Part shown: positions 1 to 64,000 of the stretch, piece after piece
How positions within the stretch are numbered: position 1 is the stretch's first letter
Layout: every line of letters starts with the position of its first letter
Source: Dehalococcoidia bacterium
GTDB lineage: Bacteria > Chloroflexota > Dehalococcoidia > Lucifugimonadales > G963668185
NCBI GenBank assembly: GCA_965237445.1
Contig: OZ250142.1
Coordinates: 176,153-240,152, forward strand
Length of the DNA stretch: 64,000 nt
Direction: 5' to 3'
Notes under the pieces: generated by a model
Databases searched by the model: none
Seen by the model: only the letters and a program-made list of their open reading frames with translations
Told to the model about the DNA's origin: nothing
Translations under genes and position numbers: made by a program

Positions 1-991
1 TTGCATGCTGAGACGAGGGCACGGGTCGACAGGCTGGTGTCAAGGCGCGAAGGCAGGGACCTTACGACTAGCGCGCCAAGGTTAAGAAACTCAGTCAAAT
101 ACCTGCTGGGATTCCGAGGTTTGAAGCGAATGGTGGCGGGCCTCAAGTCGTGGACTTAGACCGGATCGCTCGGGAGTCCTTTGTCGAGTGGGTCTCGGAG
201 GCAATGCACGAGGCTGCGCGGGAGGGCGCGGTCCTCGTCGAGATCCGGTTTGGCGCGGGCTGGGCACTGTGGCCAGACTTGATGCCCAAGTTCCGTGAGG
301 CCGAACTCCTGACTAAGACCAAGTACCCCAGATTCTACGCAGAGGCCGTCATCTCGGGTCTATCGCCCCACGCCCAGACGGGAATGTGCTTCTAGATGCG
401 TGTTTGGAGGCTCGATGGGCTGGGTTGGCTGGGTTGGCTGGGTTGGCTGGGATCGACTTCATACCGACACCTTACGAGCGGGAAGCGAAACGGGAGCAGT
501 GGGACGAGACCTATTCCTGGGCCGAGAGAGCGGCTAGCGCTAGACTGGGCATCACTGTACACGCAGGTGAGTTCTCGCCAGCCAACATCCTCAAGGCACT
601 GGGCGTTCCCGGAGTGAGCCGCATTGGACACGCCGTTCACGCTGCCAGCGACTCTGTGCTATTGGACGAGATGGTCAAGGCACAGGTAACCGTGGAGTGC
701 TGTCTGACTTCAAACGTTGTCCTGGGAGCAGTGCCGTCACTCAAGAGTCATCCGATGCGGACCTTCATTGATGCCGGCATTCCAGTCACACTCAACTCGG
801 ACGATCCCGTAAGCTTTTGCACGAGCATTGGAGCTGAGTACGGGCTGGCGGCCGGTCTCGGCTAGAGTGCGCCGGACTTGCTTGGCTTAACCCGAAACGG
901 GATTGCAGCCTCGTTCGCGTCGGGTGAGCGGAAGACGGCCCTGCTATCGCAGATCGATCAGCGCGAAAACAGACATTCCGGAAATCGGTAA
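1..991 (+). pseudogene. adenosine/AMP-deaminase-family gene; 5' end lies outside the window; disrupted by at least two frameshifts and one in-frame TAG
   Basis: Deaminase-like sequence runs through three frames. Frame 1 covers 1-159. Frame 3 covers 150-395 (DLDRIARESFVEWVSEAMHEAAREGAVLVEIRFG). Frame 2 covers 386-865 (GIDFIPTPYE, GITVHAGEF, GHAVHA, LTSNV, VTLNSDDP). After an in-frame TAG at 863-865 the same frame continues 866-991 (LTRNGIAASFASGERKTALL) to TAA 989-991. Confidence 0.6.
421..451. repeat. 9-bp tandem repeat TGGGTTGGC, about 3.4 copies, inside the deaminase pseudogene
   Basis: Perfect copies at 421-429, 430-438 and 439-447, plus partial TGGG at 448-451. It encodes AGLAGLAGLAG in the deaminase frame. 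Confidence 0.9.
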
Positions 992-1194
992 CCAGCCGGA
1001 CGGTTCGCAGCTGGAGTCGGGCTGCAAGAGTTAACGACGCGCTACCATGGAGGCAGTACAAATGGTTGACGGCCAAGTATGCTGCTGTTAACTTGCCTAA
1101 TGTCATGCAGAACAGCGCAAGCAACTTGGTCTGCTTCTGTACCGTCGGCCAGTAAGGTCGACGGGCTTTCCCTCACAAGCAAACTAGCAAATTT

Positions 1195-1231
1195 AGCCCC
1201 GTTCGGCCCATGCGCGAACGGGGCTTTTTCT
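1195..1231 (+). terminator. rho-independent terminator-like hairpin
   Basis: An 11-bp perfect stem, AGCCCCGTTCG (1195-1205) pairing with CGAACGGGGCT (1215-1225), has a 9-nt loop and is followed by TTTTTCT. It lies downstream of the deaminase pseudogene and upstream of the sulfite reductase start. Confidence 0.6.
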
Positions 1232-1282
1232 ATGCCTCGAACGGGCCAGCCTGACACAACAGATGACACACAGGAGCATCGA

Positions 1283-3046
1283 ATGACACAGACGGCTAAC
1301 CGGCCTGCAACAAAAGGCGTACTCGAGACCCTGCCCGAGGAGTTGGACGACTTCGAACGCCAGGTGAAGAAGTTCCAGGCGGGCGAGTGGGACGAGATAG
1401 AGTTCCAAGCCTTTCGACTCAAACAGGGCGTGTATGGCCAGCGCCAGTCGGACGTGCAGATGGTGCGTGTGAAGGCGCCATTCGGCGGCGTGACGGCGGA
1501 GATGCTGGACGCGCTGGGCGAGTCCGCTGCCAAGTTCGCGCCACTGAACATAGGGCACGTGACCACACGAGAGAACATCCAGTACCACCACATCAAGCTG
1601 GAGGACACGCCGAAGATGATGCGCGTGCTGGCCGCGGCGGGCATGAGCACGCGAGAGGCGTGCGGCAACACGGTGCGCAACGTTACGGGCTGCCCCAAGG
1701 CGGGAGTGTGCGCCGACGAGGTGTTCAATGTGACGCCATACGCGGCCGCGTATGCGCGATACTTCGTGCGGCACCCGGTCACGCAGGCGATGCCGCGAAA
1801 GGTGAAATCTGCGTTCTCGGGCTGCGAGGCTGACTGCGCGATTACGCCGATACACGACATGGGTTTCGTCCCCAAGATCGTAGGCGGCCGGAAGGGTTTC
1901 AAGATGGTCACCGGGGGCGGGACTTCGATCATGCCCCGGATCGCGCCAGTGCTCTACGACTTTGTGCCGGTGGAAGAGTACCTCAAGATCTCGGAGGCGG
2001 TCTTCCGCATTTTCGACCGCACGAACGAGCTCCGGCGAAACCGAATGAAGGCACGGATCAAGTTCTACATCGCCCGCATTGGGATTGACGAGTTCCGCAA
2101 GGAGGTCGAGGAGGAGTTGCGGCAGCCGTGGGCGCAGCGGGACATCGACCCGACCGGGCTGCTGTTCGTGGAAGACGAATCGCTCGATGCGCCGATGCCG
2201 CCGGTGGGCGGGTACAGCCGCAACGGGCACGTGCCGGAGTTCGCGCGGTGGGTGGAATCAAACGTGGAGCGGCAGAAGCAGGAGCCGTACACGGTGGCGA
2301 CTGCGAAGCTGCCGCTGGGCGACATCTCGGCCGAGCAGTTCCACGACCTGGCCGACCTGTCACGGAAGTACGCCGGCGGAAGGGCGAGGCTCACGCACCA
2401 GCAGAACATTGCGTTCCGGTGGGTGCACCAGGACGCGCTGTACGAGTTCTGGCAGGAGCTCAGCCGCATAGGGTTTGGAGATCCGGGCGCGCACGAGATC
2501 ACGGACGTTGTGTCGTGCCCCGGCACGGATAGCTGCAAGCTGGGCATTACGGCATCGATGGGCCTGGGCCGCGCGATCTCCGAGTCCATCCAAGGGATGG
2601 ACACGTCGGACCCGCTCGTCCGGCAGATGCACGTGAAGATGAGCGGCTGCCCGAACGGGTGCGGCCAGCATCACGTCGCCGACATCGGCTTCCACGGCGC
2701 GGCGGCGAAGGCTCCCGGCGGACAGGTCCCATCCTATGAGCTGTTCCTTGGAGGAAGCTACGAGGGCGGGGACCCGCGGTTCGGACAGCGCGTCCGTGGC
2801 CGCGTGGCGGCGAAGAACGTTCCCGTGGCGCTGCAGGAGATCATCGGCCTGTACAAGGAGCAGCGCGACGAGGGCGAACGGTTCAAGGACTTCGTGGTCC
2901 GCGTGGGGCCGAAGACGTTCGAGCCGATCATGGCCGAGCACCGGGAGACGCGAGAGCTAAACCGGGAGTCGATCGAAACGTATATGGACTGGGACAAGAC
3001 AGTGATATACAAGATGGAGCGCGGCGAGGGCGAGTGCGCGATCTGA
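1283..3046 (+). CDS. sir: ferredoxin-type assimilatory sulfite/nitrite reductase (siroheme, 4Fe-4S)
   Basis: A 587-aa ORF from ATG 1283. The 1079 extension runs through the terminator hairpin and looks non-coding. It has duplicated nitrite/sulfite reductase half-domains and cluster/siroheme Cys motifs VSCPGTDSCKLG and MSGCPNGCGQHH. Confidence 0.85.
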   Translation: MTQTANRPATKGVLETLPEELDDFERQVKKFQAGEWDEIEFQAFRLKQGVYGQRQSDVQMVRVKAPFGGVTAEMLDALGESAAKFAPLNIGHVTTRENIQYHHIKLEDTPKMMRVLAAAGMSTREACGNTVRNVTGCPKAGVCADEVFNVTPYAAAYARYFVRHPVTQAMPRKVKSAFSGCEADCAITPIHDMGFVPKIVGGRKGFKMVTGGGTSIMPRIAPVLYDFVPVEEYLKISEAVFRIFDRTNELRRNRMKARIKFYIARIGIDEFRKEVEEELRQPWAQRDIDPTGLLFVEDESLDAPMPPVGGYSRNGHVPEFARWVESNVERQKQEPYTVATAKLPLGDISAEQFHDLADLSRKYAGGRARLTHQQNIAFRWVHQDALYEFWQELSRIGFGDPGAHEITDVVSCPGTDSCKLGITASMGLGRAISESIQGMDTSDPLVRQMHVKMSGCPNGCGQHHVADIGFHGAAAKAPGGQVPSYELFLGGSYEGGDPRFGQRVRGRVAAKNVPVALQEIIGLYKEQRDEGERFKDFVVRVGPKTFEPIMAEHRETRELNRESIETYMDWDKTVIYKMERGEGECAI

Positions 3047-3291
3047 CTCTTCCTTAAGAGTTCAAGGCTGTCTGGCCATTTTGGCAGAAGCAGGGTAGTT
3101 CCCTCCATTTGACTTCTCTCGTGGAGAAGGAGTGTAGTGCCGCAGTATCGGGGCGGCGTTGTCTTCCAATTGACGCAGAGAGAATTCTTGCCAAGGCTTT
3201 AGATCCCCCGGCTTCGCGCGGGATGACAGTGGAAGCCGTGGGTGCCGCTGCAGAGATATGGGACATTAGGCGTGCGGCCGGCGGAGCGGCG

Positions 3292-3678
3292 CTAGCGTCT
3301 TGGCCGGAAGCGGTCCCACCAGGAGCCGGTCGAATCTTCCTCGATGACCTGACCTCTCCAGCGCTTTTGGGCCTTTGGCGGCCGGATGAAGAACATTCCG
3401 TAGGCCACGATGAAGAGGATGAGGCCGGCAAAGGCCACAATTGCAACGGGTCCAACTCCAACGGAGTTCAGAACGAGCGCGGCCAGAAGAAGCAGGACGG
3501 CCGCGATCATCGCGCGGCCCGGCGTTAGCGACCAGGGCTTTCCGGCGAGGGACTGCCTCACGTGAGTCCAAACGAGCCGTCTAAGGCCGAGTTTCTTAGG
3601 TGAGGGCGCGACGGGCGGCGTGGCTTCGCCGGCCTGTCGCAGGATCTCCTCGATCTCTCGCTGGTACCGATCGGACAT
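3292..3678 (-). CDS. small hypothetical membrane protein
   Basis: 128 aa with a charged N-terminus (MSDRYQREIEEILRQAGE). One long hydrophobic segment, MIAAVLLLLAALVLNSVGVGPVAIVAFAGLILFIVAYGMFFI, is compatible with two TM helices. No family recognised. Confidence 0.5.
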   Translation of the reverse strand: MSDRYQREIEEILRQAGEATPPVAPSPKKLGLRRLVWTHVRQSLAGKPWSLTPGRAMIAAVLLLLAALVLNSVGVGPVAIVAFAGLILFIVAYGMFFIRPPKAQKRWRGQVIEEDSTGSWWDRFRPRR

Positions 3679-3920
3679 GCCGACTCCCCAGTGCGTTCCT
3701 GACGGTCACGGTCGAGTTCGAAGCAGGGCGCATGAATGCTCCGAGTTCGCCAGGGGCCATCCACTTAAAATGCTAGCTAAGGGCGGTTCGGAGTGTCAAG
3801 TTGGCGTGGCCGGGCCACCATGCCGCTTGTTGTCCCTATGCTAACAGTGCCGACCAAAGCTATTATGCGTGTAGTTCAACCACCGGAGCCCTCAAGTATT
3901 GAGCCTCTTAAGGAAAGCGT

Positions 3921-4211
3921 ATGGATAGAGACGAGGTTCTGGAGAAGCTACGGTCGCACAAGGCGACCTTGGTTCAACAATTCGCCGTGGCTGAGCTGGC
4001 ATTGTTCGGCTCCATAGCTCGTGGTCAAGCCTCAGATCGGAGCGATATTGATATTCTCGTTCGCTTCGATGGGCCTGCTACATCGAGGTCATATTTCGGC
4101 GTTCAGTTCTACATCGAAGACCTCTTGGGTCGACCCGTTGACTTAGTCACAGACAAGGCCCTGAGAGCGGAGTTGCGACCTTTCGTGGAGCGAGATGCCC
4201 TTGTTATCTGA
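3921..4211 (+). CDS. MNT-type nucleotidyltransferase (antitoxin of MNT/HepT type VII TA pairs)
   Basis: 96 aa with the minimal nucleotidyltransferase motif LFGSIARGQASDRSDIDILVRF. It has an AAGGAAAG RBS and overlaps the downstream HepT-like frame by 17 nt. Confidence 0.85.
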   Translation: MDRDEVLEKLRSHKATLVQQFAVAELALFGSIARGQASDRSDIDILVRFDGPATSRSYFGVQFYIEDLLGRPVDLVTDKALRAELRPFVERDALVI

Positions 4212-4580
4212 CCCACGCGATGAATCCCGCAGGTGGGTCCTTTATGTGAGGGATATGATCGAGCTCGCAGAGAAGATCACCTCCCAAACGGACGGCATGG
4301 ACGGCATGGACAAAGAGACATCAAGACTGACACGCGGACATACGATGCTGCACTGCGCAACCTCGAACTCATCGGAGAGGCTGCAACTCACATTCCGAGC
4401 ATTGTGCGCGAGGAACACGAAGAGATTGAATGGAGGCGCATTGTCGCGACTCGGAACCGAGTGGCGCACGGGTAATTGGGCATCGACGACGACGTTATCT
4501 GGGATTTGATCCAATCGGATGTCCCGGAACTGTCGCACAGACTTCACACGCTGTTGGATTTCACAGTCCACAAAACATGA
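4195..4580 (+). pseudogene. HepT/DUF86 HEPN toxin gene, inactivated by a frameshift plus an in-frame TAA
   Basis: The N-terminal part is in the 4195 frame (WVLYVRDMIELAEKITSQ). The core is in the 4233 frame (YDAALRNLELIGEAATHIP ... RNRVAHG, the Rx4H motif). TAA at 4473-4475 sits where the family has Tyr (AHGY). The same frame continues LGIDDDVIWDLIQSDVPEL to TGA 4578-4580. An in-frame 9-bp tandem duplication GACGGCATG x2 lies at 4291-4308. Confidence 0.75.
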
Positions 4581-4681
4581 CGACAAGAGTGTTACGTTTT
4601 CGCCACTAGCCTCCCTGCGAGATCCCTAGCCAGCAGCTGTCCGGAGCTTCAATCTAGCTGGGCGGGGAGCGAGGGTGCCTA

Positions 4682-4690
4682 TGCTATAAT
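4682..4690 (+). promoter_or_regulatory. extended -10 promoter element (TGcTATAAT) for hemQ
   Basis: TGCTATAAT at 4682-4690 lies 26 nt upstream of ATG 4717, with an AGGAG RBS in between. Confidence 0.5.
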
Positions 4691-4716
4691 CGGGCGCCCT
4701 TCAGGAGCGTGTCCCA

Positions 4717-5421
4717 ATGGACGGAAACGGTCGGCAGTTCGTCAAATACGATTTCTTCAAGGTCCGCCGTGAGTGGTTCCAGCAAGTCTGGGATGAGCAG
4801 CGGGGAGACAAGAACGAGTTCGCTGCGGTGGTGAGCGAGATGCCCGACCTGCTTATGACGAGGGCGTACAGTCTCGTAGGGCTTCGGGGCGACGCAGATT
4901 TCCTGCTGTGGCACACTTCGGAAACGCTCGAAGGCCTGCAGAGCAGCGCAGCCCGGCTTCGGAGCACGGGCATGGCGCAGTACCTAGACCAGCCGTACTC
5001 GTATCTAGCCATGACGAGGCAGTCTGAGTACGTGAGCGAGCATCGCCACGAGGGCCAGGAGGGGACGCGCACGAAGGTGATTCCGGCCGAAGCTAAGTAC
5101 CTTATCGTGTACCCGTTCGTTAAGACGAGGGAGTGGTACCTGCTGCCCAAAGAGGAGAGGCAGCGAATGATGTCCGAGCACTTCCGTATTGGCCACAAGT
5201 ACCCGTCAGTGTCGATACATACGAGCTACTCGTTCGGGCTGGACGACTACGAGTTCATGCTGGGTTTTGAGACCGACTACCCTGGCGAGTTCCTTGACCT
5301 GGTGGCGGAATTGCGCACGGTTGAGGGCAGCATGTTCACGAAGCTGGACACCCCCATCTTCACTTGCGTTTCGATGTCGATCGAGGAAGCACTGGATAGT
5401 TTAGGCGGCGCCAGAGCATAG
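4717..5421 (+). CDS. hemQ: chlorite dismutase-family coproheme decarboxylase (HemQ/ChdC)
   Basis: 234 aa. Family-typical segments are KYLIVYPFVKTREWYLLPKEERQRMMSEHFRIGHKY and SYSFGLDDYEFMLGFETD. Confidence 0.85.
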   Translation: MDGNGRQFVKYDFFKVRREWFQQVWDEQRGDKNEFAAVVSEMPDLLMTRAYSLVGLRGDADFLLWHTSETLEGLQSSAARLRSTGMAQYLDQPYSYLAMTRQSEYVSEHRHEGQEGTRTKVIPAEAKYLIVYPFVKTREWYLLPKEERQRMMSEHFRIGHKYPSVSIHTSYSFGLDDYEFMLGFETDYPGEFLDLVAELRTVEGSMFTKLDTPIFTCVSMSIEEALDSLGGARA

Positions 5422-5444
5422 CCGTGGACCCACACGGCTTTTGG
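5420..5444 (+). terminator. rho-independent terminator-like hairpin after hemQ
   Basis: Stem AGCCGTG (5420-5426) pairs with CACGGCT (5433-5439), with loop GACCCA, followed by TTTTGGGG. Confidence 0.5.
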
Positions 5445-5511
5445 GGTCCGTTGCGAACCGGAGCGACCGGAGACGTGGACCCAAAGACCTGCAACCTAAA
5501 GGAGAAGTCAA

Positions 5512-7152
5512 TTGAACGGTGACACTGCGGTCGCGAAGATCTTGAAAGCTGAGGGAATCGAGTGGCTGGCCTGTTTCCCAGCGCAGAGCCTTATTGATGC
5601 CTGCTCACGCGAAGGCATCAGGCCCGTGCTGTGCAGGCAGGAACGGGCGGGGGTGAACATGGCGGACGGCTTCAGCCGGGTCAAGAACGGCAAGACCGTG
5701 GGCGTGTTCACGATGCAACACGGCCCGGGAGCGGAGAACGCTATGTCGGGCGCGGCGCAGGCGTTCGCGGACTCGGTCCCGATCCTGTTGCTGCCGGGAG
5801 GGGAGGCACGAGACCGCCAGGGCGTGCACCCGTATTTCGAGGCGGCGAAGAACTACGAGGGGTTCACCAAGTGGTCCCGTACGACTAGCCTTGCGAGCCG
5901 AATCCCGGCCGTCATGCGCCAGGCGTTCACGCACCTCAAACACGGCAGGCTTGGCCCGGTGCTTGTAGAGATACCGACGGACGTCGCGCTAGAGGAGATA
6001 CCCGGCAACGGGCTAGACTACCAGGCGGTCGCGAGGCGCAGGTCGGGCGGAGACCCGGACGACGTACGAGACATGGTGCGGGCATTGCTGGCGGCGAAGC
6101 GTCCGGTCGTAACGGCGGGCCAGGGCGTGCTGTACGCGGAGGCGAGCGACGAGCTGCTGGAGTTCGCGGAGCTCGCAAACGTGCCGGTGATGACGACGCT
6201 CGCGGGCAAGAGCGCGTTCCCGGAGACGCACCGGCTGGCGCTTGGCACAGGAGGTAATTCGGGAACGAAAATGGTGGCGCACTTCCTTGAGCAGGCTGAC
6301 TTCGTGCTGGGCATAGGAACGAGCTTCACGCAGTCGACCTTCGCCGCTCCCGTTCCGGCACATGCCGCTCTGGCGCAGGTGACGGTCTGCGCCGAGGACC
6401 TGAACAAGGAACGCACGGTGGACTTCGGGGCGGTGGGCGACGCCAAGCTGGTACTGGCACAGATGTGCGAGGAGGTCAGGCGGCAGACGGGCGAGCACGG
6501 TCGCGGCGACGTGCTGGGCGTGGCCGATGAGATAGCAAGGGTGAAGACGGAGTGGATGGCCGAATGGGGATCGAAGTTCACGTCCGATGAGGTCCCGATC
6601 AGCCCGTACCGCGTGATCAAGGAGATGGAAAGCGCGGTCGACGTGCGGGAGACGATCCTGACGCACGACTCTGGCTATCCGCGAGACCAAGTTGTTCCGT
6701 TCTGGCCGGTCGAGACACCAAGAGGCTACATCGGCTGGGGCAAGTCGACACAGCTCGGCTACGGGCTGGGACTGGCGATGGGCGCGAAACTCGCGGCGCC
6801 TGAGAAGCACGTGATTAACCTCATGGGCGACGCGGCTTTCGGAATGTCGGGCCTCGACATCGAGACGGCCGTCCGATCAGAGATCGGCATACTGACTGTG
6901 GTGCTTAACAACGGCGTGATGACCGGCTATTCGGACCACATGCCGCACGCGACCGAGGTGCACGGCAGCAATGCGCTGGGCGGGAACTACGCCGGAGTCG
7001 CCTCCGAGCTGGGTGCGAGCGCGGAGAGGGTCTCGTCACCGGGCGAGATCGCGGGCGCGCTGGGCCGAGGCCTGGCAGCGGCGAGCGAGGGCAGGCCGGC
7101 GCTGGTTGAAGTGATGACCAAAGAGGAGAAGAACGTCCCGAAGTACTGGTAG
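5512..7152 (+). CDS. thiamine-diphosphate-dependent enzyme (acetolactate synthase-like superfamily; substrate unknown)
   Basis: 546 aa with a TTG start preceded by an AAGGAGAAG RBS. The N-terminal Pyr domain, middle domain and C-terminal ThDP motif GDAAFGMSGLDIETAVRSEIGILTVVLNNG are present. Confidence 0.8.
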   Translation: MNGDTAVAKILKAEGIEWLACFPAQSLIDACSREGIRPVLCRQERAGVNMADGFSRVKNGKTVGVFTMQHGPGAENAMSGAAQAFADSVPILLLPGGEARDRQGVHPYFEAAKNYEGFTKWSRTTSLASRIPAVMRQAFTHLKHGRLGPVLVEIPTDVALEEIPGNGLDYQAVARRRSGGDPDDVRDMVRALLAAKRPVVTAGQGVLYAEASDELLEFAELANVPVMTTLAGKSAFPETHRLALGTGGNSGTKMVAHFLEQADFVLGIGTSFTQSTFAAPVPAHAALAQVTVCAEDLNKERTVDFGAVGDAKLVLAQMCEEVRRQTGEHGRGDVLGVADEIARVKTEWMAEWGSKFTSDEVPISPYRVIKEMESAVDVRETILTHDSGYPRDQVVPFWPVETPRGYIGWGKSTQLGYGLGLAMGAKLAAPEKHVINLMGDAAFGMSGLDIETAVRSEIGILTVVLNNGVMTGYSDHMPHATEVHGSNALGGNYAGVASELGASAERVSSPGEIAGALGRGLAAASEGRPALVEVMTKEEKNVPKYW

Positions 7153-7247
7153 GGACGGACAAGGAGAATCCAGCGAACGAGGCAACAACACCCGTTCACA
7201 CCGCCGACAAATGAAAGCGTGGCCGATGCCTGTGATAGCATCAAACT

Positions 7248-7631
7248 ATGACCACAGCAACTGACGCGACACTCGTCTTCGCCGATGCCCGCGCGATGTA
7301 CGATGCGGCGCTGCAGCAATGGGCAGTCGGCGACGTACGCGACGCTGCCGAGAAGGCTTGGTGCGCCGCCAAGCGCGCCACCGACGCGCTCATTCTGGCT
7401 CGCACCGGAGAACTGCCACCGAAGTCGCCCGACACTACGAGGGCATTGCGGGAAATGGCAATGACAGAACCGGCGGTGCGGAGCCTCCGGGGTCGTTACT
7501 TCGAGCGCCAAAGTGTTTTGCACGGTGACTGCTTCTACACGGGCCTATGCGAGCCCATTGATGACGCCGGTCGGCTGGTCCGGGAGACGATTGACTACAT
7601 CCGGGACGCGGAGCAGTTAGCCGGCTTCTAG
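7248..7631 (+). CDS. hypothetical helical protein, PaREP1/HEPN-like
   Basis: 127 aa. AEKAWCAAKRATDALILA and LHGDCFYTG resemble PaREP1-type HEPN-like proteins. The assignment rests on remembered family motifs only. Confidence 0.4.
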   Translation: MTTATDATLVFADARAMYDAALQQWAVGDVRDAAEKAWCAAKRATDALILARTGELPPKSPDTTRALREMAMTEPAVRSLRGRYFERQSVLHGDCFYTGLCEPIDDAGRLVRETIDYIRDAEQLAGF

Positions 7632-7711
7632 CCACTTCAGCCGAAGGTCCCGAATCGAATCGCAGCGTTGAACTCAGGCCCCCGAAAGACCTGTAGGCTT
7701 GTGGCATGACC

Positions 7712-8632
7712 CTACTCCGGTTGGACGCGACCCGGGCGCCAGGACGCGCCATCTCCAGTCAGGAAGCCCGCGATGTCCGATGCGTACTTGACCTCTGAGT
7801 CGTCTTCCGGTTCGTATCCCAGCACCTTGCGGGCGCTGACGAGCGACCAGAAGGCCCGCGTGTTGTTGCTGATGCCGTACACCACGAGCCAGGGCACGCC
7901 ATGTTCGTTGCGTATGTCAGGGGTCTCCATGGACCTGCGGAAGAGTTGCGTAATGTCTCGGGGGCTGATGTAGGCGCCGAGATCGCGCTTGTACAGGGCC
8001 GGATTGCCCACGTAGACGTCGAGGTCCAGGTCACGCGGCGCGCCGATTCGCACGCAGACCACGCCCATCCTGCGGCCGGTGTTGATGCCGCCAACCCTGA
8101 CGACGGCCGCCGGATCACCGGCATCTGAGGCGAACGCACCGCTGGCGAACAGAAAGCCCATGTGCTCGTACGTGGCCTTGGCCCAGCCGTAGAAGTTGTC
8201 GGAAAGTGGCAACTCGTATGGGTCCACGACGTCTTTCTCCCCGCTATGGATGAGCATATGCTCGTACCAGTCGGCGGCGTGGTTTGAGCTTGCAATGACG
8301 ACTCGCTCTACGCCGGCGTCGAAGGCGCAGCGGAGCACGTTGTACGCCATGGCTACGTTCTGACGCTCGAAGAAGTAGTGGTCTATCAGTTCGCCGGAGC
8401 GGGCCCTGTATCCGAGATGTACCACGGCATCAACCCCTTCGAAGTGGTGCGCGTACTTCGAGCGGTCGTCGTCGATCAGGTCCGCGACCTGCACGCCCTC
8501 TACGGGATTGCCATCTCGATCGTTTGTTGAAACGTCGAGCATCACGAGGTCGTATCGCTGCCGGAACGTCGGCAGCATCTGGCTTGCGATGTACCCGGCG
8601 GCGCCGGTTATCAACACTTTCCTTTTCGCCAT
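7712..8632 (-). CDS. NAD-dependent epimerase/dehydratase family protein
   Basis: 306 aa with the N-terminal Rossmann motif KVLITGAAGYIASQM. A YGWAK segment fits the YxxxK catalytic motif. Confidence 0.8.
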   Translation of the reverse strand: MAKRKVLITGAAGYIASQMLPTFRQRYDLVMLDVSTNDRDGNPVEGVQVADLIDDDRSKYAHHFEGVDAVVHLGYRARSGELIDHYFFERQNVAMAYNVLRCAFDAGVERVVIASSNHAADWYEHMLIHSGEKDVVDPYELPLSDNFYGWAKATYEHMGFLFASGAFASDAGDPAAVVRVGGINTGRRMGVVCVRIGAPRDLDLDVYVGNPALYKRDLGAYISPRDITQLFRRSMETPDIRNEHGVPWLVVYGISNNTRAFWSLVSARKVLGYEPEDDSEVKYASDIAGFLTGDGASWRPGRVQPE

Positions 8633-8636
8633 GGGG

Positions 8637-9125
8637 TTACTCCTTTCGCAGGACTGCGGCGTCGGTCTGGGTCGTTGAGATAACGGTCGTTAGTACCTTG
8701 GTCATGCGTACGTGCTGCAGACCGTCCTCCTCGAAGGGCGGCCCGTCGACCTTGTAGCCTCGGCGGGCGTAGAACCGCTCGAGGTACGCCTGTGCATGAA
8801 CGACGACCTCGCGCAGGCCCTGCTCAGTTGCGCTTGCTTCCAGCCACTCTAGGACCTCGCCGCCTATGCCACATCGACGCAGGTCCCGGAGGACGGCCAT
8901 GCGCCCGATCCGCGCCTCGCCGGCAGCGTCCCGGTACAGGCGGCCGGTGCCGACGACCCGGCCGCACGAGTCGAAGGCGGCGGCGTGAACGGCCGACGCA
9001 TCGTACGCGTCGAACTCCACTTCGGCGGGCAGGCCCTGTTCTTCCACGAACACGGCCAGGCGCAGGGACTTCACGACTTGCCAATCGGATTTCCTGAGAA
9101 CTGCTCTTACGTGGATGGGGGTCAT
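8637..9125 (-). CDS. GNAT family N-acetyltransferase
   Basis: 162 aa with an acetyl-CoA binding-type segment IGRMAVLRDLRRCGIGGEVLEWL. It lies 4 nt downstream of the epimerase gene. Confidence 0.8.
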   Translation of the reverse strand: MTPIHVRAVLRKSDWQVVKSLRLAVFVEEQGLPAEVEFDAYDASAVHAAAFDSCGRVVGTGRLYRDAAGEARIGRMAVLRDLRRCGIGGEVLEWLEASATEQGLREVVVHAQAYLERFYARRGYKVDGPPFEEDGLQHVRMTKVLTTVISTTQTDAAVLRKE

Positions 9126-9227
9126 GCCAGAGCGGATTCTATCAGGAGGGCGTGCTTAGAAATGAGCCACAAGCAGTTGTGCTTCACGCTTAGAAGGGCT
9201 TGTTGGCGAGGGTCGGAAGGATGTGTA

Positions 9228-9488
9228 ATGCTCATCAACATCACTTCAAGTGGTACTACGCTTGTGGCCATAATCCAGCTAATCATTCCAGACGAAGACT
9301 GGAACCGGTTCGTCGCCCAGGCGCGCTTGGAAGAGCGACGGAATGTGGGAAGTTTCGACTCTCCGGAGGCTGCCTACCAGATCTTCTTGGAACATGGCAC
9401 CATCGAAGGGCCGGACGCTGAGCCGGACCAGAGCGGCCAACTGCGTGTCATCGACCAGTCGCGAGCAGGTGTCAAGGCCGGACCATGA
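9228..9488 (+). CDS. small hypothetical protein (possible antitoxin-like partner of a PIN remnant)
   Basis: 86 aa from ATG 9228, preceded by a GGAAGGA RBS. The stop overlaps the next ATG (ATGA at 9485-9488). No family recognised. Confidence 0.35.
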   Translation: MLINITSSGTTLVAIIQLIIPDEDWNRFVAQARLEERRNVGSFDSPEAAYQIFLEHGTIEGPDAEPDQSGQLRVIDQSRAGVKAGP

Positions 9489-9601
9489 TCTTCATCGCCA
9501 CAAGCGTCTTCAAGTATGCGGTGGGAAGACCTCATCCTTTACGCGCCGGTCTTCCTACTTCAATTCTCTTCGCAACAGTACGCCACTTAGCGATTCGGTA
9601 G
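9485..9601 (+). pseudogene. possible truncated PIN-domain (VapC-like) toxin remnant
   Basis: The 38-aa ORF MIFIATSVFKYAVGRPHPLRAGL resembles PIN N-termini (MIxxDTxVxxYAxxxxHPxR), but the catalytic Asp position is Ala and the ORF stops at 9599-9601. Confidence 0.3.
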
Positions 9602-9651
9602 AGCTTCTCAGGGCTACATAGTAGGAACGGCAAGAATTGCAGTTTGCCACG

Positions 9652-9680
9652 TTGCGCACATGCCTATGTGCGTATAGAAT
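9652..9680 (+). promoter_or_regulatory. sigma70-like promoter TTGCGC-N17-TAGAAT with a palindromic operator in the spacer
   Basis: The -35 TTGCGC is at 9652-9657 and the -10 TAGAAT at 9675-9680. A perfect 7-bp inverted repeat, CGCACAT (9655-9661) and ATGTGCG (9666-9672), lies between them, upstream of the Fe-S/NrfD-molybdoenzyme genes. Confidence 0.5.
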
Positions 9681-9829
9681 CCACTGAACACCATTCCACT
9701 AGACGGTGGCACGCCATTTGTAGCTCAACGCTGCCCGCGCCCAGCAATCGCGACGAGTCCGGCACTGCCGAGGACGAATCCACTTGCGCGTGTCCGGGGC
9801 CCCACGCTGAGCCCGCGCTCGAACGCGGT

Positions 9830-11386
9830 GTGCTGTGGGGCAAGGTCATCGACAACCGCAGGTGCATCGGCTGCCACGCCTGCACTGTTGCCTGCAAGCA
9901 GGAACACAGCGTCCCGATAGGCGTCACCCGGACGTACGTCAAGCAGGTGGAAGTGGGCCGCTTCCCGGACGTGTCCCGCCACTTTCAGGTCACGCGCTGC
10001 AACCAGTGTTCGGACCCTCCCTGTGTGAACATCTGCCCAACTGGCGCCATGTACCAGCGGCCGGACGGGATCGTTGACTTCGACCGCTCGGCCTGCATCG
10101 GCTGCCAGGCTTGCATCGCGGCCTGCCCTTACGACGCGATCTACATCGACCCCGTCTCGAACTCTGCCGAGAAGTGCAACTTCTGCAGCCACCGCGTTGA
10201 CGCCGGCCTGCAGCCAGCGTGTGTGGCCGTGTGCCCAACGCAGGCGATCATCGTCGGCGACCTGAACGACCCGGACAGCGAGATCGCATCGATAGTCTCC
10301 GAGCATGAAGTCAAGGTCAGGAAGCCCGAGAAAAAGACAGACCCAAAGCTGTTCTATGTAAACGGCCAAGCCTCCGCGCTGGAGCCAAGCGCCGCATCGT
10401 TCGGGGGGATGTATCCATCAGTTGAGAGGCAGGCTTCCTCGGTCGCGCCGGGCCGGCCGAGCAACACAGGCATCAACGGTGACCGGACGCCTCGTCCTGC
10501 TGAGTCGCCGGGTGAGACGGCCGCGGCGGCCATTCTCGCCTACGACAACCGGCATTCCGCGCCATGGAACTGGAAGGTCTCTGCCTACACGTGGACGAAG
10601 TCGGTGGCTGCCGGAGCCGTCATGCTGAGCGCGGCCTTGGGCATAGCGGGGAGGCCGCTGGACCGCACCGATGAGTTAGGGGCCCTCGGCATCGCCGGCT
10701 TGTTCCTGCTAATGACGGTCGTCCTCCTGGTGTTGGACCTTACTCATCCCAGACGCTTCTTCTTTACGCTAACAAGGCCGCGATGGGGATCCTGGGTGAC
10801 GAGAGGAGCCTGGATCATTGGCCTGTTCGGAGCGTACATCCCGGCCCATGCGTTCATGCTCGCAGCGGACTTCGAGGGGGCTGCGCAGGTGTTGCGCTGG
10901 GTTGGGGCACCGCTGGGAGCCGCTGCGGGAGCATATACGGCCTTTCTGTTCATACAAGCCAAGGGCCGCGACCTATGGCAGGACCATGCGCTGCCTATCC
11001 ACTTCCTTGTCCGGACGGCGCTAGCCGGGTCTGCCGCGCTGGTGATTGTCGCTCTGATCTTTGGAAGCAGCACCCCGGGCATCGACTTGGCGCATTGGAT
11101 ACTGGTGGGCACGCTCGCTGGGCACCTCGCGTTGCTGGCAGGCCACCTGCACACCGGCCGGCTGTCGACCGACGGCCGGACTGCCGCGCGCAACCTCACC
11201 GTCGGGCGATTTCGTACGCACTTCTGGAGTGCTGCCATCGCCGGTACGGCTGCGCCCCTGGTGCTGGCTGCAGCGTTTCCGTCGACGGGGCCGGTCCAAG
11301 CCGCGGCAGCAATACTCGCGCTCACGGGACTCGCGGCGTACGAGCACGCGTTCGTTCAGGCCGGCCAATCGGTACCGCTGAGCTAG
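9830..11386 (+). CDS. fusion protein: 4x[4Fe-4S] ferredoxin subunit (DmsB/PsrB/SoeB-like) joined to an NrfD/PsrC-like membrane quinone-interacting subunit
   Basis: Cys clusters are CIGCHACTVACK, CNQCSDPPCVNICP, CIGCQACIAACP and CNFCSHRVDAGLQPACVAVCP. A Ser/Pro/Ala-rich linker follows, then a polytopic hydrophobic domain (roughly 10560-11380). The start is uncertain: GTG 9830 is preferred over TTG 9644 because the promoter at 9652-9680 lies inside the longer ORF. Confidence 0.8.
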   Translation: MLWGKVIDNRRCIGCHACTVACKQEHSVPIGVTRTYVKQVEVGRFPDVSRHFQVTRCNQCSDPPCVNICPTGAMYQRPDGIVDFDRSACIGCQACIAACPYDAIYIDPVSNSAEKCNFCSHRVDAGLQPACVAVCPTQAIIVGDLNDPDSEIASIVSEHEVKVRKPEKKTDPKLFYVNGQASALEPSAASFGGMYPSVERQASSVAPGRPSNTGINGDRTPRPAESPGETAAAAILAYDNRHSAPWNWKVSAYTWTKSVAAGAVMLSAALGIAGRPLDRTDELGALGIAGLFLLMTVVLLVLDLTHPRRFFFTLTRPRWGSWVTRGAWIIGLFGAYIPAHAFMLAADFEGAAQVLRWVGAPLGAAAGAYTAFLFIQAKGRDLWQDHALPIHFLVRTALAGSAALVIVALIFGSSTPGIDLAHWILVGTLAGHLALLAGHLHTGRLSTDGRTAARNLTVGRFRTHFWSAAIAGTAAPLVLAAAFPSTGPVQAAAAILALTGLAAYEHAFVQAGQSVPLS

Positions 11387-11405
11387 CCGGGACAAGGGAG
11401 GGACC

Positions 11406-14333
11406 ATGACGAACAGGGCCAAAGACAGCAAGGACCTCCTGCGGACGCCTGCCGGCGGCGGTCTGGCCGCGAGTCCGCCTCCGGAGCAATGGGACCACTG
11501 GGAAGAAGCTGACCCCCGAGAGGCGCCCGGCTCACAAAAGCGGAGCTATACGATCGTTCCGACGGTTTGCTTCAACTGCGAGTCGGCCTGCGGACTGCTG
11601 GCGTACGTAGACAAAAGTAACAGGGAGATCAGGAAGCTGGAGGGCCATCCGCTTCACCCGGGGAGCCGGGGACGGAACTGTCCCAAGGGGCCGGCCACAC
11701 TGAACCAGATCAACAACCCGGACCGCATTCTCAAGCCGCTGAGGCGTGTCGGGCCCCGGGGAAAGGGTCGTTGGGAGGAAGTTGGCTGGGACGAGGCGCT
11801 GGACGACATTGCGGGACGAGTCCGCGAAGCGATTCAAGCAGACCGGCGCGACTCGGTCGTGTATCACGTCGGGCGGCCGGGCGAGGACCTGTTCACGGAA
11901 CGAGTGCTAACCGCGTGGGGAGTGGACGGTCACAACTCCCACACCAACGTGTGCTCGGCTGCCGCCCGGACCGGGTATGCGTTCTGGATGGGTATGGACC
12001 GGCCCAATCCCGACCACGAGAACGCCCGGTTCATGCTGTTGATGTCTTCCCACCTGGAGTCAGGGCACTACTTCACACCGCACGCGCAGCGCATCATCGA
12101 GTCCAAGCTCAAGGGCGGGAAGGTGTGTGTGCTGGACACCCGGTTGTCCAACACGGCGTCACAGGCCGACCGCTGGCTCTCGCCATGGCCGGGAACGGAG
12201 CCCGGCCTGCTGCTTGCCATAGCCAACTATCTCATTCAACGTGACCTGATCGACAAGGACTTCGTGCGCCGCTGGACTAACTGGAGGGAGCTCCTTGACG
12301 ACGGCCCATACCTGGCTGAACTCAGAGCTAGCGGGCATATCCAAGACGTTCCACAGCGACGGGAGTTCAAGGACTTTCTTACCTTACTCAAGCAGCTCTA
12401 CGCGCCCTACACGCTGGAGTGGGCGGAGGCTGAGACTGAGATCCCGGCCACAGAGCTCGCATCCGTCGCGGAGGAGATCGCAGCGGCGGGAACGGCGTTC
12501 GCCGCGCACGTATGGCGGAACGCGGCGGCGGGGCACCTTGGCGGATGGATGTCGGCCCGCTGTCTCTTCTTTCTCAATGTACTCACCGGTTCGGTCGGCA
12601 CACGGGGAGGCGTGATTCCAAACTCCTGGACCAAGTTCGTCCCCAGTCCGCACTCTCACCCAGATCACATCAAGACGTGGAACAGCGTCCACTGGCCGGA
12701 TGAGTACCCCCTCGCGCACTTCGAAATGGGATATCTGTTGCCCCATCTGATGAAAGAGCAGAGTCACTCCCTGGATGTTTACTTCACGAGAGCCCACAAC
12801 CCCGTCTGGACGAACCCGGACGGCACTTCGTGGATAGACATGCTGGAGGGCGACAGTGTGGGCCTGCACGTGGCCCTCTCCCCTGTCTGGTGCGAGACGG
12901 CACAGTGGGCGGACTACGTGCTTCCGACCGGCCTGGGAGCGGAACGGCACGACCTTCACTCCTACGAGACTCACGCATCGCAGTGGATCGGCTTCCGGCA
13001 GCCCGTAGTTCGCGAAGCGATGGCACGCGACGGGGAGCACATAGGCGATACGAGGCAGGCCAATCCCGGTGAGGTATGGGAGGAGAACGAGTTCTGGTTT
13101 GAACTGTCGTGGCGCATAGACCCGGACGGCTCGCTCGGCATCCGGCAACACTTCGAATCACCGCAACGTCCCGGAGAAAAGATCACGGTCGACGAGTACT
13201 ACGACTGGATCTTCGAGAACTCGGTGCCCGGACTGGTGGAGAAGGCTACCGAGGAGGAACTGACGCCGGGCCAGTACATGCGGCGATACGGAGCCTTCGA
13301 GTTAACAAACGACGTGTACGGCAGGCACGAGCAACGGTTGCCGGGCTCGGTACTCGATGGGGCGGCAGTCGACGAGAATACAGGCTTTGTCTGGAGTGCA
13401 CGGCAACCGCGTGCCGTGAACTGGCGGCCGTTCCCCGGGCCGTTCAAGGACGAGAGAGGGCGATTCAGGTTGGGAGTCCAGTTAGACGGTGTGCCCGTAG
13501 AAGGGTTCCCGACGCCTTCCGGCAAGCTGGAGTTCTTTTCGACAACCTTGAAGGACTGGGGATGGCCAGAGTACGCCCTGCCCTACTATCCCCTCAACGC
13601 GAAGGACCGAGAACGGGCGCCTGCGCTGGTCAGCCAGGTCCACCGCTCCCGGATAGACCATGCCAAGTCGGAGTATTGCCTGTTGCCCACGTTCCGTCTG
13701 CCCAACCTCATCCACACGAGAACGAACGGCGCGAAGTGGCTTCACGAGATTGCCCACACGAACCCGGTCTGGATCAACCCCATCGACGCTTCGAGAATCG
13801 GCGTGTCTGCCGGAGATCTCGCCAGGGTGGAGACGGAACTCGGCCACTTCGTCGACCGCGTGTGGGTGACGGAAAGTGTGCGGCCGGGCGTTATCGCGTG
13901 CTCCCACCACCTCGGCAGGTGGAGGCGGTACGAAGACCACGGCAGCGACCGGTGGAACTCAGCGCTGGTGGACCTGGCCGATAGCGAAGGCGTGTGGACG
14001 ATGCGGCAGAAGCAGGGAATGACGGCGTGGAAGTCTTCGGACCCGGACTCGGAGCGGCTATGGTGGACCGACGGCGGCGTGCACCAGAACCTGGCGATGC
14101 CGGTGCAACCGGACCCGATCAGCGGCCAGCACTGCTGGCACCAGAAGGTGCGCGTTATCGCAGCAGGGCCAGACGACCAATACGGTGATATCACCGCGGA
14201 CTCAACCAAATCATACGATGCGTACCAGCGTTGGAAGGAGCTGTGCAGGCCGGGGCCAGGCCCCGGCGGTCTGCGTAGGCCGTACTGGCTTCAGAGGCCC
14301 CTGAAGCCGGCTTTCAGTGCGTACTTCAAGTAG
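11406..14333 (+). CDS. molybdopterin (bis-MGD) oxidoreductase catalytic subunit, Psr/Phs/Soe-like, no Tat signal
   Basis: 975 aa. The N-terminal Fe-S motif is CFNCESACGLLAYV ... GRNCPKG, and a candidate Mo-ligand Cys lies in HTNVCSAAAR. The first 60 aa (MTNRAKDSKDLLRTPAGGGLAASPPPEQWDHWEE...) lack an RRxF twin-arginine motif. Confidence 0.85.
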   Translation: MTNRAKDSKDLLRTPAGGGLAASPPPEQWDHWEEADPREAPGSQKRSYTIVPTVCFNCESACGLLAYVDKSNREIRKLEGHPLHPGSRGRNCPKGPATLNQINNPDRILKPLRRVGPRGKGRWEEVGWDEALDDIAGRVREAIQADRRDSVVYHVGRPGEDLFTERVLTAWGVDGHNSHTNVCSAAARTGYAFWMGMDRPNPDHENARFMLLMSSHLESGHYFTPHAQRIIESKLKGGKVCVLDTRLSNTASQADRWLSPWPGTEPGLLLAIANYLIQRDLIDKDFVRRWTNWRELLDDGPYLAELRASGHIQDVPQRREFKDFLTLLKQLYAPYTLEWAEAETEIPATELASVAEEIAAAGTAFAAHVWRNAAAGHLGGWMSARCLFFLNVLTGSVGTRGGVIPNSWTKFVPSPHSHPDHIKTWNSVHWPDEYPLAHFEMGYLLPHLMKEQSHSLDVYFTRAHNPVWTNPDGTSWIDMLEGDSVGLHVALSPVWCETAQWADYVLPTGLGAERHDLHSYETHASQWIGFRQPVVREAMARDGEHIGDTRQANPGEVWEENEFWFELSWRIDPDGSLGIRQHFESPQRPGEKITVDEYYDWIFENSVPGLVEKATEEELTPGQYMRRYGAFELTNDVYGRHEQRLPGSVLDGAAVDENTGFVWSARQPRAVNWRPFPGPFKDERGRFRLGVQLDGVPVEGFPTPSGKLEFFSTTLKDWGWPEYALPYYPLNAKDRERAPALVSQVHRSRIDHAKSEYCLLPTFRLPNLIHTRTNGAKWLHEIAHTNPVWINPIDASRIGVSAGDLARVETELGHFVDRVWVTESVRPGVIACSHHLGRWRRYEDHGSDRWNSALVDLADSEGVWTMRQKQGMTAWKSSDPDSERLWWTDGGVHQNLAMPVQPDPISGQHCWHQKVRVIAAGPDDQYGDITADSTKSYDAYQRWKELCRPGPGPGGLRRPYWLQRPLKPAFSAYFK

Positions 14334-14372
14334 CCGATGCCCGTGGCATTCCTCGGTACCATTCGGCAATGC

Positions 14373-14402
14373 TTGACAGCGGGAAAACGCCATTGCTAGG
14401 AT
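14373..14402 (+). promoter_or_regulatory. candidate promoter TTGACA-N18-TAGGAT
   Basis: TTGACA at 14373-14378 and TAGGAT at 14397-14402 lie about 90 nt upstream of ATG 14493. A GC hairpin (14445-14462) sits between them, so the assignment is tentative. Confidence 0.35.
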
Positions 14403-14492
14403 TCCGGCAGTGGACGACCCGCCTGATAGTAGCAGCTTAGCGATGCGCCGGCCTTCCGGCGCTCTTTCGACTCGCCCGGCGACAGGCTAGCC

Positions 14493-15266
14493 ATGTCAAA
14501 AGTCGCGGGCGTCGTCCTTGCCGGTGGCAAGGGTACCAGACTCAATTCCCCCACCCCCAAAGTGCTCCACCACGTCTGCGGCAGGGAGATCATTTCCATC
14601 GTCGTGGAAGTCGCTCTGACGTCCGGATGCGAGCCGGTCGCAGTGGTCGTTCCGCCGGATCACGGCGCGTTCATAGATGCACTCGGGGACAGCGTGTCGT
14701 ACGCCGTACAGGACAGGCCACTCGGAAGCGGTCATGCGCTTCTGAGCGCCCGTGCGCTGCTCGAAAACAGCGACCACGTGACCGTCTTCAACGGAGACTG
14801 GCCGCTCGTGGAATCGGACACGGTAACCGAATTGGTCCGGCGCCACATCAGCAGCGGCGCTGCAGTAACTTTGCTTACCTCCGAGCTCACTTCCGCCGCC
14901 GGCATGGGACGCATCGTCCGAGACTCGCAAGGCCAAGTGTGCGCGATTGTCGAGGAGCTGGAGGCAAGCGAAGAGGTACTGGCCATCAAGGAGGTCAATG
15001 CGGGCCTCTATTGCCTCGACGGTTCGTGGGCGTGGGACGCCGCAGCCGAACTGAGGCCCTCTGGACTCAAAGGCGAAATCTACCTCACGGACCTGGTGTC
15101 CAAGGCCGTGGCGGATGGGCGGAAGATCGCCGCTGTGCGAACCGGCCGGCCATACGCAAACTTCGGCGTGAACACAAGGGAAGAGCTGGCTCAGACGGAA
15201 GCCGCCCTGCGCGATCGCCAGAGCCGGCAAGCTGTGCTCGGCCCGATGGCTGCAACAGCGGGATAG
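14493..15266 (+). CDS. sugar-1-phosphate nucleotidyltransferase, GlmU N-terminal-domain-like (no acetyltransferase domain)
   Basis: 257 aa with VVLAGGKGTRLNSPTPKVLHHVCGREII (the GxGTRL/K signature). There is no left-handed beta-helix hexapeptide region. Confidence 0.75.
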   Translation: MSKVAGVVLAGGKGTRLNSPTPKVLHHVCGREIISIVVEVALTSGCEPVAVVVPPDHGAFIDALGDSVSYAVQDRPLGSGHALLSARALLENSDHVTVFNGDWPLVESDTVTELVRRHISSGAAVTLLTSELTSAAGMGRIVRDSQGQVCAIVEELEASEEVLAIKEVNAGLYCLDGSWAWDAAAELRPSGLKGEIYLTDLVSKAVADGRKIAAVRTGRPYANFGVNTREELAQTEAALRDRQSRQAVLGPMAATAG

Positions 15267-15275
15267 CCAGATAGC

Positions 15276-16559
15276 ATGTACGGAGAAATCACAATTCCTG
15301 CAATCATCCTGGGACTTGGCCTTGCGTGGGTCCTTGCCATTTGGCCTATAGAGACGAGCTTCGCGGCCGCCAGACGCCAGGGCATGCGCAACCTGGCCGC
15401 CAAGCATCCGGACCGGCGAGACGTGTTCTTGGCGCTCGCCAATCTCCCGTTCGGCCCCAACGCTGGGCTGACGGTCTTACGGGTGCTCGCCCTCTCTGCC
15501 GCGATTGCCTCTGCAGCAAGTCTCCTGTTGACCAGGACCGAAGTAGGCTGGCTCCTGCTTGGGGGAACGTGCCTCGGTTTCCTGCTTTTCACGACGTCGG
15601 CGCATGCGATCGCTGGCGCTGTTGCGGGAGCGTACGGCGAGCGGCTTACCGTAGCGTCTTCCGCAACTGTGCTGTGGACTTGCCGGTTCCTGTATCCGCT
15701 GGCGTGGGCGCAGCAGAGGCTCATCTGGATACTCATGGCTGCCACCGGGCGGCATCGTCAGGATGAGGACGACGACGCACTTTCCGACGTGCCACTGTCC
15801 CTGACCTCGGACGGAGAGCCGCTCGACGAAACGGAACGGCGCATGATCCGGGGCGTGATCACGCTGGATGACACAGCCGCCAGGGAGATCATGATTCCAA
15901 GGCCAGACATGGTCGCGGCGGAGATAGGCACACCAATCTCGGAGCTTGCCGACACCATGCTTTCCGCCGGCCACAGTCGCATCCCCATTTTCGAGGGGTC
16001 GCTCGACAACATCCTTGGAGTGGCGTACGCAAGGGACATACTGCAACGGTTCAGTCAAGGCACCGAGGGCGCAGTTGTCGGGACGAACGTGGTCCGTCCC
16101 GTGCTGTTCATCCCGGAGGCCAAGAATCTTGGAGAGCTTCTCGAAGAGTTCAAGAGCAGCCGCGTGCACATGGCAATCGTAATCGACGAGTACGGCGGCG
16201 TTTCAGGGCTGGTCACCATCGAGGACCTGCTGGAGGAGATCGTCGGCGAAATCATGGACGAATTCGACCTCGAACGCCAGGACGTGCGGCCTTTGAGCGA
16301 GACCGAATTCCTTTTGGACGCAGGCATCGGCATTGACGACCTCCGTGAGCTCGTCGGCGTTGCGGTGAAGGGCAACGGCTTCGACACTCTCGGAGGGCTC
16401 GTTTTCGAGCGCCTGGGAAAGATTCCCAGCCCCGGTGACATCGTGGACGAGCACGGCGTGCAGATAAGGGTGATTTCGACCGAGGGACGCCGGCCGAAGA
16501 CGCTCCGTGTGACGAAGGTCTTCCAGGCGGAGCAGAGAAAGGACCGAGAGTCGGTCTAG
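15276..16559 (+). CDS. HlyC/CorC (CNNM) family transporter with CBS pair and CorC_HlyC domain
   Basis: 427 aa. An N-terminal 4-TM DUF21-like region is followed by CBS-type segments (AREIMIPRPDMV..., HMAIVIDEYGGVSGLVTIEDLLEEIVGEI) and a C-terminal transporter-associated domain. Confidence 0.85.
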   Translation: MYGEITIPAIILGLGLAWVLAIWPIETSFAAARRQGMRNLAAKHPDRRDVFLALANLPFGPNAGLTVLRVLALSAAIASAASLLLTRTEVGWLLLGGTCLGFLLFTTSAHAIAGAVAGAYGERLTVASSATVLWTCRFLYPLAWAQQRLIWILMAATGRHRQDEDDDALSDVPLSLTSDGEPLDETERRMIRGVITLDDTAAREIMIPRPDMVAAEIGTPISELADTMLSAGHSRIPIFEGSLDNILGVAYARDILQRFSQGTEGAVVGTNVVRPVLFIPEAKNLGELLEEFKSSRVHMAIVIDEYGGVSGLVTIEDLLEEIVGEIMDEFDLERQDVRPLSETEFLLDAGIGIDDLRELVGVAVKGNGFDTLGGLVFERLGKIPSPGDIVDEHGVQIRVISTEGRRPKTLRVTKVFQAEQRKDRESV

Positions 16560-17911
16560 CCTACCGGCGGCCTCAGATCGACTCCCAGCGCCACTTCGCA
16601 CCATCGCGCGGCCCACAGTAGCCGCGTCTCGGCGAACGGCGCCGCCCCCAACTGCAACCCAAGCGGCATTCCGCACCCACTGAGCCCGGACGGGATGCTC
16701 ACGGTTGGAAATCCGCACGTCGTCCAGGGTGACTGGAACATTGGGTCACCTGTCGTCGTGAGGTCCTCCGGTGCGGGCGTTGCCGTGGTAGGGGTAAGAA
16801 GAACATCGTAGCCTTCAGTGGCATCGGTCATAGCCTGGGTGAACTCACGCTGCGTCCTCTTGGCCCGTACGTACTCGCGCGCCGTCAGAGCGTTGCCCTC
16901 CTCAAGCAGCGTGCGAATCTTCGACGCGTAGTCGTGCGGGCGCTGGGCGAAATCGCGCCTGTGCACGTCAGCGGCTTCGGACCGCATGATGATGCCGTGC
17001 GCCGAAATGAGTTCATCGAAGTCAAACGTCACGGAGGTTTCCTCGACAATGGCCCCGGCGCTTTCAATGGTTCGGGCAGCCGCCTTTGTGTGGTCCCAGA
17101 CCTCATCCGTCGAGTGCTCCTTGTAGAAGCTCGCAATCAGCCCGATGCGAGGCGACGAGGTTCGTACGCTCAGGGCCCCTCGGTAGTCTGGCACGGGCCG
17201 CTTGGACGACGCGTGGTCCTGCGGATCGTGTCCCGCCATCACACCGAGAACAATGGCCACGTCCTCCACCGTTCGGGCGAAGTGGCCCATAGTGTCGAGC
17301 GATTCCGCCACGGCGAACACGCCGCGCCTGCTAATCCGGCCGAACGTGGGCTTCAGGCCTACGACGCCGTTGTAGGACGCAGGGCGCAGTACCGAGCCTC
17401 CGGTCTGCGAGCCGAGCGCGAACGGGAAGGCGCGGGCCGCCACGCCGGCAGCCGACCCGCTGCTGGACCCGCCGGGGGTGCGCGCCGTGTTCCAGGGGTT
17501 GCGTGTGGGCGAAGGGTCGCCCCAAGCGAACTGCGTTGTCACGGTCTTGCCCATCATGATCGCCCCGGCGGCGCGCAGGCGAGCCACGCTGTCGGCGTCC
17601 GCATCGGGCATGAAGTCGGTGTAGATGGGCGAGCATGCGGTCGTCCTCACGCCGGCGGTGTGGAAGATGTCCTTCACCCCCATGGGCACTCCGTGGAGTG
17701 GGCCGCGCGGTCCCGAGGCGTCCAGCGCCCTCTGGCTCTCTTCGGCAGCGGTAAGGGCGGAGTCAGGATCGAGCGTGACCCACAGGCGCAGATCGTTCTC
17801 AAGCGTCTCCGACCTCGCGAGCACCGACCGCATCAGCTCGACGGCTGACAGTCGCCGGGCGGCGATCTCGGCGGCCGCCTGCGCCACGGTGAGGTCGTAT
17901 GGTTGGGTCAT
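16556..17911 (-). CDS. amidase (amidase-signature family, GatA-like)
   Basis: 451 aa with the amidase signature GGSSSGSAAGVAA. The stop shares the CTAG tetranucleotide with the convergent CorC gene. Confidence 0.85.
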   Translation of the reverse strand: MTQPYDLTVAQAAAEIAARRLSAVELMRSVLARSETLENDLRLWVTLDPDSALTAAEESQRALDASGPRGPLHGVPMGVKDIFHTAGVRTTACSPIYTDFMPDADADSVARLRAAGAIMMGKTVTTQFAWGDPSPTRNPWNTARTPGGSSSGSAAGVAARAFPFALGSQTGGSVLRPASYNGVVGLKPTFGRISRRGVFAVAESLDTMGHFARTVEDVAIVLGVMAGHDPQDHASSKRPVPDYRGALSVRTSSPRIGLIASFYKEHSTDEVWDHTKAAARTIESAGAIVEETSVTFDFDELISAHGIIMRSEAADVHRRDFAQRPHDYASKIRTLLEEGNALTAREYVRAKRTQREFTQAMTDATEGYDVLLTPTTATPAPEDLTTTGDPMFQSPWTTCGFPTVSIPSGLSGCGMPLGLQLGAAPFAETRLLWAARWCEVALGVDLRPPVG

Positions 17912-18209
17912 TAAGTCACATTGCCCCGAGTGCGATTCCAGACTTCTACGTGCTCGGCGGCAGGGCCGCCACCGGGCTATGATAGCTTACCGAGGGTGGG
18001 CATTAGTTGAGAGCGGCCCACACTTACTCAATGCCGGGGACGGAGAGCAGATTGAATGCCGGAGGTCTAAAGTGCCGCGTCAATGAAGCATGAGAATTGA
18101 GCAAACAATCACTAACCATACAGGCACATGCGATTTCGACTTTTGGGTTTCAAGTGTCGCAACGGACAATGTATGGCCGACAGGCGCGGAACTGTCCTTG
18201 GCCTAATCC

Positions 18210-18647
18210 ATGAAACTTTACACAATCGGTTTCACCGGAAAGACCGCACGGGAGTTCTTCGGCCTGCTCAACGGGGCGGACGCACGATACCTGGCAGACA
18301 TCCGGCTCAGGAACAACTCCCAGCTCGCAGGGTTCACGAAGCGGGGCAACATCGAGTACTTCACCGAGAGGCTAACAGGCATGACGTACGTGGAGCTGCC
18401 CTTCCTCGCCCCGAGCGCGGAGATGTTCAAGCACATAAAGAGCGGAGGCGAATGGGGCCTCTACGAACGAAGGTACGCGACGCTGATGCAGGAGCGTGAC
18501 GGCGCTGGGCAGTTCCCGGCCGGGCTCCTAGACAACGGTGTGGTACTGCTATGCGCGGAGCGCACTCCCGACCAGTGTCATCGCAGGTTGGCGGCGGAGC
18601 ACCTGAAAGCGACGCGGTTCCCTGACCTGGAGATTGTGCACCTGTAG
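18210..18647 (+). CDS. DUF488 family protein
   Basis: 145 aa with MKLYTIGFTGKTAREFFGLL and a C-terminal CAERTPDQCHRRLAAEHL, typical of DUF488. Confidence 0.75.
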   Translation: MKLYTIGFTGKTAREFFGLLNGADARYLADIRLRNNSQLAGFTKRGNIEYFTERLTGMTYVELPFLAPSAEMFKHIKSGGEWGLYERRYATLMQERDGAGQFPAGLLDNGVVLLCAERTPDQCHRRLAAEHLKATRFPDLEIVHL

Positions 18648-18729
18648 CTACATCGACCGCGGCGACTATCACACTGTTGCAGCCAAATGACGCAGCGGTC
18701 TTGTTTGGAGCATTTAACCGGCGAGAGGT

Positions 18730-19236
18730 TTGCCAATGCCCGGAACCCGCGAACATCCCACTCCCCGGCCAGCGGCGCGTGTGATCGTGCTGGACGGCTG
18801 CGGCAAGGTGCTCCTGTTTCGCGCCGCGTTTCCCGACTCGGTCGACGTCAGGCTATGGATCACGCCGGGCGGCGGCCTCGAGCCGGGAGAGACGCACGAA
18901 CAGGCTGCGCATCGAGAGCTGCGGGAGGAGACTGGGCTGTCGGACGTGACCCTTGGTGCATGCGTCTGGACAAGGCGACACGTCTTCTGGTGGATCGATG
19001 CGTGGATTGAACAGCTGGAGCGGTATTACCTGCTCAGGGCGCCCGGCATCGTCATCACGCCGCCGCCCTTGGACGTGCTGAAGAAGGAGTACCTGCTGGA
19101 ACACCGCTGGTGGAGCATCGCGGAGATTACGGCTGCGGCACGTACGGAGACGTTCGCGCCCAGAAGACTGCCGGAGCTTCTGCGGCCGCTAGTCGACTGC
19201 TGTGTACCGGAGACACCGATCGACGTCGGGATTTGA
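18730..19236 (+). CDS. NUDIX hydrolase
   Basis: 168 aa with the Nudix box GGGLEPGETHEQAAHRELREETG. Confidence 0.85.
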   Translation: MPMPGTREHPTPRPAARVIVLDGCGKVLLFRAAFPDSVDVRLWITPGGGLEPGETHEQAAHRELREETGLSDVTLGACVWTRRHVFWWIDAWIEQLERYYLLRAPGIVITPPPLDVLKKEYLLEHRWWSIAEITAAARTETFAPRRLPELLRPLVDCCVPETPIDVGI

Positions 19237-19304
19237 TGGGCGCGGCAATATTTGCGCTCTGAGCCAATGTCGCGGGCAGATGTGCGCCAGCAAGCATTCT
19301 GCAA

Positions 19305-19333
19305 TGATATACTAGTTTAACATTGGTCTAGTA
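19305..19333 (+). promoter_or_regulatory. extended -10 (TGaTATACT) overlapping a TACTAG-N12-CTAGTA inverted repeat upstream of vapBC
   Basis: TGATATACT at 19305-19313. The inverted-repeat arms are at 19310-19315 and 19328-19333. This is a plausible VapB autoregulatory operator. Confidence 0.4.
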
Positions 19334-19356
19334 GTAAGGCATTGGGGGAAGGCAAC

Positions 19357-19629
19357 ATGCAGCAGATCTCAACTACCATCACACAGCGCAATCAGGTAAC
19401 GATCCCTACCGCAGTGCGACGGCTCCTCGGGTTAAAGGCTCGAGACAAGGTCACATTCACAATAGATGACGGCGGTGAAGTACGCCTTTCCCCTACTGCT
19501 TTTAGTCTCGAAACGGCCTTTGGCTCCGTGAAGCCTTCGGGAAGAGAGACCATCGACTTCAAGGAGATCATCCGCGACGCGAAGGAAGGGAAGGCTGAGG
19601 ACACCGTCCGCAGCCTGAAACGTGCATGA
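19357..19629 (+). CDS. vapB: AbrB/MazE/SpoVT-family antitoxin (VapB)
   Basis: 90 aa from ATG 19357, preceded by a GGGGGAAGG RBS. The looped-hinge-helix-type N-terminus is TITQRNQVTIPTAVRRLLGLKARDKVTF. It overlaps vapC by 4 nt. Confidence 0.8.
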   Translation: MQQISTTITQRNQVTIPTAVRRLLGLKARDKVTFTIDDGGEVRLSPTAFSLETAFGSVKPSGRETIDFKEIIRDAKEGKAEDTVRSLKRA

Positions 19630-20039
19630 AGTTCGTCGATACCAACATCTTCATCAGATACCTGACCAGAGACGACGAGTCTAAGGCTCAAGCCTGTTAC
19701 AAACTCTTCCAGCAGGTCAGGGAAGGTGACGAGGAACTCTTCACTACTGAAACAGTAATCGCGGAGATTGCCTACGTGCTTTCTTCCCCCAGGTCTGGCT
19801 ATCGATTGGGCCATGAAGAGATCCGAGACAGACTTCTGCCGGTTCTAACGCTACGCAATCTCAGAATTCCGACTAAGGGAATTATCCTACGGGCTCTGGA
19901 CGTCTATGCAACATCCCCGTCGCTCGACTTTGAGGATGCCTCGGCTGTTGCACATTCGGAGAGGCAGGGAGTGACTGAGATAGTGAGCTATGACAAGGAC
20001 TTCGACCTGATTCCGGGCATTCGAAGGCTAGAGCCTTAG
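19626..20039 (+). CDS. vapC: PIN-domain ribonuclease toxin (VapC)
   Basis: 137 aa with MKFVDTNIFIRYL (first acidic residue), TETVIAEI, and FEDASAVAHSE near the C-terminus. Confidence 0.85.
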   Translation: MKFVDTNIFIRYLTRDDESKAQACYKLFQQVREGDEELFTTETVIAEIAYVLSSPRSGYRLGHEEIRDRLLPVLTLRNLRIPTKGIILRALDVYATSPSLDFEDASAVAHSERQGVTEIVSYDKDFDLIPGIRRLEP

Positions 20040-20080
20040 TCCATCCCGGGCTTCAACCGCCTTTGACTGGATCGCTCAGA

Positions 20081-21067
20081 CTAGCCGAAGGTCAGTCCCA
20101 CCTTGAGTGCCCCGTCCGCCGGATTGTGGGCGAGGTCCAGGGCTTCCTGAACTCTCTCTAACGGGAATCGATGCGTGGTTAGCGGGGCGACGTCGATCTC
20201 CCCTTCCGCGATCATGTGCAGAGCGGTCTCGAAGTCCGGCAGGCCGGGTTCGTCCTGCGCGCCGAAGACCGCGTTCATGGTTACCCGCCTGCGAAAGAAC
20301 GTGTCCCACTCGAACGACACCGGTTCGTTCGATTCCGGCAGACCGAAGGCGCAAACGTGGCCCTGCTCGCGCACGATGTTCAGTGCCTGGTTCAACGTTG
20401 AAACGCTGCCAACGGCCTCGATTACAAGATCGGCGCCCTGCCCACGCGTGAGGTCAAGGACAGCGTCCGTAGCAGCGCGACCCGTCACGTCGATCGCCTC
20501 GTCCGCGCCCATGCGCAAGCCGGCCTCGCGTCTGGCGTCAATCGGCTCAACCGCGATCACACGAGCCGCGCCCATGCGTTTGAGCATAAAAGCGTGGAAC
20601 AGGCCCACCGATCCCTGTCCGATTATCGCGGCCGTCTTGCCCTCCACGGGCGGCAGGCGCTTGCAGCCGTAGACCACGGTGCCAAGCTGCTGGGCCATCA
20701 GCAGATGATCCAATGGCAGACCCGCTGGGAGCTTGAGCAGGTACTTCGAGTCGATGGCCTGGTAGTCGGCGAACACCCGGGCCGTGAAGATGCTGGGCGC
20801 CGTGAGGACGAGGTCGCCTCGAGTCAGCCCCGAACTTCCCTCGTCGGCAACCACGCCGACGCCCTCGTGCCCGGGCACGCCGGGCGGCAGCGGGTACTCG
20901 CCGACGTTCCAGCCCATGTAAATTACGTGAAGGTCGCTGCCGCATATCGAAGCGGACAGCGTCTTGACGAGCACCTCATCGCCGTCAATTTCAGGAACGG
21001 GAATCTGCTGGCATTCCACTTTCCCGGGACCGACCGCCACTGCCGCTTTCATCTTGTTCACTTGCAC
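20081..21067 (-). CDS. zinc-dependent alcohol dehydrogenase family (threonine/sorbitol dehydrogenase-like)
   Basis: 328 aa with the catalytic Zn motif ASICGSDLHV ... GHEGVG and the Rossmann motif IIGQGSVGL. Confidence 0.85.
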   Translation of the reverse strand: MQVNKMKAAVAVGPGKVECQQIPVPEIDGDEVLVKTLSASICGSDLHVIYMGWNVGEYPLPPGVPGHEGVGVVADEGSSGLTRGDLVLTAPSIFTARVFADYQAIDSKYLLKLPAGLPLDHLLMAQQLGTVVYGCKRLPPVEGKTAAIIGQGSVGLFHAFMLKRMGAARVIAVEPIDARREAGLRMGADEAIDVTGRAATDAVLDLTRGQGADLVIEAVGSVSTLNQALNIVREQGHVCAFGLPESNEPVSFEWDTFFRRRVTMNAVFGAQDEPGLPDFETALHMIAEGEIDVAPLTTHRFPLERVQEALDLAHNPADGALKVGLTFG

Positions 21068-21073
21068 CGTCCT

Positions 21074-22450
21074 CTATGGCTCGACGAGGCGGTAGATCCG
21101 TCCCCGCTCTCCGTAATCAAGGATGTACAACTCTTCACCAGGGCCTTTCCCAAAAGAAGAAATGCTGAGATCGGTATCGGCAAGCAGAGTGTGCTCTGTC
21201 ACCGCCGAACCGTCGTATTTAAGTGCCCAGATCTTGCCGCTGCAGAAGTCTCCGTACACGTACGCGCCGAACAGCGATTGAAGCCGGTCGCCACGGTACA
21301 CGCGGCCGCCGGTGACCGAGCACCCGTCGGAGCGGCCGTACTCTAACACGGGTGGCTCCAGGCCCGCGAGATCGCACTCCTGGCCGCCGCTCGGATAGCA
21401 GTTCGCGCCCTCCGTTGTGTTCCAACCGTAGTTGCGCCCGGCCAGCACGATGTCGATCTCCTCAAAGCGGTTCTGGCCAACATCTGCCGTCCAAAGAAGA
21501 CCGGTCTCGCCGTCGAAGGCGAAGCGCCAGGGATTGCGCAGGCCATACGCGAAGATTTCCGGACGGCCCGCCTCGCCGTCCGCGAACGGGTTGTCCGACG
21601 GAATGCCGTAAGCGCCGTCTTGGACTGCTGCGGAGACATCCAGCCTCAATATCGTGCCGAGCAAAGTGTGCGAATCTTGTCCGTTGCCGAGCCGGTCCCC
21701 GGCTCCGCCGCCGTCGCCTAGAGCCACATACAGAAAGCCGTCAGGTCCGAACGCGATCTGGCCGCCATTGTGATTGGAGAACGGCTGCAGCACCTCCAGG
21801 ATCGTTTCGCCTGACGTGGAATCGGGGACCGTGCTGGTCGACAGGTCCGCCTTGTACCGAGCGACAACCGATCTGCGAGGGTTGGGCGCCGTGTAGTAGA
21901 CATATAAGTGTCCGGATTCCGCATAGTCCAGCGCGAACGCCAGTCCTAGCAGACCTTCCTCGGAGCCGCGCGTGAGCGCCAAATCGCGTATGTCCAGGAA
22001 GACATGCGAGTCGGTCACGCTACCCGAGTTCTCGAATGCACGAATGACGCCTTCCCTCAAGACCACGTAGAGCCGCCCATCGTCTCCCTGAGGGAGTCTC
22101 AGGTCCACCATTTCCCTAAACGTCAGGCCCGGAAATGCCGGCTCTATCTCAAGCGGCACGAGCCCGGCGGACGCAGTCGCCTCTTCGCTGACCTCGACCC
22201 CAGGCGTCGATGGCACCGAGGCGTCCGGCGGCTCAGGCCCGGACTCCTCACGACCACCGCATGCAGAAGCAAGCACGGCCGCAGTCACCGTGACAAAGGC
22301 GGCGAGCAATAGAGACGGAAAAGAACATCTCAGGGCCACCGTCAGGTTAGACAGTTGCAACTCTCGCTTTGTTCCACATTTCGCTCCACTCTCACTCGGG
22401 GTCAAACCGGCGAAACCCAATCGCGCGGACTCGGGACGTGCTGCTATCAT
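21074..22450 (-). CDS. PQQ-dependent sugar dehydrogenase (soluble glucose/sorbosone dehydrogenase-like), probable lipoprotein
   Basis: FSNHNGGQIAFGPDGFLYVALGDGG and GLRNPWRFAFD are beta-propeller motifs. The N-terminal hydrophobic segment ends in LASAC (lipobox-like). The true start may be downstream of 22450. Confidence 0.8.
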   Translation of the reverse strand: MIAARPESARLGFAGLTPSESGAKCGTKRELQLSNLTVALRCSFPSLLLAAFVTVTAAVLASACGGREESGPEPPDASVPSTPGVEVSEEATASAGLVPLEIEPAFPGLTFREMVDLRLPQGDDGRLYVVLREGVIRAFENSGSVTDSHVFLDIRDLALTRGSEEGLLGLAFALDYAESGHLYVYYTAPNPRRSVVARYKADLSTSTVPDSTSGETILEVLQPFSNHNGGQIAFGPDGFLYVALGDGGGAGDRLGNGQDSHTLLGTILRLDVSAAVQDGAYGIPSDNPFADGEAGRPEIFAYGLRNPWRFAFDGETGLLWTADVGQNRFEEIDIVLAGRNYGWNTTEGANCYPSGGQECDLAGLEPPVLEYGRSDGCSVTGGRVYRGDRLQSLFGAYVYGDFCSGKIWALKYDGSAVTEHTLLADTDLSISSFGKGPGEELYILDYGERGRIYRLVEP

Positions 22451-22527
22451 ACCCGCGCCGCTAGAGGGTACAAGCAGAATCTGAGCGGCTCATACATAGC
22501 CCCGCGAGCTTTGGAGGCAGGAACTCA

Positions 22528-23841
22528 ATGAGCTTCAGAAACGCAAGCCTGTTTCCGGTCACGGCGTCCGTCAACGATGCGGACCGCCTATCAATCGGCG
22601 GCTGCGATTCACAGGACTTGGTGAACGAGTTCGGCACGCCCCTGTACGTCTTTGACGAGGACACGCTGCGTGGCATGTGCCGCGAGTTCGTCGACGGGTT
22701 CGGTGCGCTCTACCCTGACTCACGAGTGCTGTACGCAGGGAAGGCCTTCCTGAACCCGGCAGTCGCCAAGCTGGTGCACGAGGAGGGTCTAGGTATCGAC
22801 GTCGTCTCCGCTGGTGAGCTGGCGGTCGCGCTGGCTGCGGACCTGCCGGCCGACTGCGTATACTTCCATGGCAACAACAAGACGCGGGAAGAGCTTGAGA
22901 TGGCGATCGAGGCCGGCATCGGCCGCATCGTGATCGACAGCTTCCACGAGCTCGAACTTCTGAACGATCTGCTCGTTGCTGGGAATCGCAGGCAGGACGT
23001 GCTGCTGCGACTGTCTCCAAGCGTAGACCCGCACACCCACACCTACACCACCACAGGAATCCTCGACAGCAAGTTCGGCTTCTCGATTGAGACCGGCGAC
23101 GCCTCGCAGGCGATCACGCAGACGCTCGCCGCGTCTAACCTCGATCTCGTCGGCATCCACTTCCACCTCGGGTCTCCGATCTTCGAACTGGAACCGTACT
23201 CGATCGCGATTGACACGGTCCTCACGTTCCTCGAACCGTTCCAGTCAGAAGGCATGGAGCTCAGGGAACTGAGCCCCGGGGGCGGCTTCGCAATCGGGTA
23301 CGTTAGCAGCAGCCCTCCGCCGCCTATCACGGCTTACGCAGAGGTCATCACAACCGCTCTCCGCGAGCGTGCCGCGGCACTGGGCTTCGGCACGCCCACG
23401 CTTGTCGTCGAGCCGGGCCGGTCCATCGTGGGCCGCGCCGGTGTGGCGCTGTACACGGTTGGCGCTATTAAGGAGATCCCTTCGGTCCGGACTTACGTCT
23501 CGCTAGACGGGGGGATGGGCGACAACATTCGTCCCGCCCTCTACGGCTCGGAGTACGAAGCGGTCGCGGCCAACCGGATGCCCGCCGAGGCCGATACAAC
23601 CGTCACGCTTGCGGGCAAGTTCTGCGAATCGGGCGACGTGCTGATAAAGGACGCGGTGCTCCCGGCATTGACTCCTGGAGACATCATCGCCATTCCCTCA
23701 TCCGGCGCATACTCCCCTTCAATGGCCTCCAACTACAACCTGAACCCGAGGCCGGCCATGGTCATGGTCAAGGACGGTGACGCCAGGCTCATCCGGCGCA
23801 GGGAGACTTTCGAAGACATGATGCGCTCCGACGTCTGGTAG
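22528..23841 (+). CDS. lysA: diaminopimelate decarboxylase
   Basis: 437 aa with the full-length Orn/DAP/Arg decarboxylase fold and motifs YAGKAF, GIHFHLGS, LSPGGGF and CESGD. Confidence 0.9.
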   Translation: MSFRNASLFPVTASVNDADRLSIGGCDSQDLVNEFGTPLYVFDEDTLRGMCREFVDGFGALYPDSRVLYAGKAFLNPAVAKLVHEEGLGIDVVSAGELAVALAADLPADCVYFHGNNKTREELEMAIEAGIGRIVIDSFHELELLNDLLVAGNRRQDVLLRLSPSVDPHTHTYTTTGILDSKFGFSIETGDASQAITQTLAASNLDLVGIHFHLGSPIFELEPYSIAIDTVLTFLEPFQSEGMELRELSPGGGFAIGYVSSSPPPPITAYAEVITTALRERAAALGFGTPTLVVEPGRSIVGRAGVALYTVGAIKEIPSVRTYVSLDGGMGDNIRPALYGSEYEAVAANRMPAEADTTVTLAGKFCESGDVLIKDAVLPALTPGDIIAIPSSGAYSPSMASNYNLNPRPAMVMVKDGDARLIRRRETFEDMMRSDVW

Positions 23842-23851
23842 GCGGGACCGC

Positions 23852-24859
23852 ATGTGGCTCACGGTTGGACATGACAGTGCGGTCCGCTTCCTTGAGCGGA
23901 GTCACGCCGCCGAGCGCCTCGCCCACGCCTACCTGATCTCCGGAAGGCTGAGCATAGGACGGATGTCGCTCGCGCTCGACCTCGCCCGTCTGGTCAACTG
24001 CGTCGGCGAGCGGCCCCCGTGCTTGGACTGCGGCCAGTGCGACCGCGTCTCCCGGGGCCTGCACGCAGACGTGCAGATCGTCGGACTGCAGGAAAGCTCG
24101 GACAGCGGCCGGGCAAGGGTGAACATCGGCATCGACCAGGTTCGCGACTGCCAGCGAGACATAAGCTTAAAGCCGTTCGAGGGCATGTGCCGCGTAGTCA
24201 TTTTCGACGCCGCTGAGACGATGAGCGCTGAGGCCTCGAACGCTCTGCTGAAGACGCTGGAAGAGCCGCCGGACCACGTACTCATCGCTCTGTTATCTCG
24301 TGAGAATGCGCGCATACTCCCCACAATCGTATCCAGATGCCAGTCGATCGAGCTAAGACCGCCGCACGTCGAGACCATCGCGTCCCTCCTGGTTGAGCGA
24401 CACGGTGTCGACGCCGAGCGGGCCCAGGAGCTTGCAGCGATGAGCGGAGGACGGCCCGGCTGGGCGGTCCGCGCCATCTCGGAGCCCGAGCTGATGGAAG
24501 AGCGCGGGACGATAGTGCGTGAGATCGAAGAGGCCATGGGCAGCACGATGGAGGGCCGTTTCGACTACGCGAGCAGCCTTGCGTCTGAGTTCACCCGCAA
24601 TCGTGAGAGAGGCGGTCAAGTCCTTGAACTGTGGCTGGACTGGTGGCGCTCCATCCTGTTGAAGGCGGTCGGGACCGGCTCAGGCCGCGTCGACGTCGAG
24701 GGGACGGCGCTGACGGTCCGCGAAGTCGCAGCGGCGATCAAGGCCGTGCTGGAGGCGCGTTCTAACCTCGAACGAAACGTGACCTATCGGCTAGCGACAG
24801 AGCAGATGATGCTGCAGATGCCTTACGTTGATATGGCTTCGAAGGAACTCTCACCGTGA
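23852..24859 (+). CDS. holB: DNA polymerase III delta-prime subunit
   Basis: 335 aa with HAYLISG, the zinc-module-like CLDCGQCDRVSRGLHADV, and an SRC-type motif (IVSRCQSIELRP). Confidence 0.85.
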   Translation: MWLTVGHDSAVRFLERSHAAERLAHAYLISGRLSIGRMSLALDLARLVNCVGERPPCLDCGQCDRVSRGLHADVQIVGLQESSDSGRARVNIGIDQVRDCQRDISLKPFEGMCRVVIFDAAETMSAEASNALLKTLEEPPDHVLIALLSRENARILPTIVSRCQSIELRPPHVETIASLLVERHGVDAERAQELAAMSGGRPGWAVRAISEPELMEERGTIVREIEEAMGSTMEGRFDYASSLASEFTRNRERGGQVLELWLDWWRSILLKAVGTGSGRVDVEGTALTVREVAAAIKAVLEARSNLERNVTYRLATEQMMLQMPYVDMASKELSP

Positions 24860-25071
24860 ACATGGCCGGCGTCCGGTTCAGCCCGTCCGGTCAGGTGCAC
24901 TTCGTGGACCCGGCCGGTCTCGCCCTGCGCGTCAACGACCGCGTCCTCGTGGAGCAGGAGTTTGGGAGCCGCGAGGCCAAGGTGATCGTCGAGCCGGGCC
25001 AGTTCTTGCACTCGGACCTCCGAGGCCCAATGTTCCGGGTGCTTGAGAAGGTTGCGTCTGCCGAAGGCTGA
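24856..25071 (+). CDS. RicT/YaaT (PSP1)-like N-terminal fragment
   Basis: 71 aa. MAGVRFSPSGQVHFVDPAGLALRVNDRVLVEQEFGSREAKVIVEPGQ matches the N-terminus of YaaT-type proteins, which follow holB in Firmicutes. The PSP1 domain itself is absent. Confidence 0.5.
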   Translation: MNMAGVRFSPSGQVHFVDPAGLALRVNDRVLVEQEFGSREAKVIVEPGQFLHSDLRGPMFRVLEKVASAEG

Positions 25072-25094
25072 AAGGCTGCCCGCGAGGGATCTCG

Positions 25095-25604
25095 CTAGCT
25101 TGCCCAAGGTATGAACTGGCGCCACTCAGTGAGTATCGGCCGATTGTCGAACACATGAAACGGGTTCGGCTTAGGGGCCTTGGCCGGCCTCAACAGCCTC
25201 ATGCTCGCCTCCCTCGGTGTCCGGCCCGCCTTCCTATGATTGCAGGGTATGCAGGCCGCCACAACGTTCTCCCACTCGTGCGGGCCCTGCCGCGACCTCG
25301 GCACGACGTGGTCCAAAGTAAGCTGTCGCGCATTGTCGCCACAGTACTGGCACCGGCCCTCGTCCCTGTGGAACACCGCCCGGCGGGAAATCCTGCGCTG
25401 CAGGATGGGCCGCTTGACCAGATGCATAAGGCGGATCACAGACGGGATCGGAAACGTGGCTGTTACGGTGCGGATGTCTCCCTTGCCGTTCTCCAGCATC
25501 TCGGCCGTGCCGCGATCGACCAGAGTCACCGCACGGCGGGCGTTGCAGATGTTCAATGGCACATAATTCTGGTTAAGCACCAGAACTGGAGTGTTTACCG
25601 GCAT
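25095..25604 (-). CDS. HNH endonuclease
   Basis: 169 aa with CQYCGDNARQLTLDHVVPRSRQGPHEWENVVAACIPCNHRKAGRTP (the HNH/zinc motif). Confidence 0.85.
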   Translation of the reverse strand: MPVNTPVLVLNQNYVPLNICNARRAVTLVDRGTAEMLENGKGDIRTVTATFPIPSVIRLMHLVKRPILQRRISRRAVFHRDEGRCQYCGDNARQLTLDHVVPRSRQGPHEWENVVAACIPCNHRKAGRTPREASMRLLRPAKAPKPNPFHVFDNRPILTEWRQFIPWAS

Positions 25605-25674
25605 GGAACGTTGCGTGGTCTGGGCGAGAATCCTTTCAAACTATCTTAACGCACGCTCGTAGTCCGCGCACTAG

Positions 25675-26295
25675 CTAGGAGGCACCGGCCTCATCCATGA
25701 CCTCTTTCAGCATGTCCAGTCCTGTGGCGAACCGGCCGGGCGCCAGTCCGAAGGCATCGGCAGGGATGGCGTCGATCACTCTGACAACCGCCCTTGATAT
25801 GGACGACCCCGTCAGGAGTTCTTCCAGGTTCTCCCTTGACTCAATCGACTCCGGGATCTTTGACGAGAACTGTCCCGCAATTCCGTTGGAAGACGCATCC
25901 TCGTAGGCATAGGTCAGGCGGGCTAGTCCAACGATGGCGCCGGCGCATAGAAGTAGGCCTAGCAGCAGTCCCATCGCCAGCCCGCCCAATCTGTCCACCA
26001 ATGCCGACAGTCCCACTGTCAGGAACTTCAGGAGGGGCCTGATTACGCGCCAGACAATCGCGGCCCCTGCGAGGGACGCGGCCATGATGACTCCGTAAAC
26101 GATGAAGCCAATCCAGGACTGACGTTCCGGATCGTCATCGATCAGCCCCGCTATCAGCAGAGCAAACTGACTACCGAACGTCCAGCCGAGGTACAGGGCG
26201 ACCACGCCAACTATCATACCCAGCAGGCCATTCTTGAGGCCGATGTACCCGGCCCCGGCAAGGACTACCAGGAACGCGATATCGAGCCAGTTCAA
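25675..26295 (-). CDS. cvpA: CvpA family membrane protein
   Basis: 206 aa. MNWLDIAFLVVLAGAGYIGLKNGLL is followed by 4 TM helices, typical of colicin V production protein. Confidence 0.75.
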   Translation of the reverse strand: MNWLDIAFLVVLAGAGYIGLKNGLLGMIVGVVALYLGWTFGSQFALLIAGLIDDDPERQSWIGFIVYGVIMAASLAGAAIVWRVIRPLLKFLTVGLSALVDRLGGLAMGLLLGLLLCAGAIVGLARLTYAYEDASSNGIAGQFSSKIPESIESRENLEELLTGSSISRAVVRVIDAIPADAFGLAPGRFATGLDMLKEVMDEAGAS

Positions 26296-26311
26296 TTAAC
26301 GAAGGGGCAGT

Positions 26312-27271
26312 CTACTGCCTAGGAGCCTGCGGTGGCACAGGATTGATCAGCCCATTGGAGATGGAGATGGGCATAACGTCCTCCAGCTCGTCCAGCGTCC
26401 AGCGACCGTTCTTGTGGATGCTGCGGAGCACGTGCCTGGGCGAGTACAGAGACATGACCCAGCCGCTCGTGCCGATCACCTGGCCGGTCAGGCTGCCTCC
26501 CGCGTCAGAACACAGGTAGACGGTCTTTGGCGCGTTGTTGGCCGGGTCCCTTGCCTCTACCGGGCCTTGAATCGGCGCGCCCTGCGCCTGCATCGTGCCC
26601 GCCGCAGCCGTGGCCGCCTGCTGCCGCTCCTGCGACTTGATCTGCCGGGACCTGTCAGGCACCGTGGCCGTCATTCTCGTGCTTCCGCCAGGGTAGACGG
26701 CGTTCACCGTGATGCCGTGGGGCGCAAGCTCCCTGGCAAGCGAACGGGCCATGCCGACCATGCCCTCCTTGGCGGCCGAGTAGTTGCTCTGGCCGGTTGA
26801 GCCGAGCCCGGAACCGGACGAGAACAGCACGATGCGGCCATGCTTCTGCCTCATCATGTGCGGCGTGGCGTGCCTGACCATGTTGAAGGCCCCGTACAGG
26901 TGTACGTCGAGCACGCCGTCCCACTCCAGTTCGGTCATGTTGAAGATCATGCGGTCCCGGAGGATGCCTGCCACGTGGCACACTATGTCCAGTCTGCCGT
27001 ACTTGTCTATCGCGGACTGAACGACTTTGCCGGCCGTGTCGAACTCAGCAACTGAGTCGAAGTTTGCGGTGGCCTCGCCGCCGTTTTCCCTGATCTCGGC
27101 GGCAACCTGCTCGGCAGGGGCGTCGGACGTTCCCGTACCGTCCACGGCGCCGCCCAAGTCGTTCACGACGACCGATGCGCCGTCAGCGGCAAGCCACGTT
27201 GCCACTTCCGCGCCGATTCCTCGACCGGCTCCCGTCACTATCGCGACTCTGCCTTCCAATCTCTTACCCAT
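26312..27271 (-). CDS. SDR family oxidoreductase with a ~70-aa C-terminal extension
   Basis: ATG 27271 is preceded by a GGAG RBS. Motifs are VTGAGRGIG, NDLGG and YSAAKEG. It is a paralogue of the adjacent gene. Confidence 0.8.
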   Translation of the reverse strand: MGKRLEGRVAIVTGAGRGIGAEVATWLAADGASVVVNDLGGAVDGTGTSDAPAEQVAAEIRENGGEATANFDSVAEFDTAGKVVQSAIDKYGRLDIVCHVAGILRDRMIFNMTELEWDGVLDVHLYGAFNMVRHATPHMMRQKHGRIVLFSSGSGLGSTGQSNYSAAKEGMVGMARSLARELAPHGITVNAVYPGGSTRMTATVPDRSRQIKSQERQQAATAAAGTMQAQGAPIQGPVEARDPANNAPKTVYLCSDAGGSLTGQVIGTSGWVMSLYSPRHVLRSIHKNGRWTLDELEDVMPISISNGLINPVPPQAPRQ

Positions 27272-27337
27272 GTTCACGCTCCATGTTCGCATGCGGCACG
27301 CCTGGTAGCAGCCGCCCTGAAAGCTGCGTAGTTATGA

Positions 27338-28267
27338 CTAGAAGCCGGTGCCAAGAACCCTGGGCACCAGCGTGTCCATCTCTTCCATCGTGAAGTTGCC
27401 GAACTTATGAATCGCCCTCTCCACCTCCGGATTGGAGTAGACGAATATGCTGCCTCGTCTCACGCCCAGCACGTTGCCGTTGATCTGCGCAGCCGCCTCC
27501 GTGCACAGGTACACGGCTAAAGGCGCCACGTTCTCGGGATCGTCCGGCCCGCCATCGCCTTCCCACTCAGTCCCCTCCAGTGGGGGGAACGGCCCGATGC
27601 CCGCCCTCTCATCCGGTGTCGGCGAGACGCCGGAGGCTACTCGGTATTCGTCAACAGTTCCGGGGAACAGGCGCGTCTCCACCATCGGCGAGATCGCATT
27701 GCAGGTTACGCCGTATCGCCCCATGTCGCGTGCGACCGTCCGCGTGAGGCCGATGATGCCCTCCGATGCGGCGGCGTAGTGGGAGCGGCCGATGTCCCCA
27801 AGTCCGGCGTCCGACGTCAAGTTCACAACCCGTCCGCCACGCTGCTGCCTGAACAGGATAGCCGCGAACTTTGTCGGGGCGAAGTTCCCCTTGACGTTGT
27901 TTCTGATGACCAGGTCAAACTCACCCGGCGTCATCTGGTAGATCATCCGGTCTCGGAGAATGCCGGCGCTGTTGATCAGGATGTCCACGTGGTCGTAAGT
28001 GTCCACGGCGGTCCTGATCAGGTTCTCCGCGCCGTCCATCAAAGCCACGTTGTCGTAATTCGCAACGGCCGCGCCTCCACGGCTGTTGATGTCCTCAACC
28101 GCGCGGTCCGCCGGGGTGTTGGACTCGCCGGTACCGTCCACGTCGCAACCCAGGTCGTTGACCACGACCGAAGCTCCTTCGTCCGCCAGCAGAAGCGCGA
28201 TGCCTCGGCCTATGCCTCGTCCGCCTCCGGTGACCACCGCCACCTTTCCGTCAAGCCGGTTTCCCAT
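27338..28267 (-). CDS. SDR family oxidoreductase with a C-terminal extension (paralogue of 26312-27271)
   Basis: ATG 28267 is preceded by an AAGGAG RBS. Motifs are VTGGGRGIG, NDLGCDVDGTG and YAAASEG. Confidence 0.8.
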   Translation of the reverse strand: MGNRLDGKVAVVTGGGRGIGRGIALLLADEGASVVVNDLGCDVDGTGESNTPADRAVEDINSRGGAAVANYDNVALMDGAENLIRTAVDTYDHVDILINSAGILRDRMIYQMTPGEFDLVIRNNVKGNFAPTKFAAILFRQQRGGRVVNLTSDAGLGDIGRSHYAAASEGIIGLTRTVARDMGRYGVTCNAISPMVETRLFPGTVDEYRVASGVSPTPDERAGIGPFPPLEGTEWEGDGGPDDPENVAPLAVYLCTEAAAQINGNVLGVRRGSIFVYSNPEVERAIHKFGNFTMEEMDTLVPRVLGTGF

Positions 28268-28397
28268 GCCTGTAAACTCCTTGCCTCGGATGGTTGCGGC
28301 GCTTGCGCCGCGGCTGTATCCCAAATCTCGTAAAGTAGCGATCATTATAACGCCTTGCCCAACTGGGTGTTAATCTGATCGGACGGAGTGCCGACAC

Positions 28398-29084
28398 ATG
28401 ATCCATAAGGAATTTGAGTGTGACTTCTACCTGATCAGGCACGGTCAGTCAGAGTCGAACGCCCGGCCGGGACTACTGGCTGGAGATGACTTCGACTCCG
28501 ATCTCACGCGTAAGGGAGAGGAGCAGGCTCGCAGATTGGGATCTCGCTTTGCCGCGGAGGGTATGAAGTTCGACCGGATTTACGCATCCACGTACAGGCG
28601 CGCCATCAAGACGGCTCGCATCATGGTTACGGAGATGGGCCATCCTGAGTTCCATATCCCGGAGGTCCCCGCCCTGAGAGAGCACGATGGGCCAGCCGAA
28701 TGGCGCGGCAAACGGATCGAAGATGTCTTGACGCCCGAACTGCGCGCCTACATGGCCGCGAAGGCCAGCGATTACAAGCCGGTGGGCGGAGAGAGTTTAC
28801 GGGAGGTCGAGCGAAGGGTCTCCGGGTGGCTGGAAGAAGAGCTCATCTTCAACCCGGAACTGGCCGCGAGGCCTGTCTCAATGACGGTTGCCATAGTCGG
28901 CCATGGCACGGCCACTCTGTGTCTGATGCGCTACATCCTGGGATTCGATCAACGGATGATCTGGCGGACGTCGCTGGACAACTGCTCCATCTCGCGCTTC
29001 CGGTTCGACAGCCGAGGCTGGTCGCTGATCTCGATCAACGACGCCGTGCACATCTCAGACCTGGATTGCGCCGCCGAGGACTAG
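28398..29084 (+). CDS. histidine phosphatase family protein (phosphoglycerate mutase-like)
   Basis: 228 aa with the LIRHGQSESN catalytic RHG motif. The stop TAG 29082-29084 lies in the CTAG that flanks the IS. Confidence 0.8.
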   Translation: MIHKEFECDFYLIRHGQSESNARPGLLAGDDFDSDLTRKGEEQARRLGSRFAAEGMKFDRIYASTYRRAIKTARIMVTEMGHPEFHIPEVPALREHDGPAEWRGKRIEDVLTPELRAYMAAKASDYKPVGGESLREVERRVSGWLEEELIFNPELAARPVSMTVAIVGHGTATLCLMRYILGFDQRMIWRTSLDNCSISRFRFDSRGWSLISINDAVHISDLDCAAED

Positions 29085-29091
29085 GGCCTGT

Positions 29092-29888
29092 TCACACTAA
29101 TGCATCGAAGATGAGAGCCAACAGTATGAAGCCCAAGAAGAGGGCGTCGAGCTTGTCGAAGCGAGAGAAGATACGGCGGAAGCTCTTCAATCGTCTGAAC
29201 AAGCGCTCGACTTCGTTGCGTCTCTTGTACACCTCTTTGTCGTACTCCCATGGCGCCACCCGTGTCGAGAGTGGCGGGACTACGGGAATGAACCCCAGTT
29301 CCAAGGCTAGTTGGCGTGTCTCGTTCCCCTCGTATGCACGGTCCATCACTACATGCAGGTTCTCTTGCTGCTGTCTGCCCGGCGGGCAGACAGGCCGCAG
29401 ACGACTGAGCAGCTTGCGCCCCTCCGGTGCGTCGTGAGCTTGTCCGGGGGAGAGCGAGAAGGTCATTGCTGTTCGAGCATCCGCGGCAACCATATGAATC
29501 TTGGTGGTCCATCCACCCCGGGACTTGCCGATGGCCTGCGGTCCGTTTTTTTTAACGCACCCGTGCCGTCGGGATGTACCTTGACGATCGTGCTGTCTAG
29601 CGAAATAGCCTCGAGCTTGATACGCACTATCTGTTCCCGTTGCAGGTGTTCGAATACCCTGTCAAGTACACCGTTCTTGGACCAGCGGTTCATGCGAGTG
29701 TAGATGGTGTGCCATTTGCCGAATCGGCGAGGCAACCCTCGCCACTTGCAACCCTGCTCGGCCACGTACAGGATGGCATTGAGCACCTGGAGGTTCGATA
29801 TGCTAACGTTGCCTCGTTGGACGGGCAGGTAGGCGGCGATTCGTTCGTATTGAGCTTCTGTGAGTTCCATCCGCCAATGATAAAACAT
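29092..29888 (-). CDS. IS5/IS427-group transposase (ORFA-ORFB, predicted programmed -1 frameshift)
   Basis: ORFA is 29463-29888 (MELTEAQYERIAAYLP ... CKWRGLPRRFGKWHTIYTRMNRW). ORFB is 29092-29493 (VMDRAYEGNETR ... NEVERLFRRLKSFRRIFSRFDK). A -1 slip on A8 gives the continuous ALKKNGPQAIGKSRGGWTTKIHMVAAD. Confidence 0.85.
29546..29553 (-). other. A8 slippery run (T8 on the + strand), the putative -1 ribosomal frameshift site of the transposase
   Basis: TTTTTTTT at 29546-29553 lies in the overlap of the two transposase frames. Confidence 0.6.
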
Positions 29889-29912
29889 TAGACCCGTTAG
29901 TGTGAACAGGCC

Positions 29913-32570
29913 CTAGGCAGAAGGCCGGCCTTCGTGGTCCACGTGGACGACCGGCAATCCAAGCTCGCCCAGGCCGGGCTCGATGGCTTCGCGGTCACCG
30001 ACGACTAGCACCATCAGCCCGTCGGATGCCAGGTGCTTCGATGCCGCCGCGTTCACTTCTTCGAGCGTGACCGCTTCCAACCGGTCCAGCAAGCCTGTCA
30101 GGTAATCGTCAGGCAGGCCGAACAGGACCTGGCGCGAGAGCTGCGCCATGAGCTGCCGGCGCGACTCGAACCCTGATGGGAAGCCGCGTATCAGGCCGTC
30201 GCGTGAGGAATGGAACTCCTCCTCGGAAATGGGCCTGTCCTTCACCACTTCGGCAAACTCCCGCAGTACCTCCTCCACCGACTCCCGCGTGACAGCCGTC
30301 TGGACTGCGCCGCCCGCGAGAAACGCGGATGGGCCGTTGCGCCAGTCGATTGAAGACATGAACCCGTAGCTGTATCCCTTGTCCTGCCGGAGGTTTGCGT
30401 TCAGCCTGGCCGAGTAATTGCCGCCGAAGGCGTCGTTCAGAAGCACAAATGCGTGGTAGTCGGGATGGGAGCGCGGCAAGGTCACGAAGCCGGCGTAGAG
30501 GACGGACTGCGCAGCGCCCGGCTTGTCGGCCAGGTAGATCGTAGTCGTGCGAGGCGCGGCTGCGTCACCCTCCTCCGGCCTGCGGGTGCCTGAACCGGAG
30601 GCGTTCGACCAGCTCCCAAAGTAGCGGTCCGCCTTCTCAATCGCTTCGTCCGGCGTGATGTCCCCTGCGAAGATTAGCGTGGCTTCGGCGGGACCGTACC
30701 CGGACGCGAAGTGCCCCGCAACTTCGTCTCTGCTGAACCCAGACACGGACTCCGCCGTACCGATGGCAGGATGTCCGATGGGCGAGTCCGGGCCGTAGAG
30801 CAACGCCCGGACAGCACGTCGCGCGATAGCGGACGGATCGTCGGAGATGCGCCGCAGGTCGGTAAGCCTCTCTTTGCGTACGCGTTCCAACTCATGCTCG
30901 GGGAACGTGGGGTTCAGCACCACATCGGCAAACACTTCCATTGCGTCTTCCCATTTGGATGTAAGCGCGCCCGTCGCGACCGACGAAAATTCGCGCGATG
31001 AGGTGGCCGACAACTCAGTGCCGAGGTACTCCATACGGGAAGCGATCTCCTGGCTGCTTCTGGAACCCGCTCCTTCCAGCAGCATCGTCATGGCGAGGTG
31101 GTCCAGTCCCGGCCTGCCCATCGGGTCGGTTTGCGCGCCGCCCCTAAGGAACATGCCGGTGGAGACCACAGGAATGTCTGCCTTGGACGCAACAAGTATG
31201 TCTACGCCGTTCGCCAGGCGCGACCTGACAGGCACCGGGGGAGAAAACGAAGGCCGCGCTCCTGCGGCGGGCACAGCCGTGCGGTCAACGCTCGTCGTCG
31301 ACGGGGCATGGCCGCTCTGCGGCAAGACCGAGAGTCGGACCACGTTGTCTCCCAACATGCTGGCGGCTCTCTGGATGTCCTCGGGCTCGATTGACATGTA
31401 CCTTTCCAGGTCCCGGTTGATCGCCTCCGGCTCGCCCATGTACGTATTGAACAGGTTCAGCATGTCTGCACGGCCGCCGAATCCGCCGACCCGTTCCATC
31501 TGCATGACGTGATGGCTCTCGATCCGGTTCTTCGCCCGCTGGACCTCCTCTTCTGTCGGAGGCCGGGAGCGCAACGCGTCCAGCTCACGCTCCAATTCCG
31601 ACTCGATCTCTTCCAGCGAGTGGCCGGGCGCCGCCGTGACCTGGATGATGAACTCCCCCGCGATCTCCTGGCCGTGGTTGTATACGGCAACGTCCCTCGC
31701 AATCTGCTTTTCGTACACCAGTGAGCTATGAAGCCTCGAGCTCTTGCCGTCTCCCAGAATCACGCCGAGGGCGTCGAGTGCCGGCTCGGCATCGCCGAAC
31801 ACCGGAGCCGACGGCCAGACCATGTACAGCCTTGATAGTTGGACCCGGTCCGTCGTCGAAAGGTGCACTCGTCCCCGGAGGTCCGAGTCCATGCGGCCGA
31901 TGCGCTGCACTTCCGGGCCGGGAGGCAGGCTCCCAAAATACTTCTCCACCAGGTCCAGAACACGCGCGGGTTCGATGTCTCCCGCAATTGCAAGGCTCGC
32001 ATTTGAAGGCGAATAGAACCTGGAAAAGAAATCCTTGACGTCGTCCAGCGACGCGGCGTCCAGGTCTTCCTGCGAACCGATGGTCATCCAGTTGTAAGGG
32101 TGAGGCAGCGGGAACACAGCCGGCTGGATAAGCATCTGGGAGAGACCGTACGGACGGTTCTCGTAACTCTGACGACGCTCGTTCTTCACCACGTCCCGCT
32201 GTACATCGAACCGCTGTTGGTCGAGCGCCTCCAGCAGGAAGCCCATGCGGTCCGCTTCGAGCCACAGTGCCAGTTCCAGGTAGTTTGAGGGCACGTTCTC
32301 CCAGTAGTTAGTCTTGTCATTGCTGGTGGAGCCGTTCAGGTTGGCGCCAACCTTCTGGAGCGGCTCGAAGTGGCCTTCGCTGTTGTGCTTCGACCCCTCG
32401 AACATGACGTGCTCGAACAGGTGGGCAAAGCCGGTCTTCCCGGGCTCCTCGTTCTTGGAGCCCACGTGGTACCAGATGTTGACGGCCGCCACAGGCAGGC
32501 TGTGGTCTTCGTGCAGTATCAGGTCCAGCCCGTTCGAAAGCGTGTGCTTTTCGAAGCTGATTGCGCTCAT
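29913..32570 (-). CDS. M16 family zinc metallopeptidase (two fused insulinase halves)
   Basis: 885 aa. The N-terminal HLFEHVMFEG (HxxEH) is followed by NGSTSNDKTNY. The second half is M16C-like and lacks HxxEH. Confidence 0.85.
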   Translation of the reverse strand: MSAISFEKHTLSNGLDLILHEDHSLPVAAVNIWYHVGSKNEEPGKTGFAHLFEHVMFEGSKHNSEGHFEPLQKVGANLNGSTSNDKTNYWENVPSNYLELALWLEADRMGFLLEALDQQRFDVQRDVVKNERRQSYENRPYGLSQMLIQPAVFPLPHPYNWMTIGSQEDLDAASLDDVKDFFSRFYSPSNASLAIAGDIEPARVLDLVEKYFGSLPPGPEVQRIGRMDSDLRGRVHLSTTDRVQLSRLYMVWPSAPVFGDAEPALDALGVILGDGKSSRLHSSLVYEKQIARDVAVYNHGQEIAGEFIIQVTAAPGHSLEEIESELERELDALRSRPPTEEEVQRAKNRIESHHVMQMERVGGFGGRADMLNLFNTYMGEPEAINRDLERYMSIEPEDIQRAASMLGDNVVRLSVLPQSGHAPSTTSVDRTAVPAAGARPSFSPPVPVRSRLANGVDILVASKADIPVVSTGMFLRGGAQTDPMGRPGLDHLAMTMLLEGAGSRSSQEIASRMEYLGTELSATSSREFSSVATGALTSKWEDAMEVFADVVLNPTFPEHELERVRKERLTDLRRISDDPSAIARRAVRALLYGPDSPIGHPAIGTAESVSGFSRDEVAGHFASGYGPAEATLIFAGDITPDEAIEKADRYFGSWSNASGSGTRRPEEGDAAAPRTTTIYLADKPGAAQSVLYAGFVTLPRSHPDYHAFVLLNDAFGGNYSARLNANLRQDKGYSYGFMSSIDWRNGPSAFLAGGAVQTAVTRESVEEVLREFAEVVKDRPISEEEFHSSRDGLIRGFPSGFESRRQLMAQLSRQVLFGLPDDYLTGLLDRLEAVTLEEVNAAASKHLASDGLMVLVVGDREAIEPGLGELGLPVVHVDHEGRPSA

Positions 32571-32578
32571 CTACTCTC

Positions 32579-33658
32579 CTATGCTCTGTGGGGCAGTACT
32601 TCGGCCAGGCAATCTATTACCTGCTCCAGTTCTCCGGGCTCGCACCGTCCCATGTGGCCTATGCGGATGATCTTGCCCGCGAGTTGCTGCTGCCCTCCCG
32701 CCAGCACCACCCCGTGAACATTGTTCATGCGCGAAATAAGGTCACCGCAGTCCACGTCCTCCGGGACACGGACGGCCGTAACGGTATCTGACGCAACGCT
32801 CTCTTCAGGCAGAAGTTCGAGTCCGAGCGACTTCACTCCGTCCCTTACCAGTTGCCCCATCTGCCTGTGCCGCTCAAACACTACGCCCATGCCCTCGGAG
32901 ACCAGCTCTTCGAGTACGTAGTCCAGCGCGAACATCTGCGAGACCGCCGGCGTGAACGGAGGCTGTCCGATGTCCAGGTACCGCCGGTACTCGGCCATGT
33001 CGAAGTAGAACTTTGGCATCTTGGAGGTCTCATGAGCCTCCCAAGCCTGGTCGCTGAAGCTGAGGAAGGCAAGTCCCGGAGGAAGGCCCCAGCCCTTCTG
33101 TGACGCCGTTGCAACTGCATCGCAGCCCCAAGCATCGGTCCGCAGCGGGAGCGAGCACACGCTGCTGATGCCGTCCACAAGGAGCAGTGCGTCCGACTCC
33201 TCCTTCACGGCGGCGCTGATGGCCTTCATGTCATTCATCACTCCGGTGGAGGTCTCGTTCTGCGTCACCAGCACCGCTTTGGGTGAAGGGTCATCCTTCA
33301 GGACCGCCCTGAGTTTGTCCGGGTCAACCGCCTCGCCATCGGGGAACTTCAGCCACGTCACGTCCGCGCCATAAATCTCGGCGATCTGTCCGAACCGCTC
33401 GCCGAACACCCCGACCGATACGCACAGCACTCTGTCACCGGGAGAAAGCGTGTTGACGACGGCCGCCTCCATCGCGCCCGTCCCGGACGAGGTCATGATG
33501 TACACGCCGCCGGACGTCTCGAACACCGTCTGCAGGCGCTCGGTGACGCGCTCCAGGATGGCGGCGAACTCCGGGCCCCGGTGGTTGATCATGGGCCCGG
33601 TCATTGTTTGCAAGACGTCGTCGACCACGGGGATGGGGCCCGGGATACGGAGGTTCAA
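32579..33658 (-). CDS. class V aminotransferase (alanine-glyoxylate / serine-pyruvate aminotransferase-like)
   Basis: 359 aa with SSGTGAMEA, LLVDGISS and SQKGWGLPPGLAF (PLP-Lys region). Confidence 0.8.
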   Translation of the reverse strand: MNLRIPGPIPVVDDVLQTMTGPMINHRGPEFAAILERVTERLQTVFETSGGVYIMTSSGTGAMEAAVVNTLSPGDRVLCVSVGVFGERFGQIAEIYGADVTWLKFPDGEAVDPDKLRAVLKDDPSPKAVLVTQNETSTGVMNDMKAISAAVKEESDALLLVDGISSVCSLPLRTDAWGCDAVATASQKGWGLPPGLAFLSFSDQAWEAHETSKMPKFYFDMAEYRRYLDIGQPPFTPAVSQMFALDYVLEELVSEGMGVVFERHRQMGQLVRDGVKSLGLELLPEESVASDTVTAVRVPEDVDCGDLISRMNNVHGVVLAGGQQQLAGKIIRIGHMGRCEPGELEQVIDCLAEVLPHRA

Positions 33659-33661
33659 AAG

Positions 33662-34996
33662 CTAATCCTCTATGCGTACAAGGCGGTACTCCCTTGCGCC
33701 CCGCCTCAGGATAATGACCTTGCCTTCAATGCTATGTTCAAGCGTAACTCGGAACCGTACGTCGTTTACCCGCCGGTTGTTGAGGTAAATCCCACCGCCC
33801 TGGATCGACCTGCGAGCGTCCCCACTGGATGGCGAGAGTCCCGTCCCTCCAATCAAGTCTTGGAGTCGCACGCCTTCGCCTTCAAACCGTTGCCTGGAAA
33901 CAGAGAGATGCGGCGCGTCCTCCATGATCTCGGAAACCTCTTCGGCGCTGAGGCCGGCCACGTCGCCGCCGAACAGCACCTCGGACGCCCGGACTGCTCC
34001 CGCCAATGACGTTTCGCCGTGGACCATTCGAGTGACCTCGGAGGCAAGCCGGCGTTGCGCCGTCCTTTCCTCCGGCTTCGATGCGGCCGCACGCTCCAGT
34101 TCATTAATCTCATCGAGCTTAATCAGCGTGAACAGTCTCAGGAACTTGCCAACGTCCCTGTCGTCGGTGTTGAACCAGTACTGGTAGAACCTGAATGGCG
34201 ATGTCTTGTTAGGGTCAAGCCACACCGAGCCTCCCCCAACCGACTTGCCGAACTTCTCACCCGTGGCCGTCAGCAGCAGAGGCGCGGCCAGCACGTGGGC
34301 CTGCACTCCCTTAACGCGGCGGAGCAGTTCAACACCTGTGGTCAGGTTGCCCCACTGATCGCTGCCGCCCATCTGGAGCTTGCACCCGTACCTGTCGTAC
34401 AGCGTAAGAAAGTCGAATGCCTGGAGCAGCGGGTAGCTGAACTCTGTGAAGGAGATGCCCTCCTCCTGCTCCATCCGCAGCCTTACCGACTCCTTCGCCT
34501 GCATGTAATTGATCGTGAAGTGCTTGCCGACGTCCCTCAGGAAGTCCAGGAGGTTCATGCCGTCTAGCCAGTCCGCGTTGTTGATCAGCATCGCGGAGTT
34601 GCTTCCGGCTTCGAAGTCCAGGAACTTCTCTAGCTGGCTCCGTATACCTTGCAGGTTGGCCTCGGCCTCCTCGCGGCTCAGTACGGGCCGCTCCGCGGAC
34701 CGGCCGCCCGGGTCGCCTATGAGGCCCGTCCCGCCGCCGACGATACCGATGGGCCTGTGACCGTGCCGCTGCAAATGCACAAGCAGCATGATGGGCACGA
34801 GGTTCCCGGCGTGCAGGCTGTCCGCCGTCGGATCGAACCCGATGTATCCGGTGACCTTCTCTTCGGAGAAAAGGGCTTCGAGCCCTGGCGTGACGCTCTC
34901 TTCGCCCGTCGCGGACTTGTGCACCAGGCCGCGCGCTCTCATCTCGTCCAGGATCGCGGCGCGCCCCGTATGTCTTGTGGTGGTCTTCGATGCCAT
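33662..34996 (-). CDS. tyrS: tyrosine--tRNA ligase
   Basis: It has an HIGH-like motif (DSLHAGNLV), KFGKS (KMSKS-like) and a C-terminal S4 domain. ATG 34996 is preferred over 35029, which would overlap the upstream gene. Confidence 0.9.
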   Translation of the reverse strand: MASKTTTRHTGRAAILDEMRARGLVHKSATGEESVTPGLEALFSEEKVTGYIGFDPTADSLHAGNLVPIMLLVHLQRHGHRPIGIVGGGTGLIGDPGGRSAERPVLSREEAEANLQGIRSQLEKFLDFEAGSNSAMLINNADWLDGMNLLDFLRDVGKHFTINYMQAKESVRLRMEQEEGISFTEFSYPLLQAFDFLTLYDRYGCKLQMGGSDQWGNLTTGVELLRRVKGVQAHVLAAPLLLTATGEKFGKSVGGGSVWLDPNKTSPFRFYQYWFNTDDRDVGKFLRLFTLIKLDEINELERAAASKPEERTAQRRLASEVTRMVHGETSLAGAVRASEVLFGGDVAGLSAEEVSEIMEDAPHLSVSRQRFEGEGVRLQDLIGGTGLSPSSGDARRSIQGGGIYLNNRRVNDVRFRVTLEHSIEGKVIILRRGAREYRLVRIED

Positions 34997-35006
34997 AAAT
35001 CTCGCC

Positions 35007-35504
35007 CTACTGGGTATGTCCGACGTCAAGCGTGCCGGCGAAGCTGGATTCGAGCAACGCCCTCGTCTGATCGACGTCCCTCTGGATCTGTGCGATTAGC
35101 GGTCCGATGCCTTCGTACTGGACTTCGTCTCGAAGCTTCTTCACCAATTCCAGTTCTATGCTCTGCCCGTAAATGTCCTTGTCGAAGTCCAGCAGATATG
35201 CCTCTACGGCCTGCTTTTTCTCCTCGAACGTCGGATTCACCCCTATGCTGACCGCCGCCATGTACCTCCCGTCGCTGACATGGGCCCACGCAGCGTAAAT
35301 GCCGTTGCTGGGGAGCTCAGGACCGTGACTCAGATCGAGGTTGGCCGTCGGAAATCCAAGCTCCCTGCCGCGTCCGAACCCGCGAGCGACTACGCCCGAC
35401 ACGTGGCAGTCCCCGCCGGATTCAGGCGAGCCTTCAGACTCCCCGGCACTGTGGCCCGCATCGGCCATACCATCACTGCTGTTTCGCGTCGTTCGCACGG
35501 CCAT
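35007..35504 (-). CDS. monofunctional riboflavin kinase (RibF C-terminal-domain-like)
   Basis: GVVARGFGRGRELGFPTANL ... IYAAWA ... SIGVNPTF ... VEAYLLDFDKDIYGQSIELELVKKLRDE. No FAD-synthetase domain is present upstream. The Gly/Ser/Glu-rich N-terminus makes the start uncertain. Confidence 0.8.
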   Translation of the reverse strand: MAVRTTRNSSDGMADAGHSAGESEGSPESGGDCHVSGVVARGFGRGRELGFPTANLDLSHGPELPSNGIYAAWAHVSDGRYMAAVSIGVNPTFEEKKQAVEAYLLDFDKDIYGQSIELELVKKLRDEVQYEGIGPLIAQIQRDVDQTRALLESSFAGTLDVGHTQ

Positions 35505-35534
35505 TAAAGTGTACCCAAATCTCGGCCCGATTGG

Positions 35535-36734
35535 TCAATTCCCTGGCAATTCCGCGAGGCTCCGTGCGTCCGAACCAGTGATCAGTCGCCCGAACGCCAG
35601 GCTTACAGGCAAGATAAGCGCAGTCGCGGCGCTCATCGCGAGTATCGCAATGCGAAGATTGAACACGTCGGCTATCCGTCCGTAGAGCACGGGCGCAGCT
35701 ATCGAGCCTCCCTCGTTGGTGGTGTAGAAGTAGCCGTACATCCGCGCCCGGCGTCTGGGCGGAATCAGCCCCGCCACCGTCGCGTACAGCACTGAAGACG
35801 TGCCGTTAAGTCCGAGTCCAAGTAGCAGGACCAGCGGAATTAAAGCCTGTACGGGCGCAAAGATCACGGCAACGAGGAGCACCGCTGTCAGGCCCTTGCT
35901 CCACCAAATCAGCCGCACCGGCTCGAAACGCTCGCCGAGCCAGCCGCAAACGAACTTCCCGGCTGCGCCCCCAACGAACAGGATGAACAGCATCAAGCTG
36001 ATCCGGCCGAAGGACATGCCTTTGTCCTCCAGGACGAACGGCAGAAACGCCAGCGAACCTCCCCTCGCCATTGAGTCCAGGAACCCAATCAGGCTCAGCG
36101 CCAGGAACCCCCTGAAGTTGCCGCCCTCGTCCGGAAGTTCAACGCCCGGCTCTGAGGTTGGGTCGGCAACCGGAATATCCACGGCTCGCCGCGTCAGTGC
36201 CAGCGCTCCGATGAACGCAGCGCCCGCAATCCCGGCTGCGCGGATCGTCCCGCGCCAGCCGAGCCCGTCGGCCAGCAGACCGCCCACAGCCGGTGCCGCC
36301 ATCTTGCCCAGGTCGCCGGCGAAGTTCACGGTTCCCACGGCGGTGGACCGTCCTTTGTCGTCGTAGGCCCGCGACACCATGCTGGAAGCCAGGGGATGCT
36401 GCGTGCCGCCGCCCAGGCCAACAACGAAGCTCACGACTAGGAGCAGAAGGAATGTGGGCATGACTGCCACGAGCAGCAACCCAAGCGCCACCCAAAGATT
36501 GCCGCCGATCAGCAGCCAGAACTCGCCGGTGAACTCCGCTGCCCAGCCCGCGGGGACCTGCAGCACCGCGCTGGAACCAGTGAAGACCGACTTCAGGATG
36601 CCCACCTCGGTGTAGGAGAGGGCTAGGTCGGGATCGTCTCGCATCAGGGGCAGCAGCGGAACGATTAGCGTGAAGAAGAAATCGCTCCACACGTGAGTGG
36701 CGGAGCCGAAGACCAGGGTGCGCCGTGGGTGCAC
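35535..36734 (-). CDS. MFS transporter
   Basis: 399 aa with about 12 hydrophobic helices and an MFS-type loop (GWLGERFEPVR). Confidence 0.75.
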   Translation of the reverse strand: MHPRRTLVFGSATHVWSDFFFTLIVPLLPLMRDDPDLALSYTEVGILKSVFTGSSAVLQVPAGWAAEFTGEFWLLIGGNLWVALGLLLVAVMPTFLLLLVVSFVVGLGGGTQHPLASSMVSRAYDDKGRSTAVGTVNFAGDLGKMAAPAVGGLLADGLGWRGTIRAAGIAGAAFIGALALTRRAVDIPVADPTSEPGVELPDEGGNFRGFLALSLIGFLDSMARGGSLAFLPFVLEDKGMSFGRISLMLFILFVGGAAGKFVCGWLGERFEPVRLIWWSKGLTAVLLVAVIFAPVQALIPLVLLLGLGLNGTSSVLYATVAGLIPPRRRARMYGYFYTTNEGGSIAAPVLYGRIADVFNLRIAILAMSAATALILPVSLAFGRLITGSDARSLAELPGN

Positions 36735-36739
36735 CCCCG

Positions 36740-37111
36740 CTATGACTCCGAGCTTTGGCTTCTCAGGTTCACCGCATCCTTGGCGTAGACGTTGACCACT
36801 TCGGACGCCCGCTTATCGGAGTTGGCGATCAGGAGAACTCGGATGCACTTTGGCAGACCGCCGGGCACTTTCATCTCGTGGGCGCAAAGCAGCGCAACGT
36901 ACTCCCATCCCAACCCCTCCCGCGCGGCGAGCGCCGGGAAGTGGGCGTTCAGGTCCTCGGTCGTCGTAAAGAAGCAGGCGGCCACGTCCTCCGCGTCGAT
37001 CGCGTTCGCCTCAACGATCTGCTTGAGCAGGTCTGCCGTAGCCTCGGAAATCGACTCCTTCGTGTTCTCATCCGCGGTCGTCGCTCCCCTGATTCCAACA
37101 ACTCGAGACAT
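36740..37111 (-). CDS. aroH: chorismate mutase, AroH class
   Basis: 123 aa. VGIRGATTADENTKESI ... FFTTTEDLNAHFPA ... KCIRVLL is collinear with Bacillus AroH. Confidence 0.85.
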   Translation of the reverse strand: MSRVVGIRGATTADENTKESISEATADLLKQIVEANAIDAEDVAACFFTTTEDLNAHFPALAAREGLGWEYVALLCAHEMKVPGGLPKCIRVLLIANSDKRASEVVNVYAKDAVNLRSQSSES

Positions 37112-37120
37112 GTGCGGTTT

Positions 37121-37927
37121 CTACTCCGTTCGGCCCTTGAGTCGTGCCACGAACTCCCCGGCGCGCGCCGCGGCCTCCCCTTTGGCGGCGCGGCCCACCT
37201 CGTCCATCAGTGCGCTGCCCACTGCAACGCCATCGGCGAACCCGGCGACCGTCTCCACATGCTCGCGCCGTGATATACCGAACCCAACCAGGATTGGGAG
37301 CTCGGTGTGCTCGCGTATCCTGTTCACAAGACTTTGCACCCCTGCCGACAGCGCGGTCCTGGCGCCGGTTACACCGGTCACCCCCACGCAGTAGATGAAC
37401 CCGTCCGCATGTTCGCAGGCGTGCGCGATCCTTTCGGCCGTGCTCGTGGGCGCCAGCAGCGGTATCAGCGACAGGCCGCGGCTCCTGCAGATCGCCCGGA
37501 AGCCGTCCGACTCTTCCGCCGGCAGGTCCGGCGCTATCACGCCGTTCACACCGGCCCGGGCGGCATCTTCCGCAAACGTCTCTAGTCCCCGCCTTAGGAA
37601 GGGATTGTAGTACCCCATTAGTATGAGCGGCGCGACCACGCCTCTCGACCTCAGCTCGCGCGCGGCATCCAGGCACGTGTCCAGCGTAACGCCCCGTTCC
37701 AGCGCATGCTGGCTGGTCATCTGAATCGTCGGGCCCTCCGCCAGCGGGTCGCTGAACGGCACTCCGAGCTCGACCATGTCCGCGCCCATCTCGATTATGG
37801 ACTGCGCGACGTCGATCGACGTCTGCACATCCGGGAACCCGACGGTGACGAACGGCGCCACGGCGGGCTCGCCTGTCTCGCGCAAGGCGTTCAGGACAGC
37901 GCCGATCCTGTTGGTCCCGTTTTGCAT
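37121..37927 (-). CDS. trpA: tryptophan synthase alpha chain
   Basis: 268 aa with the typical TrpA segments FVTVGFPD, ELGVPFSDPLAEGPTIQ and GFGIS. No trpB is adjacent. Confidence 0.9.
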   Translation of the reverse strand: MQNGTNRIGAVLNALRETGEPAVAPFVTVGFPDVQTSIDVAQSIIEMGADMVELGVPFSDPLAEGPTIQMTSQHALERGVTLDTCLDAARELRSRGVVAPLILMGYYNPFLRRGLETFAEDAARAGVNGVIAPDLPAEESDGFRAICRSRGLSLIPLLAPTSTAERIAHACEHADGFIYCVGVTGVTGARTALSAGVQSLVNRIREHTELPILVGFGISRREHVETVAGFADGVAVGSALMDEVGRAAKGEAAARAGEFVARLKGRTE

Positions 37928-37962
37928 TCGCGCGCTCGGCGCGGCGTTCCGGCTAACTTCAG

Positions 37963-38601
37963 CTAGCCTATCCAGGCAACGTCGCCGTGGAGGTCGTCTG
38001 GGTGGTCCTTCGACTGGAACACAGCGAAATCTTCCTTGGACTTCTTCAGTTCGCCGTCATCGCCGTGGCCGGGATAGATCTTGAAGTCGTCGTCCAGCAC
38101 GAGCAGCCTGGACGAGACACTCTCCACCAACTGCTTGAACGACGCCGGCGAGTCCGACTTCCCTGGGCCGCCCGGGAACAGCGTATCCCCGCTGAACAGG
38201 TGATTTCCGATTATCAAGCACGTCGATCCGGGAGTGTGGCCGGGAGTGAAGATCGCCTTGAGCGAAACCGTTCCCGCCTTGATCTCGTCGCCGTCCTCCA
38301 TGAAGAAGTCGGCGTCCCTGGGCAGATTGTGGTTGTCGTCGCGGCCGATGCCCACGGGAGCGCTAAGAGCCTGCGTTACCTCATCGAACGCCTGGATGTG
38401 GTCCCTGTGCCCGTGTGTGATCAGGATGGACTTCACGTCCGTTTCCTTGGCTGCTTCCAGCATCTTGCCAGGGTCTTCGGGCGCATCGATCACGATGCTC
38501 TCGTTGGTCTGCGGACAGACCAGAATGTATGCGTTGTTGTACATCGGGCCGCATACGTACTTGTGGATGGTCAGCGAATCATCCTGGTAGTGGGGGGCCA
38601 A
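37963..38601 (-). CDS. MBL-fold metallo-hydrolase (glyoxalase II-like)
   Basis: 212 aa with the ILITHGHRDH (HxHxDH) motif and downstream TPGHTPGS. Confidence 0.85.
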   Translation of the reverse strand: MAPHYQDDSLTIHKYVCGPMYNNAYILVCPQTNESIVIDAPEDPGKMLEAAKETDVKSILITHGHRDHIQAFDEVTQALSAPVGIGRDDNHNLPRDADFFMEDGDEIKAGTVSLKAIFTPGHTPGSTCLIIGNHLFSGDTLFPGGPGKSDSPASFKQLVESVSSRLLVLDDDFKIYPGHGDDGELKKSKEDFAVFQSKDHPDDLHGDVAWIG

Positions 38602-38884
38602 TTGGCATCTCCTTGCGAGTGAAAGTCTGTCGGCGGCATGCAGCGCATCGACCGCCGGCCCAGCTTCGAATCAGGTTCGCCCGATTATAGCAGCGAGTGC
38701 CGCGCCCCTGCATTCTCGATCTCATTGCCCTGCCCTGCCCGCGAGGCTCGGTGGCCAACGGACTCAAAGCCGGCGCTGACCGTCAAGCCCATACCTCGCG
38801 TGCCGGGAGACGCCCCGGATCTTGGCCTCCGGCAGCCCCGGCGCCTGCTGTTACAATCGGCCTCTCTCTTCAAAGGAGCGCACT

Positions 38885-39157
38885 GTGAGTGAAATGGGCC
38901 TGACCGTTAAGCACGATTCGGGCAGCAAGCGCATCGAGGTGCAGTGCAAGCACCAGAACGGCCTTCTGTACGTTGTTCCGAGCGAGGCGAGCTGGGTGTG
39001 CACCGAAGAACTGCTGCACGCACACTCTCTCGCGGGCTTCTTCAAGCAACTTAGCAGCTTGAACGACCCGAAGGTAAAGGAACTGATGCAGCGTTGGGGG
39101 ATTTACTTCCGCGAGAGGCCGCTAGCTGAAGAGGACGCGGACGGCGGCTCGCGCTAG
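38885..39157 (+). CDS. small hypothetical protein
   Basis: 90 aa from GTG 38885, preceded by an AAAGGAG RBS and a TACAAT -10-like element (about 38851). No family recognised. Confidence 0.45.
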   Translation: MSEMGLTVKHDSGSKRIEVQCKHQNGLLYVVPSEASWVCTEELLHAHSLAGFFKQLSSLNDPKVKELMQRWGIYFRERPLAEEDADGGSR

Positions 39158-39185
39158 CTTCGCGGACCGGGCAGCCTGCCAGGCT

Positions 39186-40043
39186 CTAGTAGTGCCCGGA
39201 TGGGTGCTCCTCTGGCTCCTCACCGGTGGCGTTGATGATCCGGTGCACCACAGGGCTGAAGGCGTCGTCGTCTCCGGGTTCGGTGTCGTCGTCTGACCAG
39301 TCTTTGTACGACACCTTGTCGCGCCTCCCCACTACCTCGTAGCCGATCGGCTCGGACGGCACCTGCATTCGGCGGTCGGACGAGGTCATGCTCGGGAAGG
39401 ACACCGTGCCCGCTTGTGACGGGTGCTTGTACACCTCGCGCAGTATGATCGTGACCTCGTTGCCGTCAACGCTCGTCACCGCCGCCTCGTAGACGTTGCC
39501 CCCCTCTATGAGGCGCAGCAGGCGAGCGCCCAGCCTCGGGTCCACGAACCCGACGTACTCGTCGTACGCGTCCGTCACCCTCAGTCCCTTGCCTGCCAGG
39601 ACCAGCTTGAGCGGCTTGCCTGGAGCCAGCTTGAGCAGTGTCTGGGTAGCTCCGACGCTCGTGAGCGACGTTACGCCCGCGCGGCCGCTCTCTTCAATGA
39701 ATGTCCGCTTGGCCGGAGACGGACCGCCGGAGTTGTTCGAGTCCGGAGCGGTAGCCTCATCGGAGAGCCCGGAGAGCCGGCCCAGGTTCTTATGCGCGAT
39801 CGAGTTCTGAGGGGAGATCTCCAGCGCCTTGCGGAACGCCTCTCTGGCGTCGCTGACCTGCCCTAGCTCGCTCAGTGCCTTGCCAAGTCTGTTGCAAGAC
39901 CCGAGGTCGTCGGGAAACTCATTGAGAATGGCGCGATTGGCGTCTACAGCCTGCGCCCATTGGCCCTCCATTGCAAGTGAGACGGCCTCGCTCACACGCT
40001 CCTTCATCCACTGCTGTCGTTCTCTTTTGGAATGCAAAATCAT
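39186..40043 (-). CDS. TPR-repeat protein with a HIRAN-like C-terminal region
   Basis: ATG 40043. TPR-type helices are WAQAVDANRAILNEFPDDLGSCNRLGKALSELGQVSDAREAFRKALEISPQN. The C-terminal LKLVLAGKGLRVTDAYDEYVGFVDPRLGARLLRLIEGGNVYEAAV is HIRAN-like, and this part of the call is weak. Confidence 0.55.
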   Translation of the reverse strand: MILHSKRERQQWMKERVSEAVSLAMEGQWAQAVDANRAILNEFPDDLGSCNRLGKALSELGQVSDAREAFRKALEISPQNSIAHKNLGRLSGLSDEATAPDSNNSGGPSPAKRTFIEESGRAGVTSLTSVGATQTLLKLAPGKPLKLVLAGKGLRVTDAYDEYVGFVDPRLGARLLRLIEGGNVYEAAVTSVDGNEVTIILREVYKHPSQAGTVSFPSMTSSDRRMQVPSEPIGYEVVGRRDKVSYKDWSDDDTEPGDDDAFSPVVHRIINATGEEPEEHPSGHY

Positions 40044-40115
40044 AGATGCCCCTAGTAAAGGCGGGCGCATTCTAGCCGAGCGATATTGGGTTCGCAAGCA
40101 GTATTGAAGCCCTCG

Positions 40116-40841
40116 TCAAGACTGTTTGGGCGGACCCTTGAAACGCAGGGGAGGCAGCTTCCAGAGCGCTTCGAGGATGATCGCCCATGACATCTTGGAC
40201 TTGCCCGCCTCCCGTTCCATGAACACAATCGGATGCTCCACAACCCTGGCGCCCATACGCTGGCACGCGTGGGCCACCTCGGCCTGGAACGCGAACCCGT
40301 TGCACCTCAGCCCATCCAGGTCCAGAGCGGCCAGCGTCTCACGTCGGTACGCCTTGAAACCCGATGTCGCGTCGCGGACCCTGAGACCGGCCGCCAGCCG
40401 TATGCCGAGGTTCGCGTACGCGCTCAGCAACTGGCGTCGCCTGCTCCAGCGCTCGTCGACTCCCCCGCCCTCCACGTACCGTGACCCAACCACCACATCG
40501 GCTGACCCTAGCGCCTCGAGGAACACCGGCAAGTACTCGGGCGCGTGGGACAGGTCCGCGTCCATCTGCACCACGTATTTTGAGTCGCTTTCGAGCGCGA
40601 GCTTGAAGCCTTCCACGTACGCCGTGCCCAGCCCCAGCTTCCTGCCCCGTTGGATCACCGAGACGGTCGGGCCCAGGCTCAGCGCGGTCTTCTCTGTCCC
40701 GTCCTGCGACCCGTCGTCTACGATAAGCAACCGCAGGTCCGGCAGGTTCAGGGCAGACAATCGCTCGTACAGCTCATGCAGATTGCCCGCCTCATTGTAG
40801 GTGGGAACGACGACGGTCACCCCTCCCCGCGGCTCAGCCAT
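40116..40841 (-). CDS. GT2 polyprenol-phosphate mannosyltransferase (dolichyl-phosphate mannose synthase-like)
   Basis: 241 aa with VVVPTYNEAGNL, IVDDGSQDGT and QMDADLSH (DxD). Confidence 0.85.
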   Translation of the reverse strand: MAEPRGGVTVVVPTYNEAGNLHELYERLSALNLPDLRLLIVDDGSQDGTEKTALSLGPTVSVIQRGRKLGLGTAYVEGFKLALESDSKYVVQMDADLSHAPEYLPVFLEALGSADVVVGSRYVEGGGVDERWSRRRQLLSAYANLGIRLAAGLRVRDATSGFKAYRRETLAALDLDGLRCNGFAFQAEVAHACQRMGARVVEHPIVFMEREAGKSKMSWAIILEALWKLPPLRFKGPPKQS

Positions 40842-40846
40842 GCCGG

Positions 40847-41566
40847 CTACCCGCTACCTTCCGGGCGAGCGCCGTAAGCGCCGCGCAGACCTCGCAAGCC
40901 AACTCTGAGGACGTCCGCCGCCATGGCGAAGGTGTCGGCGCCGCTCCTGACCTTGCTGTCAGGATTGTGCCGCCAGTCAATCGGCACTTCCGCGATCTTG
41001 AGGCCCCACATGCTGGCCATATGCAGTATCTCCACGTCGAACCCGAATCCTCGAACGCGCTGCAGCTTGAAGAGTTCGGCCGCGACATCGCCCCTGAAGC
41101 ACTTGAAGCCGCACTGAGTATCGTCGAATCCACGCACGGCAACTGTACGGACCAGCCGGTTGAACACCCTGCCCCGGAGGTGGCGCAGGCTCGGCTCGCC
41201 CTCTCTGCTGGATCCGGGAGCCTCGCGCGATCCGATCACGACGTCACACGCATCCTCGGCCAGCCTGGTGAACCGTTCGATCTGGGCAGCGGGCATCGCC
41301 ATGTCCGCATCGCACATCATCCGCAGCGAGCCGGAGGCTGCCAGCATGCCGTGGCGGACGGCCCAGCCCTTTCCCGAATGCGGGATGTTCTCCAGCCTGA
41401 TTCCGGAATTCTGAGATGCGCGCTCCCTGACGACATCCGCAGTACCGTCCGAGCTTCCGTCGTCTACTACGACGATGTCCCATGTGTAACTCTGCTCGCT
41501 CAGGTGGCGGACCAGAACGTCCAGGCTCCCGCTGATCCTCGCTCCCTCGTTGTAGGCCGGGACCAC
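40847..41566 (-). CDS. GT2 glycosyltransferase (dolichyl-phosphate glucosyltransferase-like); 5' end doubtful
   Basis: VPAYNEGARI, VVVDDGSSDGT and CDADMA are present. The only in-frame start is GTG 41566 with no RBS. An ATG at 41594 lies in another frame (see findings). Confidence 0.75.
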   Translation of the reverse strand: MVPAYNEGARISGSLDVLVRHLSEQSYTWDIVVVDDGSSDGTADVVRERASQNSGIRLENIPHSGKGWAVRHGMLAASGSLRMMCDADMAMPAAQIERFTRLAEDACDVVIGSREAPGSSREGEPSLRHLRGRVFNRLVRTVAVRGFDDTQCGFKCFRGDVAAELFKLQRVRGFGFDVEILHMASMWGLKIAEVPIDWRHNPDSKVRSGADTFAMAADVLRVGLRGLRGAYGARPEGSG

Positions 41567-41683
41567 GATGGATAAGGTATGGCCGTTCGTTCATCTGTTG
41601 CTGCGGTGCGATTGCCCGAATGGAGATAGTGTCCTGGCTGAGGCAAGGGAACGAAGTCTAGTCCGGCGCTCGCCCAACCCCAG

Positions 41684-42916
41684 CTATTCTGGCACGTCCA
41701 GGTCGAAGGTCGTGTGAAGGACGCGGGCGGCCTTCGCCACATTGTTCTCATCCACGATGCACGTGATCCGTATCTCGGATGTCGTGATCATCTCAATGTT
41801 TATGCCGCCGTCCGCCAGGGCGCGGAACATCCGCGATGCATAGCCGGGCGCGTTCTGTATGCCCGTGCCCACTATGCTGATCTTTGCAAGACGGTCCGAC
41901 GTCACAACGTCCTGGCAACCCAGTTCATCGGCCAACCCCAACACCACTTCGCGGGCCTTCCGCAAGTCCGGCCGCTCGACCGTAAACGTGAGGTCTGTGG
42001 CTCCTTCCAGGCTGGCGTTCTGCACGATGACGTCCACGCTGACTTCCGCCGCCGCCAAAGGCTCGAAAATGTTTGCCGCCAGCCCAGGCCGGTCCGGCAC
42101 TCCTCTGACCGTGACTTTGCCCACGTTAATGTCCGTGGCAATCCCTCTGACCTTGTTCCTTATTTCGCCAACCTGCGCGTTCATGTCTACCTCCGCGTGA
42201 ATCAGCGTGCCCGGCGCGTCCGAAAAACTGGACGCGACGAGTATCGGGACGTTGTAAACCATGCCGATCTCGATTGACCGGGGGTTCATCTTTGCCCCAT
42301 AGCTGGCCAGTTCCAACATCTCTTCGAACCCGATTTCATCCAGCTTCCAGGCCTTGGGCGTCTGTCTCGGATCGGCGGTGAAGATGCCCTCGACGTCCGT
42401 GTACACCTCGCAGCGGTCTGCTCCGATTCCCGCGGCTAGCGCCACAGCCGTGGTGTCGGATGCGCCGCGGCCGAGCGTGGTTACGTCCATGTCCTCTGTG
42501 ACACCCTGGAACCCCGCCACGATCACGATCCTGCCCCGGTCGAGTTCCCGGAGTAATCTCTCCGGCGCCACGTTCGCGATCATCGCCTTGCCGAACCTGC
42601 TGTCCGTGCGTATCCCCGCCTGTGCTCCGCTCAGGCTTATCGCATCGCACCCCCTTGCCCGCAGGGCCATGGCGAGCAGCGTGGCAGAGACTAGCTCCCC
42701 TGTGGAGAGCAACACGTCCATCTCTCTGGGGTCGGGATTGTCGGAGATGCGATTCGCCATGCGGATTAGGTCGTCAGTGGTGTCCCCCATAGCGGAGACC
42801 ACAGCCACCACCTGGTCACCTTGGTCGCGCGACGACGCGATCCGCGCGGCCACATTGTTGATGAGGTCGGCGTTGGCGAGCGAACTCCCGCCAAACTTCT
42901 GGACTAGCAATGCCAA
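41684..42916 (-). CDS. lysC: aspartate kinase
   Basis: TTG 42916 is preceded by an AGGAGC RBS. LVQKFGGSSLAN and VVSAMGDTTDDL are followed by two C-terminal ACT domains. The 577-aa ORF extension overlaps thrB and is rejected. Confidence 0.9.
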   Translation of the reverse strand: MALLVQKFGGSSLANADLINNVAARIASSRDQGDQVVAVVSAMGDTTDDLIRMANRISDNPDPREMDVLLSTGELVSATLLAMALRARGCDAISLSGAQAGIRTDSRFGKAMIANVAPERLLRELDRGRIVIVAGFQGVTEDMDVTTLGRGASDTTAVALAAGIGADRCEVYTDVEGIFTADPRQTPKAWKLDEIGFEEMLELASYGAKMNPRSIEIGMVYNVPILVASSFSDAPGTLIHAEVDMNAQVGEIRNKVRGIATDINVGKVTVRGVPDRPGLAANIFEPLAAAEVSVDVIVQNASLEGATDLTFTVERPDLRKAREVVLGLADELGCQDVVTSDRLAKISIVGTGIQNAPGYASRMFRALADGGINIEMITTSEIRITCIVDENNVAKAARVLHTTFDLDVPE

Positions 42917-42939
42917 TGTAGAGTGCTCCTGCAGCGGTC

Positions 42940-43848
42940 CTATGCTAGGCAGGCGCCTAGGACCGAGGGGCGCATAACCTTGACGTCGCCTTGGACACCG
43001 GACTTGGCGGCCGCCTCCGACATCTCGTACCCCACCGTCATTTCCTTCTCGGACGTAAACGCCAGCACTGTCGAACCGGAGCCTGAAAGCATTGCCCCAT
43101 GTGCTCCGGCGCCCAGCGCGGCGTTGATTAAGTTCTTCATGGCTGGGAACACAGCCTGGCGTTGGGGTTGGTGCAGCCTGTCCTGCGTGGCAACGCGGAG
43201 CAGGTCCAGGTCCGATTGCGCGAGTGCCGCTACCAACAGGGCCGTCCGCCCAACATTGTACACAGCGTCGGTTCTGGGGACCGTTGGCGCAAGTAGCGTA
43301 CGCGCCTCCGAAGTAGGCATATCGAAGTCCGGAATGAACGCCACAAGTCCGAGCTTGTTCGGCAGCGGCACCTCTGTCGTCACCAGCCTGTTTCTGTCCC
43401 GTACAACGATCTGGCAACCTCCCAGGAGCGCGGCCGCCGCGTTGTCGGGATGCCCTTCGATCTCGGCGGCCAGTGCGAGCAGCTGCTCCTGTGTAAGCTC
43501 TCCTCCGCTCATCTCGTTGGCCGCAAACAGGCCGCCTACCACTGCCGTCGCGCTGCTTCCAAGGCCCTTGAACAGTGGCACCCTGTTGAAACAGCGTACT
43601 GAAACGTCCGGCGTGGATCGCCCGAGCTCGTCGAACACACGGCGGAAGCTCTTCTGGACTAGGTTGGTAGCCTCGGCCATGATCACTCGCCGTCCCTCAC
43701 CCTCGACGATCAGTCCGGGCTCCCCGTACTTGAACTCGAGCGTGTTTCTCAGGTCGAGCGCCATGCCAAGGCCAAGGCAGCGCTTCAACTCGAACCCCGG
43801 TCCGAGGTTCGCCGTGGTCGCCGGTACACTCACACTCAGCACCTTCAA
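42940..43848 (-). CDS. thrB: homoserine kinase
   Basis: 302 aa with the GHMP kinase motifs TTANLGPGF and PLFKGLGSSATAV. The start is TTG. Confidence 0.85.
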   Translation of the reverse strand: MKVLSVSVPATTANLGPGFELKRCLGLGMALDLRNTLEFKYGEPGLIVEGEGRRVIMAEATNLVQKSFRRVFDELGRSTPDVSVRCFNRVPLFKGLGSSATAVVGGLFAANEMSGGELTQEQLLALAAEIEGHPDNAAAALLGGCQIVVRDRNRLVTTEVPLPNKLGLVAFIPDFDMPTSEARTLLAPTVPRTDAVYNVGRTALLVAALAQSDLDLLRVATQDRLHQPQRQAVFPAMKNLINAALGAGAHGAMLSGSGSTVLAFTSEKEMTVGYEMSEAAAKSGVQGDVKVMRPSVLGACLA

Positions 43849-43854
43849 CTCTGT

Positions 43855-44700
43855 TCATTGGAGACCTTTGTTTCCCACCGGTTGGGGAAGGTCGTTCATG
43901 TTACGGCCCTTACGAACAGCCTGCGTCTCATAAGATTGTACATAAGTCCGCATGCCATTTCGGGACCTTGCCGCGCAAGACTCAAAGACCTTCTCACGAA
44001 TGGCCTATCACCCTCGCGCGCTGAGCGTATGGATCATCCGGCGAGAATGTTCCCCACCATTGATGAAGGCCCACCCCGACCTTCCCCACGAATGTTGGTT
44101 ACGCAAACGTTCCCCATGATGGAGACCTTTGCATAACTCCCGAATCGACCATTGGGCAGGCATTGCGCGACCTCCGGCCCCTTCCCCAGTCTGCTGGGGA
44201 AGGTCGGGATGGGGTTCTCTTCCCCACGAAAGTTGGTTACGCAAAGCTCGTCGCCGACGCTGGATACCCTCAGGGACCAACCTTGCCGACTGCGCGTCCT
44301 CCGGACACCGCGTGCTCATGCCAGACACCCATGGAGACCTTCGCATAACCCCCGGCAACACCTCATCTTCAAACACGTTCAGAAGAACGGCTACAGACTC
44401 AGGCCACAAAATCCCCGGTCGTTCCATAAGAGTCAGCGAATACGAACCGGAGTTGAGACGACACAGAGAGTTGATGTCTACCGAGGCTGCCAGATCGATG
44501 TACAAGCGGCGTCAGGGGCTGGTCGAGCCGGTGTTCGGCCTCCTGAAGGAATGCCACGGCGCCAGGCGGTTCCTGCTGCGAGGTCGCGAGAACGTCCTCT
44601 CCGAGTGGTGTCTGCTGGCTGCGGCGTTCAACCTCAAAAGCCTTCATAGGGTCTGGAGTGCAGCCTCGCCGTCGGACTCGCCTCACACCGGCTCGCCACG
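43855..44700 (+). mobile_element. degenerate, internally rearranged IS1182/IS5-superfamily remnant
   Basis: Transposase-like fragments are KLVADAGY (about 44246-44269) and EYEPELRRHRELMSTEAARSMYKRRQGLVEPVFGLLKECHGARRFLLRGRENVLSEWCLLAAAFNLKSL (44438-44653). Duplicated pieces are TTCCCCACGAA(T/A)GTTGGTTACGCAAA at 44082-44107 and 44220-44245; GGAGACCTT(T/C)G at 43860, 44121 and 44333; and GGGGAAGGTCG at 43884 and 44196 with its inverse at 44077. Confidence 0.65.
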
Positions 44701-45154
44701 ACTACATCCACGCTGTGGTCGCGGCGCCATTGAAGCCACGCGCAACCACCACGTACCACGGCGGACGGCCCAACCATGCCTCGCCACTCGCCGACTCTAT
44801 ACTGTTTACCGGTCTTCGCCCGTCACATGCCCCTCCTCCCACAATCTCTGCACACCTCACGAAACTATGAGACACTACGTGGGAGAGGGTAACCGAGGGG
44901 GTGAGGGGGAGTTCCCGCTCCCATGATGGGAGAAGGCTGGACACTTCCCTTGGAAAGGGGACTCTCTATTGAAAAACCTAACCTGAGTCTCCCGAACTTT
45001 CAAAGACTTCTCAACTGCGACCAACGCCGCGCGGCAGACCCTGCCAATGTTCCCTACGCCTCTTGCTACAATTCCCTCCGAACAGCCAGATACGGAAGCC
45101 GCCTTGACCTCTTTCACAACAGCATCAACACCCCCTAGCCCTGGCACGGCCGCC

Positions 45155-47581
45155 ATGCTCCGCGAGCGCGGGCTCGAACTGCTGGATTTCTACTTGGTGC
45201 GCGACCGCGTGGCCGCCTGCGCCACGTTCCCGCCGGCAAAGAGGCTCGCGGAGGATATGGCGCCATCGTCTGACCCGGAAATCGTCCGAGCCCTCCAACA
45301 GGAGACAACCGAGGCCCGCATTCTGCTCAACCGCGGGCTCAGCCTTAGGTTGCCGCCAGTCGAGCACACGCCTGAACTGATAAGGCGTGCCGAACTCGGC
45401 GGCACGTTGACGGGCGAAGAGCTATTGGACGTCTCTGCACTGCTTTCAGCTACAGCGCAGGCAAGGCAGGCAATAGCCCAGCAGCGGGAGCATGCGCCCA
45501 CCCTCTCGGAGCTGGCTGCCAGCGCGCCCGACCTCCGACCCTTGTCCGCGGACATAGCATCGGCAATCGCTCCCGACGGGTCGGTTCTGGACAGTGCGGC
45601 TCCGGGTCTGGGCCTGTTGCGCCGCCAGATAAGGGACGCCTACGCGGACGTTGACACGGCCATGGAGCGGGTCATCGGCACATCCGCCCCGCAGGGCGCG
45701 CTGCAGGACCGTGTCATCTCCGTCCGTTCTGAGAGGCTGGTGCTTCAGGTCAAGGCCGAAATGAGGCATCGGGTCCCCGGCATCGTGCACGACGCCTCGA
45801 ACACGGGAGCAACCGTGTACGTGGAGCCATTCGCCACAGTCGACCTTTGCAATCGCTGGCGCGAGCTCGCCCTGGAGGAACGCCGCGAGGTCGAGCGCGT
45901 TCTCTACCGCCTCTCTTCTGAGGTTGGCCTCCACGCAGGCGATATTTCAGTGGCCACCGAAGTCACCGCGCGCCTGGAATTCATATTCGCGCGAGCGAGG
46001 TACGGAGCGGCGATACACGCTATCGGCCTCCCCGTCAAAATCAACGCCGCCGAGGCGGATCCGGCGGGAGTCCTTAGGCTCTCCGGCCTGCGCCACCCGC
46101 TACTTGAAGAAAGCTCCGTCCCGATCGATGTGAGCGTCGGACCGGACTGGTCGGTGCTCGTGATCACGGGGCCGAACGCGGGAGGCAAGACCGTTGCCAT
46201 GAAGTCCGTCGGACTGCTCGCTCAAATGCATCAGTCCGGCCTGGAGATTCCCGTCGAAGAAGGCAGTTGGCTACCGGTCTTCGATGGCATCTACGCGGAC
46301 GTCGGAGACCTTCAGAGCATCTCGGAGTCCGTCTCCACGTTCAGCTCTCACATGCGAAACATTATCGACATCATGTCCATCGCAACGGGCTCCTCTCTGG
46401 TCTTGATGGACGAGATCGGCTCGAGCACCGACCCCGAAGAAGGTGCCGCGCTGGCGAGGGCCATCCTGGACCGGATGGCGGAGAAGGGCACGCCTACGAT
46501 CGTAACCACTCACCACAGGTCGGTTGCCGCGCACGCGGAAGCGCACGAGAGGATGATGAACGGCAGCGTCGACCTGGACCCGGCCACGCTCGCGCCCACT
46601 TACCGCCTGACGCTGGGAATGCCCGGTAACAGCTACGCCATGACCGTAGCGGCCAATCTCGGTCTCGAAGCGGGCGTCATGATGGCCGCGGAATCGATGC
46701 TGGACCCGGGCTTCCGGCAGTTCAACGATTGGCAGACGGAAGCCGCCGAGGACCGCGCTCGCCTCAGGTCTGCGCTCGAGGAATCGGAGCGCGCCCGTAC
46801 CGGAGCGGAGGCGGTCCGCCGCGAGTACGATGCCAGGCTCGCGGAGATCGAATCCACGCGCCGCGACATCGAAGAGTCCATCCGCAATGAGGTCTCCGAA
46901 CGGTATCGGGATGTCCGGCGCCGGCTCAGGCGCGTCGAAGCTGCCCTTTCGTGGACACCGCCGGATGTTCCGCTACGCGCCGCCCGGTCCCGTGTAAGCG
47001 GACCGACCGCCGGCGGGACGCGCAAAGCCGCCGACGAACTGACCGAGATCAAGCAGCAGATCGACAGCGCCAAAGACCCGCAACCGGCGCCAGCGCCGGC
47101 CGATGCTGAAATCTTGACCCTTGAGGTCGGCCGCACGGCTGAAGTGCGGGGCCTCGGCCTGCGGGGCAAGGTCGAGAGGTTGTATTCCGACACAGGCGAA
47201 GCCGAGGTTGTGATCGGCAACTTACGCATGCGGCTGGACACTCGCAAGCTCCTTGCCTTGCCGGATCAACCAGCCACGGAAGAAGACAACACCCCTGCCA
47301 CTGCTCCCATGGGGTTCGTTGACAAACGTGATGAGACTCCGGCGCGCGACCTGGACATCCGCGGGGCCCGCGTGGAGCCGGCACTGCTAGAACTGGACAG
47401 CTTCCTGGAGCGTGCTTCGGCAGACGGTCTGGACGCAGTCCGAATCGTTCACGGGCACGGCACTGGCGCTCTACGCAGCGCCGTCCGTGAGTTTCTCAAG
47501 ACGCACTCCCTTGTGGCATCGCACCGGCGGGAAGTCGCCGAGCGCGGTGGAAACGGCGCGACCGTGGTGGAACTCATCTGA
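45155..47581 (+). CDS. mutS2: endonuclease MutS2 (MutS ATPase core plus C-terminal Smr domain)
   Basis: It has Walker A GPNAGGKTVAMK, DEIGSSTDPEEG, and the Smr region LDIRGARVEPALLELDSFLERA ... VRIVHGHGTGALR. ATG 45155 is preferred over 45047. Confidence 0.9.
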   Translation: MLRERGLELLDFYLVRDRVAACATFPPAKRLAEDMAPSSDPEIVRALQQETTEARILLNRGLSLRLPPVEHTPELIRRAELGGTLTGEELLDVSALLSATAQARQAIAQQREHAPTLSELAASAPDLRPLSADIASAIAPDGSVLDSAAPGLGLLRRQIRDAYADVDTAMERVIGTSAPQGALQDRVISVRSERLVLQVKAEMRHRVPGIVHDASNTGATVYVEPFATVDLCNRWRELALEERREVERVLYRLSSEVGLHAGDISVATEVTARLEFIFARARYGAAIHAIGLPVKINAAEADPAGVLRLSGLRHPLLEESSVPIDVSVGPDWSVLVITGPNAGGKTVAMKSVGLLAQMHQSGLEIPVEEGSWLPVFDGIYADVGDLQSISESVSTFSSHMRNIIDIMSIATGSSLVLMDEIGSSTDPEEGAALARAILDRMAEKGTPTIVTTHHRSVAAHAEAHERMMNGSVDLDPATLAPTYRLTLGMPGNSYAMTVAANLGLEAGVMMAAESMLDPGFRQFNDWQTEAAEDRARLRSALEESERARTGAEAVRREYDARLAEIESTRRDIEESIRNEVSERYRDVRRRLRRVEAALSWTPPDVPLRAARSRVSGPTAGGTRKAADELTEIKQQIDSAKDPQPAPAPADAEILTLEVGRTAEVRGLGLRGKVERLYSDTGEAEVVIGNLRMRLDTRKLLALPDQPATEEDNTPATAPMGFVDKRDETPARDLDIRGARVEPALLELDSFLERASADGLDAVRIVHGHGTGALRSAVREFLKTHSLVASHRREVAERGGNGATVVELI

Positions 47582-47582
47582 A

Positions 47583-48431
47583 GTGTTCGCAGCGAACAGC
47601 GCGATCGTTGCCGCGGCCCTCGTGTGGTTAACCGTGGCATGTACCTCCAATGCTGCCACGCCCTCCGCGCCGAGCCTGGTAACTTCGCTGCAAGCTCCTT
47701 CGCCAGCACCTTCAACTTCCCAGCCCACAGTTACCGCGCCCGCACCTACGGGTACTCCCAAGATGGCTGAGCCGGCAACACCACACCCTCCTATCCCTTC
47801 GCCCACGCCCACGACTCATACGGATGCGCAGGCAACACCACAGGCCCCATCAACGCCCACGCTCGCACCCAGTCCTTCAACTCCCGAGACTGTTCCGCAG
47901 ACACCCACGCCCGCGCCATCAACCCCATTAACCCAGGTCGCCACGCCAGCTCTCACACCAACCGCTTCGCCCTCCGCCGCTCTGGACCAGCCGAATGCCG
48001 GCCTACCAACGGGAACAGTCATCGTGGACGGGCAGGCGTTTAGCGTCGAAATCGCCGCCGACGCAGGTAGCCGGAGCACGGGGCTCTCCTATCGCGACGG
48101 CCTCGCACACAACGCCGGCATGCTCTTCCTCATGCCTCGCGAAGGCGTCCAGACATTCTGGATGAAGGAGATGCGCTTCCCGCTCGATATGGTCTGGATC
48201 GGCGCCGGCTGCCGCGTGACCGGCGTCACTCACGACGTTCCGTTCCCCGAAGCCGGTACTTCCACATCCGAGCTTCCCCGCTACAAGTCCCCCGACGGGA
48301 CGCTCTACGTCCTTGAAATTAACGCAGGCCTCGCCCGCGACCTTGGCATTATCCCCGGCGCCAAAGTTGCCTTCCTCAACATAGAAGACACACCACTCGC
48401 CGCCTGCCCCCAAACACCGGGCCACTCCTAA
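47583..48431 (+). CDS. DUF192-domain lipoprotein with a long Pro/Thr/Ser/Ala-rich linker
   Basis: GTG 47583 lies 1 nt after the mutS2 stop. The signal peptide has a lipobox (LVWLTVAC). A low-complexity linker of about 130 aa is followed by the C-terminal DUF192 region GLSYRDGLAHNAGMLFLMP ... FWMKEMRFPLDMVWI. Confidence 0.7.
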   Translation: MFAANSAIVAAALVWLTVACTSNAATPSAPSLVTSLQAPSPAPSTSQPTVTAPAPTGTPKMAEPATPHPPIPSPTPTTHTDAQATPQAPSTPTLAPSPSTPETVPQTPTPAPSTPLTQVATPALTPTASPSAALDQPNAGLPTGTVIVDGQAFSVEIAADAGSRSTGLSYRDGLAHNAGMLFLMPREGVQTFWMKEMRFPLDMVWIGAGCRVTGVTHDVPFPEAGTSTSELPRYKSPDGTLYVLEINAGLARDLGIIPGAKVAFLNIEDTPLAACPQTPGHS

Positions 48432-48711
48432 CGCCACCAACCGCCGCACTTTCGACGCCTTAAGAAAAGGACCAGAACACCATCGCCCACTACCCACAAT
48501 CCCGGCAACCCAGCCCGTTCGTAGTGAGCCTGCCGAACCACAATTGGTGGCGACGAAGACACGCCCCGGATACCGTTCACGGAGTCCGAACACCCCCACT
48601 CGCCACTTCCATGCAGCGAACGCGTGTGCTACCATTAGCACATGAACCCAGCCGTCTATGCCACCAACCGCGTGCGAGCCGCAATGAAGAGCGTCCAAGC
48701 TACTCAGATTA

Positions 48712-48856
48712 GTCTCGCTCAAGTGTCACAAATGTGCGCGAACTGGCTCATTTTGTGTACTCCTAGGCTCAAAACTAGTCACCTTTTGTCACTCCAGACA
48801 GCGCCCTCCAGCTTTGGAACGTTACAAAATGTGACGGAATGTGACAGATTTGCGTA
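48712..48856. repeat. iteron-rich palindromic intergenic module A (core TGTCAC / GTGACA)
   Basis: Direct words are GTGTCAC (48723-48729), TTTTGTGTACTCC (48751-48763), GTCAC (48777-48781) and TTTTGTCACTCC (48785-48796). Inverted ATGTGAC at 48829 and 48839 are phased at 10 bp. The module closes with ATTTGCG and is homologous in architecture to 57521-57668. Confidence 0.7.
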
Positions 48857-49029
48857 TCTAACCCACTTCCAGCGCCTCTTCTCACTGGACGAGCGCTCTA
48901 AGTCCCGCAGCGCAGAAGACGAAAGAAACATCGATAGGCCCAGCAACTCCGCAGTGACTGCGCGCCAAACTTTCTTTCGCCTGCTTCACGGTCCGGGCCG
49001 CGTCCTGAGCGCAGCCAAAGGAGCAATGT

Positions 49030-49115
49030 CCAGGTGGCCGGTTTTGGCCGCTTTTGGCCGCCCCAGGAATGTTGGGCACCGCTTGCCAGGTTGGAAATGG
49101 CCGGTTTTGGCCGCT
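49030..49115 (+). repeat. pair of direct repeats CCAGGT...TGGCCGGTTTTGGCCGCT upstream of the Fe-S carrier promoter
   Basis: Perfect 18-mer TGGCCGGTTTTGGCCGCT copies lie at 49035-49052 and 49098-49115. Each is preceded by CCAGGT (49030 and 49086), and there is an extra TTTTGGCCGC at 49052-49061. Confidence 0.8.
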
Positions 49116-49154
49116 AGGGCCGGCAGTCCGCTGACCGACTGGTACCGGTTTCGA

Positions 49155-49184
49155 TTGACTACGCAACGCGATAATGCCTAGAAT
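49155..49184 (+). promoter_or_regulatory. sigma70-like promoter TTGACT-N18-TAGAAT
   Basis: TTGACT at 49155-49160 and TAGAAT at 49179-49184 lie about 60 nt upstream of ATG 49244, which has an AGGAGA RBS. Confidence 0.55.
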
Positions 49185-49243
49185 TGTACAGTCCCCCTGA
49201 AGCTGGCTAGACTTGCCTCGGATAACACCCCACAGGAGACAAC

Positions 49244-49612
49244 ATGACCACTAGGGTCAGACCAAAGAGCCCCTTCCCGAACACTGCGGTCCACGTGACC
49301 GAAAGCGCCGTCGATCATGTCAGGGAGTTCGCGGTTGTGGAAGGCAAGCCGGGCGCCAACCTGCGAGTGGCCGTTAAGGGCGGAGGCTGCTCCGGCCTGA
49401 CCTACGTCCTTGAGCTCGTTGACGAGGAAGCCCAGGAGGACGAGAAAGTTGTCAACGAGCACGGCCTCAAGGTCTTCATCCCGAAGCGCTCGTTCGTGTT
49501 CTTGGCCGGCACCACGCTGGAGTACTCGGGCGGGCTGAACGGCAAGGGTTTCGTCTTCAACAATCCAAACGCCAAGACCACCTGCGGCTGCGGCACGTCC
49601 TTCAGCGTCTAG
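49244..49612 (+). CDS. A-type iron-sulfur cluster carrier (IscA/SufA/ErpA family)
   Basis: 122 aa with the HesB-type motifs GGGCSG and C-terminal FVFNNPNAKTTCGCGTSFSV. Confidence 0.9.
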   Translation: MTTRVRPKSPFPNTAVHVTESAVDHVREFAVVEGKPGANLRVAVKGGGCSGLTYVLELVDEEAQEDEKVVNEHGLKVFIPKRSFVFLAGTTLEYSGGLNGKGFVFNNPNAKTTCGCGTSFSV

Positions 49613-49624
49613 TCCTGCAGCCTG

Positions 49625-50683
49625 ATGCCTAAGCTCACCTCGGCCTCGGCCGCTGACGCACCGCATCTAGCAAGCCTATCCCGTCAGTACACGAACGTCG
49701 GCGAAGAGCTCGGCGCTCTGCTCCATGGAGCCGGCCTCGTCGACCGCTCTCCGATGGGCCGCCTGCGATTCGATGGTGCCGATGCGCTGGACCTCCTGGA
49801 CCGTTTGAGTACCAACGACCTCGAAGGCATATCGTCGGGCGACGCCGTTTACACCGTGCTGACCTCGAACAAAGGCCGCATCATTGACCTGCTGCTCGCA
49901 CTCAAGCACGACGACCATCTGACCGTGCTCACCAGCCCTGATCGCGTCGAGCCGGTTACCGAGCACATCGACTTCTACAACTTCGGCGAAGACGCAGAGA
50001 TCACGGACCGGTCCGAAGAAACGGCGATGCTCGGCCTGTCCGGCCCCGGAACGCCCGAAGTGATCGCCGCCGTGGCCGGCCCGGACGTATGGCCGGATGG
50101 GCCCGGCACCTTTGCCGAAGCCAGCATTGGCGGCATGAGCGCGCTGCTCGTCCGCACCGACTTCCTCCGTGTACCCGGCGTTGACCTCATCGTGAGCGCC
50201 GGCCAGCAAGACGCGCTTCGAAAACACTTGCTGGGCTCCGGCGCGTCCCCTGCCGTAGTCTCCGTGGGCGCCGAAGCCCTCGAGATCGCACGCATACTTC
50301 AGGGCGTACCCGCATCCGGCAGTGAACTGTCCGAAGACCGCAATCCTCACGAGGCCCGCCTCGCCGATTACCTGAGCTTCACCAAGGGCTGCTACGTCGG
50401 CCAGGAGGTCGTAGTACGACTGCACACCTATGACAAGGTCCAGCGGTACCTGTCACCGTTGGTTTGGGAGCCCGCGGACGCCGTGTCTAACGGCGACATG
50501 CTGTTCGCCGACGGCAAGCGAGTGGGCGAGGTCACCTCGGCGGCCGTGGACGTTCGAAGCGGGCATGGCATAGGCCTCGGCTTCGTGCGCAAGGCCCACG
50601 CAGGTCCGGGCAGCGTCTTGCAGGCGGGTACGCCGGACGGTCCGGCGCACGTACGGATTACGGAGTTGCCCGTTACGCCGTAA
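49625..50683 (+). CDS. ygfZ: folate-binding YgfZ/GcvT-family protein (Fe-S cluster assembly/repair factor)
   Basis: 352 aa with a GcvT-like fold and the YgfZ signature KGCYVGQE. It is adjacent to the A-type carrier gene. Confidence 0.8.
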   Translation: MPKLTSASAADAPHLASLSRQYTNVGEELGALLHGAGLVDRSPMGRLRFDGADALDLLDRLSTNDLEGISSGDAVYTVLTSNKGRIIDLLLALKHDDHLTVLTSPDRVEPVTEHIDFYNFGEDAEITDRSEETAMLGLSGPGTPEVIAAVAGPDVWPDGPGTFAEASIGGMSALLVRTDFLRVPGVDLIVSAGQQDALRKHLLGSGASPAVVSVGAEALEIARILQGVPASGSELSEDRNPHEARLADYLSFTKGCYVGQEVVVRLHTYDKVQRYLSPLVWEPADAVSNGDMLFADGKRVGEVTSAAVDVRSGHGIGLGFVRKAHAGPGSVLQAGTPDGPAHVRITELPVTP

Positions 50684-51422
50684 GGGTGGCCCCTCCGTCC
50701 ACTACAATCACTTGGCCTCGTATCATGCGAGCGTCCTCGGTACAGAGAAAGCACACAACCCGGGCGATGTCCTCCAACGCAAGCGGCCGCCCGGCTGGAG
50801 TCTCGCTCTTGGCCTGTGCGGCCATGTCGCTGCCGCCGGGGAAGTGCTCCAGAGCGCCCGTCTGCACGAGGCCCGGCGATACCGCGTTCACGCTAATGCC
50901 CTGCCCGGCAAGCTCGACCGCGAGGTAGCGGGTCAACGACTCCAAAGCCGCCTTAGATGTACCCACCAGGAAGTAGTCCGGGAGCACCCGCTGCGACCCC
51001 ATGCTGCTGATGTTGACTATGCTGCCGCCTGAGTGCATCAGCTTTGCCGCCTCGATGGAGCAGAGCCACGCGGCCCTCGCGTTGACGTTGAAGGTCCAGT
51101 CCCAGTGCTTCTCGGTCAACTGGTCAGCAGGCAGATTCACTCCGGTCGCGGCGTTGTTCACAAGGATGTCCAGCCCGCCGAATGCCTCGCCGATCTTCGA
51201 GAACAGACCTCTGATGCGAGCCGGGTCGCCAAGGTGTGCCCTGACTCGCAGGCACTGAACGCCGTGGTTCTCGATCTGCTCCTGGGTTTCGGCGGCTTCC
51301 TCGTGCCGCCTCAGGTAGTTGAACGCTACGTTGACGCCTCGGCTCGCCAACTCCAGAGCGATGGCCCTTCCTATGCCCCGCGCGCCTCCAGTCACGAGCG
51401 CGGACTTGCCCTTGAACGTCAT
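50673..51422 (-). CDS. fabL: enoyl-[acyl-carrier-protein] reductase, FabL-type SDR
   Basis: 249 aa, collinear with Bacillus FabL: KSALVTGGARGIG, INYxRxxxxA-like NYLRRHEEAAET, LDILVNNAATGV, EKHWDWTFNVNA, VGTSKAALESLTRYLAVEL and IRGQVIVVDGG. Confidence 0.75.
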   Translation of the reverse strand: MTFKGKSALVTGGARGIGRAIALELASRGVNVAFNYLRRHEEAAETQEQIENHGVQCLRVRAHLGDPARIRGLFSKIGEAFGGLDILVNNAATGVNLPADQLTEKHWDWTFNVNARAAWLCSIEAAKLMHSGGSIVNISSMGSQRVLPDYFLVGTSKAALESLTRYLAVELAGQGISVNAVSPGLVQTGALEHFPGGSDMAAQAKSETPAGRPLALEDIARVVCFLCTEDARMIRGQVIVVDGGATLTA

Positions 51423-51433
51423 TTGGCAGGTCC

Positions 51434-52186
51434 CTAGACCGCCAGGCCCCCGTCAACGCTAATCACCTGGCCGGTGATGTAGCCCGCGTACTCGCAGGCG
51501 AGAAATGCAACCATACGCGCCACTTCATCGGGCATTCCGAATCGCCCCATTGGAATGCGCCCGAGCACCTCATCCTTCACCTTCTGTGGGAGTCCGTCCA
51601 CGGTGTCGGTCCTGACGTAGCCCGGCGTGACAACGTTGACGGTAATACCGCGAGTGGCGATTTCCTTGGCAAGCGACTTCGTCATGCCAACAATGCCAGC
51701 CTTGGACGCCGAGTAGTTGACCTGGCCGGCATTCCCCCTGATTCCCACCACCGAGCCGACATTGATTATCCGGCCCCACCTCAGCCGCAGCATCTGGCGC
51801 AAGATCGCGCGAGTGCAGTAGAACGTGCCGTCCAGGTTCACTCGCATCACATCCCGCCACTGGTCATCCGTCATTCTTATCAGAAGCCCGTCGGCAATGA
51901 TGCCGGCATTGTTCACTAGTATGTCCACTGCGCCCCATCGCTCGAGCACCGTGTCCACCATGGCGTTGACCTGGTCGACATTCGAAACGTCAGCGTGGAC
52001 GGCGAACGCCTCACCGCCCATGCCGCGGATCTCCTCCGTTACGCGTTCTGCCTCTTTGGGCGAAGTGTTGTAGTTCACCGCCACCTTCACGCCCAACTCG
52101 GCCAGCCTCAGCGCGGATGCGCGGCCGATTCCCTTGGACGCGCCGGTGACCACCGCGTGCTTGCCTTCTATTCCAGAATCACTCAA
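51434..52186 (-). CDS. fabG: 3-oxoacyl-[acyl-carrier-protein] reductase
   Basis: TTG 52186 is preceded by a GGGAGAGG RBS. Motifs are VTGASKGIGRA, NNAGI, YSASKAGIVGMTKSLAKE and GQVISVDGG. Confidence 0.85.
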   Translation of the reverse strand: MSDSGIEGKHAVVTGASKGIGRASALRLAELGVKVAVNYNTSPKEAERVTEEIRGMGGEAFAVHADVSNVDQVNAMVDTVLERWGAVDILVNNAGIIADGLLIRMTDDQWRDVMRVNLDGTFYCTRAILRQMLRLRWGRIINVGSVVGIRGNAGQVNYSASKAGIVGMTKSLAKEIATRGITVNVVTPGYVRTDTVDGLPQKVKDEVLGRIPMGRFGMPDEVARMVAFLACEYAGYITGQVISVDGGLAV

Positions 52187-52229
52187 GTAGCCTCTCCCAA
52201 ACAGTTTCCGTGCAGAACACTCCCCTGCA

Positions 52230-53255
52230 CTACTGCTCAGAGTTGGCCCGCCCTCGCACGCGGGCCAACTCTTCATTCATTTCAGATACAAACCCGGACT
52301 CGACGAGCAGCCTGGCTGTGTCGATGGCCTTCGACACAGCGTCGGCTCGGGCGCGCCCGTGGCCAACGACGCTAACGCCGTTCACACCGAAAAGCGGCCC
52401 GCCTCCGTAAGTCTCAACTACATTGCATAACTCGTAGACGCGACGGTCCAGGCCGTGCAGGCCATCACCGTCGTTCCTCTGGCGATTTTCCCTCCGCACA
52501 AAGTCCGCGAGACTCCGGCCTAGGCTCTCCGTAAGCTTCATCAGCATGTTGCCCACAAAGCCATCGCAAACGACGACATGCGCCGATCCGGAAGTCAGGT
52601 CGCCCGGCTCGATGTTGCCGATGAAATTCAGCCCGCTCTTTTCCAGGTGCGGAGAGGTCTCTCGCACCTGCTTGTTCCCCTTGCCGGGTTCCGCTCCAAC
52701 GCTAAGAAGGGCAACCTTGGGGCTCTGGATACCCCAGATGGTTCTTGCGAAGACGTCGCCAATGACGGCAAAACTCACGAGCTGGGACGGCCGGCAGTCC
52801 AGGTTGGAGCCAAGATCGATAACCACGGTATGCGGTGCCAGTCCGAGTACCGGTCCGCCCAGAGCAGGTCGGTCGAGTCCCTCGACAACACCCAGCACGA
52901 CAGCGGCCGAGGCCATCGCCGCGCCCGTCGATCCCATCGTGACGCAGGCATCAGCCAGGCCTTTCTTGATCATGCCGGTCGCAACAACAATGGAAGCCTT
53001 CGGCTTCTGGCGCAGCGCCAGGGCCGGGGCTTCTCCCTCTACGATGACCCCCTCGGAGGGCACGATCGAAATCGGCAACCCATCGCAATCGTGTTTGCCG
53101 ATTTCCGCCTCGAGCACATCCGGGTCTCCTACCAGCGCGATGTGGAGTCCGCCGGCCCGAACGGCATTTACGGCGCCGCAGACTACCTCATGGGGAGCGT
53201 GATCTCCCCCCATGGCGTCAACGGCGATGGTTATCGGTTGCCCGTTCCCACTCAT
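52230..53255 (-). CDS. plsX: phosphate acyltransferase PlsX
   Basis: 341 aa with IAVDAMGGDHAP and VVCDGFVGN, typical of PlsX. Confidence 0.9.
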   Translation of the reverse strand: MSGNGQPITIAVDAMGGDHAPHEVVCGAVNAVRAGGLHIALVGDPDVLEAEIGKHDCDGLPISIVPSEGVIVEGEAPALALRQKPKASIVVATGMIKKGLADACVTMGSTGAAMASAAVVLGVVEGLDRPALGGPVLGLAPHTVVIDLGSNLDCRPSQLVSFAVIGDVFARTIWGIQSPKVALLSVGAEPGKGNKQVRETSPHLEKSGLNFIGNIEPGDLTSGSAHVVVCDGFVGNMLMKLTESLGRSLADFVRRENRQRNDGDGLHGLDRRVYELCNVVETYGGGPLFGVNGVSVVGHGRARADAVSKAIDTARLLVESGFVSEMNEELARVRGRANSEQ

Positions 53256-53280
53256 CTACGTTCCCTGTGGTTGTGGCGTG

Positions 53281-53694
53281 CTAGCCAGTGAGCGTAACGC
53301 TGGTCTCGCCTGCAATCGCAGGTTGACCGTCCGGTTTGCGGACCTCAACTGCGCAGGTCACTATACTATCGTTACCGTTCTCGCGCACCGACTTGACCCG
53401 GCCTGTGGTCTCCACGACTTCCCCAGGGAGCACAGGCGCTCGAAACCTCAGCTTGAGCCTGCCGCTGCTGGGCCAGGACTCAGGAAAGGCCACGGCCATC
53501 ATCTCAGAAATCGTAGCGGCTATCATCATGCCGTGAGCGATGGTGCTGCCGAACTGCGACCTTGCCGCGAACTCGTGATTGACGTGAATTGGATTGAAGT
53601 CGCCCGATGCGGCCGCGTACTGCTCTATGCGCTCCTGCGTTATCAGACGCTTAATGGACGGGAGTTCCAGGCCTACCTCGGCAGGAACCGCCAC
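53281..53694 (-). CDS. MaoC-like (R)-specific hydratase/dehydratase, catalytic hotdog subunit (HadB-like)
   Basis: GTG 53694 is preceded by a GGAGG RBS and overlaps the upstream stop by 1 nt. The hydratase-2 motif is YAAASGDFNPIHVNHEFA. Confidence 0.75.
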   Translation of the reverse strand: MAVPAEVGLELPSIKRLITQERIEQYAAASGDFNPIHVNHEFAARSQFGSTIAHGMMIAATISEMMAVAFPESWPSSGRLKLRFRAPVLPGEVVETTGRVKSVRENGNDSIVTCAVEVRKPDGQPAIAGETSVTLTG

Positions 53695-54092
53695 TAGGCA
53701 ACCTCCGGCAGCATGATAGTGCTCTTTCCGGTGAGTACCGAACGCGTCGCCGCATCGCAAGTTTCAAGCTCAACGACTAGAAATCGCCACTCGCCTCGGA
53801 CCGAATTCTGTACCAGGACGGCATTGCAGGTCAGTTCCGAGCCGATCTCCACTTCAGCCAGAAACTGCAGCTCCTGCCCCGCATGCACAGTGCCGCCCGG
53901 AATCCGCAGGTCGTCGATTACGCCCCGGAGACTCATAGCGGCAACGCACATCGGCGGCACCTTCGCGCCGGGTTGCTCATGGACGCTATCGCTGACGGCG
54001 GACACGTAATCTCGTACGGTCGCGCTATCCAGCCTGAAGGCATGCTTGGAGATCGATTGGCCCGTGGAAAGCTTGGAGTAGTCGAGTGTCAT
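53694..54092 (-). CDS. MaoC-N/hotdog-fold protein without catalytic motif (HadA-like partner)
   Basis: 132 aa of hotdog-type sequence lacking the D-x-N-P-x-H motif. It is translationally coupled to the downstream catalytic subunit. Confidence 0.6.
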   Translation of the reverse strand: MTLDYSKLSTGQSISKHAFRLDSATVRDYVSAVSDSVHEQPGAKVPPMCVAAMSLRGVIDDLRIPGGTVHAGQELQFLAEVEIGSELTCNAVLVQNSVRGEWRFLVVELETCDAATRSVLTGKSTIMLPEVA

Positions 54093-54210
54093 GAGTCTTC
54101 AGCCGCAGGCAATGTTGCCCGAAGATCGGCACCGTGTCCATAGCTTCACGAGCGCCACTGGGGGCAAGCCGACGGAGTTTGGCCTGCATGCGCCGTCATG
54201 GACAACTCCT

Positions 54211-56715
54211 TTACGGAACAGGAATGAGTTCAGAAACTCTGTCGTCTGTACCGTATGCCGCGCCTCCATCAGATTCAGCCCCAATCGACCAGGAAGACTG
54301 ACCATTGTCGATCGACACGATATCGCTCTCTGCAGAGCCAGGCAGTTCCTCTTCGATTCCCACCGCCTGATCAGTAATTTCTGCCTCCTGATTCCCCCAT
54401 CCAACAAACGCGACTGCGAAGCCAAGTGCTGCCGCAACTAGGGCAACTACCAGGACCGTCCCAGCGTATATCAGGACTGAAGAAACACGCTTGGGGGCTG
54501 TCTCGTGCCAGTGCGTGACATGTCGGAGAGCCACGTTCCCAAGGCTGTCTACGTGGATTTCCTCCAGGCCGGCGTTCCTGTTCGTGTCGTCCTCTGAATT
54601 AAACTCGAGAGTGATGTGAAAGTACCCGCGGGACTCTACGACATCCTTAATGCACCACTGGACATCCGAGTTCTTGAGGTGGCTGCAATGTGGCGTACGG
54701 TCTCCGGACGCCGTTCTCAGCGCAATCGACTCCGCCTGTTCCCGCGTTATCGGTACGAGCTTACTCTGCACTGCGGAGACAGGAGTTGAAGCTTGCGCCG
54801 TTGCGGTCGCTCCGACGACGCCACGGCTGGCAGACGGGTCGACTTCGACGTCATGCTCCCACAAGGGTGCCTCCAACGCGGACATGGGGACGCTTCGTCC
54901 GTTCGGCATCGCCTTGGAGGCTTCAGCACGGTCGCCGTCATCTCCCAGGAAAATCCTCCCGAATGTCTCTTCCAGATACCCGTGCAGGCGTCGGAAAGAC
55001 CTGATTCCCAAGAAGGCGAGCGCGGCGAGCACTACAAACGGGGCTGGTATTGCCAGAGAGCCCAGCGATAGGAGCTGGAACACGAACGGAATTGACCACA
55101 GTCCAAGGATGACCACGATAAAGACCATCACGGAGTCCCGGATAACGGAACCAAGGATATCCGGTACCCACATCGCCCACTGCCGGCCCCGCACGATCAG
55201 GTGAGTTGTCACGACGTCCGCCAGTCCGCGTATGCTCGACCATATGGCAAAGGCGGGCGGAATGCAGAACACCAGCGTGGTGAAACCGACAACGAACCCC
55301 ACTACCCTCTCGCTCAGTCCGATCAGTTTCCCGATCTGCGGTGCCGTCTCCGCCGCAAATGTTCCCATGCCAATAAGCACTACGATGATCATGCTGTTGA
55401 GCAGAACAACCGCGGCCGAGCGCTTGACCCTGTGCCCGAATTCGCTGTCTAGCCTTACTCCCGCGGTAATCGTCTGAATCGCTTCAGAGATGTTGCTGAA
55501 GTATCGCTTCAGCATCGGAGGCCCAACACGGTCTATCAAGCTGAAGATTCTGTCGCCTGAGCGCGCCAGGTACGGATAAATCAGTGAGTTCATGGCCGCA
55601 GCCGCCACTAACACCTGGTAGATGAAGGCCCCAATGGCGTTGGATTCCACTCCAACCTTCATGATGGCAAGCGAGAACTCCCCCACCTGGCCCATTCGAG
55701 TACCGACGTTCAAAGAAATCTGGCCCGATCTGCCAGTCGCGAAGGTTCCAAGACTGGCGCCGAAGACCTTGCCCACTATGAAGACTCCCGCAATGATCGT
55801 GGCGGACAGGAGATGGTCCTTGATCAGATAGATGTCCACGAGCATGCCAATCGAAACAAAGAAGAGGGCGCCGAACATGTCGCGTATCGGTGATATCACA
55901 TGGGATATCTGTTCCGACTGTCGCGTATCGCCGATCACGGCCCCGATGAGGAACGCGCCGGCTGCCGCAGATATTCCAAGCATCTGCCCGAAAAGAGAGA
56001 GCAGGAAGCACAGTGCCAGGCTCGTCAGCATAAGAGTTTCGGGAGAGCGGTAGCTTGCGACTATGCCCACTATGCGAGGCACGATGATGGCGCCCAGTGC
56101 GAGTGACGCCACCCCAAACACGCCTATCTTCAGCACAAGCAAGCCAATGTCTTGAGGCTCGGCGCTGCCTGTAGACGCAACTCCGGAGAGGACCGTGAGT
56201 AGAATGACGGCGACAAAGTCCTCGACGACCAGTATCCCGACGACAATGCGGCCAACGCCTGCCTTGAGTTGGCCCGCGTCAGCAAGGACCTTGATTAGCA
56301 TGGCCGAACTGCTTATCGCTAGGGCCGCCCCGAGGAAGACGGACTCCATCGCAGTCCACCCCATCATCTGGCCCACCTGGTAGCCGAGGGAGGACATCAC
56401 CAGCATCTCAACGGTGCCTATCAGCAGCACGCCCATCCCGACCTGACGGATCCGCCTCCAACCCAACTCGAGCCCAACGGCAAACAGCAGCACCACCAGT
56501 CCAAGATCCGCCAGCAGACGTATGCTCTCCTGGTTGGTAACCGGGGGATTCGGCAGGGTGAACGGCCCGACGATGACGCCGGCAATCAAGTATCCGAGTA
56601 TGGGCGGCTGATTGAACCTGCGGAAGACGACCACCGCCACGCCCGCGACGGCCATGATGATGGCGAAATCGCGGACAAGGGAAGAACCCTCCACGTGTAT
56701 CAGAGACTCCGGCAT
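54211..56715 (-). CDS. CPA2-family cation:proton antiporter with a ~440-aa C-terminal extension (extra TM helices plus PepSY-like region)
   Basis: The N-terminal ~390 aa is a Kef/NapA-like exchanger (PILGYLIAGVIVGP, LLFAVGLEL). It is followed by 4-5 further hydrophobic helices, a soluble region (ITREQAESIALRTASG ... YFHITLEF ... EEIHVDSLGNVAL), one more TM helix and an acidic tail. Confidence 0.75.
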   Translation of the reverse strand: MPESLIHVEGSSLVRDFAIIMAVAGVAVVVFRRFNQPPILGYLIAGVIVGPFTLPNPPVTNQESIRLLADLGLVVLLFAVGLELGWRRIRQVGMGVLLIGTVEMLVMSSLGYQVGQMMGWTAMESVFLGAALAISSSAMLIKVLADAGQLKAGVGRIVVGILVVEDFVAVILLTVLSGVASTGSAEPQDIGLLVLKIGVFGVASLALGAIIVPRIVGIVASYRSPETLMLTSLALCFLLSLFGQMLGISAAAGAFLIGAVIGDTRQSEQISHVISPIRDMFGALFFVSIGMLVDIYLIKDHLLSATIIAGVFIVGKVFGASLGTFATGRSGQISLNVGTRMGQVGEFSLAIMKVGVESNAIGAFIYQVLVAAAAMNSLIYPYLARSGDRIFSLIDRVGPPMLKRYFSNISEAIQTITAGVRLDSEFGHRVKRSAAVVLLNSMIIVVLIGMGTFAAETAPQIGKLIGLSERVVGFVVGFTTLVFCIPPAFAIWSSIRGLADVVTTHLIVRGRQWAMWVPDILGSVIRDSVMVFIVVILGLWSIPFVFQLLSLGSLAIPAPFVVLAALAFLGIRSFRRLHGYLEETFGRIFLGDDGDRAEASKAMPNGRSVPMSALEAPLWEHDVEVDPSASRGVVGATATAQASTPVSAVQSKLVPITREQAESIALRTASGDRTPHCSHLKNSDVQWCIKDVVESRGYFHITLEFNSEDDTNRNAGLEEIHVDSLGNVALRHVTHWHETAPKRVSSVLIYAGTVLVVALVAAALGFAVAFVGWGNQEAEITDQAVGIEEELPGSAESDIVSIDNGQSSWSIGAESDGGAAYGTDDRVSELIPVP

Positions 56716-56838
56716 GCTGAAATGCTACAACGGGCAAAGCCGGACTCACGATGTCAATCTGGGTCTAGATTGAACTAAAAGGAGAAACTGAGGCGGTTTC
56801 CGGCAACGGCTGCGGAGGCTCTGCTGCCCGCGCTCAGC

Positions 56839-57201
56839 CTAGTCTGAGACCCGGCCGCCTCTCTGACTCGCGGCCTCTTCCAACAGCCTGTCGAGAAGTA
56901 CGAACGACTCCTGGACCTTGAAGTCCAGGCTGGCGATGGACATAGCCCGAAACAGTACACCGGTTGAGACCCGCGCCCTCACACCCTCTCCCAGGGCCGG
57001 CACCTTCTGCCCGAGCGCCTTCGAAACGAATCCCGCCGCTGTCATGCCCTCCCGCGTGAGTGGAAAGTGCATCAGCATCTTGTCGTCATATGAGAGCACC
57101 AGCCCGGTCTCATCCTGCCGGAGGTCGAGGTTGAGATGTGCCCGGGGCACGGCGATCAGTTCTTCGGCATACTCTGTGATCTCAACGGATTGATCGTTCA
57201 T
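56839..57201 (-). CDS. hypothetical protein
   Basis: 120 aa from ATG 57201 (MNDQSVEITEYAEELIAV...). No family recognised and coding status is moderate. Confidence 0.4.
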   Translation of the reverse strand: MNDQSVEITEYAEELIAVPRAHLNLDLRQDETGLVLSYDDKMLMHFPLTREGMTAAGFVSKALGQKVPALGEGVRARVSTGVLFRAMSIASLDFKVQESFVLLDRLLEEAASQRGGRVSD

Positions 57202-57520
57202 GGCGCTCACGCCCCTATCGTATCGCTGATGCCAGCCCAGAGAAAGCAGTCCGCACGGTATCGCCGCCAACGATGAGGGGCTTGCCTTCTACAAACATCT
57301 GTGCTATTATCAGTTCATGGATGTCGTGAAACTCGCCTGCCGCACCCGCAACGGAGTCCAGAGGGCTCCAGAAGGCTATTGCAGGAGCGCTCGAAATACC
57401 GCACCAAAACGTGGACTCTCTCTGCCGGCTGCTGAGACGCTTCCCAGATGCCTGTAGGCCCGATCAGCCTTTGGGCTCCCCTTTTGGGTCCCCTTTTGAG
57501 TGCAACGAAGGGGCCTCACG

Positions 57521-57668
57521 CTGCAAACGTGTTCCATTCGTGTTCCATTCATGCCCTGAATGTGCCCCGGTTAAGTACCAATCGTGTTCCAAAGCAGTCC
57601 CGCAAACCCCCCCAACCCAGCTACGAAATGGAACAAAACGGAACATAATGGAACACATTTTTGCGAAA
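57521..57668. repeat. iteron-rich palindromic intergenic module B (core TGTTCC / GGAACA)
   Basis: GTGTTCCATTC occurs twice in perfect tandem (57529-57539 and 57540-57550), and GTGTTCC again at 57584-57590. Inverted A(T/C)GGAACA at 57628, 57638 and 57648 are phased at 10 bp. The flanks are GCAAAC (57523-57528) and TTTTTGCG (57657-57664). The outer arms, GTGTTCCATT and AATGGAACAC, are perfectly complementary. Confidence 0.8.
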
Positions 57669-57922
57669 ACTAGCCTCCGTTGCGCACCCGCTTCCTGTTG
57701 AAGCTTTGCCGAAGCCTTCCACACTGCATTCGCAAGACCCAACTGCACACACGGCCAACTCTTTCCAAAGCCGCCCACCGTCGTTATGGGCCATCACAGA
57801 ATTGCCCGAAAAGTGTGGGACCTGCTCGGGCCCACATCACGTCTTGGGGCTGACGCAATTTAGGTCTCCCGCAATGCCGCCGCCAACTTGCGGTAACAGG
57901 TTAGGTCTGTCACGATTGTTGC

Positions 57923-58819
57923 ATGAAGATCGGCATCTTCGAAGTCTCAGAACCCGTCCCAGAACTGCATGACACGCGCGCCATGGCCATCCTGAGGCCA
58001 TGGATCGACGTTGGTAGGGTCGGCTCCGTGGCGCTAAGCCAGATCGAACGATACATGGCGGCCAAGGAGCTGGGCCGGCTTGACAGGCCCGGCACGTACT
58101 TTGACTTTACGCGTTACAGGCCTCGCACAAGGTCTGTTGGCGAAAGGCGCATACTCACCACGCCCAACACCGTCGTCTATTACGCTCGCATCGAGAATGG
58201 TGGAGACTATATTTTCCTGCACGTCCGCGAACCGCACTCGATGTCGGAGGAGTACGTCGAAGGAATAGTAGACCTGCTGGAGCACTTCAACGTCGTGGAG
58301 TACTGCCGCATTGGTGGAATGTACGATTCAGTGCCGCACACGCGCCCGCTTCTCGTGACCGGTTCGCTCAGCGACGAGCAGGAGCGCAAGGCAGGCGACA
58401 CGGTTTCCACACGCGGCAGCAACTATCAGGGTCCAACGAGCATTGTCAACCTCGTCACGCAGTCCCTTGAAAACAAGGGTGTCGCCACTCCGAGCCTGAT
58501 GGCCCATATTCCACAGTATGTGCAGTTGGACGAAGACCACATGGGGGCCAGCCGCCTGATGGAGGTGCTCTGCGCAATGTACGACCTTCCGGATTTCCTG
58601 GCCGAGACCGACAGGGGCAAACGCCAGTACAGTGAGCTGAGCAGGGCCATCGAATCGAACTCAGAGGTTAGTACCCTCATCAAGCAACTGGAAGCGTACT
58701 ACGACCGCACGCAGGCGGCGCCCTCGGGTACGGAGGAGACCGGTCCGGAACTCGCCCCTGACATCGAAGCGTTTCTCAAACAGGCAAGCGAGCGCCTCCA
58801 TAACGAGGAAGAGGACTAG
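57923..58819 (+). CDS. PAC2 (proteasome assembly chaperone 2-like) family protein
   Basis: 298 aa. LRPWIDVGRVGSVALSQIE ... FFDFTRYRP-like YFDFTRYRPRT ... HVREPHS ... GGMYDSVPHTRP is typical of bacterial PAC2 proteins. Confidence 0.7.
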   Translation: MKIGIFEVSEPVPELHDTRAMAILRPWIDVGRVGSVALSQIERYMAAKELGRLDRPGTYFDFTRYRPRTRSVGERRILTTPNTVVYYARIENGGDYIFLHVREPHSMSEEYVEGIVDLLEHFNVVEYCRIGGMYDSVPHTRPLLVTGSLSDEQERKAGDTVSTRGSNYQGPTSIVNLVTQSLENKGVATPSLMAHIPQYVQLDEDHMGASRLMEVLCAMYDLPDFLAETDRGKRQYSELSRAIESNSEVSTLIKQLEAYYDRTQAAPSGTEETGPELAPDIEAFLKQASERLHNEEED

Positions 58820-58947
58820 AAGCCCGCAAGTCCCGCTTGTTATACAGGGCAACGCTCTCGCCCTCAGTCATGGTGCGATGAGTGCGCCCGCGGTTTCAGG
58901 AACTCCCGTGAACTGACGAACGAGGGCTCCGCGTACCCATCCTCTCC

Positions 58948-58976
58948 TTGACCCCCCTACTAGCCCAACCTAGAAT
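58948..58976 (+). promoter_or_regulatory. sigma70-like promoter TTGACC-N17-TAGAAT, near-leaderless
   Basis: TTGACC at 58948-58953 and TAGAAT at 58971-58976. ATG 58988 begins only 11 nt after the -10 and has no SD. Confidence 0.6.
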
Positions 58977-58987
58977 CGAATTCGCTT

Positions 58988-59467
58988 ATGAGTACGAGCG
59001 ACACGGCCCCCACTGTTAGGCTCCTGTCCGTCGGGGGCGTAGTTTTACGCAATGGCGACTCCGGGCCCGAGGTGGCCCTGTGTGGTCACATAGACGGCGC
59101 CGGATACGAATGGGGCCTCCCAAAGGGCACTCCCGAACCCGGTGAGACCAGGACCGAGACCGCAATCCGCGAAGTACAGGAGGAGACCGGTCTGGAAGTA
59201 GTCATCGACGAATACATCGGCGACATTAAGTACTCATTCCCATGGCCAAAGGCAGGCGGACGTGACGCGGACAACAAGCGGTCGCTGGCTCACAAGACGG
59301 TGCTCTTCTACCTGATGTCCGCCACCGGAGGAAGCACCGATTTGCACGACCACGAGTTTGACGATGTACAGTGGTTCCCGGCGGACACGGCCCTGCGGTC
59401 GCTCAAGTATGACAACGAGGCCGGGATCGTGAAGGATGGCCTCGAAATGGCATCGAGTCGAGCATGA
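58988..59467 (+). CDS. NUDIX hydrolase
   Basis: 159 aa with the Nudix box GLPKGTPEPGETRTETAIREVQEETG. Confidence 0.85.
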   Translation: MSTSDTAPTVRLLSVGGVVLRNGDSGPEVALCGHIDGAGYEWGLPKGTPEPGETRTETAIREVQEETGLEVVIDEYIGDIKYSFPWPKAGGRDADNKRSLAHKTVLFYLMSATGGSTDLHDHEFDDVQWFPADTALRSLKYDNEAGIVKDGLEMASSRA

Positions 59468-60018
59468 CGGCCGTTCCGACAGCCCGCGGCGCACGTAGTG
59501 TGCTGCTCAGGGAAAAGCGCCTTGAAGATGCCGAGAACGACTACTCTTGGCGCGTGGACGAAGAACTCGCCCGCCACGACGCTACCCGCCCCCTGCGAAT
59601 GAGCTTCCGTGAGTTTCGCAAGTACTCCAAGGAAGAATTGGAATACCCCAGCCCTTGGTCCAGGCGATTCGCCGTCGAGACCCTGGACGGAAGGCACATC
59701 GGCAACTGCATGTACTACGACATCGACACCCGGCGCGGGGAAACCGAGCTCGGCATAGTAATCGGCGATAAGGACTACTTGGGAAAGGGGTATGGTACCG
59801 ACGCAGTCGATTCACTGCTGGACCACATCTTCACCACCACTACGATAGCCAAGGTTTACCTCCATACGCTTGACTGGAATCAGAGGGCGCGGAAGTCGTT
59901 CGCAAAGTCGGGGTTTAATGAAGTCCGCCCAGTGAGGCGGAGCGGCTTGGACTTCATCCGTATGGAGATACTACAAGGCGAGTGGAAACAGTTGCGTGGA
60001 CAGGAGAATCGGCCCTAA
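59464..60018 (+). CDS. GNAT family N-acetyltransferase (RimJ/RimL-like)
   Basis: 184 aa with GIVIGDKDYLGKGYGTDAVDSLLDHIF and NQRARKSFAKSGF. It overlaps the upstream gene by 4 nt. Confidence 0.8.
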   Translation: MTAVPTARGARSVLLREKRLEDAENDYSWRVDEELARHDATRPLRMSFREFRKYSKEELEYPSPWSRRFAVETLDGRHIGNCMYYDIDTRRGETELGIVIGDKDYLGKGYGTDAVDSLLDHIFTTTTIAKVYLHTLDWNQRARKSFAKSGFNEVRPVRRSGLDFIRMEILQGEWKQLRGQENRP

Positions 60019-60319
60019 GTCCGTGGCAATGCAGATACTGTAGCCTCGGAAGCCACGCACGCGCCATCGGCGAGCTCATGCTCCCCAGGTCCGGGCCCTC
60101 GCCAAGTGCGGTCACAATGACGTCCGCTGCTCTGAAGTTGGGCCGTTAGCGTTGACTCAGCACCCGTGTGCCGCAGGATCCATCAGCCATCGTCTGGTGT
60201 CCAACCTTACGAAGAGACGGGCGTCGCTTCAGACGCCGATCAGGTACGCTAAGCATCCGGAGCGAAGAAGCTCCGCAAGTGGCCCTACCTCGCTAGGCCA
60301 CTCCGACTGATTAGGGCGC

Positions 60320-60325
60320 TAGAAT
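60320..60325 (+). promoter_or_regulatory. -10 element TAGAAT placed for a leaderless folC transcript
   Basis: TAGAAT at 60320-60325 is separated by 7 nt from ATG 60333. There is no SD and no convincing -35. Confidence 0.4.
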
Positions 60326-60332
60326 TACTCCC

Positions 60333-61721
60333 ATGCAGACACGCTACAAGAACGCGCTAGAGAGAGTCATGAGCCTCGCGGACTTTGAGCGCTCTACGCA
60401 CAGTCCTGAGCACGCGAAGTTCCACCTCGAACGCATGGCCCTTCTCCTTCAGCAACTGGGCGATCCGCATCTTGGAAGGCGAACAGTCCACGTTGCGGGT
60501 ACGAAAGGCAAGGGAAGCACGTCCGCCATGATCACTTCGATCTTGTCCGCAAGCGGCTTCTCGGCGGGCTTCTATACTTCGCCCCATCTGCACCGGACCG
60601 TCGAACGTATAAGGGTCGGCCTTGAACCCGTTACGACAGATGAGTTCGCGGAGTTGGTAGATGATGTCTGGCCCGCCACGGAGTGGACTAGCGAGCACGG
60701 CGGTTACGGAGGGGTGACTACCTTCGAGGTCCTTACTGCGATGGCATTCGTGCACTTCAAGAAGGCAAGCCTTGATTTTCAGGTCATGGAAGTTGGACTG
60801 GGCGGTCGGCTGGACGCGACCAATGTCGTAGCGCCTGACGTCTGCGTCATCACATCGATTAGCCTGGACCACACTGCGACGTTGGGAGAGACGATTCCTG
60901 AGATCGCGAGCGAGAAGGCGGGCATCATTAAGCGCGGCGTCCCGGTTGTAGCCGCTCCTCAAACCGCGGAGGCGCTCAGCGTCATCGAAGAGGTAGCCCG
61001 CGAAAGGGATGCTCCCGTAATCGATGTCGGGAAGAGTCTCTCATGGCGACTACAGAAGTCCGGTCCCCAGGGCCAGACCTTCACACTGAGCGGCCTGCAC
61101 GGCGACTACGACCTGGCTTTGCCGCTGATCGGAGATCATCAACTGGAGAACGCCGCAGCAGCAGTAGCCGCGGCTGAAACACTGAGCGGCCTCGGACACA
61201 ACATCACCTCAGAGTCCATAACGAACGGGATTCGTGACGTTAGATGGGAAGGCAGACTGCAGGTCCTACAGGCCGAACCTCCTCCCGTTGTCGTAGACGG
61301 CGCGCACAACCCCTACTCAATGCGTCGCCTTGCGGAAGCCGTAAAGAAGACCTTTCAATACTCACGCGTTTATGTGGTCTTCGGTGGTCTGATGGGTCAC
61401 AGTCTTGAAGGTATGCTTGAAGAACTGCAGGCCATTCAACCGGAGATCGTAGCGGTGAAGTCCCGTCATCCTCGTTCTGCCCCTAGTGCTATAATCGCAG
61501 AAGCGGCTAGAGCCCAGGGACTCTCAGTCCTGTTGGAGACTGACGAGGTAGTGGAAGGTCTTCGCAGGGCCATGGACTTGGCCGACGAGACCTCACTGAT
61601 TTTGGGAACCGGCTCGCTGTTTGTAACCGCGGAAATCACTGAAGCTTTAACCGGCATGGAACCGGAACTGTACGAAAACATAGTTCCTCCCAAGTGGGAG
61701 GACCGGAGGACAGGCCCCTGA
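60333..61721 (+). CDS. folC: bifunctional folylpolyglutamate synthase / dihydrofolate synthase
   Basis: 462 aa with the Mur-ligase P-loop VAGTKGKGST, plus SPHL and ITSISLDH. Confidence 0.9.
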   Translation: MQTRYKNALERVMSLADFERSTHSPEHAKFHLERMALLLQQLGDPHLGRRTVHVAGTKGKGSTSAMITSILSASGFSAGFYTSPHLHRTVERIRVGLEPVTTDEFAELVDDVWPATEWTSEHGGYGGVTTFEVLTAMAFVHFKKASLDFQVMEVGLGGRLDATNVVAPDVCVITSISLDHTATLGETIPEIASEKAGIIKRGVPVVAAPQTAEALSVIEEVARERDAPVIDVGKSLSWRLQKSGPQGQTFTLSGLHGDYDLALPLIGDHQLENAAAAVAAAETLSGLGHNITSESITNGIRDVRWEGRLQVLQAEPPPVVVDGAHNPYSMRRLAEAVKKTFQYSRVYVVFGGLMGHSLEGMLEELQAIQPEIVAVKSRHPRSAPSAIIAEAARAQGLSVLLETDEVVEGLRRAMDLADETSLILGTGSLFVTAEITEALTGMEPELYENIVPPKWEDRRTGP

Positions 61722-62974
61722 TGCGAAACGGGACCAGAAGTAGAGTGGTCGTCACGGGCATGGGCTTGGTATCTCCGTTGGGCCAGTCTGTCGAAGAGTA
61801 CTGGGACGGCCTCGTCAACGGCCGGTCCGGTATCGGGCCTTTGACGCTCTGCGACCCGGCACAGTTTCCCTGCCGAATTGCCGGGGAGGTAACCGGCTTC
61901 GATCCCCAGCAGTACGCGGACCGTAAAGATGTCCGCCGGATGGCCAGGTTCTCGCAGTTGGCGGTAGCCGCTTCCAGCCTCGCCCTCGACGACGCAGGCC
62001 TGGATGTTTCGACACTGGATGAAGAGCGCATCGGCGTGGTCATGGGCAACGGAAATGGCGGTTTTCCGACAACCGAGCAGAACTCGAAGCTGCTATTCGA
62101 CCGCGGAGGCATGAGGGTAAGTCCCTTCTTCATACCAATGATCCTGCCAAACATGGCGGCTGCCAATGTCAGCAGGCTGTTCGGATTGAAGGGTTACAAC
62201 TCTACGATCACCACGGCATGCGCAGCCGGTACCCACGCCATAGGTGAAGGGGCCGAGGTCATAAGGCGCGGCGCGGCCGATGCCGTTCTCAGCGGTGGCT
62301 GCGAGGCCGGAATATGCCACCTTGGCCTGGGCGGCTTCAACGTCATCAAGGCCCTGTCACGCCAGAACGACGAGCCTGAACGTGCCAGCCGCCCGTTCGA
62401 CGCCGACAGGGACGGATTCGTACCGGCGGAAGGTGCGGGCATGGTCGTGCTTGAAGATATGCACCACGCCCTCGACCGAGGCGCCAACATCCTGGCCGAA
62501 GTTGCCGGCTTTGGAGTGTCCGCGGATGCCTTCCACTCAGTGGAGCCGGACGAAGACGGCAAGGGCGCGGCCCGTGCTATCCGTTGGGCGCTGAAAGACG
62601 CCGATATGTCACCGGGCGATATCGACTACATTAACGCCCACGGCACGTCGACACCCAAGAACGACCTCGTCGAAACGCTCGCCATCAAGCTTGCCCTTGG
62701 CGAGCATGCCTATCAAATCCCAATCAGTTCCACAAAGTCCATGATCGGTCATGCCTTGGGAGCGTCCGGCGCCTTGGAGGGCATCGCGGCCATACTCTCG
62801 ATCGTCAATGACGAGATTCACCCAACAATCAATCTGGAAACCCCCGATCCAGATTGCGACTTGGACTACGTGCCTATCCAGTCCAGGAAGCTGGCAGTCA
62901 ACACTGCCATGTCCAACAGCTTCGGTTTCGGCGGTCAGAACTCAAGCCTGATCTTCAAGAGCTTCGAAGAGTAG
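61721..62974 (+). CDS. fabF: beta-ketoacyl-[acyl-carrier-protein] synthase II
   Basis: ATG 61721 overlaps the folC TGA by 1 nt. It has VVVTGMGLVSPLG, an active-site Cys in TTACAAG, then NAHGTSTP, GHALGASG and SFGFGGQN. Confidence 0.9.
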   Translation: MRNGTRSRVVVTGMGLVSPLGQSVEEYWDGLVNGRSGIGPLTLCDPAQFPCRIAGEVTGFDPQQYADRKDVRRMARFSQLAVAASSLALDDAGLDVSTLDEERIGVVMGNGNGGFPTTEQNSKLLFDRGGMRVSPFFIPMILPNMAAANVSRLFGLKGYNSTITTACAAGTHAIGEGAEVIRRGAADAVLSGGCEAGICHLGLGGFNVIKALSRQNDEPERASRPFDADRDGFVPAEGAGMVVLEDMHHALDRGANILAEVAGFGVSADAFHSVEPDEDGKGAARAIRWALKDADMSPGDIDYINAHGTSTPKNDLVETLAIKLALGEHAYQIPISSTKSMIGHALGASGALEGIAAILSIVNDEIHPTINLETPDPDCDLDYVPIQSRKLAVNTAMSNSFGFGGQNSSLIFKSFEE

Positions 62975-63040
62975 CCAACCCTCGTCTCTCGACGGTCGCT
63001 GGCCGCCCATTGGTGAGTCGCCGGAGCCTTCCCTTACTGC

Positions 63041-64000
63041 TTAGGTCCGACTTCCAAGTATCCGCAGCAACGCGTACCCGATCGTTCCGGACAGTATCGA
63101 TCCTCCCAGCACTCCGAGCTTGGCAAAGTCCACAAGCGCATCGTGATCGAATGCGATGTTCGAGATGAAAATAGACACGGTGAAACCTATTCCGCCCAGG
63201 AATCCCACGCCCAGGACCTGCCACCACGTTACTCCAGCCGGCAGTCTGCCCAGACCCGATCTAACTACCAGCCAGGTCATGCTGAAGATGCCCACAGCGT
63301 TACCAACCGGAAGCGCCACCAGTATGGCGAGCGTAACGCCGCTTTCCGCCGCCGCAGTCAGAGCTTCGGCTGAGAACACTATGCCCGCGTTGGCCAGGGC
63401 GAACAGCGGGAGTATGACAACGCTCGTCCACGGATGCACCGAGCGCTCCAACCGTTCCATCGGTCCCTCTGTGCCCTGGCTGAGCTTTTCGATAGACGCA
63501 ACTATGGTTTCAGCCCGGTCCTCGTCCCCTACATCCATTGCTGCCCTGAAATCCACCAGCAGTTCGTCAACCGCGGCCGCATACCTCTGTCGGCGCAGAT
63601 AAGGCTCGGACGGAGTGATTGCCGCCATCATCACGCCTGCCAGGGTGGCGTGGATGCCAGATTCCAGCAGGAACTGCCACATTAAGATGCTGACAATCAC
63701 ATAGAAGCCCATCGATTGAATGCCAGCCCGAATGAACACGGCCATGCTCAGAAAGAGGGCAATCGCAAGGCCGAGATCGATCCAGTGGATCGTCTCCGTG
63801 TAGAAGACCGCAATAACCGCGATAGCGCCTAGGTCGTCCGCCACCGCAAGGCCCAAAAGAAAGATTCGCAATTGGGACGGCAGGCTTCGCCCAAGCAGGC
63901 CGAGCACGCCCAATGCAAACGCGATGTCGGTGGCTATGGGGATGCCCCAGCCGGCGGCGCCCTCCCCAGTGCCGTTGAAGGCAAAGTAGATCAGCGCCGG
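63041..64000 (-). CDS. nhaA: Na+/H+ antiporter NhaA (N-terminus beyond the window end)
   Basis: The frame is open to position 64000. NhaA motifs are GWGIPIATDIAFALGVLGLLG, GIHATLAGV, and LGVGFLGGIGFTVSIFISNIAF. Confidence 0.85.
   Translation of the reverse strand, partial: PALIYFAFNGTGEGAAGWGIPIATDIAFALGVLGLLGRSLPSQLRIFLLGLAVADDLGAIAVIAVFYTETIHWIDLGLAIALFLSMAVFIRAGIQSMGFYVIVSILMWQFLLESGIHATLAGVMMAAITPSEPYLRRQRYAAAVDELLVDFRAAMDVGDEDRAETIVASIEKLSQGTEGPMERLERSVHPWTSVVILPLFALANAGIVFSAEALTAAAESGVTLAILVALPVGNAVGIFSMTWLVVRSGLGRLPAGVTWWQVLGVGFLGGIGFTVSIFISNIAFDHDALVDFAKLGVLGGSILSGTIGYALLRILGSRT

Follow-up and report, generated by a model that had tools for sequence, protein, structure and literature searches.

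A promoter-linked cassette of phased repeat units in a Dehalococcoidia-like lineage: a candidate array of protein-binding sites

Two repeat modules in one genome

The DNA described here is a 64-kb stretch from a Dehalococcoidia bacterium, referred to below as the window. It contains two intergenic arrays of short repeated words, modules A and B, whose neighbors are a DUF192 gene, a gene for an Fe-S carrier, a PAC2 gene and a hypothetical gene. Each array is situated a short way upstream of a host gene's own promoter and points in the same direction. Flanking proteins assign the window to Dehalococcoidia-like Chloroflexota, a group represented by metagenome assemblies only. No binding protein is encoded beside module A or module B, as had been stated in an earlier note on this DNA. 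The window was compared with 20-kb loci of Chloroflexota relatives from metagenome assemblies, designated by L numbers, for a total of 1.85 Mb. Features lie on the forward strand except where indicated.

Module A (48712-48856) consists of two arms of short units around a C-rich center. The left arm (48712..48795) has the units GTGTCAC (48723-48729), TGTGTAC (48755-48760), AGTCAC (48777-48782) and TGTCAC (48787-48792), with spacings of 30, 23 and 10 bp. The C-rich center (48796..48820) holds a CCAGCT box at 48808-48813. In the right arm (48821..48854) GTTACA, GTGACG and GTGACA begin at 48821, 48831 and 48841, a 10+10 bp spacing, and are followed by GATTTGCG. The words listed in the earlier note were for the most part read accurately: GTGTCAC at 48723-48729 and TTTTGTGTACTCC at 48751-48763 are as given, ATGTGAC recurs at 48829 and 48839 in exact 10-bp phase, and GATTTGCG, at 48847-48854, ends the module. 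GTCAC and TTTTGTCACTCC are also present, each one position away from the start assigned to it, at 48778 instead of 48777 and at 48784 instead of 48785. The gap is locally richer in AT, as had been noticed; its GC content is 0.45-0.46 at 48700-48800 and about 45% over 48700-48850, compared to 0.617 (61.7%) in the whole window.

Module B (57520..57666) has left units TGTTCC at 57530, 57541 and 57585, CCAGCT at 57617-57622, and right units GGAACA at 57630, 57640 and 57650, followed by TTTTTGCG. Palindromy is strong in module B (z = 6.6) and weak in module A (z = 0.8).

Upstream of each module, as of every other copy of the family, is a conserved promoter-like motif, P1, which had escaped the earlier note. 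P1(A), at 48601..48641, has TTCCAT (48607-48612), a 17-nt spacer containing GCGAAC and TGTGC, then TACCAT, 6 nt, and an ATG at 48642. P1(B), at 57277..57317, has TTGCCT, 17 nt, TATTAT with a TG extension, 6 nt, and an ATG at 57318. The family motif is cTTGCaT-gcGCGAACgccTGTGCTATTAT, with the ATG exactly 6 nt past the -10 hexamer. Within the window the pattern GCGAACNNNTGTGCTATTAT matches at 48616 and 57291 only, with 0.05 matches expected by chance. P1 is kept in all sister-species copies, and in the close-lineage loci compared it was found beside modules only. The module lies 70-210 nt downstream of P1, with the exception of L096, where other repeats are inserted between the two and the distance is about 480 nt. 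The leader of A (48642..48711) is variable and non-coding, and its initial ATG is placed as in a leaderless transcript. The P1-to-module leaders of the variants do not align, and neither their sequence nor their length is conserved. A second, degenerate P1-like motif (nhmmer E = 2e-5) occurs at 955-1180 of L095, some 500 bp ahead of the L095 module. A C-rich stretch with an ATCAC/GTAAC-like pattern of about 10-bp periodicity comes after it, and this may be a decayed tandem copy.

A mechanical ORF of 179 aa (48642-49181, +) spans the gap at module A and is annotated as a gene in several assemblies. Strains differ in it by 5 non-synonymous and 2 synonymous changes. Its GC3 is 0.62 compared to 0.74-0.84 in neighboring genes, a 1-nt indel between L092 and L093 disrupts its frame, and it has no Pfam match. 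The length of the ORF that begins at the P1 ATG is 179 aa in A and 46 aa in B, and in L091 the stop codon falls inside the right arm. Substitutions, GC3, the broken frame and the unconserved length show that neither the 179-aa ORF nor the leaderless-ATG ORFs generally are coding. The gap has no credible ORF, as the earlier note held, and the 179-aa "gene" over module A should be deleted from the assemblies.

Module B is part of a 606-bp insertion

Module B is carried by an insertion of 606 bp (57272..57877), which comprises P1(B), a leader, the module and a 210-bp tail. The 10-bp direct repeat CGCCGCCAAC flanks this element, with its left copy at 57262..57271 and its right copy at 57878..57887, directly before a TTGCGG hexamer in the PAC2 promoter region. 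The insertion and its direct repeat were not recognized in the earlier note. Relatives L091-L095 and L098-L103 carry 40-77 bp where the window has the B element. The insertion replaces nothing; the 77-bp spacer of relatives matches the 73 bp to the left of the insertion in the window. Module B is absent from all relatives examined. The cassette is mobile now or has been so in the past, having moved at least once, at B, which is a recent insertion.

Bacterial MITEs and the long palindromic repeats ERIC and Correia/NEMIS resemble the modules as imperfect intergenic palindromes of about 130-150 bp that are AT-richer than their surroundings, with one copy here lying within a repeat-flanked insertion. 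They differ in that the repeat flanks a 606-bp unit with a central palindrome and no terminal inverted repeats (TIRs), and in that a promoter is linked to each copy. The best end-to-end alignment of the B element scores below the shuffle mean. A classical MITE is rejected on the lack of TIRs in B's 606-bp unit and on the internal position of its palindrome. The earlier note had suggested a search for target-site duplications. None abuts module A or B, where the flanks continue the inverted symmetry; a direct repeat is found only around the larger 606-bp unit.

Several smaller features were noticed in and around the two gaps. The sequence CGCC(A/G)CCAAC occurs four times in the window (0.6 expected), at 48432-48441, 48659-48671, 57262-57271 and 57878-57887, three of them at gap borders. 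In gap A an exact 12-bp direct repeat, GCCACCAACCGC, at 48433 and 48660, brackets P1 and not the module. This repeat and CGCC(A/G)CCAAC may mark a target or att-like site. The B leader has a T-tract repeat, CTTTGGGCTCCCCTTTTGGGTCCCCTTTTGAG, at 57470-57500, which scores as terminator-like and is similar to the TGGCCGGTTTTGGCCGC(T/C) copies of gap A described below. The hypothetical gene beside B (56839-57201, minus strand) most likely starts at ATG 57201, which is conserved in relatives and gives 120 aa, and not at TTG 57270.

Distribution and conservation in relatives

In strains with an identical Fe-S carrier protein, module A is retained at a level of 99% or higher. All of the sister lineages, in which PAC2 is 88-94% and the Fe-S protein 84-89% identical, carry a module upstream of the Fe-S carrier gene. 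The conservation of this copy, in at least five sister lineages, was also missed by the earlier note. The cores are TGTCAC/GTTAC in L092, L093, L094 and L099-L101. In L091 the core is TGTTGC/GCAACA, with 8 units, and in L095 there is a degenerate GTGAC/GATGA set. L098 has mixed cores: TGTCAC, GTCTC and GTCGC on the left, and GTGGC, GTTAC and GCGAC on the right. No module was found at the Fe-S locus of the more distant L102, L104 and L103; in L102 and L104 the Fe-S promoter comes immediately after the DUF192 gene.

A metagenome scan with a degenerate right-arm pattern of 47 bits revealed one further locus only (L096/L097), with the core GAGACA, upstream of an unrelated gene. The left arm has been lost in L096. 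There are two copies in the 64 kb, one per 20-kb relative locus, and none other in the 1.85 Mb compared, in which clusters of the unit motif occur at modules only. Collections of viral contigs, phages and plasmids gave no matches, and no description of such an element was found in a literature search. A contig search with the YgfZ-like protein yielded only relatives of 43% identity or less, too distant for non-coding comparison; it supplied the locus L012, discussed below.

The right arm aligns without gaps in 8 of 8 variants, including one from a marine lineage, with AA.G..AC every 10 columns. The 10+10 bp spacing is found in all eight, so that the repeat phasing, on which the earlier note had staked its interpretation, is kept in related genomes. 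CAGCT is invariant in the same number of aligned family variants (8/8). Identity of the window to the L093 group is 85-90% for P1 and the right arm, with about 86-90% for the right arm of module A by itself, and about 78% for coding DNA; most of the intergenic DNA is beyond alignment. Since P1 and the right arm are more conserved than nearby coding DNA, selection on the sequence itself can be argued.

These data bear on the possibility that the cassette is a functionless, decaying remnant, such as the control region of a degraded prophage, a terminase cassette or another mobile element. Such a remnant would be kept by recent common descent, and its units would be homogenized by slippage or hairpin-templated repair. 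The gaps are indeed hot spots of insertion, with IS elements in L002 and L003 and a strain-variable 1.8-kb segment beside P1; the units of L095 and L098 are degenerate, L096 is without its left arm, and many copies of the multi-copy Zn-ribbon cassettes considered below are truncated. It is hard to see, however, why a remnant should retain a right arm and P1 more conserved than coding DNA amid unalignable intergenic DNA, or the gap-free right-arm register in eight variants. The B element, moreover, shows 2-3 strain differences in 606 bp, compared to 10 in the adjacent region of about 260 bp, which lies in the hypothetical gene. We consider a remnant of this kind improbable.

Relationship of the two modules and the core swap

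The right arms of A and B align without gaps, with 30 of 44 positions identical. In the 28-nt stretch singled out in the earlier note there are 9 mismatches, 4 of which are accounted for by a TG to GA swap in two units, and the swap is mirrored on the left arms, TGTCAC in A versus TGTTCC in B, just as described there. The permutation test of this alignment gave an answer that depends on scoring. With +1/-1 scoring the A/B score was 16, compared to 8.5 ± 1.3 for dinucleotide shuffles, and this score was reached by 2 of 3000 shuffles but in none of the 1253 other stretches compared; with +2/-3 scoring, however, the pairwise alignment was not significant (z = 1.1). A profile constructed from A and the Fe-S-locus copies of other genomes, leaving out B, was then used with nhmmer. 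It found B with E = 1.2e-7, the sole other significant match in the 64 kb. Since a profile built without B finds B, the two modules are homologous, and the claim that they are paralogues of one family is borne out. The bridge between A and B is provided by the variants in sister species.

Comparison of the variants gives AATG-NN-ACA as the constant part of the unit, whose general form is (T/C)GTNNC in the left arm and GNNAC(A/G) in the right arm. The concerted swap between A and B does not extend to the family as a rule, since L098 mixes TG, AG, CG and TT cores and L095 is degenerate; the mixed cores weaken the case for a strict code of specificity. The earlier note took the swap to be the signature of two paralogous proteins. 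The constant AATG-NN-ACA and the existence of modules with mixed cores indicate that two such proteins are not required. It is possible that one binder tolerant at NN, together with local homogenization of units, would equally explain the pattern.

DNA sites or RNA stems

The left-arm spacings differ among variants (30/23/10, 22/43/10, 21/22/20, 11/22/11/11 and 11/44 bp) and yet remain in helical phase. With unit positions chosen by our own motif definitions, the mean cosine was 0.86 at a period of 10.75 bp, a value reached by 0 of 20,000 random sets. Placement on the same face suits proteins on B-DNA and is useless to an RNA helix; the phasing therefore favors protein binding, which we infer for the family as a whole.

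A different use of the same sequence would be as a small RNA gene. P1 would give a transcript of about 215 nt in A or 350 nt in B, ending at the U-rich run past the last unit, with a 3' interrupted hairpin formed by pairing of left with right units and a CCAGCU loop. Through this C-rich loop the RNA would base-pair with the Shine-Dalgarno regions of its target mRNAs. The conserved promoter aims into the module in every copy, the last unit is followed by a T-rich tail in most variants, and one unit pair shows GC/AU/CG covariation. The plus strand of A (z = -2.3 to -2.5) and B (z = -3.0 to -3.4, good on both strands) also fold better than shuffled sequences. Fold stability is not consistent, however. 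The z-scores are -0.3 in L098, 0.05 for the plus strand of L091, -1.2 in L093 and -1.3 in L095, with an overall range of -3.4 to +0.2, and the favored strand flips among variants, L091 folding better on the minus strand. The consensus energy from RNAalifold is only -2.95 kcal/mol. With nested pairing, each helix of L098 contains a mismatch. Among A-type orthologues, changes in the second right unit, r2 (GTGAC, GTTAC, GCTAC), and in its presumed partner l3 are uncompensated. Rfam gave no match at the gathering threshold in the window, the hits in the two gaps were no better than chance (E > 1), and neither tRNA nor tmRNA was found in the window. The 10.5-11-bp phasing of left units would have no reason in RNA. 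A conserved RNA hairpin is unsupported in view of the variable z-scores, the strand flips and the weak consensus, and a small RNA gene in the wider sense is rather unlikely. The position taken in the earlier note, that these are arrays of DNA sites and not independent RNA stems, is supported by the helical phasing and by the lack of a consistent fold stability or strand.

The explanation best supported is that the cassette, restricted to one Dehalococcoidia-like lineage, is an orphan array of protein-binding sites that was once mobile, with a predicted binder encoded elsewhere. We hold it tentatively, at slightly less than an even chance. The cassette is composed of P1, a variable untranslated leader, and a unit array of about 145 bp in which 2-5 inverted left units and three right units (10+10 bp), all placed at multiples of one helical turn, flank the C-rich CAGCT center. 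In the likeliest mechanism, a small sequence-specific DNA-binding protein would occupy the same face of the DNA in both arms, in several copies, bending or looping the center into a nucleoprotein assembly site. The gene for this protein may lie at another place in the genome or on a mobile element, and the variable dinucleotide would set its specificity or drift with it. Because a protein-binding array is best supported, the idea put forward in the earlier note, of arrays read by sequence-specific proteins, seems broadly right.

Comparison with known site arrays

The particular systems proposed in the earlier note, namely iteron/initiator, ParB partition and transposase ends, each fail a defining feature. 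Iteron-type origins have direct repeats of about 17-22 bp beside a rep gene, together with a DnaA box and an AT-rich unwinding region; the present units are 10-11 bp, and there is no rep gene among the neighbors. A parC/ParR or ParB-parS centromere lies beside a partition operon or across its promoter; here there are no par genes within 10 kb and no parS-like 16-bp palindromes. Examined by eye, the spacing or orientation was also unfit for a sigma-54 promoter, a CRP site, DnaA boxes, parS, an integron attC site or res sites.

There are partial likenesses nonetheless. In centromere arrays a change in all units redefines the bound protein, and box B of P1/P7 parS is the model of a concerted specificity swap. 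The arrays of parC/ParR and the heptads of omega proteins resemble the modules in having units of 7-11 bp, direct and inverted, together with a promoter. The cassette differs from parC/ParR centromeres in that it has no adjacent partition genes, is chromosomal and intergenic, and has its promoter upstream of the array and not inside it. The attP sites of lambda-like phages have arm-type integrase sites spaced on arms around a core. The modules are similar in that one arm has at least two spaced sites and the other has three inverted sites that are contiguous and in 10-bp phase; they are dissimilar in that no integrase is encoded nearby and the B array lies in the middle of its element and not at the junctions.

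Response-regulator sites are also alike in form. The sites of OmpR are tandem-repeat arrays of the same type, and tandem direct repeats at the 10-11-bp period of OmpR/PhoB arrays are present in the modules. No response-regulator gene is adjacent to them. PhoP of M. tuberculosis is described as binding 7-bp direct repeats with a 4-bp spacer in one account of these sites (PMC4832192). Head-to-tail repeats, the 10-11-bp period, the short core and the A/T-rich spacer are shared with OmpR/PhoB sites (PMC4832192). The modules are unlike such sites in their odd unit numbers, the inverted second array 40-60 bp away, the mobile context and the different cores at two loci of one genome.

With these resemblances in mind, the modules could be considered host cis-regulatory regions, upstream sites of activation or repression by a transcription factor of the chromosome. 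This factor, an OmpR/PhoB-type winged helix or similar, would bind tandem direct repeats of 10-11 bp in head-to-tail order and would control the downstream promoter (of the Fe-S carrier/YgfZ operon or of PAC2), P1, or both. Every copy precedes, in matching orientation, a gene equipped with a conserved promoter of its own, which at the Fe-S locus is TTGACT-18-TAGAAT at 49155-49184, and GNNAC with an A/T spacer at 10-11 bp resembles known response-regulator sites. The downstream genes, however, are functionally unrelated and their promoters are about 55-310 bp away; the same genes lack the element in close relatives (the Fe-S gene in L102, L104 and L103, PAC2 in all). Moreover, B came as an insertion with its own promoter, and the cores differ between two loci of one genome. 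Regulation of host genes is accordingly quite unlikely as the role of the cassette.

Zn-ribbon and terminase cassettes in distant Dehalococcoidia

Analogous arrays occur in more distant Dehalococcoidia. On the chromosome of one of these, L012 (15119-14448, minus strand), a P1-like promoter and a leader of about 190 nt precede an array of five GTCAC units spaced 10-11 bp; a ribosome-binding site comes next, and then a gene for a small Zn-ribbon protein. L108 (3650-4489) has a near-identical Zn-ribbon protein and GTCAC units. In L107 (3585-5666), where the protein is 55% identical, there are nine GTAAC units at alternating 10/11 bp and one inverted GTTAC. The L107 and L012 leaders are 90% identical; the core of the array has thus changed with the protein variant as the rest of the control region remained constant. 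The Zn-ribbon protein has 153-164 aa and a CxxC...CxxxC motif, and its homologues are multi-copy and often truncated. Nothing significant was found for it in Pfam, PHROGs, NCBIfam or PDB sequences, and its AlphaFold model is too poor to be searched by fold. In L107 the Zn-ribbon gene and the start of a gene for a large terminase (Terminase_6N and Terminase_6C, with one frameshift) overlap, which places the Zn-ribbon gene in the position of a small-terminase gene. No other phage genes are nearby.

The window-type P1 profile finds the L012 promoter by nhmmer with E = 0.0013, and the next-best matches are L107 and L108; part of this similarity across cassettes reflects the generic promoter consensus. 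Beyond P1 and the unit type, the modules, leaders and tails of the window have no detectable sequence similarity to the L012-type arrays and leaders. No Zn-ribbon or terminase homologue was found in the window or in any close-relative locus compared. Common descent of the window cassettes and the Zn-ribbon cassettes would have modest support from these comparisons.

The DNA sites of terminases are of interest in this connection. The pacL/pacC/pacR sites of SPP1 and the R sites of lambda cosB are arrays of short, helically phased sites in bent DNA that flank a central segment. A single small DNA-binding protein, present in many copies, reads these sites, and specificity differs between phage lineages. 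The modules are like them in having two phased arms around a center, and the L107 array stands upstream of a Zn-ribbon gene and then terL. They are unlike them in that no terminase genes are near A or B, and the Zn-ribbon protein has no detectable resemblance to known small terminases. The position expected of a terminase pac/cos site, in or beside the terminase genes of a phage, GTA or satellite, is not seen in the window or its close relatives; only the analogous array of L107 has it. By analogy with the distant cassettes, the binder of the candidate protein-binding array may be like a terminase small subunit or a DNA-binding protein of a late operon. Modules A and B may be recognition sites of the pac/cosB or operator type that have been left as orphans. 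A more specific proposal, that the cassettes are orphan packaging or assembly signals coded by specificity, with terS-like Zn-ribbon proteins reading the two variable bases, seems to us very improbable. If it were true, A (TG) and B (GA) would mark host loci for different terminase-bearing elements and could start the packaging of adjacent host genes into phage-like or gene-transfer particles, and a concerted change of all units could rewrite the code.

The significance of the cassette depends on which of these readings is correct. If it is bound by a dedicated protein, it would represent an undescribed family of cis-elements in an uncultured and environmentally common class. It would also be a compact natural system for the co-change of DNA-binding specificity and sites, with a simple unit, AATG-NN-ACA, that occupies one helical turn and varies between copies in its two central bases. 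A real link to the cassettes of Zn-ribbon and large-terminase genes would suggest that packaging signals exist in the chromosome, and with them a route by which genes are transferred in Chloroflexota. If the cassette is only a decaying mobile remnant, its value would be limited to genome annotation.

Other features of the gaps

The same gaps have received other DNA. In L002 an IS5-type element is inserted exactly at window position 48710-48712, with duplication of TTA, at the left edge of module A; the IS regions of L002 are 7029-8515 and 8638-9466. An IS with a UPF0236 transposase and 23-bp TIRs (L003 18034-19516) lies at window position 57265-57276, beside the left end of B. The modules have no relation to the IS elements found in these gaps; the UPF0236 IS has TIRs of its own and does not occur in the window. 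In L001, L003, L004, L008 and L009 an extra 1.8 kb lies directly left of P1(A) (7528-9347 in L001; window 48444 to 48590). This strain-variable segment has two genes for membrane proteins of 218 and 175 aa, which were dismissed as binders since they have no DNA-binding features. The first of the two genes is preceded by TATTAT, 6 nt and ATG, the leaderless layout of P1.

REP-like palindromes of the form CCGTTCG(C/T)..TGAGCCTGTCGAA(C/G)G are present in the variable intergenic DNA around cassettes, at 48509-48545 in the window, 750-1500 in L091 (many tandem copies), 600-900 in L095 and 3250-3560 in L107. Between module A and the Fe-S promoter, at 49035-49115 of the window, there are three copies of TGGCCGGTTTTGGCCGC(T/C), two of which abut at 10-bp phase, with the third 53 bp on. 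The motif is conserved in L092-L094, together with a neighboring CCAGGTTGGAAA box.

Follow-up and report, generated by a model that had tools for sequence, protein, structure and literature searches.

A phased-repeat element in a Dehalococcoidia intergenic spacer is probably the relic of a phage terminase-like gene cassette

The window, which here means the whole 64-kb stretch of DNA that was analysed, contains a cluster of short repeats (module B) between a gene for a 143-aa hypothetical protein on the minus strand and a PAC2 gene on the plus strand. Downstream of PAC2 lie genes for NUDIX, GNAT, FolC and FabF proteins, and the homologues of the PAC2 protein belong to Chloroflexota/Dehalococcoidia. 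The hexamer TGTTCC occurs three times on the plus strand and three times on the minus strand of module B within 126 bp, at a spacing of 10-11 bp. On the left, GTGTTCCATTC forms a perfect tandem (57529-57539 and 57540-57550) and is followed by a copy of GTGTTCC at 57584-57590; on the right, the inverted units ATGGAACA, ACGGAACA and ATGGAACA begin at 57628, 57638 and 57648 with a period of 10 bp. The outermost units of module B, GTGTTCCATT and AATGGAACAC, are 100% complementary, and the arms are capped by GCAAAC (57523-57528) and TTTTTGCG (57659-57666). Both strands of the 64 kb together hold 44 TGTTCC/GGAACA sites, which gives an expectation of ~0.09 per 126 bp and a Poisson probability of ~6e-10 for six or more sites in that interval; module B is the top local 6-mer cluster of the window. 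The first-pass annotation had described six phased TGTTCC/GGAACA sites and held them to be non-random, and in both respects the sequence and the pattern search agree with it. The features of the segment and of the related module A are as follows.

57262-57271, no strand: left copy of the 10-bp direct repeat CGCCGCCAAC, of which there are two exact copies 616 bp apart
57272-57877, plus strand: lineage-specific 606-bp segment with module B, delimited by filled versus empty spacers in relatives
57282-57310, plus strand: sigma-70-type promoter found by motif scan, with -35 TTGCCT, a 17-nt spacer and the extended -10 TGTGCTATTAT
57317-57528, plus strand: variable 5' leader with no conserved ORF
57529-57617, plus strand: left array, with GTGTTCCATTC twice (57529-57550), degenerate units and GTGTTCC (57584-57590), from sequence and periodicity
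57618-57628, plus strand: CAGCTACGAAA, a putative relic of a ribosome-binding region that reads CAGCTAYGAGGTG or CAGCTAGGAGG in intact copies
57628-57657, plus strand: right arm of 10-bp units ATGGAACAAA, ACGGAACATA and ATGGAACACA, homologous to the first codons of an HTH gene
57638-57673, plus strand: decayed ORF stub, (T)EHNGTHFCEN and a stop, corresponding to MEQNGTHLAENL of the intact protein
57674-57877, plus strand: rest of the inserted segment, with a G+C-rich hairpin at 57814-57836 and nothing similar elsewhere
57878-57887, no strand: right copy of the 10-bp direct repeat CGCCGCCAAC, flanking the inserted segment
48610-48860, plus strand: module A, a family copy of the GTGACA/GTTACA type, from the family HMM and relatives

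The promoter at 57282-57310 is the sole promoter-like site of the region, with 9/12 matches plus TG, and a putative transcription start lies near 57317. The leader that follows is ~150 nt longer than in canonical copies of the family described below and contains a 12-bp tandem (TTTGGGCTCCCC/TTTTGGGTCCCC) at 57470-57494; because of this extra length the promoter lies unusually far upstream, at -318 as compared to about -165 to -220 in the usual copies. The left array corresponds to the pyrimidine-rich TGTNNCA units of the family, which have a period of 10-11 bp. Beyond the stub, positions 57674-57877 show no similarity to other family copies or to the HTH gene, with no matches beyond 57670. The repeats of the 140-bp element that had been proposed earlier are real, but they do not form a stand-alone unit, being the core of one that extends from 57282 to at least 57673. 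A profile HMM of the family (nhmmer) matches the window at 57523-57668 (E 5e-26) and 48642-48854 (E 5e-19) and nowhere else, and the exact family pattern matches module B at 57618. The kinship of the two modules, already suspected in the first-pass annotation, is borne out in that one family HMM matches both, and module A at 48.7 kb is a true paralogue. It carries the promoter motif TGTGCTACCAT at 48625-48635, and relatives keep it at the same position, upstream of an Fe-S assembly gene. A tRNA/tmRNA search returned nothing, Rfam gave 0 matches in the whole window at gathering thresholds, and a search of the element at an E-value threshold yielded only two chance-level Rfam matches (E 7.6 and 7.9).

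The recent history of the module B segment can be read from related genomes. In the four near-identical strains (L001-L004) module B is present and unchanged. The segment is missing from three related lineages, L010, L005 and L006-L009, whose PAC2 genes are 94%, 92% and 88% identical to that of the window, respectively; in all of these the spacer between the hypothetical gene and PAC2 is ~100 bp long, the gene order is the same, and the sequence reads straight through a single junction at which ...CAAC is followed directly by TTGCGG. The check proposed at first pass, whether relatives retain the six sites in the orthologous spacer, gives a negative answer in these three lineages, module B being absent from each of them. 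The left end of the segment, GATGAGGGGC-TTGCC, coincides with a sharp left boundary shared across the whole family, 11-14 nt upstream of the -35. The simplest history of the 606-bp segment is one gain in the lineage of the window, and the 10-bp flanking repeat may be either a target-site duplication or microhomology; precise loss via recombination between the 10-bp repeats may offer an alternative history. An ISLre2-type IS found in strain L003 at the left edge of the segment, 250 bp upstream of an intact module B, has its own inverted repeats and is unrelated to module B. Module A is split by an IS in strain L002. At the module A position, L007 and L010 carry GTGACA types, and L005 carries a member of a different subfamily (TTGCAT/ATGCAAC) that is the dominant one of its genome, which suggests replacement or gene conversion among copies.

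The two modules belong to a larger repeat family. Scanning one genome per species with a pattern that fixes only 18 right-arm bases detected at least 87 loci, at least 71 of them in Dehalococcoidia MAGs as judged by record title. Individual genomes hold at least 17 (OZ253485.1), 13 (OZ220745.1) and 8 (CBDHFB010000016) copies, and genomes of soil Dehalococcoidia contain dozens of them each. Among the matches listed, 16 outside the Dehalococcoidia and one viral match were set aside as chance hits, as they had neither exact left-arm repeats nor the remaining architecture. Common to the copies are a sigma-70 promoter, a leader of ~150 nt in which TGTNNCA units recur every 11 bp, the motif CAGCTAYGRRR and three 10-bp units ATGNNACANA. 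The promoter and the left unit, both lying outside the search pattern, are found in almost all of the Dehalococcoidia copies listed. The conservation of the right arm is partly imposed, and so inflated, by the pattern itself; the search required CAGCT and a G at position 8 but left the purine-rich GAGG/GGAGG that follows free. The family promoter consists of a -35 of TTGAAT/TTGCCC, a 17-nt spacer and (C/T)GTGCTAYTMT, and is recognisable at a similar upstream distance in most of 76 copies (two lack it, and about eight have a weak or oddly spaced match). The first left unit is CCTGTC(T/C)CATTTC or a variant, left units number up to ~8 in other copies, and across the family their periodicity shows peaks at 10-11, 21-22 and 32-33 nt. 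In most copies the last right unit is followed by a T-rich tract, which lies 197-202 nt from the putative start site in ~25 of them. The right ends vary, from +47 to +172 among copies that are ~90% identical.

With respect to neighbouring genes, the copies listed show no orientation bias (upstream/downstream strands: -/+ 15, +/- 14, +/+ 12, -/- 11). The pattern finds one module per 8-kb locus, with weak second copies in a few loci, and an arrangement of paired modules around cargo was rejected on that count. A leaderless small ORF at an ATG after the promoter was likewise discarded, the peptides not being conserved and the ATG missing in a large subfamily. The notion of partition or replication iterons, raised at first pass, does not survive the absence of rep or par genes nearby and the dozens of loci per genome; a replication origin was rejected too, there being no GC-skew switch at 48.7 or 57.5 kb and the copy number excluding it. 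With no match in Rfam, and with literature word searches returning no description of such a family, it appears to be undescribed.

The right arm is better understood from copies in which the sequence beyond it is preserved. In many copies, the frame downstream of the right arm encodes M-x-Q-N-x-T-(H/L)-(F/L)-A-E-N-L-T-Q-R-Q-L-A-A-L-P-H-L-L-R-P. Four copies (L011, L029, L039 and L040) keep this frame open over 128-136 codons; in all other copies of that set it breaks after 6-50 codons. The units ATG-NNA-CAN-AAY-GNN-ACA are therefore codons 1-6 of a gene, the right arm being homologous to ATG GAA CAA AAC GGA ACA (MEQNGT), with CAGCTAYGAGGTG or CAGCTAGGAGG as the ribosome-binding region of the intact gene; the apparent palindrome TTTTCGCGAAAA encodes F-A-E-N. 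That the right arm represents the start codons, with the ribosome-binding site, of a terminase-small-subunit-like HTH gene now in decay was missed at first pass. In module B the frame at 57638-57673 reads ACG GAA CAT AAT GGA ACA CAT TTT TGC GAA AAC TAG, and the intact homologue of this stub is found at 3825-4217 of L011. As the start codon has been lost, a stop stands at codon 12 and nothing recognisable lies beyond, module B is read as a pseudogenised copy: where the repeats span the promoter region and the start of the HTH gene in the intact L011, L029, L039, L040, L109, L110 and L111, in module B the relic of that arrangement is all that remains. No intact HTH gene was seen among the copies of the A/B subfamily examined. 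Module B is very probably a gene-less, pseudogenised copy of a cassette family specific to Dehalococcoidia, which entered the spacer in one lineage and is unrelated to PAC2. The intact cassette comprises, in order, a sigma-70 promoter, a leader with phased TGTNNCA units, a ribosome-binding site, three start-codon units, the HTH gene and a ~95-aa gene; the six TGTTCC/GGAACA sites of module B would be phased units of the cassette control region, and the 606-bp segment would have entered the spacer between the hypothetical gene and PAC2 with a 10-bp duplication on either side.

The HTH protein family has 64 members in the protein collection, mostly of 130-138 aa, and the N-terminus MEQNGT is retained even at 35-45% identity. 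The protein matches PHROG 2538 (terminase small subunit) with an E-value of 5.6e-10, and several other small-terminase PHROGs match as well. In Pfam, the L011 protein matches PF13022 at E 1.2e-5 and 25.9 bits, as compared to a cut-off of 27.9, and Sf6_terminase at E 4.6e-3; a precomputed PF13022 match exists in eight members of the family. An AlphaFold model (pLDDT 77) shows an N-terminal HTH followed by two long helices. The best PDB match by Foldseek was to 2AO9, the phBC6A51 phage protein with nine chains, at a probability of 1.0 and a TM of ~0.45-0.5, and the top viral structure matches were phage small terminases and phBC6A51-type homeodomain proteins. On the viral contig L108, a homologue (PF13022, E 2.8e-29) is located directly upstream of genes for TerL (Terminase_3) and an SPP1-type portal. 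The identity of the HTH protein to its viral relatives is ~40% and confined to the first 52 residues, a tblastn search against GenBank phages gave no match, and a PDB sequence search found a HEAT-like motif in residues 77-106 and nothing else. A PADLOC match of the HTH protein to mad1 (PDLC04133) covers 16 HTH residues at E 0.011 and was dismissed as noise. Taken together, the HTH protein resembles a phage small terminase (PHROG 2538; fold 2AO9). Like the PF13022 (HTH_Tnp_1_2)/phBC6A51 homeodomain proteins, it has an N-terminal three-helix HTH followed by long helices, and the PF13022 protein of L108 holds the TerS position upstream of TerL; unlike them, the L011 protein falls just under the Pfam cut-off, and the conserved MEQNGT N-terminus of the cassette protein is encoded by the repeats.

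In L011, L039, L040, L100, L103, L109, L110 and L111, the HTH gene is followed by a second, conserved gene of ~89-102 aa. These carriers include both close relatives (L011, L039, L040, L109, L110 and L111) and distant ones (L100 and L103). Neither Pfam nor PHROGs gave a match for the product of gene 2, PADLOC also returned none, and no catalytic domain was found in the HTH protein or in the ~95-aa protein. No large terminase, portal or other phage gene lies next to the cellular cassettes examined, whose neighbours are cellular genes or IS elements.

The similarity to small terminases invites comparison with phage packaging sites. In SPP1, pac comprises three sets of direct repeats that lie across promoters and the start of terS; in a small-terminase ring, neighbouring HTHs are separated by roughly one B-DNA turn, and it has been proposed that some 100 bp of DNA, if bendable, wraps the ring (PMC4737164). 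The DNA-binding domains of SF6 TerS are reported to show little sequence specificity for pac DNA (PMC4737164). Like the SPP1/SF6 pac, the cassette repeats keep a period of 10-11 bp for ~130 bp and finish at the start codons of a gene for a terminase-small-subunit-like protein, and on the strength of this common position, phasing and similar length the arrays are read as HTH docking sites. Unlike pac, the cellular cassettes have no large terminase or portal and are partnered by a ~95-aa gene, gene-less copies occur by the dozen per genome, and the final three or four units point the opposite way to the rest. With no terminase close by, the arrays most likely have an autoregulatory or other nucleoprotein role. 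It is proposed, with slightly less than even confidence, that the phased units of the intact cassette would serve as docking sites for an oligomeric ring of HTH domains, and the region as a pac-like or autoregulatory nucleoprotein site over the promoter-proximal region and the gene start, in the manner of SPP1. The multi-site operator suggested at first pass is a reasonable description for the repeats of the intact parent gene, though not for PAC2 or the divergent gene. Orphans such as module B keep the promoter and repeats, and may remain able to attract the protein or to give rise to a short transcript. By analogy with these phage systems, we infer that a ring-forming HTH protein most likely docks, or once docked, on the repeats. 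The overall reading, a relic of a terminase-like cassette bearing docking sites for an HTH ring, is held with moderate confidence.

Sequence variation among intact genes bears on how the units might be read. The three start-region units change together, and with the recognition helix of the encoded protein: G-R-T-T pairs with GGAACA units in close and distant homologues, N-R-T-T with GCATCA/GCAACG units, A-R-A-T with GAGACA/GAATCA units and H-R-N-T with GTGCAA units. With four classes only, this matching of unit and helix hints at specificity and is to be taken as a lead, not a result. In the same genes, the right units differ but the first left unit is always TGTC(C/T)CA, and one protein specificity therefore cannot explain both arms. 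Nor would DNA simply wrapped around one ring predict an inverted right arm.

The orphan copies give a mixed picture as to function, judged from conservation. On the side of function, the promoter and the first left unit persist in copies in which neither leader nor stub can be aligned any longer. In an orthologue group from four genomes, the promoter is 89.7% identical, as compared to 73.6% for the adjacent flank; the left array, at 79.8% as against 73.6-78.6% for unconstrained spacer, changes at a similar rate to the latter. Module B differs from its nearest relatives by the same G/C change in three left and three right units, which also speaks for function; the pattern-inflated conservation of the right arm and the lack of an intact gene among the A/B-subfamily copies seen count against it. 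Given a left array that evolves like spacer and the IS-split module A of L002, the orphans may be dispensable.

Complementarity of the two arms also allows the family to be viewed as an RNA element. Here, a transcript of ~200 nt (~350 nt in module B) would fold by pairing of the pyrimidine-rich left units (UGUUCCAUU) with the purine-rich right arm, in which the ribosome-binding site and AUG lie, providing a translational autoregulatory or sensor hairpin in the intact gene and a small non-coding RNA ending at the U-tract in the orphans. The promoter conserved in nearly all copies, the unit length common to ~25 copies (197-202 nt) and the T-tract after the last unit in most copies are consistent with such a transcript, and the arms of module B fold as predicted. 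A right unit that pairs perfectly with the first left unit exists in 34 of 70 copies, and this pairing covers the AUG in the intact L011 and L040; however, the 7-nt core is mismatched in the other 36 (by one position in 30 and two in six), and the changes are not compensated, right units having changed and left ones not in the intact L109 and L111. RNAalifold recovered 0 consensus pairs from 26 canonical copies, no Rfam family matches, and the fold of the whole transcript has a z of -1.2. There are as many as eight left units for just three right ones, and the 10-11-nt phasing has no obvious role in a hairpin. The structured RNA with compensatory change envisaged at first pass is thus not supported, and an RNA role for the family is considered unlikely.

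Dispersal of the copies raises the alternative of non-autonomous mobile DNA, MITE-like or one-ended, in which the phased repeats would bind a transposase or recombinase supplied in trans. Dozens of dispersed copies per genome, the presence/absence polymorphism of module B with its 10-bp flanking duplication, the sharp common left boundary that is also the left end of the module B insertion, right ends that vary as in one-ended elements, and the different-subfamily member at the module A position in L005 all accord with this view. Yet the 606-bp segment does not end in inverted repeats (GATGAGGGGC... and ...CCCGCAATGC), the palindrome lying in its interior. No transposase gene regularly accompanies the copies, the nearby IS elements being unrelated insertions with ends of their own, and what is conserved lies mainly in the promoter and repeats instead of being evenly distributed. 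The intact cassettes showed no flanking duplication, and the one at module B comes from one empty site, a single case. Most of what the first-pass annotation had named as signs of a plain MITE is seen, namely the genome-wide multiplicity, the 10-bp flanking duplication and the want of positional conservation of module B in relatives, while the internal palindrome, the missing terminal inverted repeats and the missing transposase speak against it. Mobile DNA of this kind is regarded as quite unlikely to account for the family.

A winged-helix operator was the remaining candidate. OmpR/PhoB operators are built of head-to-tail units of 10-11 bp, each with a core of ~6-7 bp and an A/T-rich spacer, in arrays of several. 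Streptomyces PhoP binds direct-repeat units of 11 nt (PMC2275107). A cellular regulator, such as one of the OmpR/PhoB type, acting on the six sites to control PAC2 and/or the divergent hypothetical gene is very improbable: module B does lie between divergent genes, and GNNACA with an A/T-rich spacer at a 10-11 bp period does resemble the direct-repeat operators of winged-helix response regulators, but relatives keep both genes without module B in the spacer, copies occupy convergent, divergent and tandem spacers alike, and the units run on into the decayed ORF. The empty orthologous sites by themselves already largely refute this reading, and the operator for PAC2 or the divergent gene that was suggested at first pass is not supported, given the empty spacers of three related lineages and the lack of any preference in neighbour orientation. 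The family also differs from OmpR/PhoB operators in that the candidate binder is a terminase-type HTH and not a winged-helix response regulator, and in the atypical position of its arrays, which lie downstream of their own promoter and run into the coding start.

Returning to the terminase-like cassette relic, the family shares with MITEs, BOX and REP/BIME elements its short, non-coding, multi-copy and intergenic nature and its insertion polymorphism. Pneumococcal BOX elements have a modular build in which the number of internal units varies, and the family is alike in this. It is unlike these elements in deriving from the 5' end of a protein-coding cassette, in having a conserved outward-reading promoter at one end and in its lack of terminal inverted repeats and of any known cognate transposase. 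A relic of the phased-repeat control region of a terminase-like gene is a better description of the element than a MITE. For annotation, the palindromes of the family should not be taken as regulators of their neighbours, and ORFs predicted over them (48642-49181, for instance) are spurious.

A more far-reaching and decidedly improbable possibility is that the terminase-like protein and its ~95-aa partner form a domesticated or selfish system that seeds phased sites at dozens of chromosomal positions, to act as pac-like packaging sites for a GTA or helper phage or as loading sites for a ring nucleoid protein, with the unit dinucleotide co-evolving with the recognition helix. Were this true, the unit dinucleotides would define separate specificities, e.g., GGAACA, GTGACA and GCAACA, and if the sites were packaging starts for the terminase of a GTA or helper phage, much of the chromosome would be transducible.

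Should the preferred reading of a terminase-like cassette relic hold, the family would be an undescribed class of dispersed repeat that originates from the control region of a phage-terminase-like gene and not from a transposon, and would mean that copies of a pac-like or operator region can accumulate without the gene they belonged to. It would offer a natural series of variants (GGAACA, GTGACA, GCAACA and GAGACA), paired with recognition helices, for the reading of phased DNA by ring HTHs, and would account for many of the unusually long intergenic regions in the genomes of soil Dehalococcoidia.

In the dispersed cassette family to which modules A and B belong, a second conserved gene, about 89-102 aa long, always follows the terminase-like HTH gene; the positions of this second gene and of the other features discussed here are as follows.

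Features of modules A and B and of family loci in other genomes
L011 4240-4525, L100 6411-6695, L103 6568-6873 and L109 1896-2201: gene of about 89-102 aa, 3' of the HTH gene
L103 5716-5979, - strand: HicB-like ribbon-helix-helix gene, divergent from a distant HTH homologue
L076 7426-7533, L086 4770-4877 and L088 3604-3711: second, weaker family copy
Window 49035-49060 and 49098-49113: phased repeat TGGCCGGTTTTGGCCGCTTTTGGCCGC, downstream of module A
Window 57814-57836: G+C-rich hairpin TGTGGGACC-tgctc-GGGCCCACA, close to the inserted segment's right end
L003 7860-9343 (window ~57272): IS of 1.5 kb encoding a UPF0236 (ISLre2-type) transposase
L002 1-790 (window ~48666-48710): IS5/IS427-type element with DUF4096 and DDE_Tnp_1 ORFs

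The conserved downstream gene had no match in Pfam, PHROG or PADLOC, and none of the 34 homologues found carries a source annotation. Upstream of the HTH gene lie an N6_N4 methylase in L110 and an Mrr-type nuclease in L111, both loci with intact HTH genes. The HicB-like gene of L103, a locus with a distant HTH homologue, starts with ATGGGACAGA, which is within a left-array unit read on the opposite strand; beyond it is a gene of 333 aa that matched nothing in Pfam and whose upstream position corresponds to that of the L110 methylase.

The weaker second copies all belong to a single orthologous locus, where in each of the three genomes they precede the main copy by ~150 bp, indicating that family copies can occur in tandem. 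The TGGCCGGTTTTGGCCGCTTTTGGCCGC repeat past module A is probably left over from former coding sequence rather than being another set of iterons; similar GGCCG repeats are also present downstream of L071, L072 and L085, three other copies of the family, and there translate as WPxLAAFGR in the frame of a decayed ORF. A further, GTTCGCCCTGAGCCTGTCGAAGGG-type repeat is a repeat family of these genomes separate from the module A/B family, and occurs in tandem and dispersed copies at window 48515-48545 and in the related lineages L010 (700-900) and L005 (800-1500), the L005 units being roughly 130-260 bp and located upstream of its module A. Elsewhere in the window, a 9-bp unit containing CCAGCC is present in four tandem copies at 418-445. 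The hairpin in the B segment is without a T-tract.

A DDE_Tnp_1_6 transposase fragment (IS1182-like) at window 44008-44926, with TCCCCA-rich repeats at 44051-44195, probably marks a decayed IS. Among the near-identical strains, L003 alone carries the ISLre2-type IS. Its insertion point coincides precisely with the B segment's left boundary, and it has inverted repeats of ~22 bp (AACCTGTCCCAGATTAGTAGGC) and a flanking duplication of about CGCCAACGATGA. Module A is interrupted in one strain, L002, where the IS5/IS427-type element leaves the promoter and leader on one side and the repeat arrays on the other; because these parts are separated, disruption is tolerated by at least this copy of module A.
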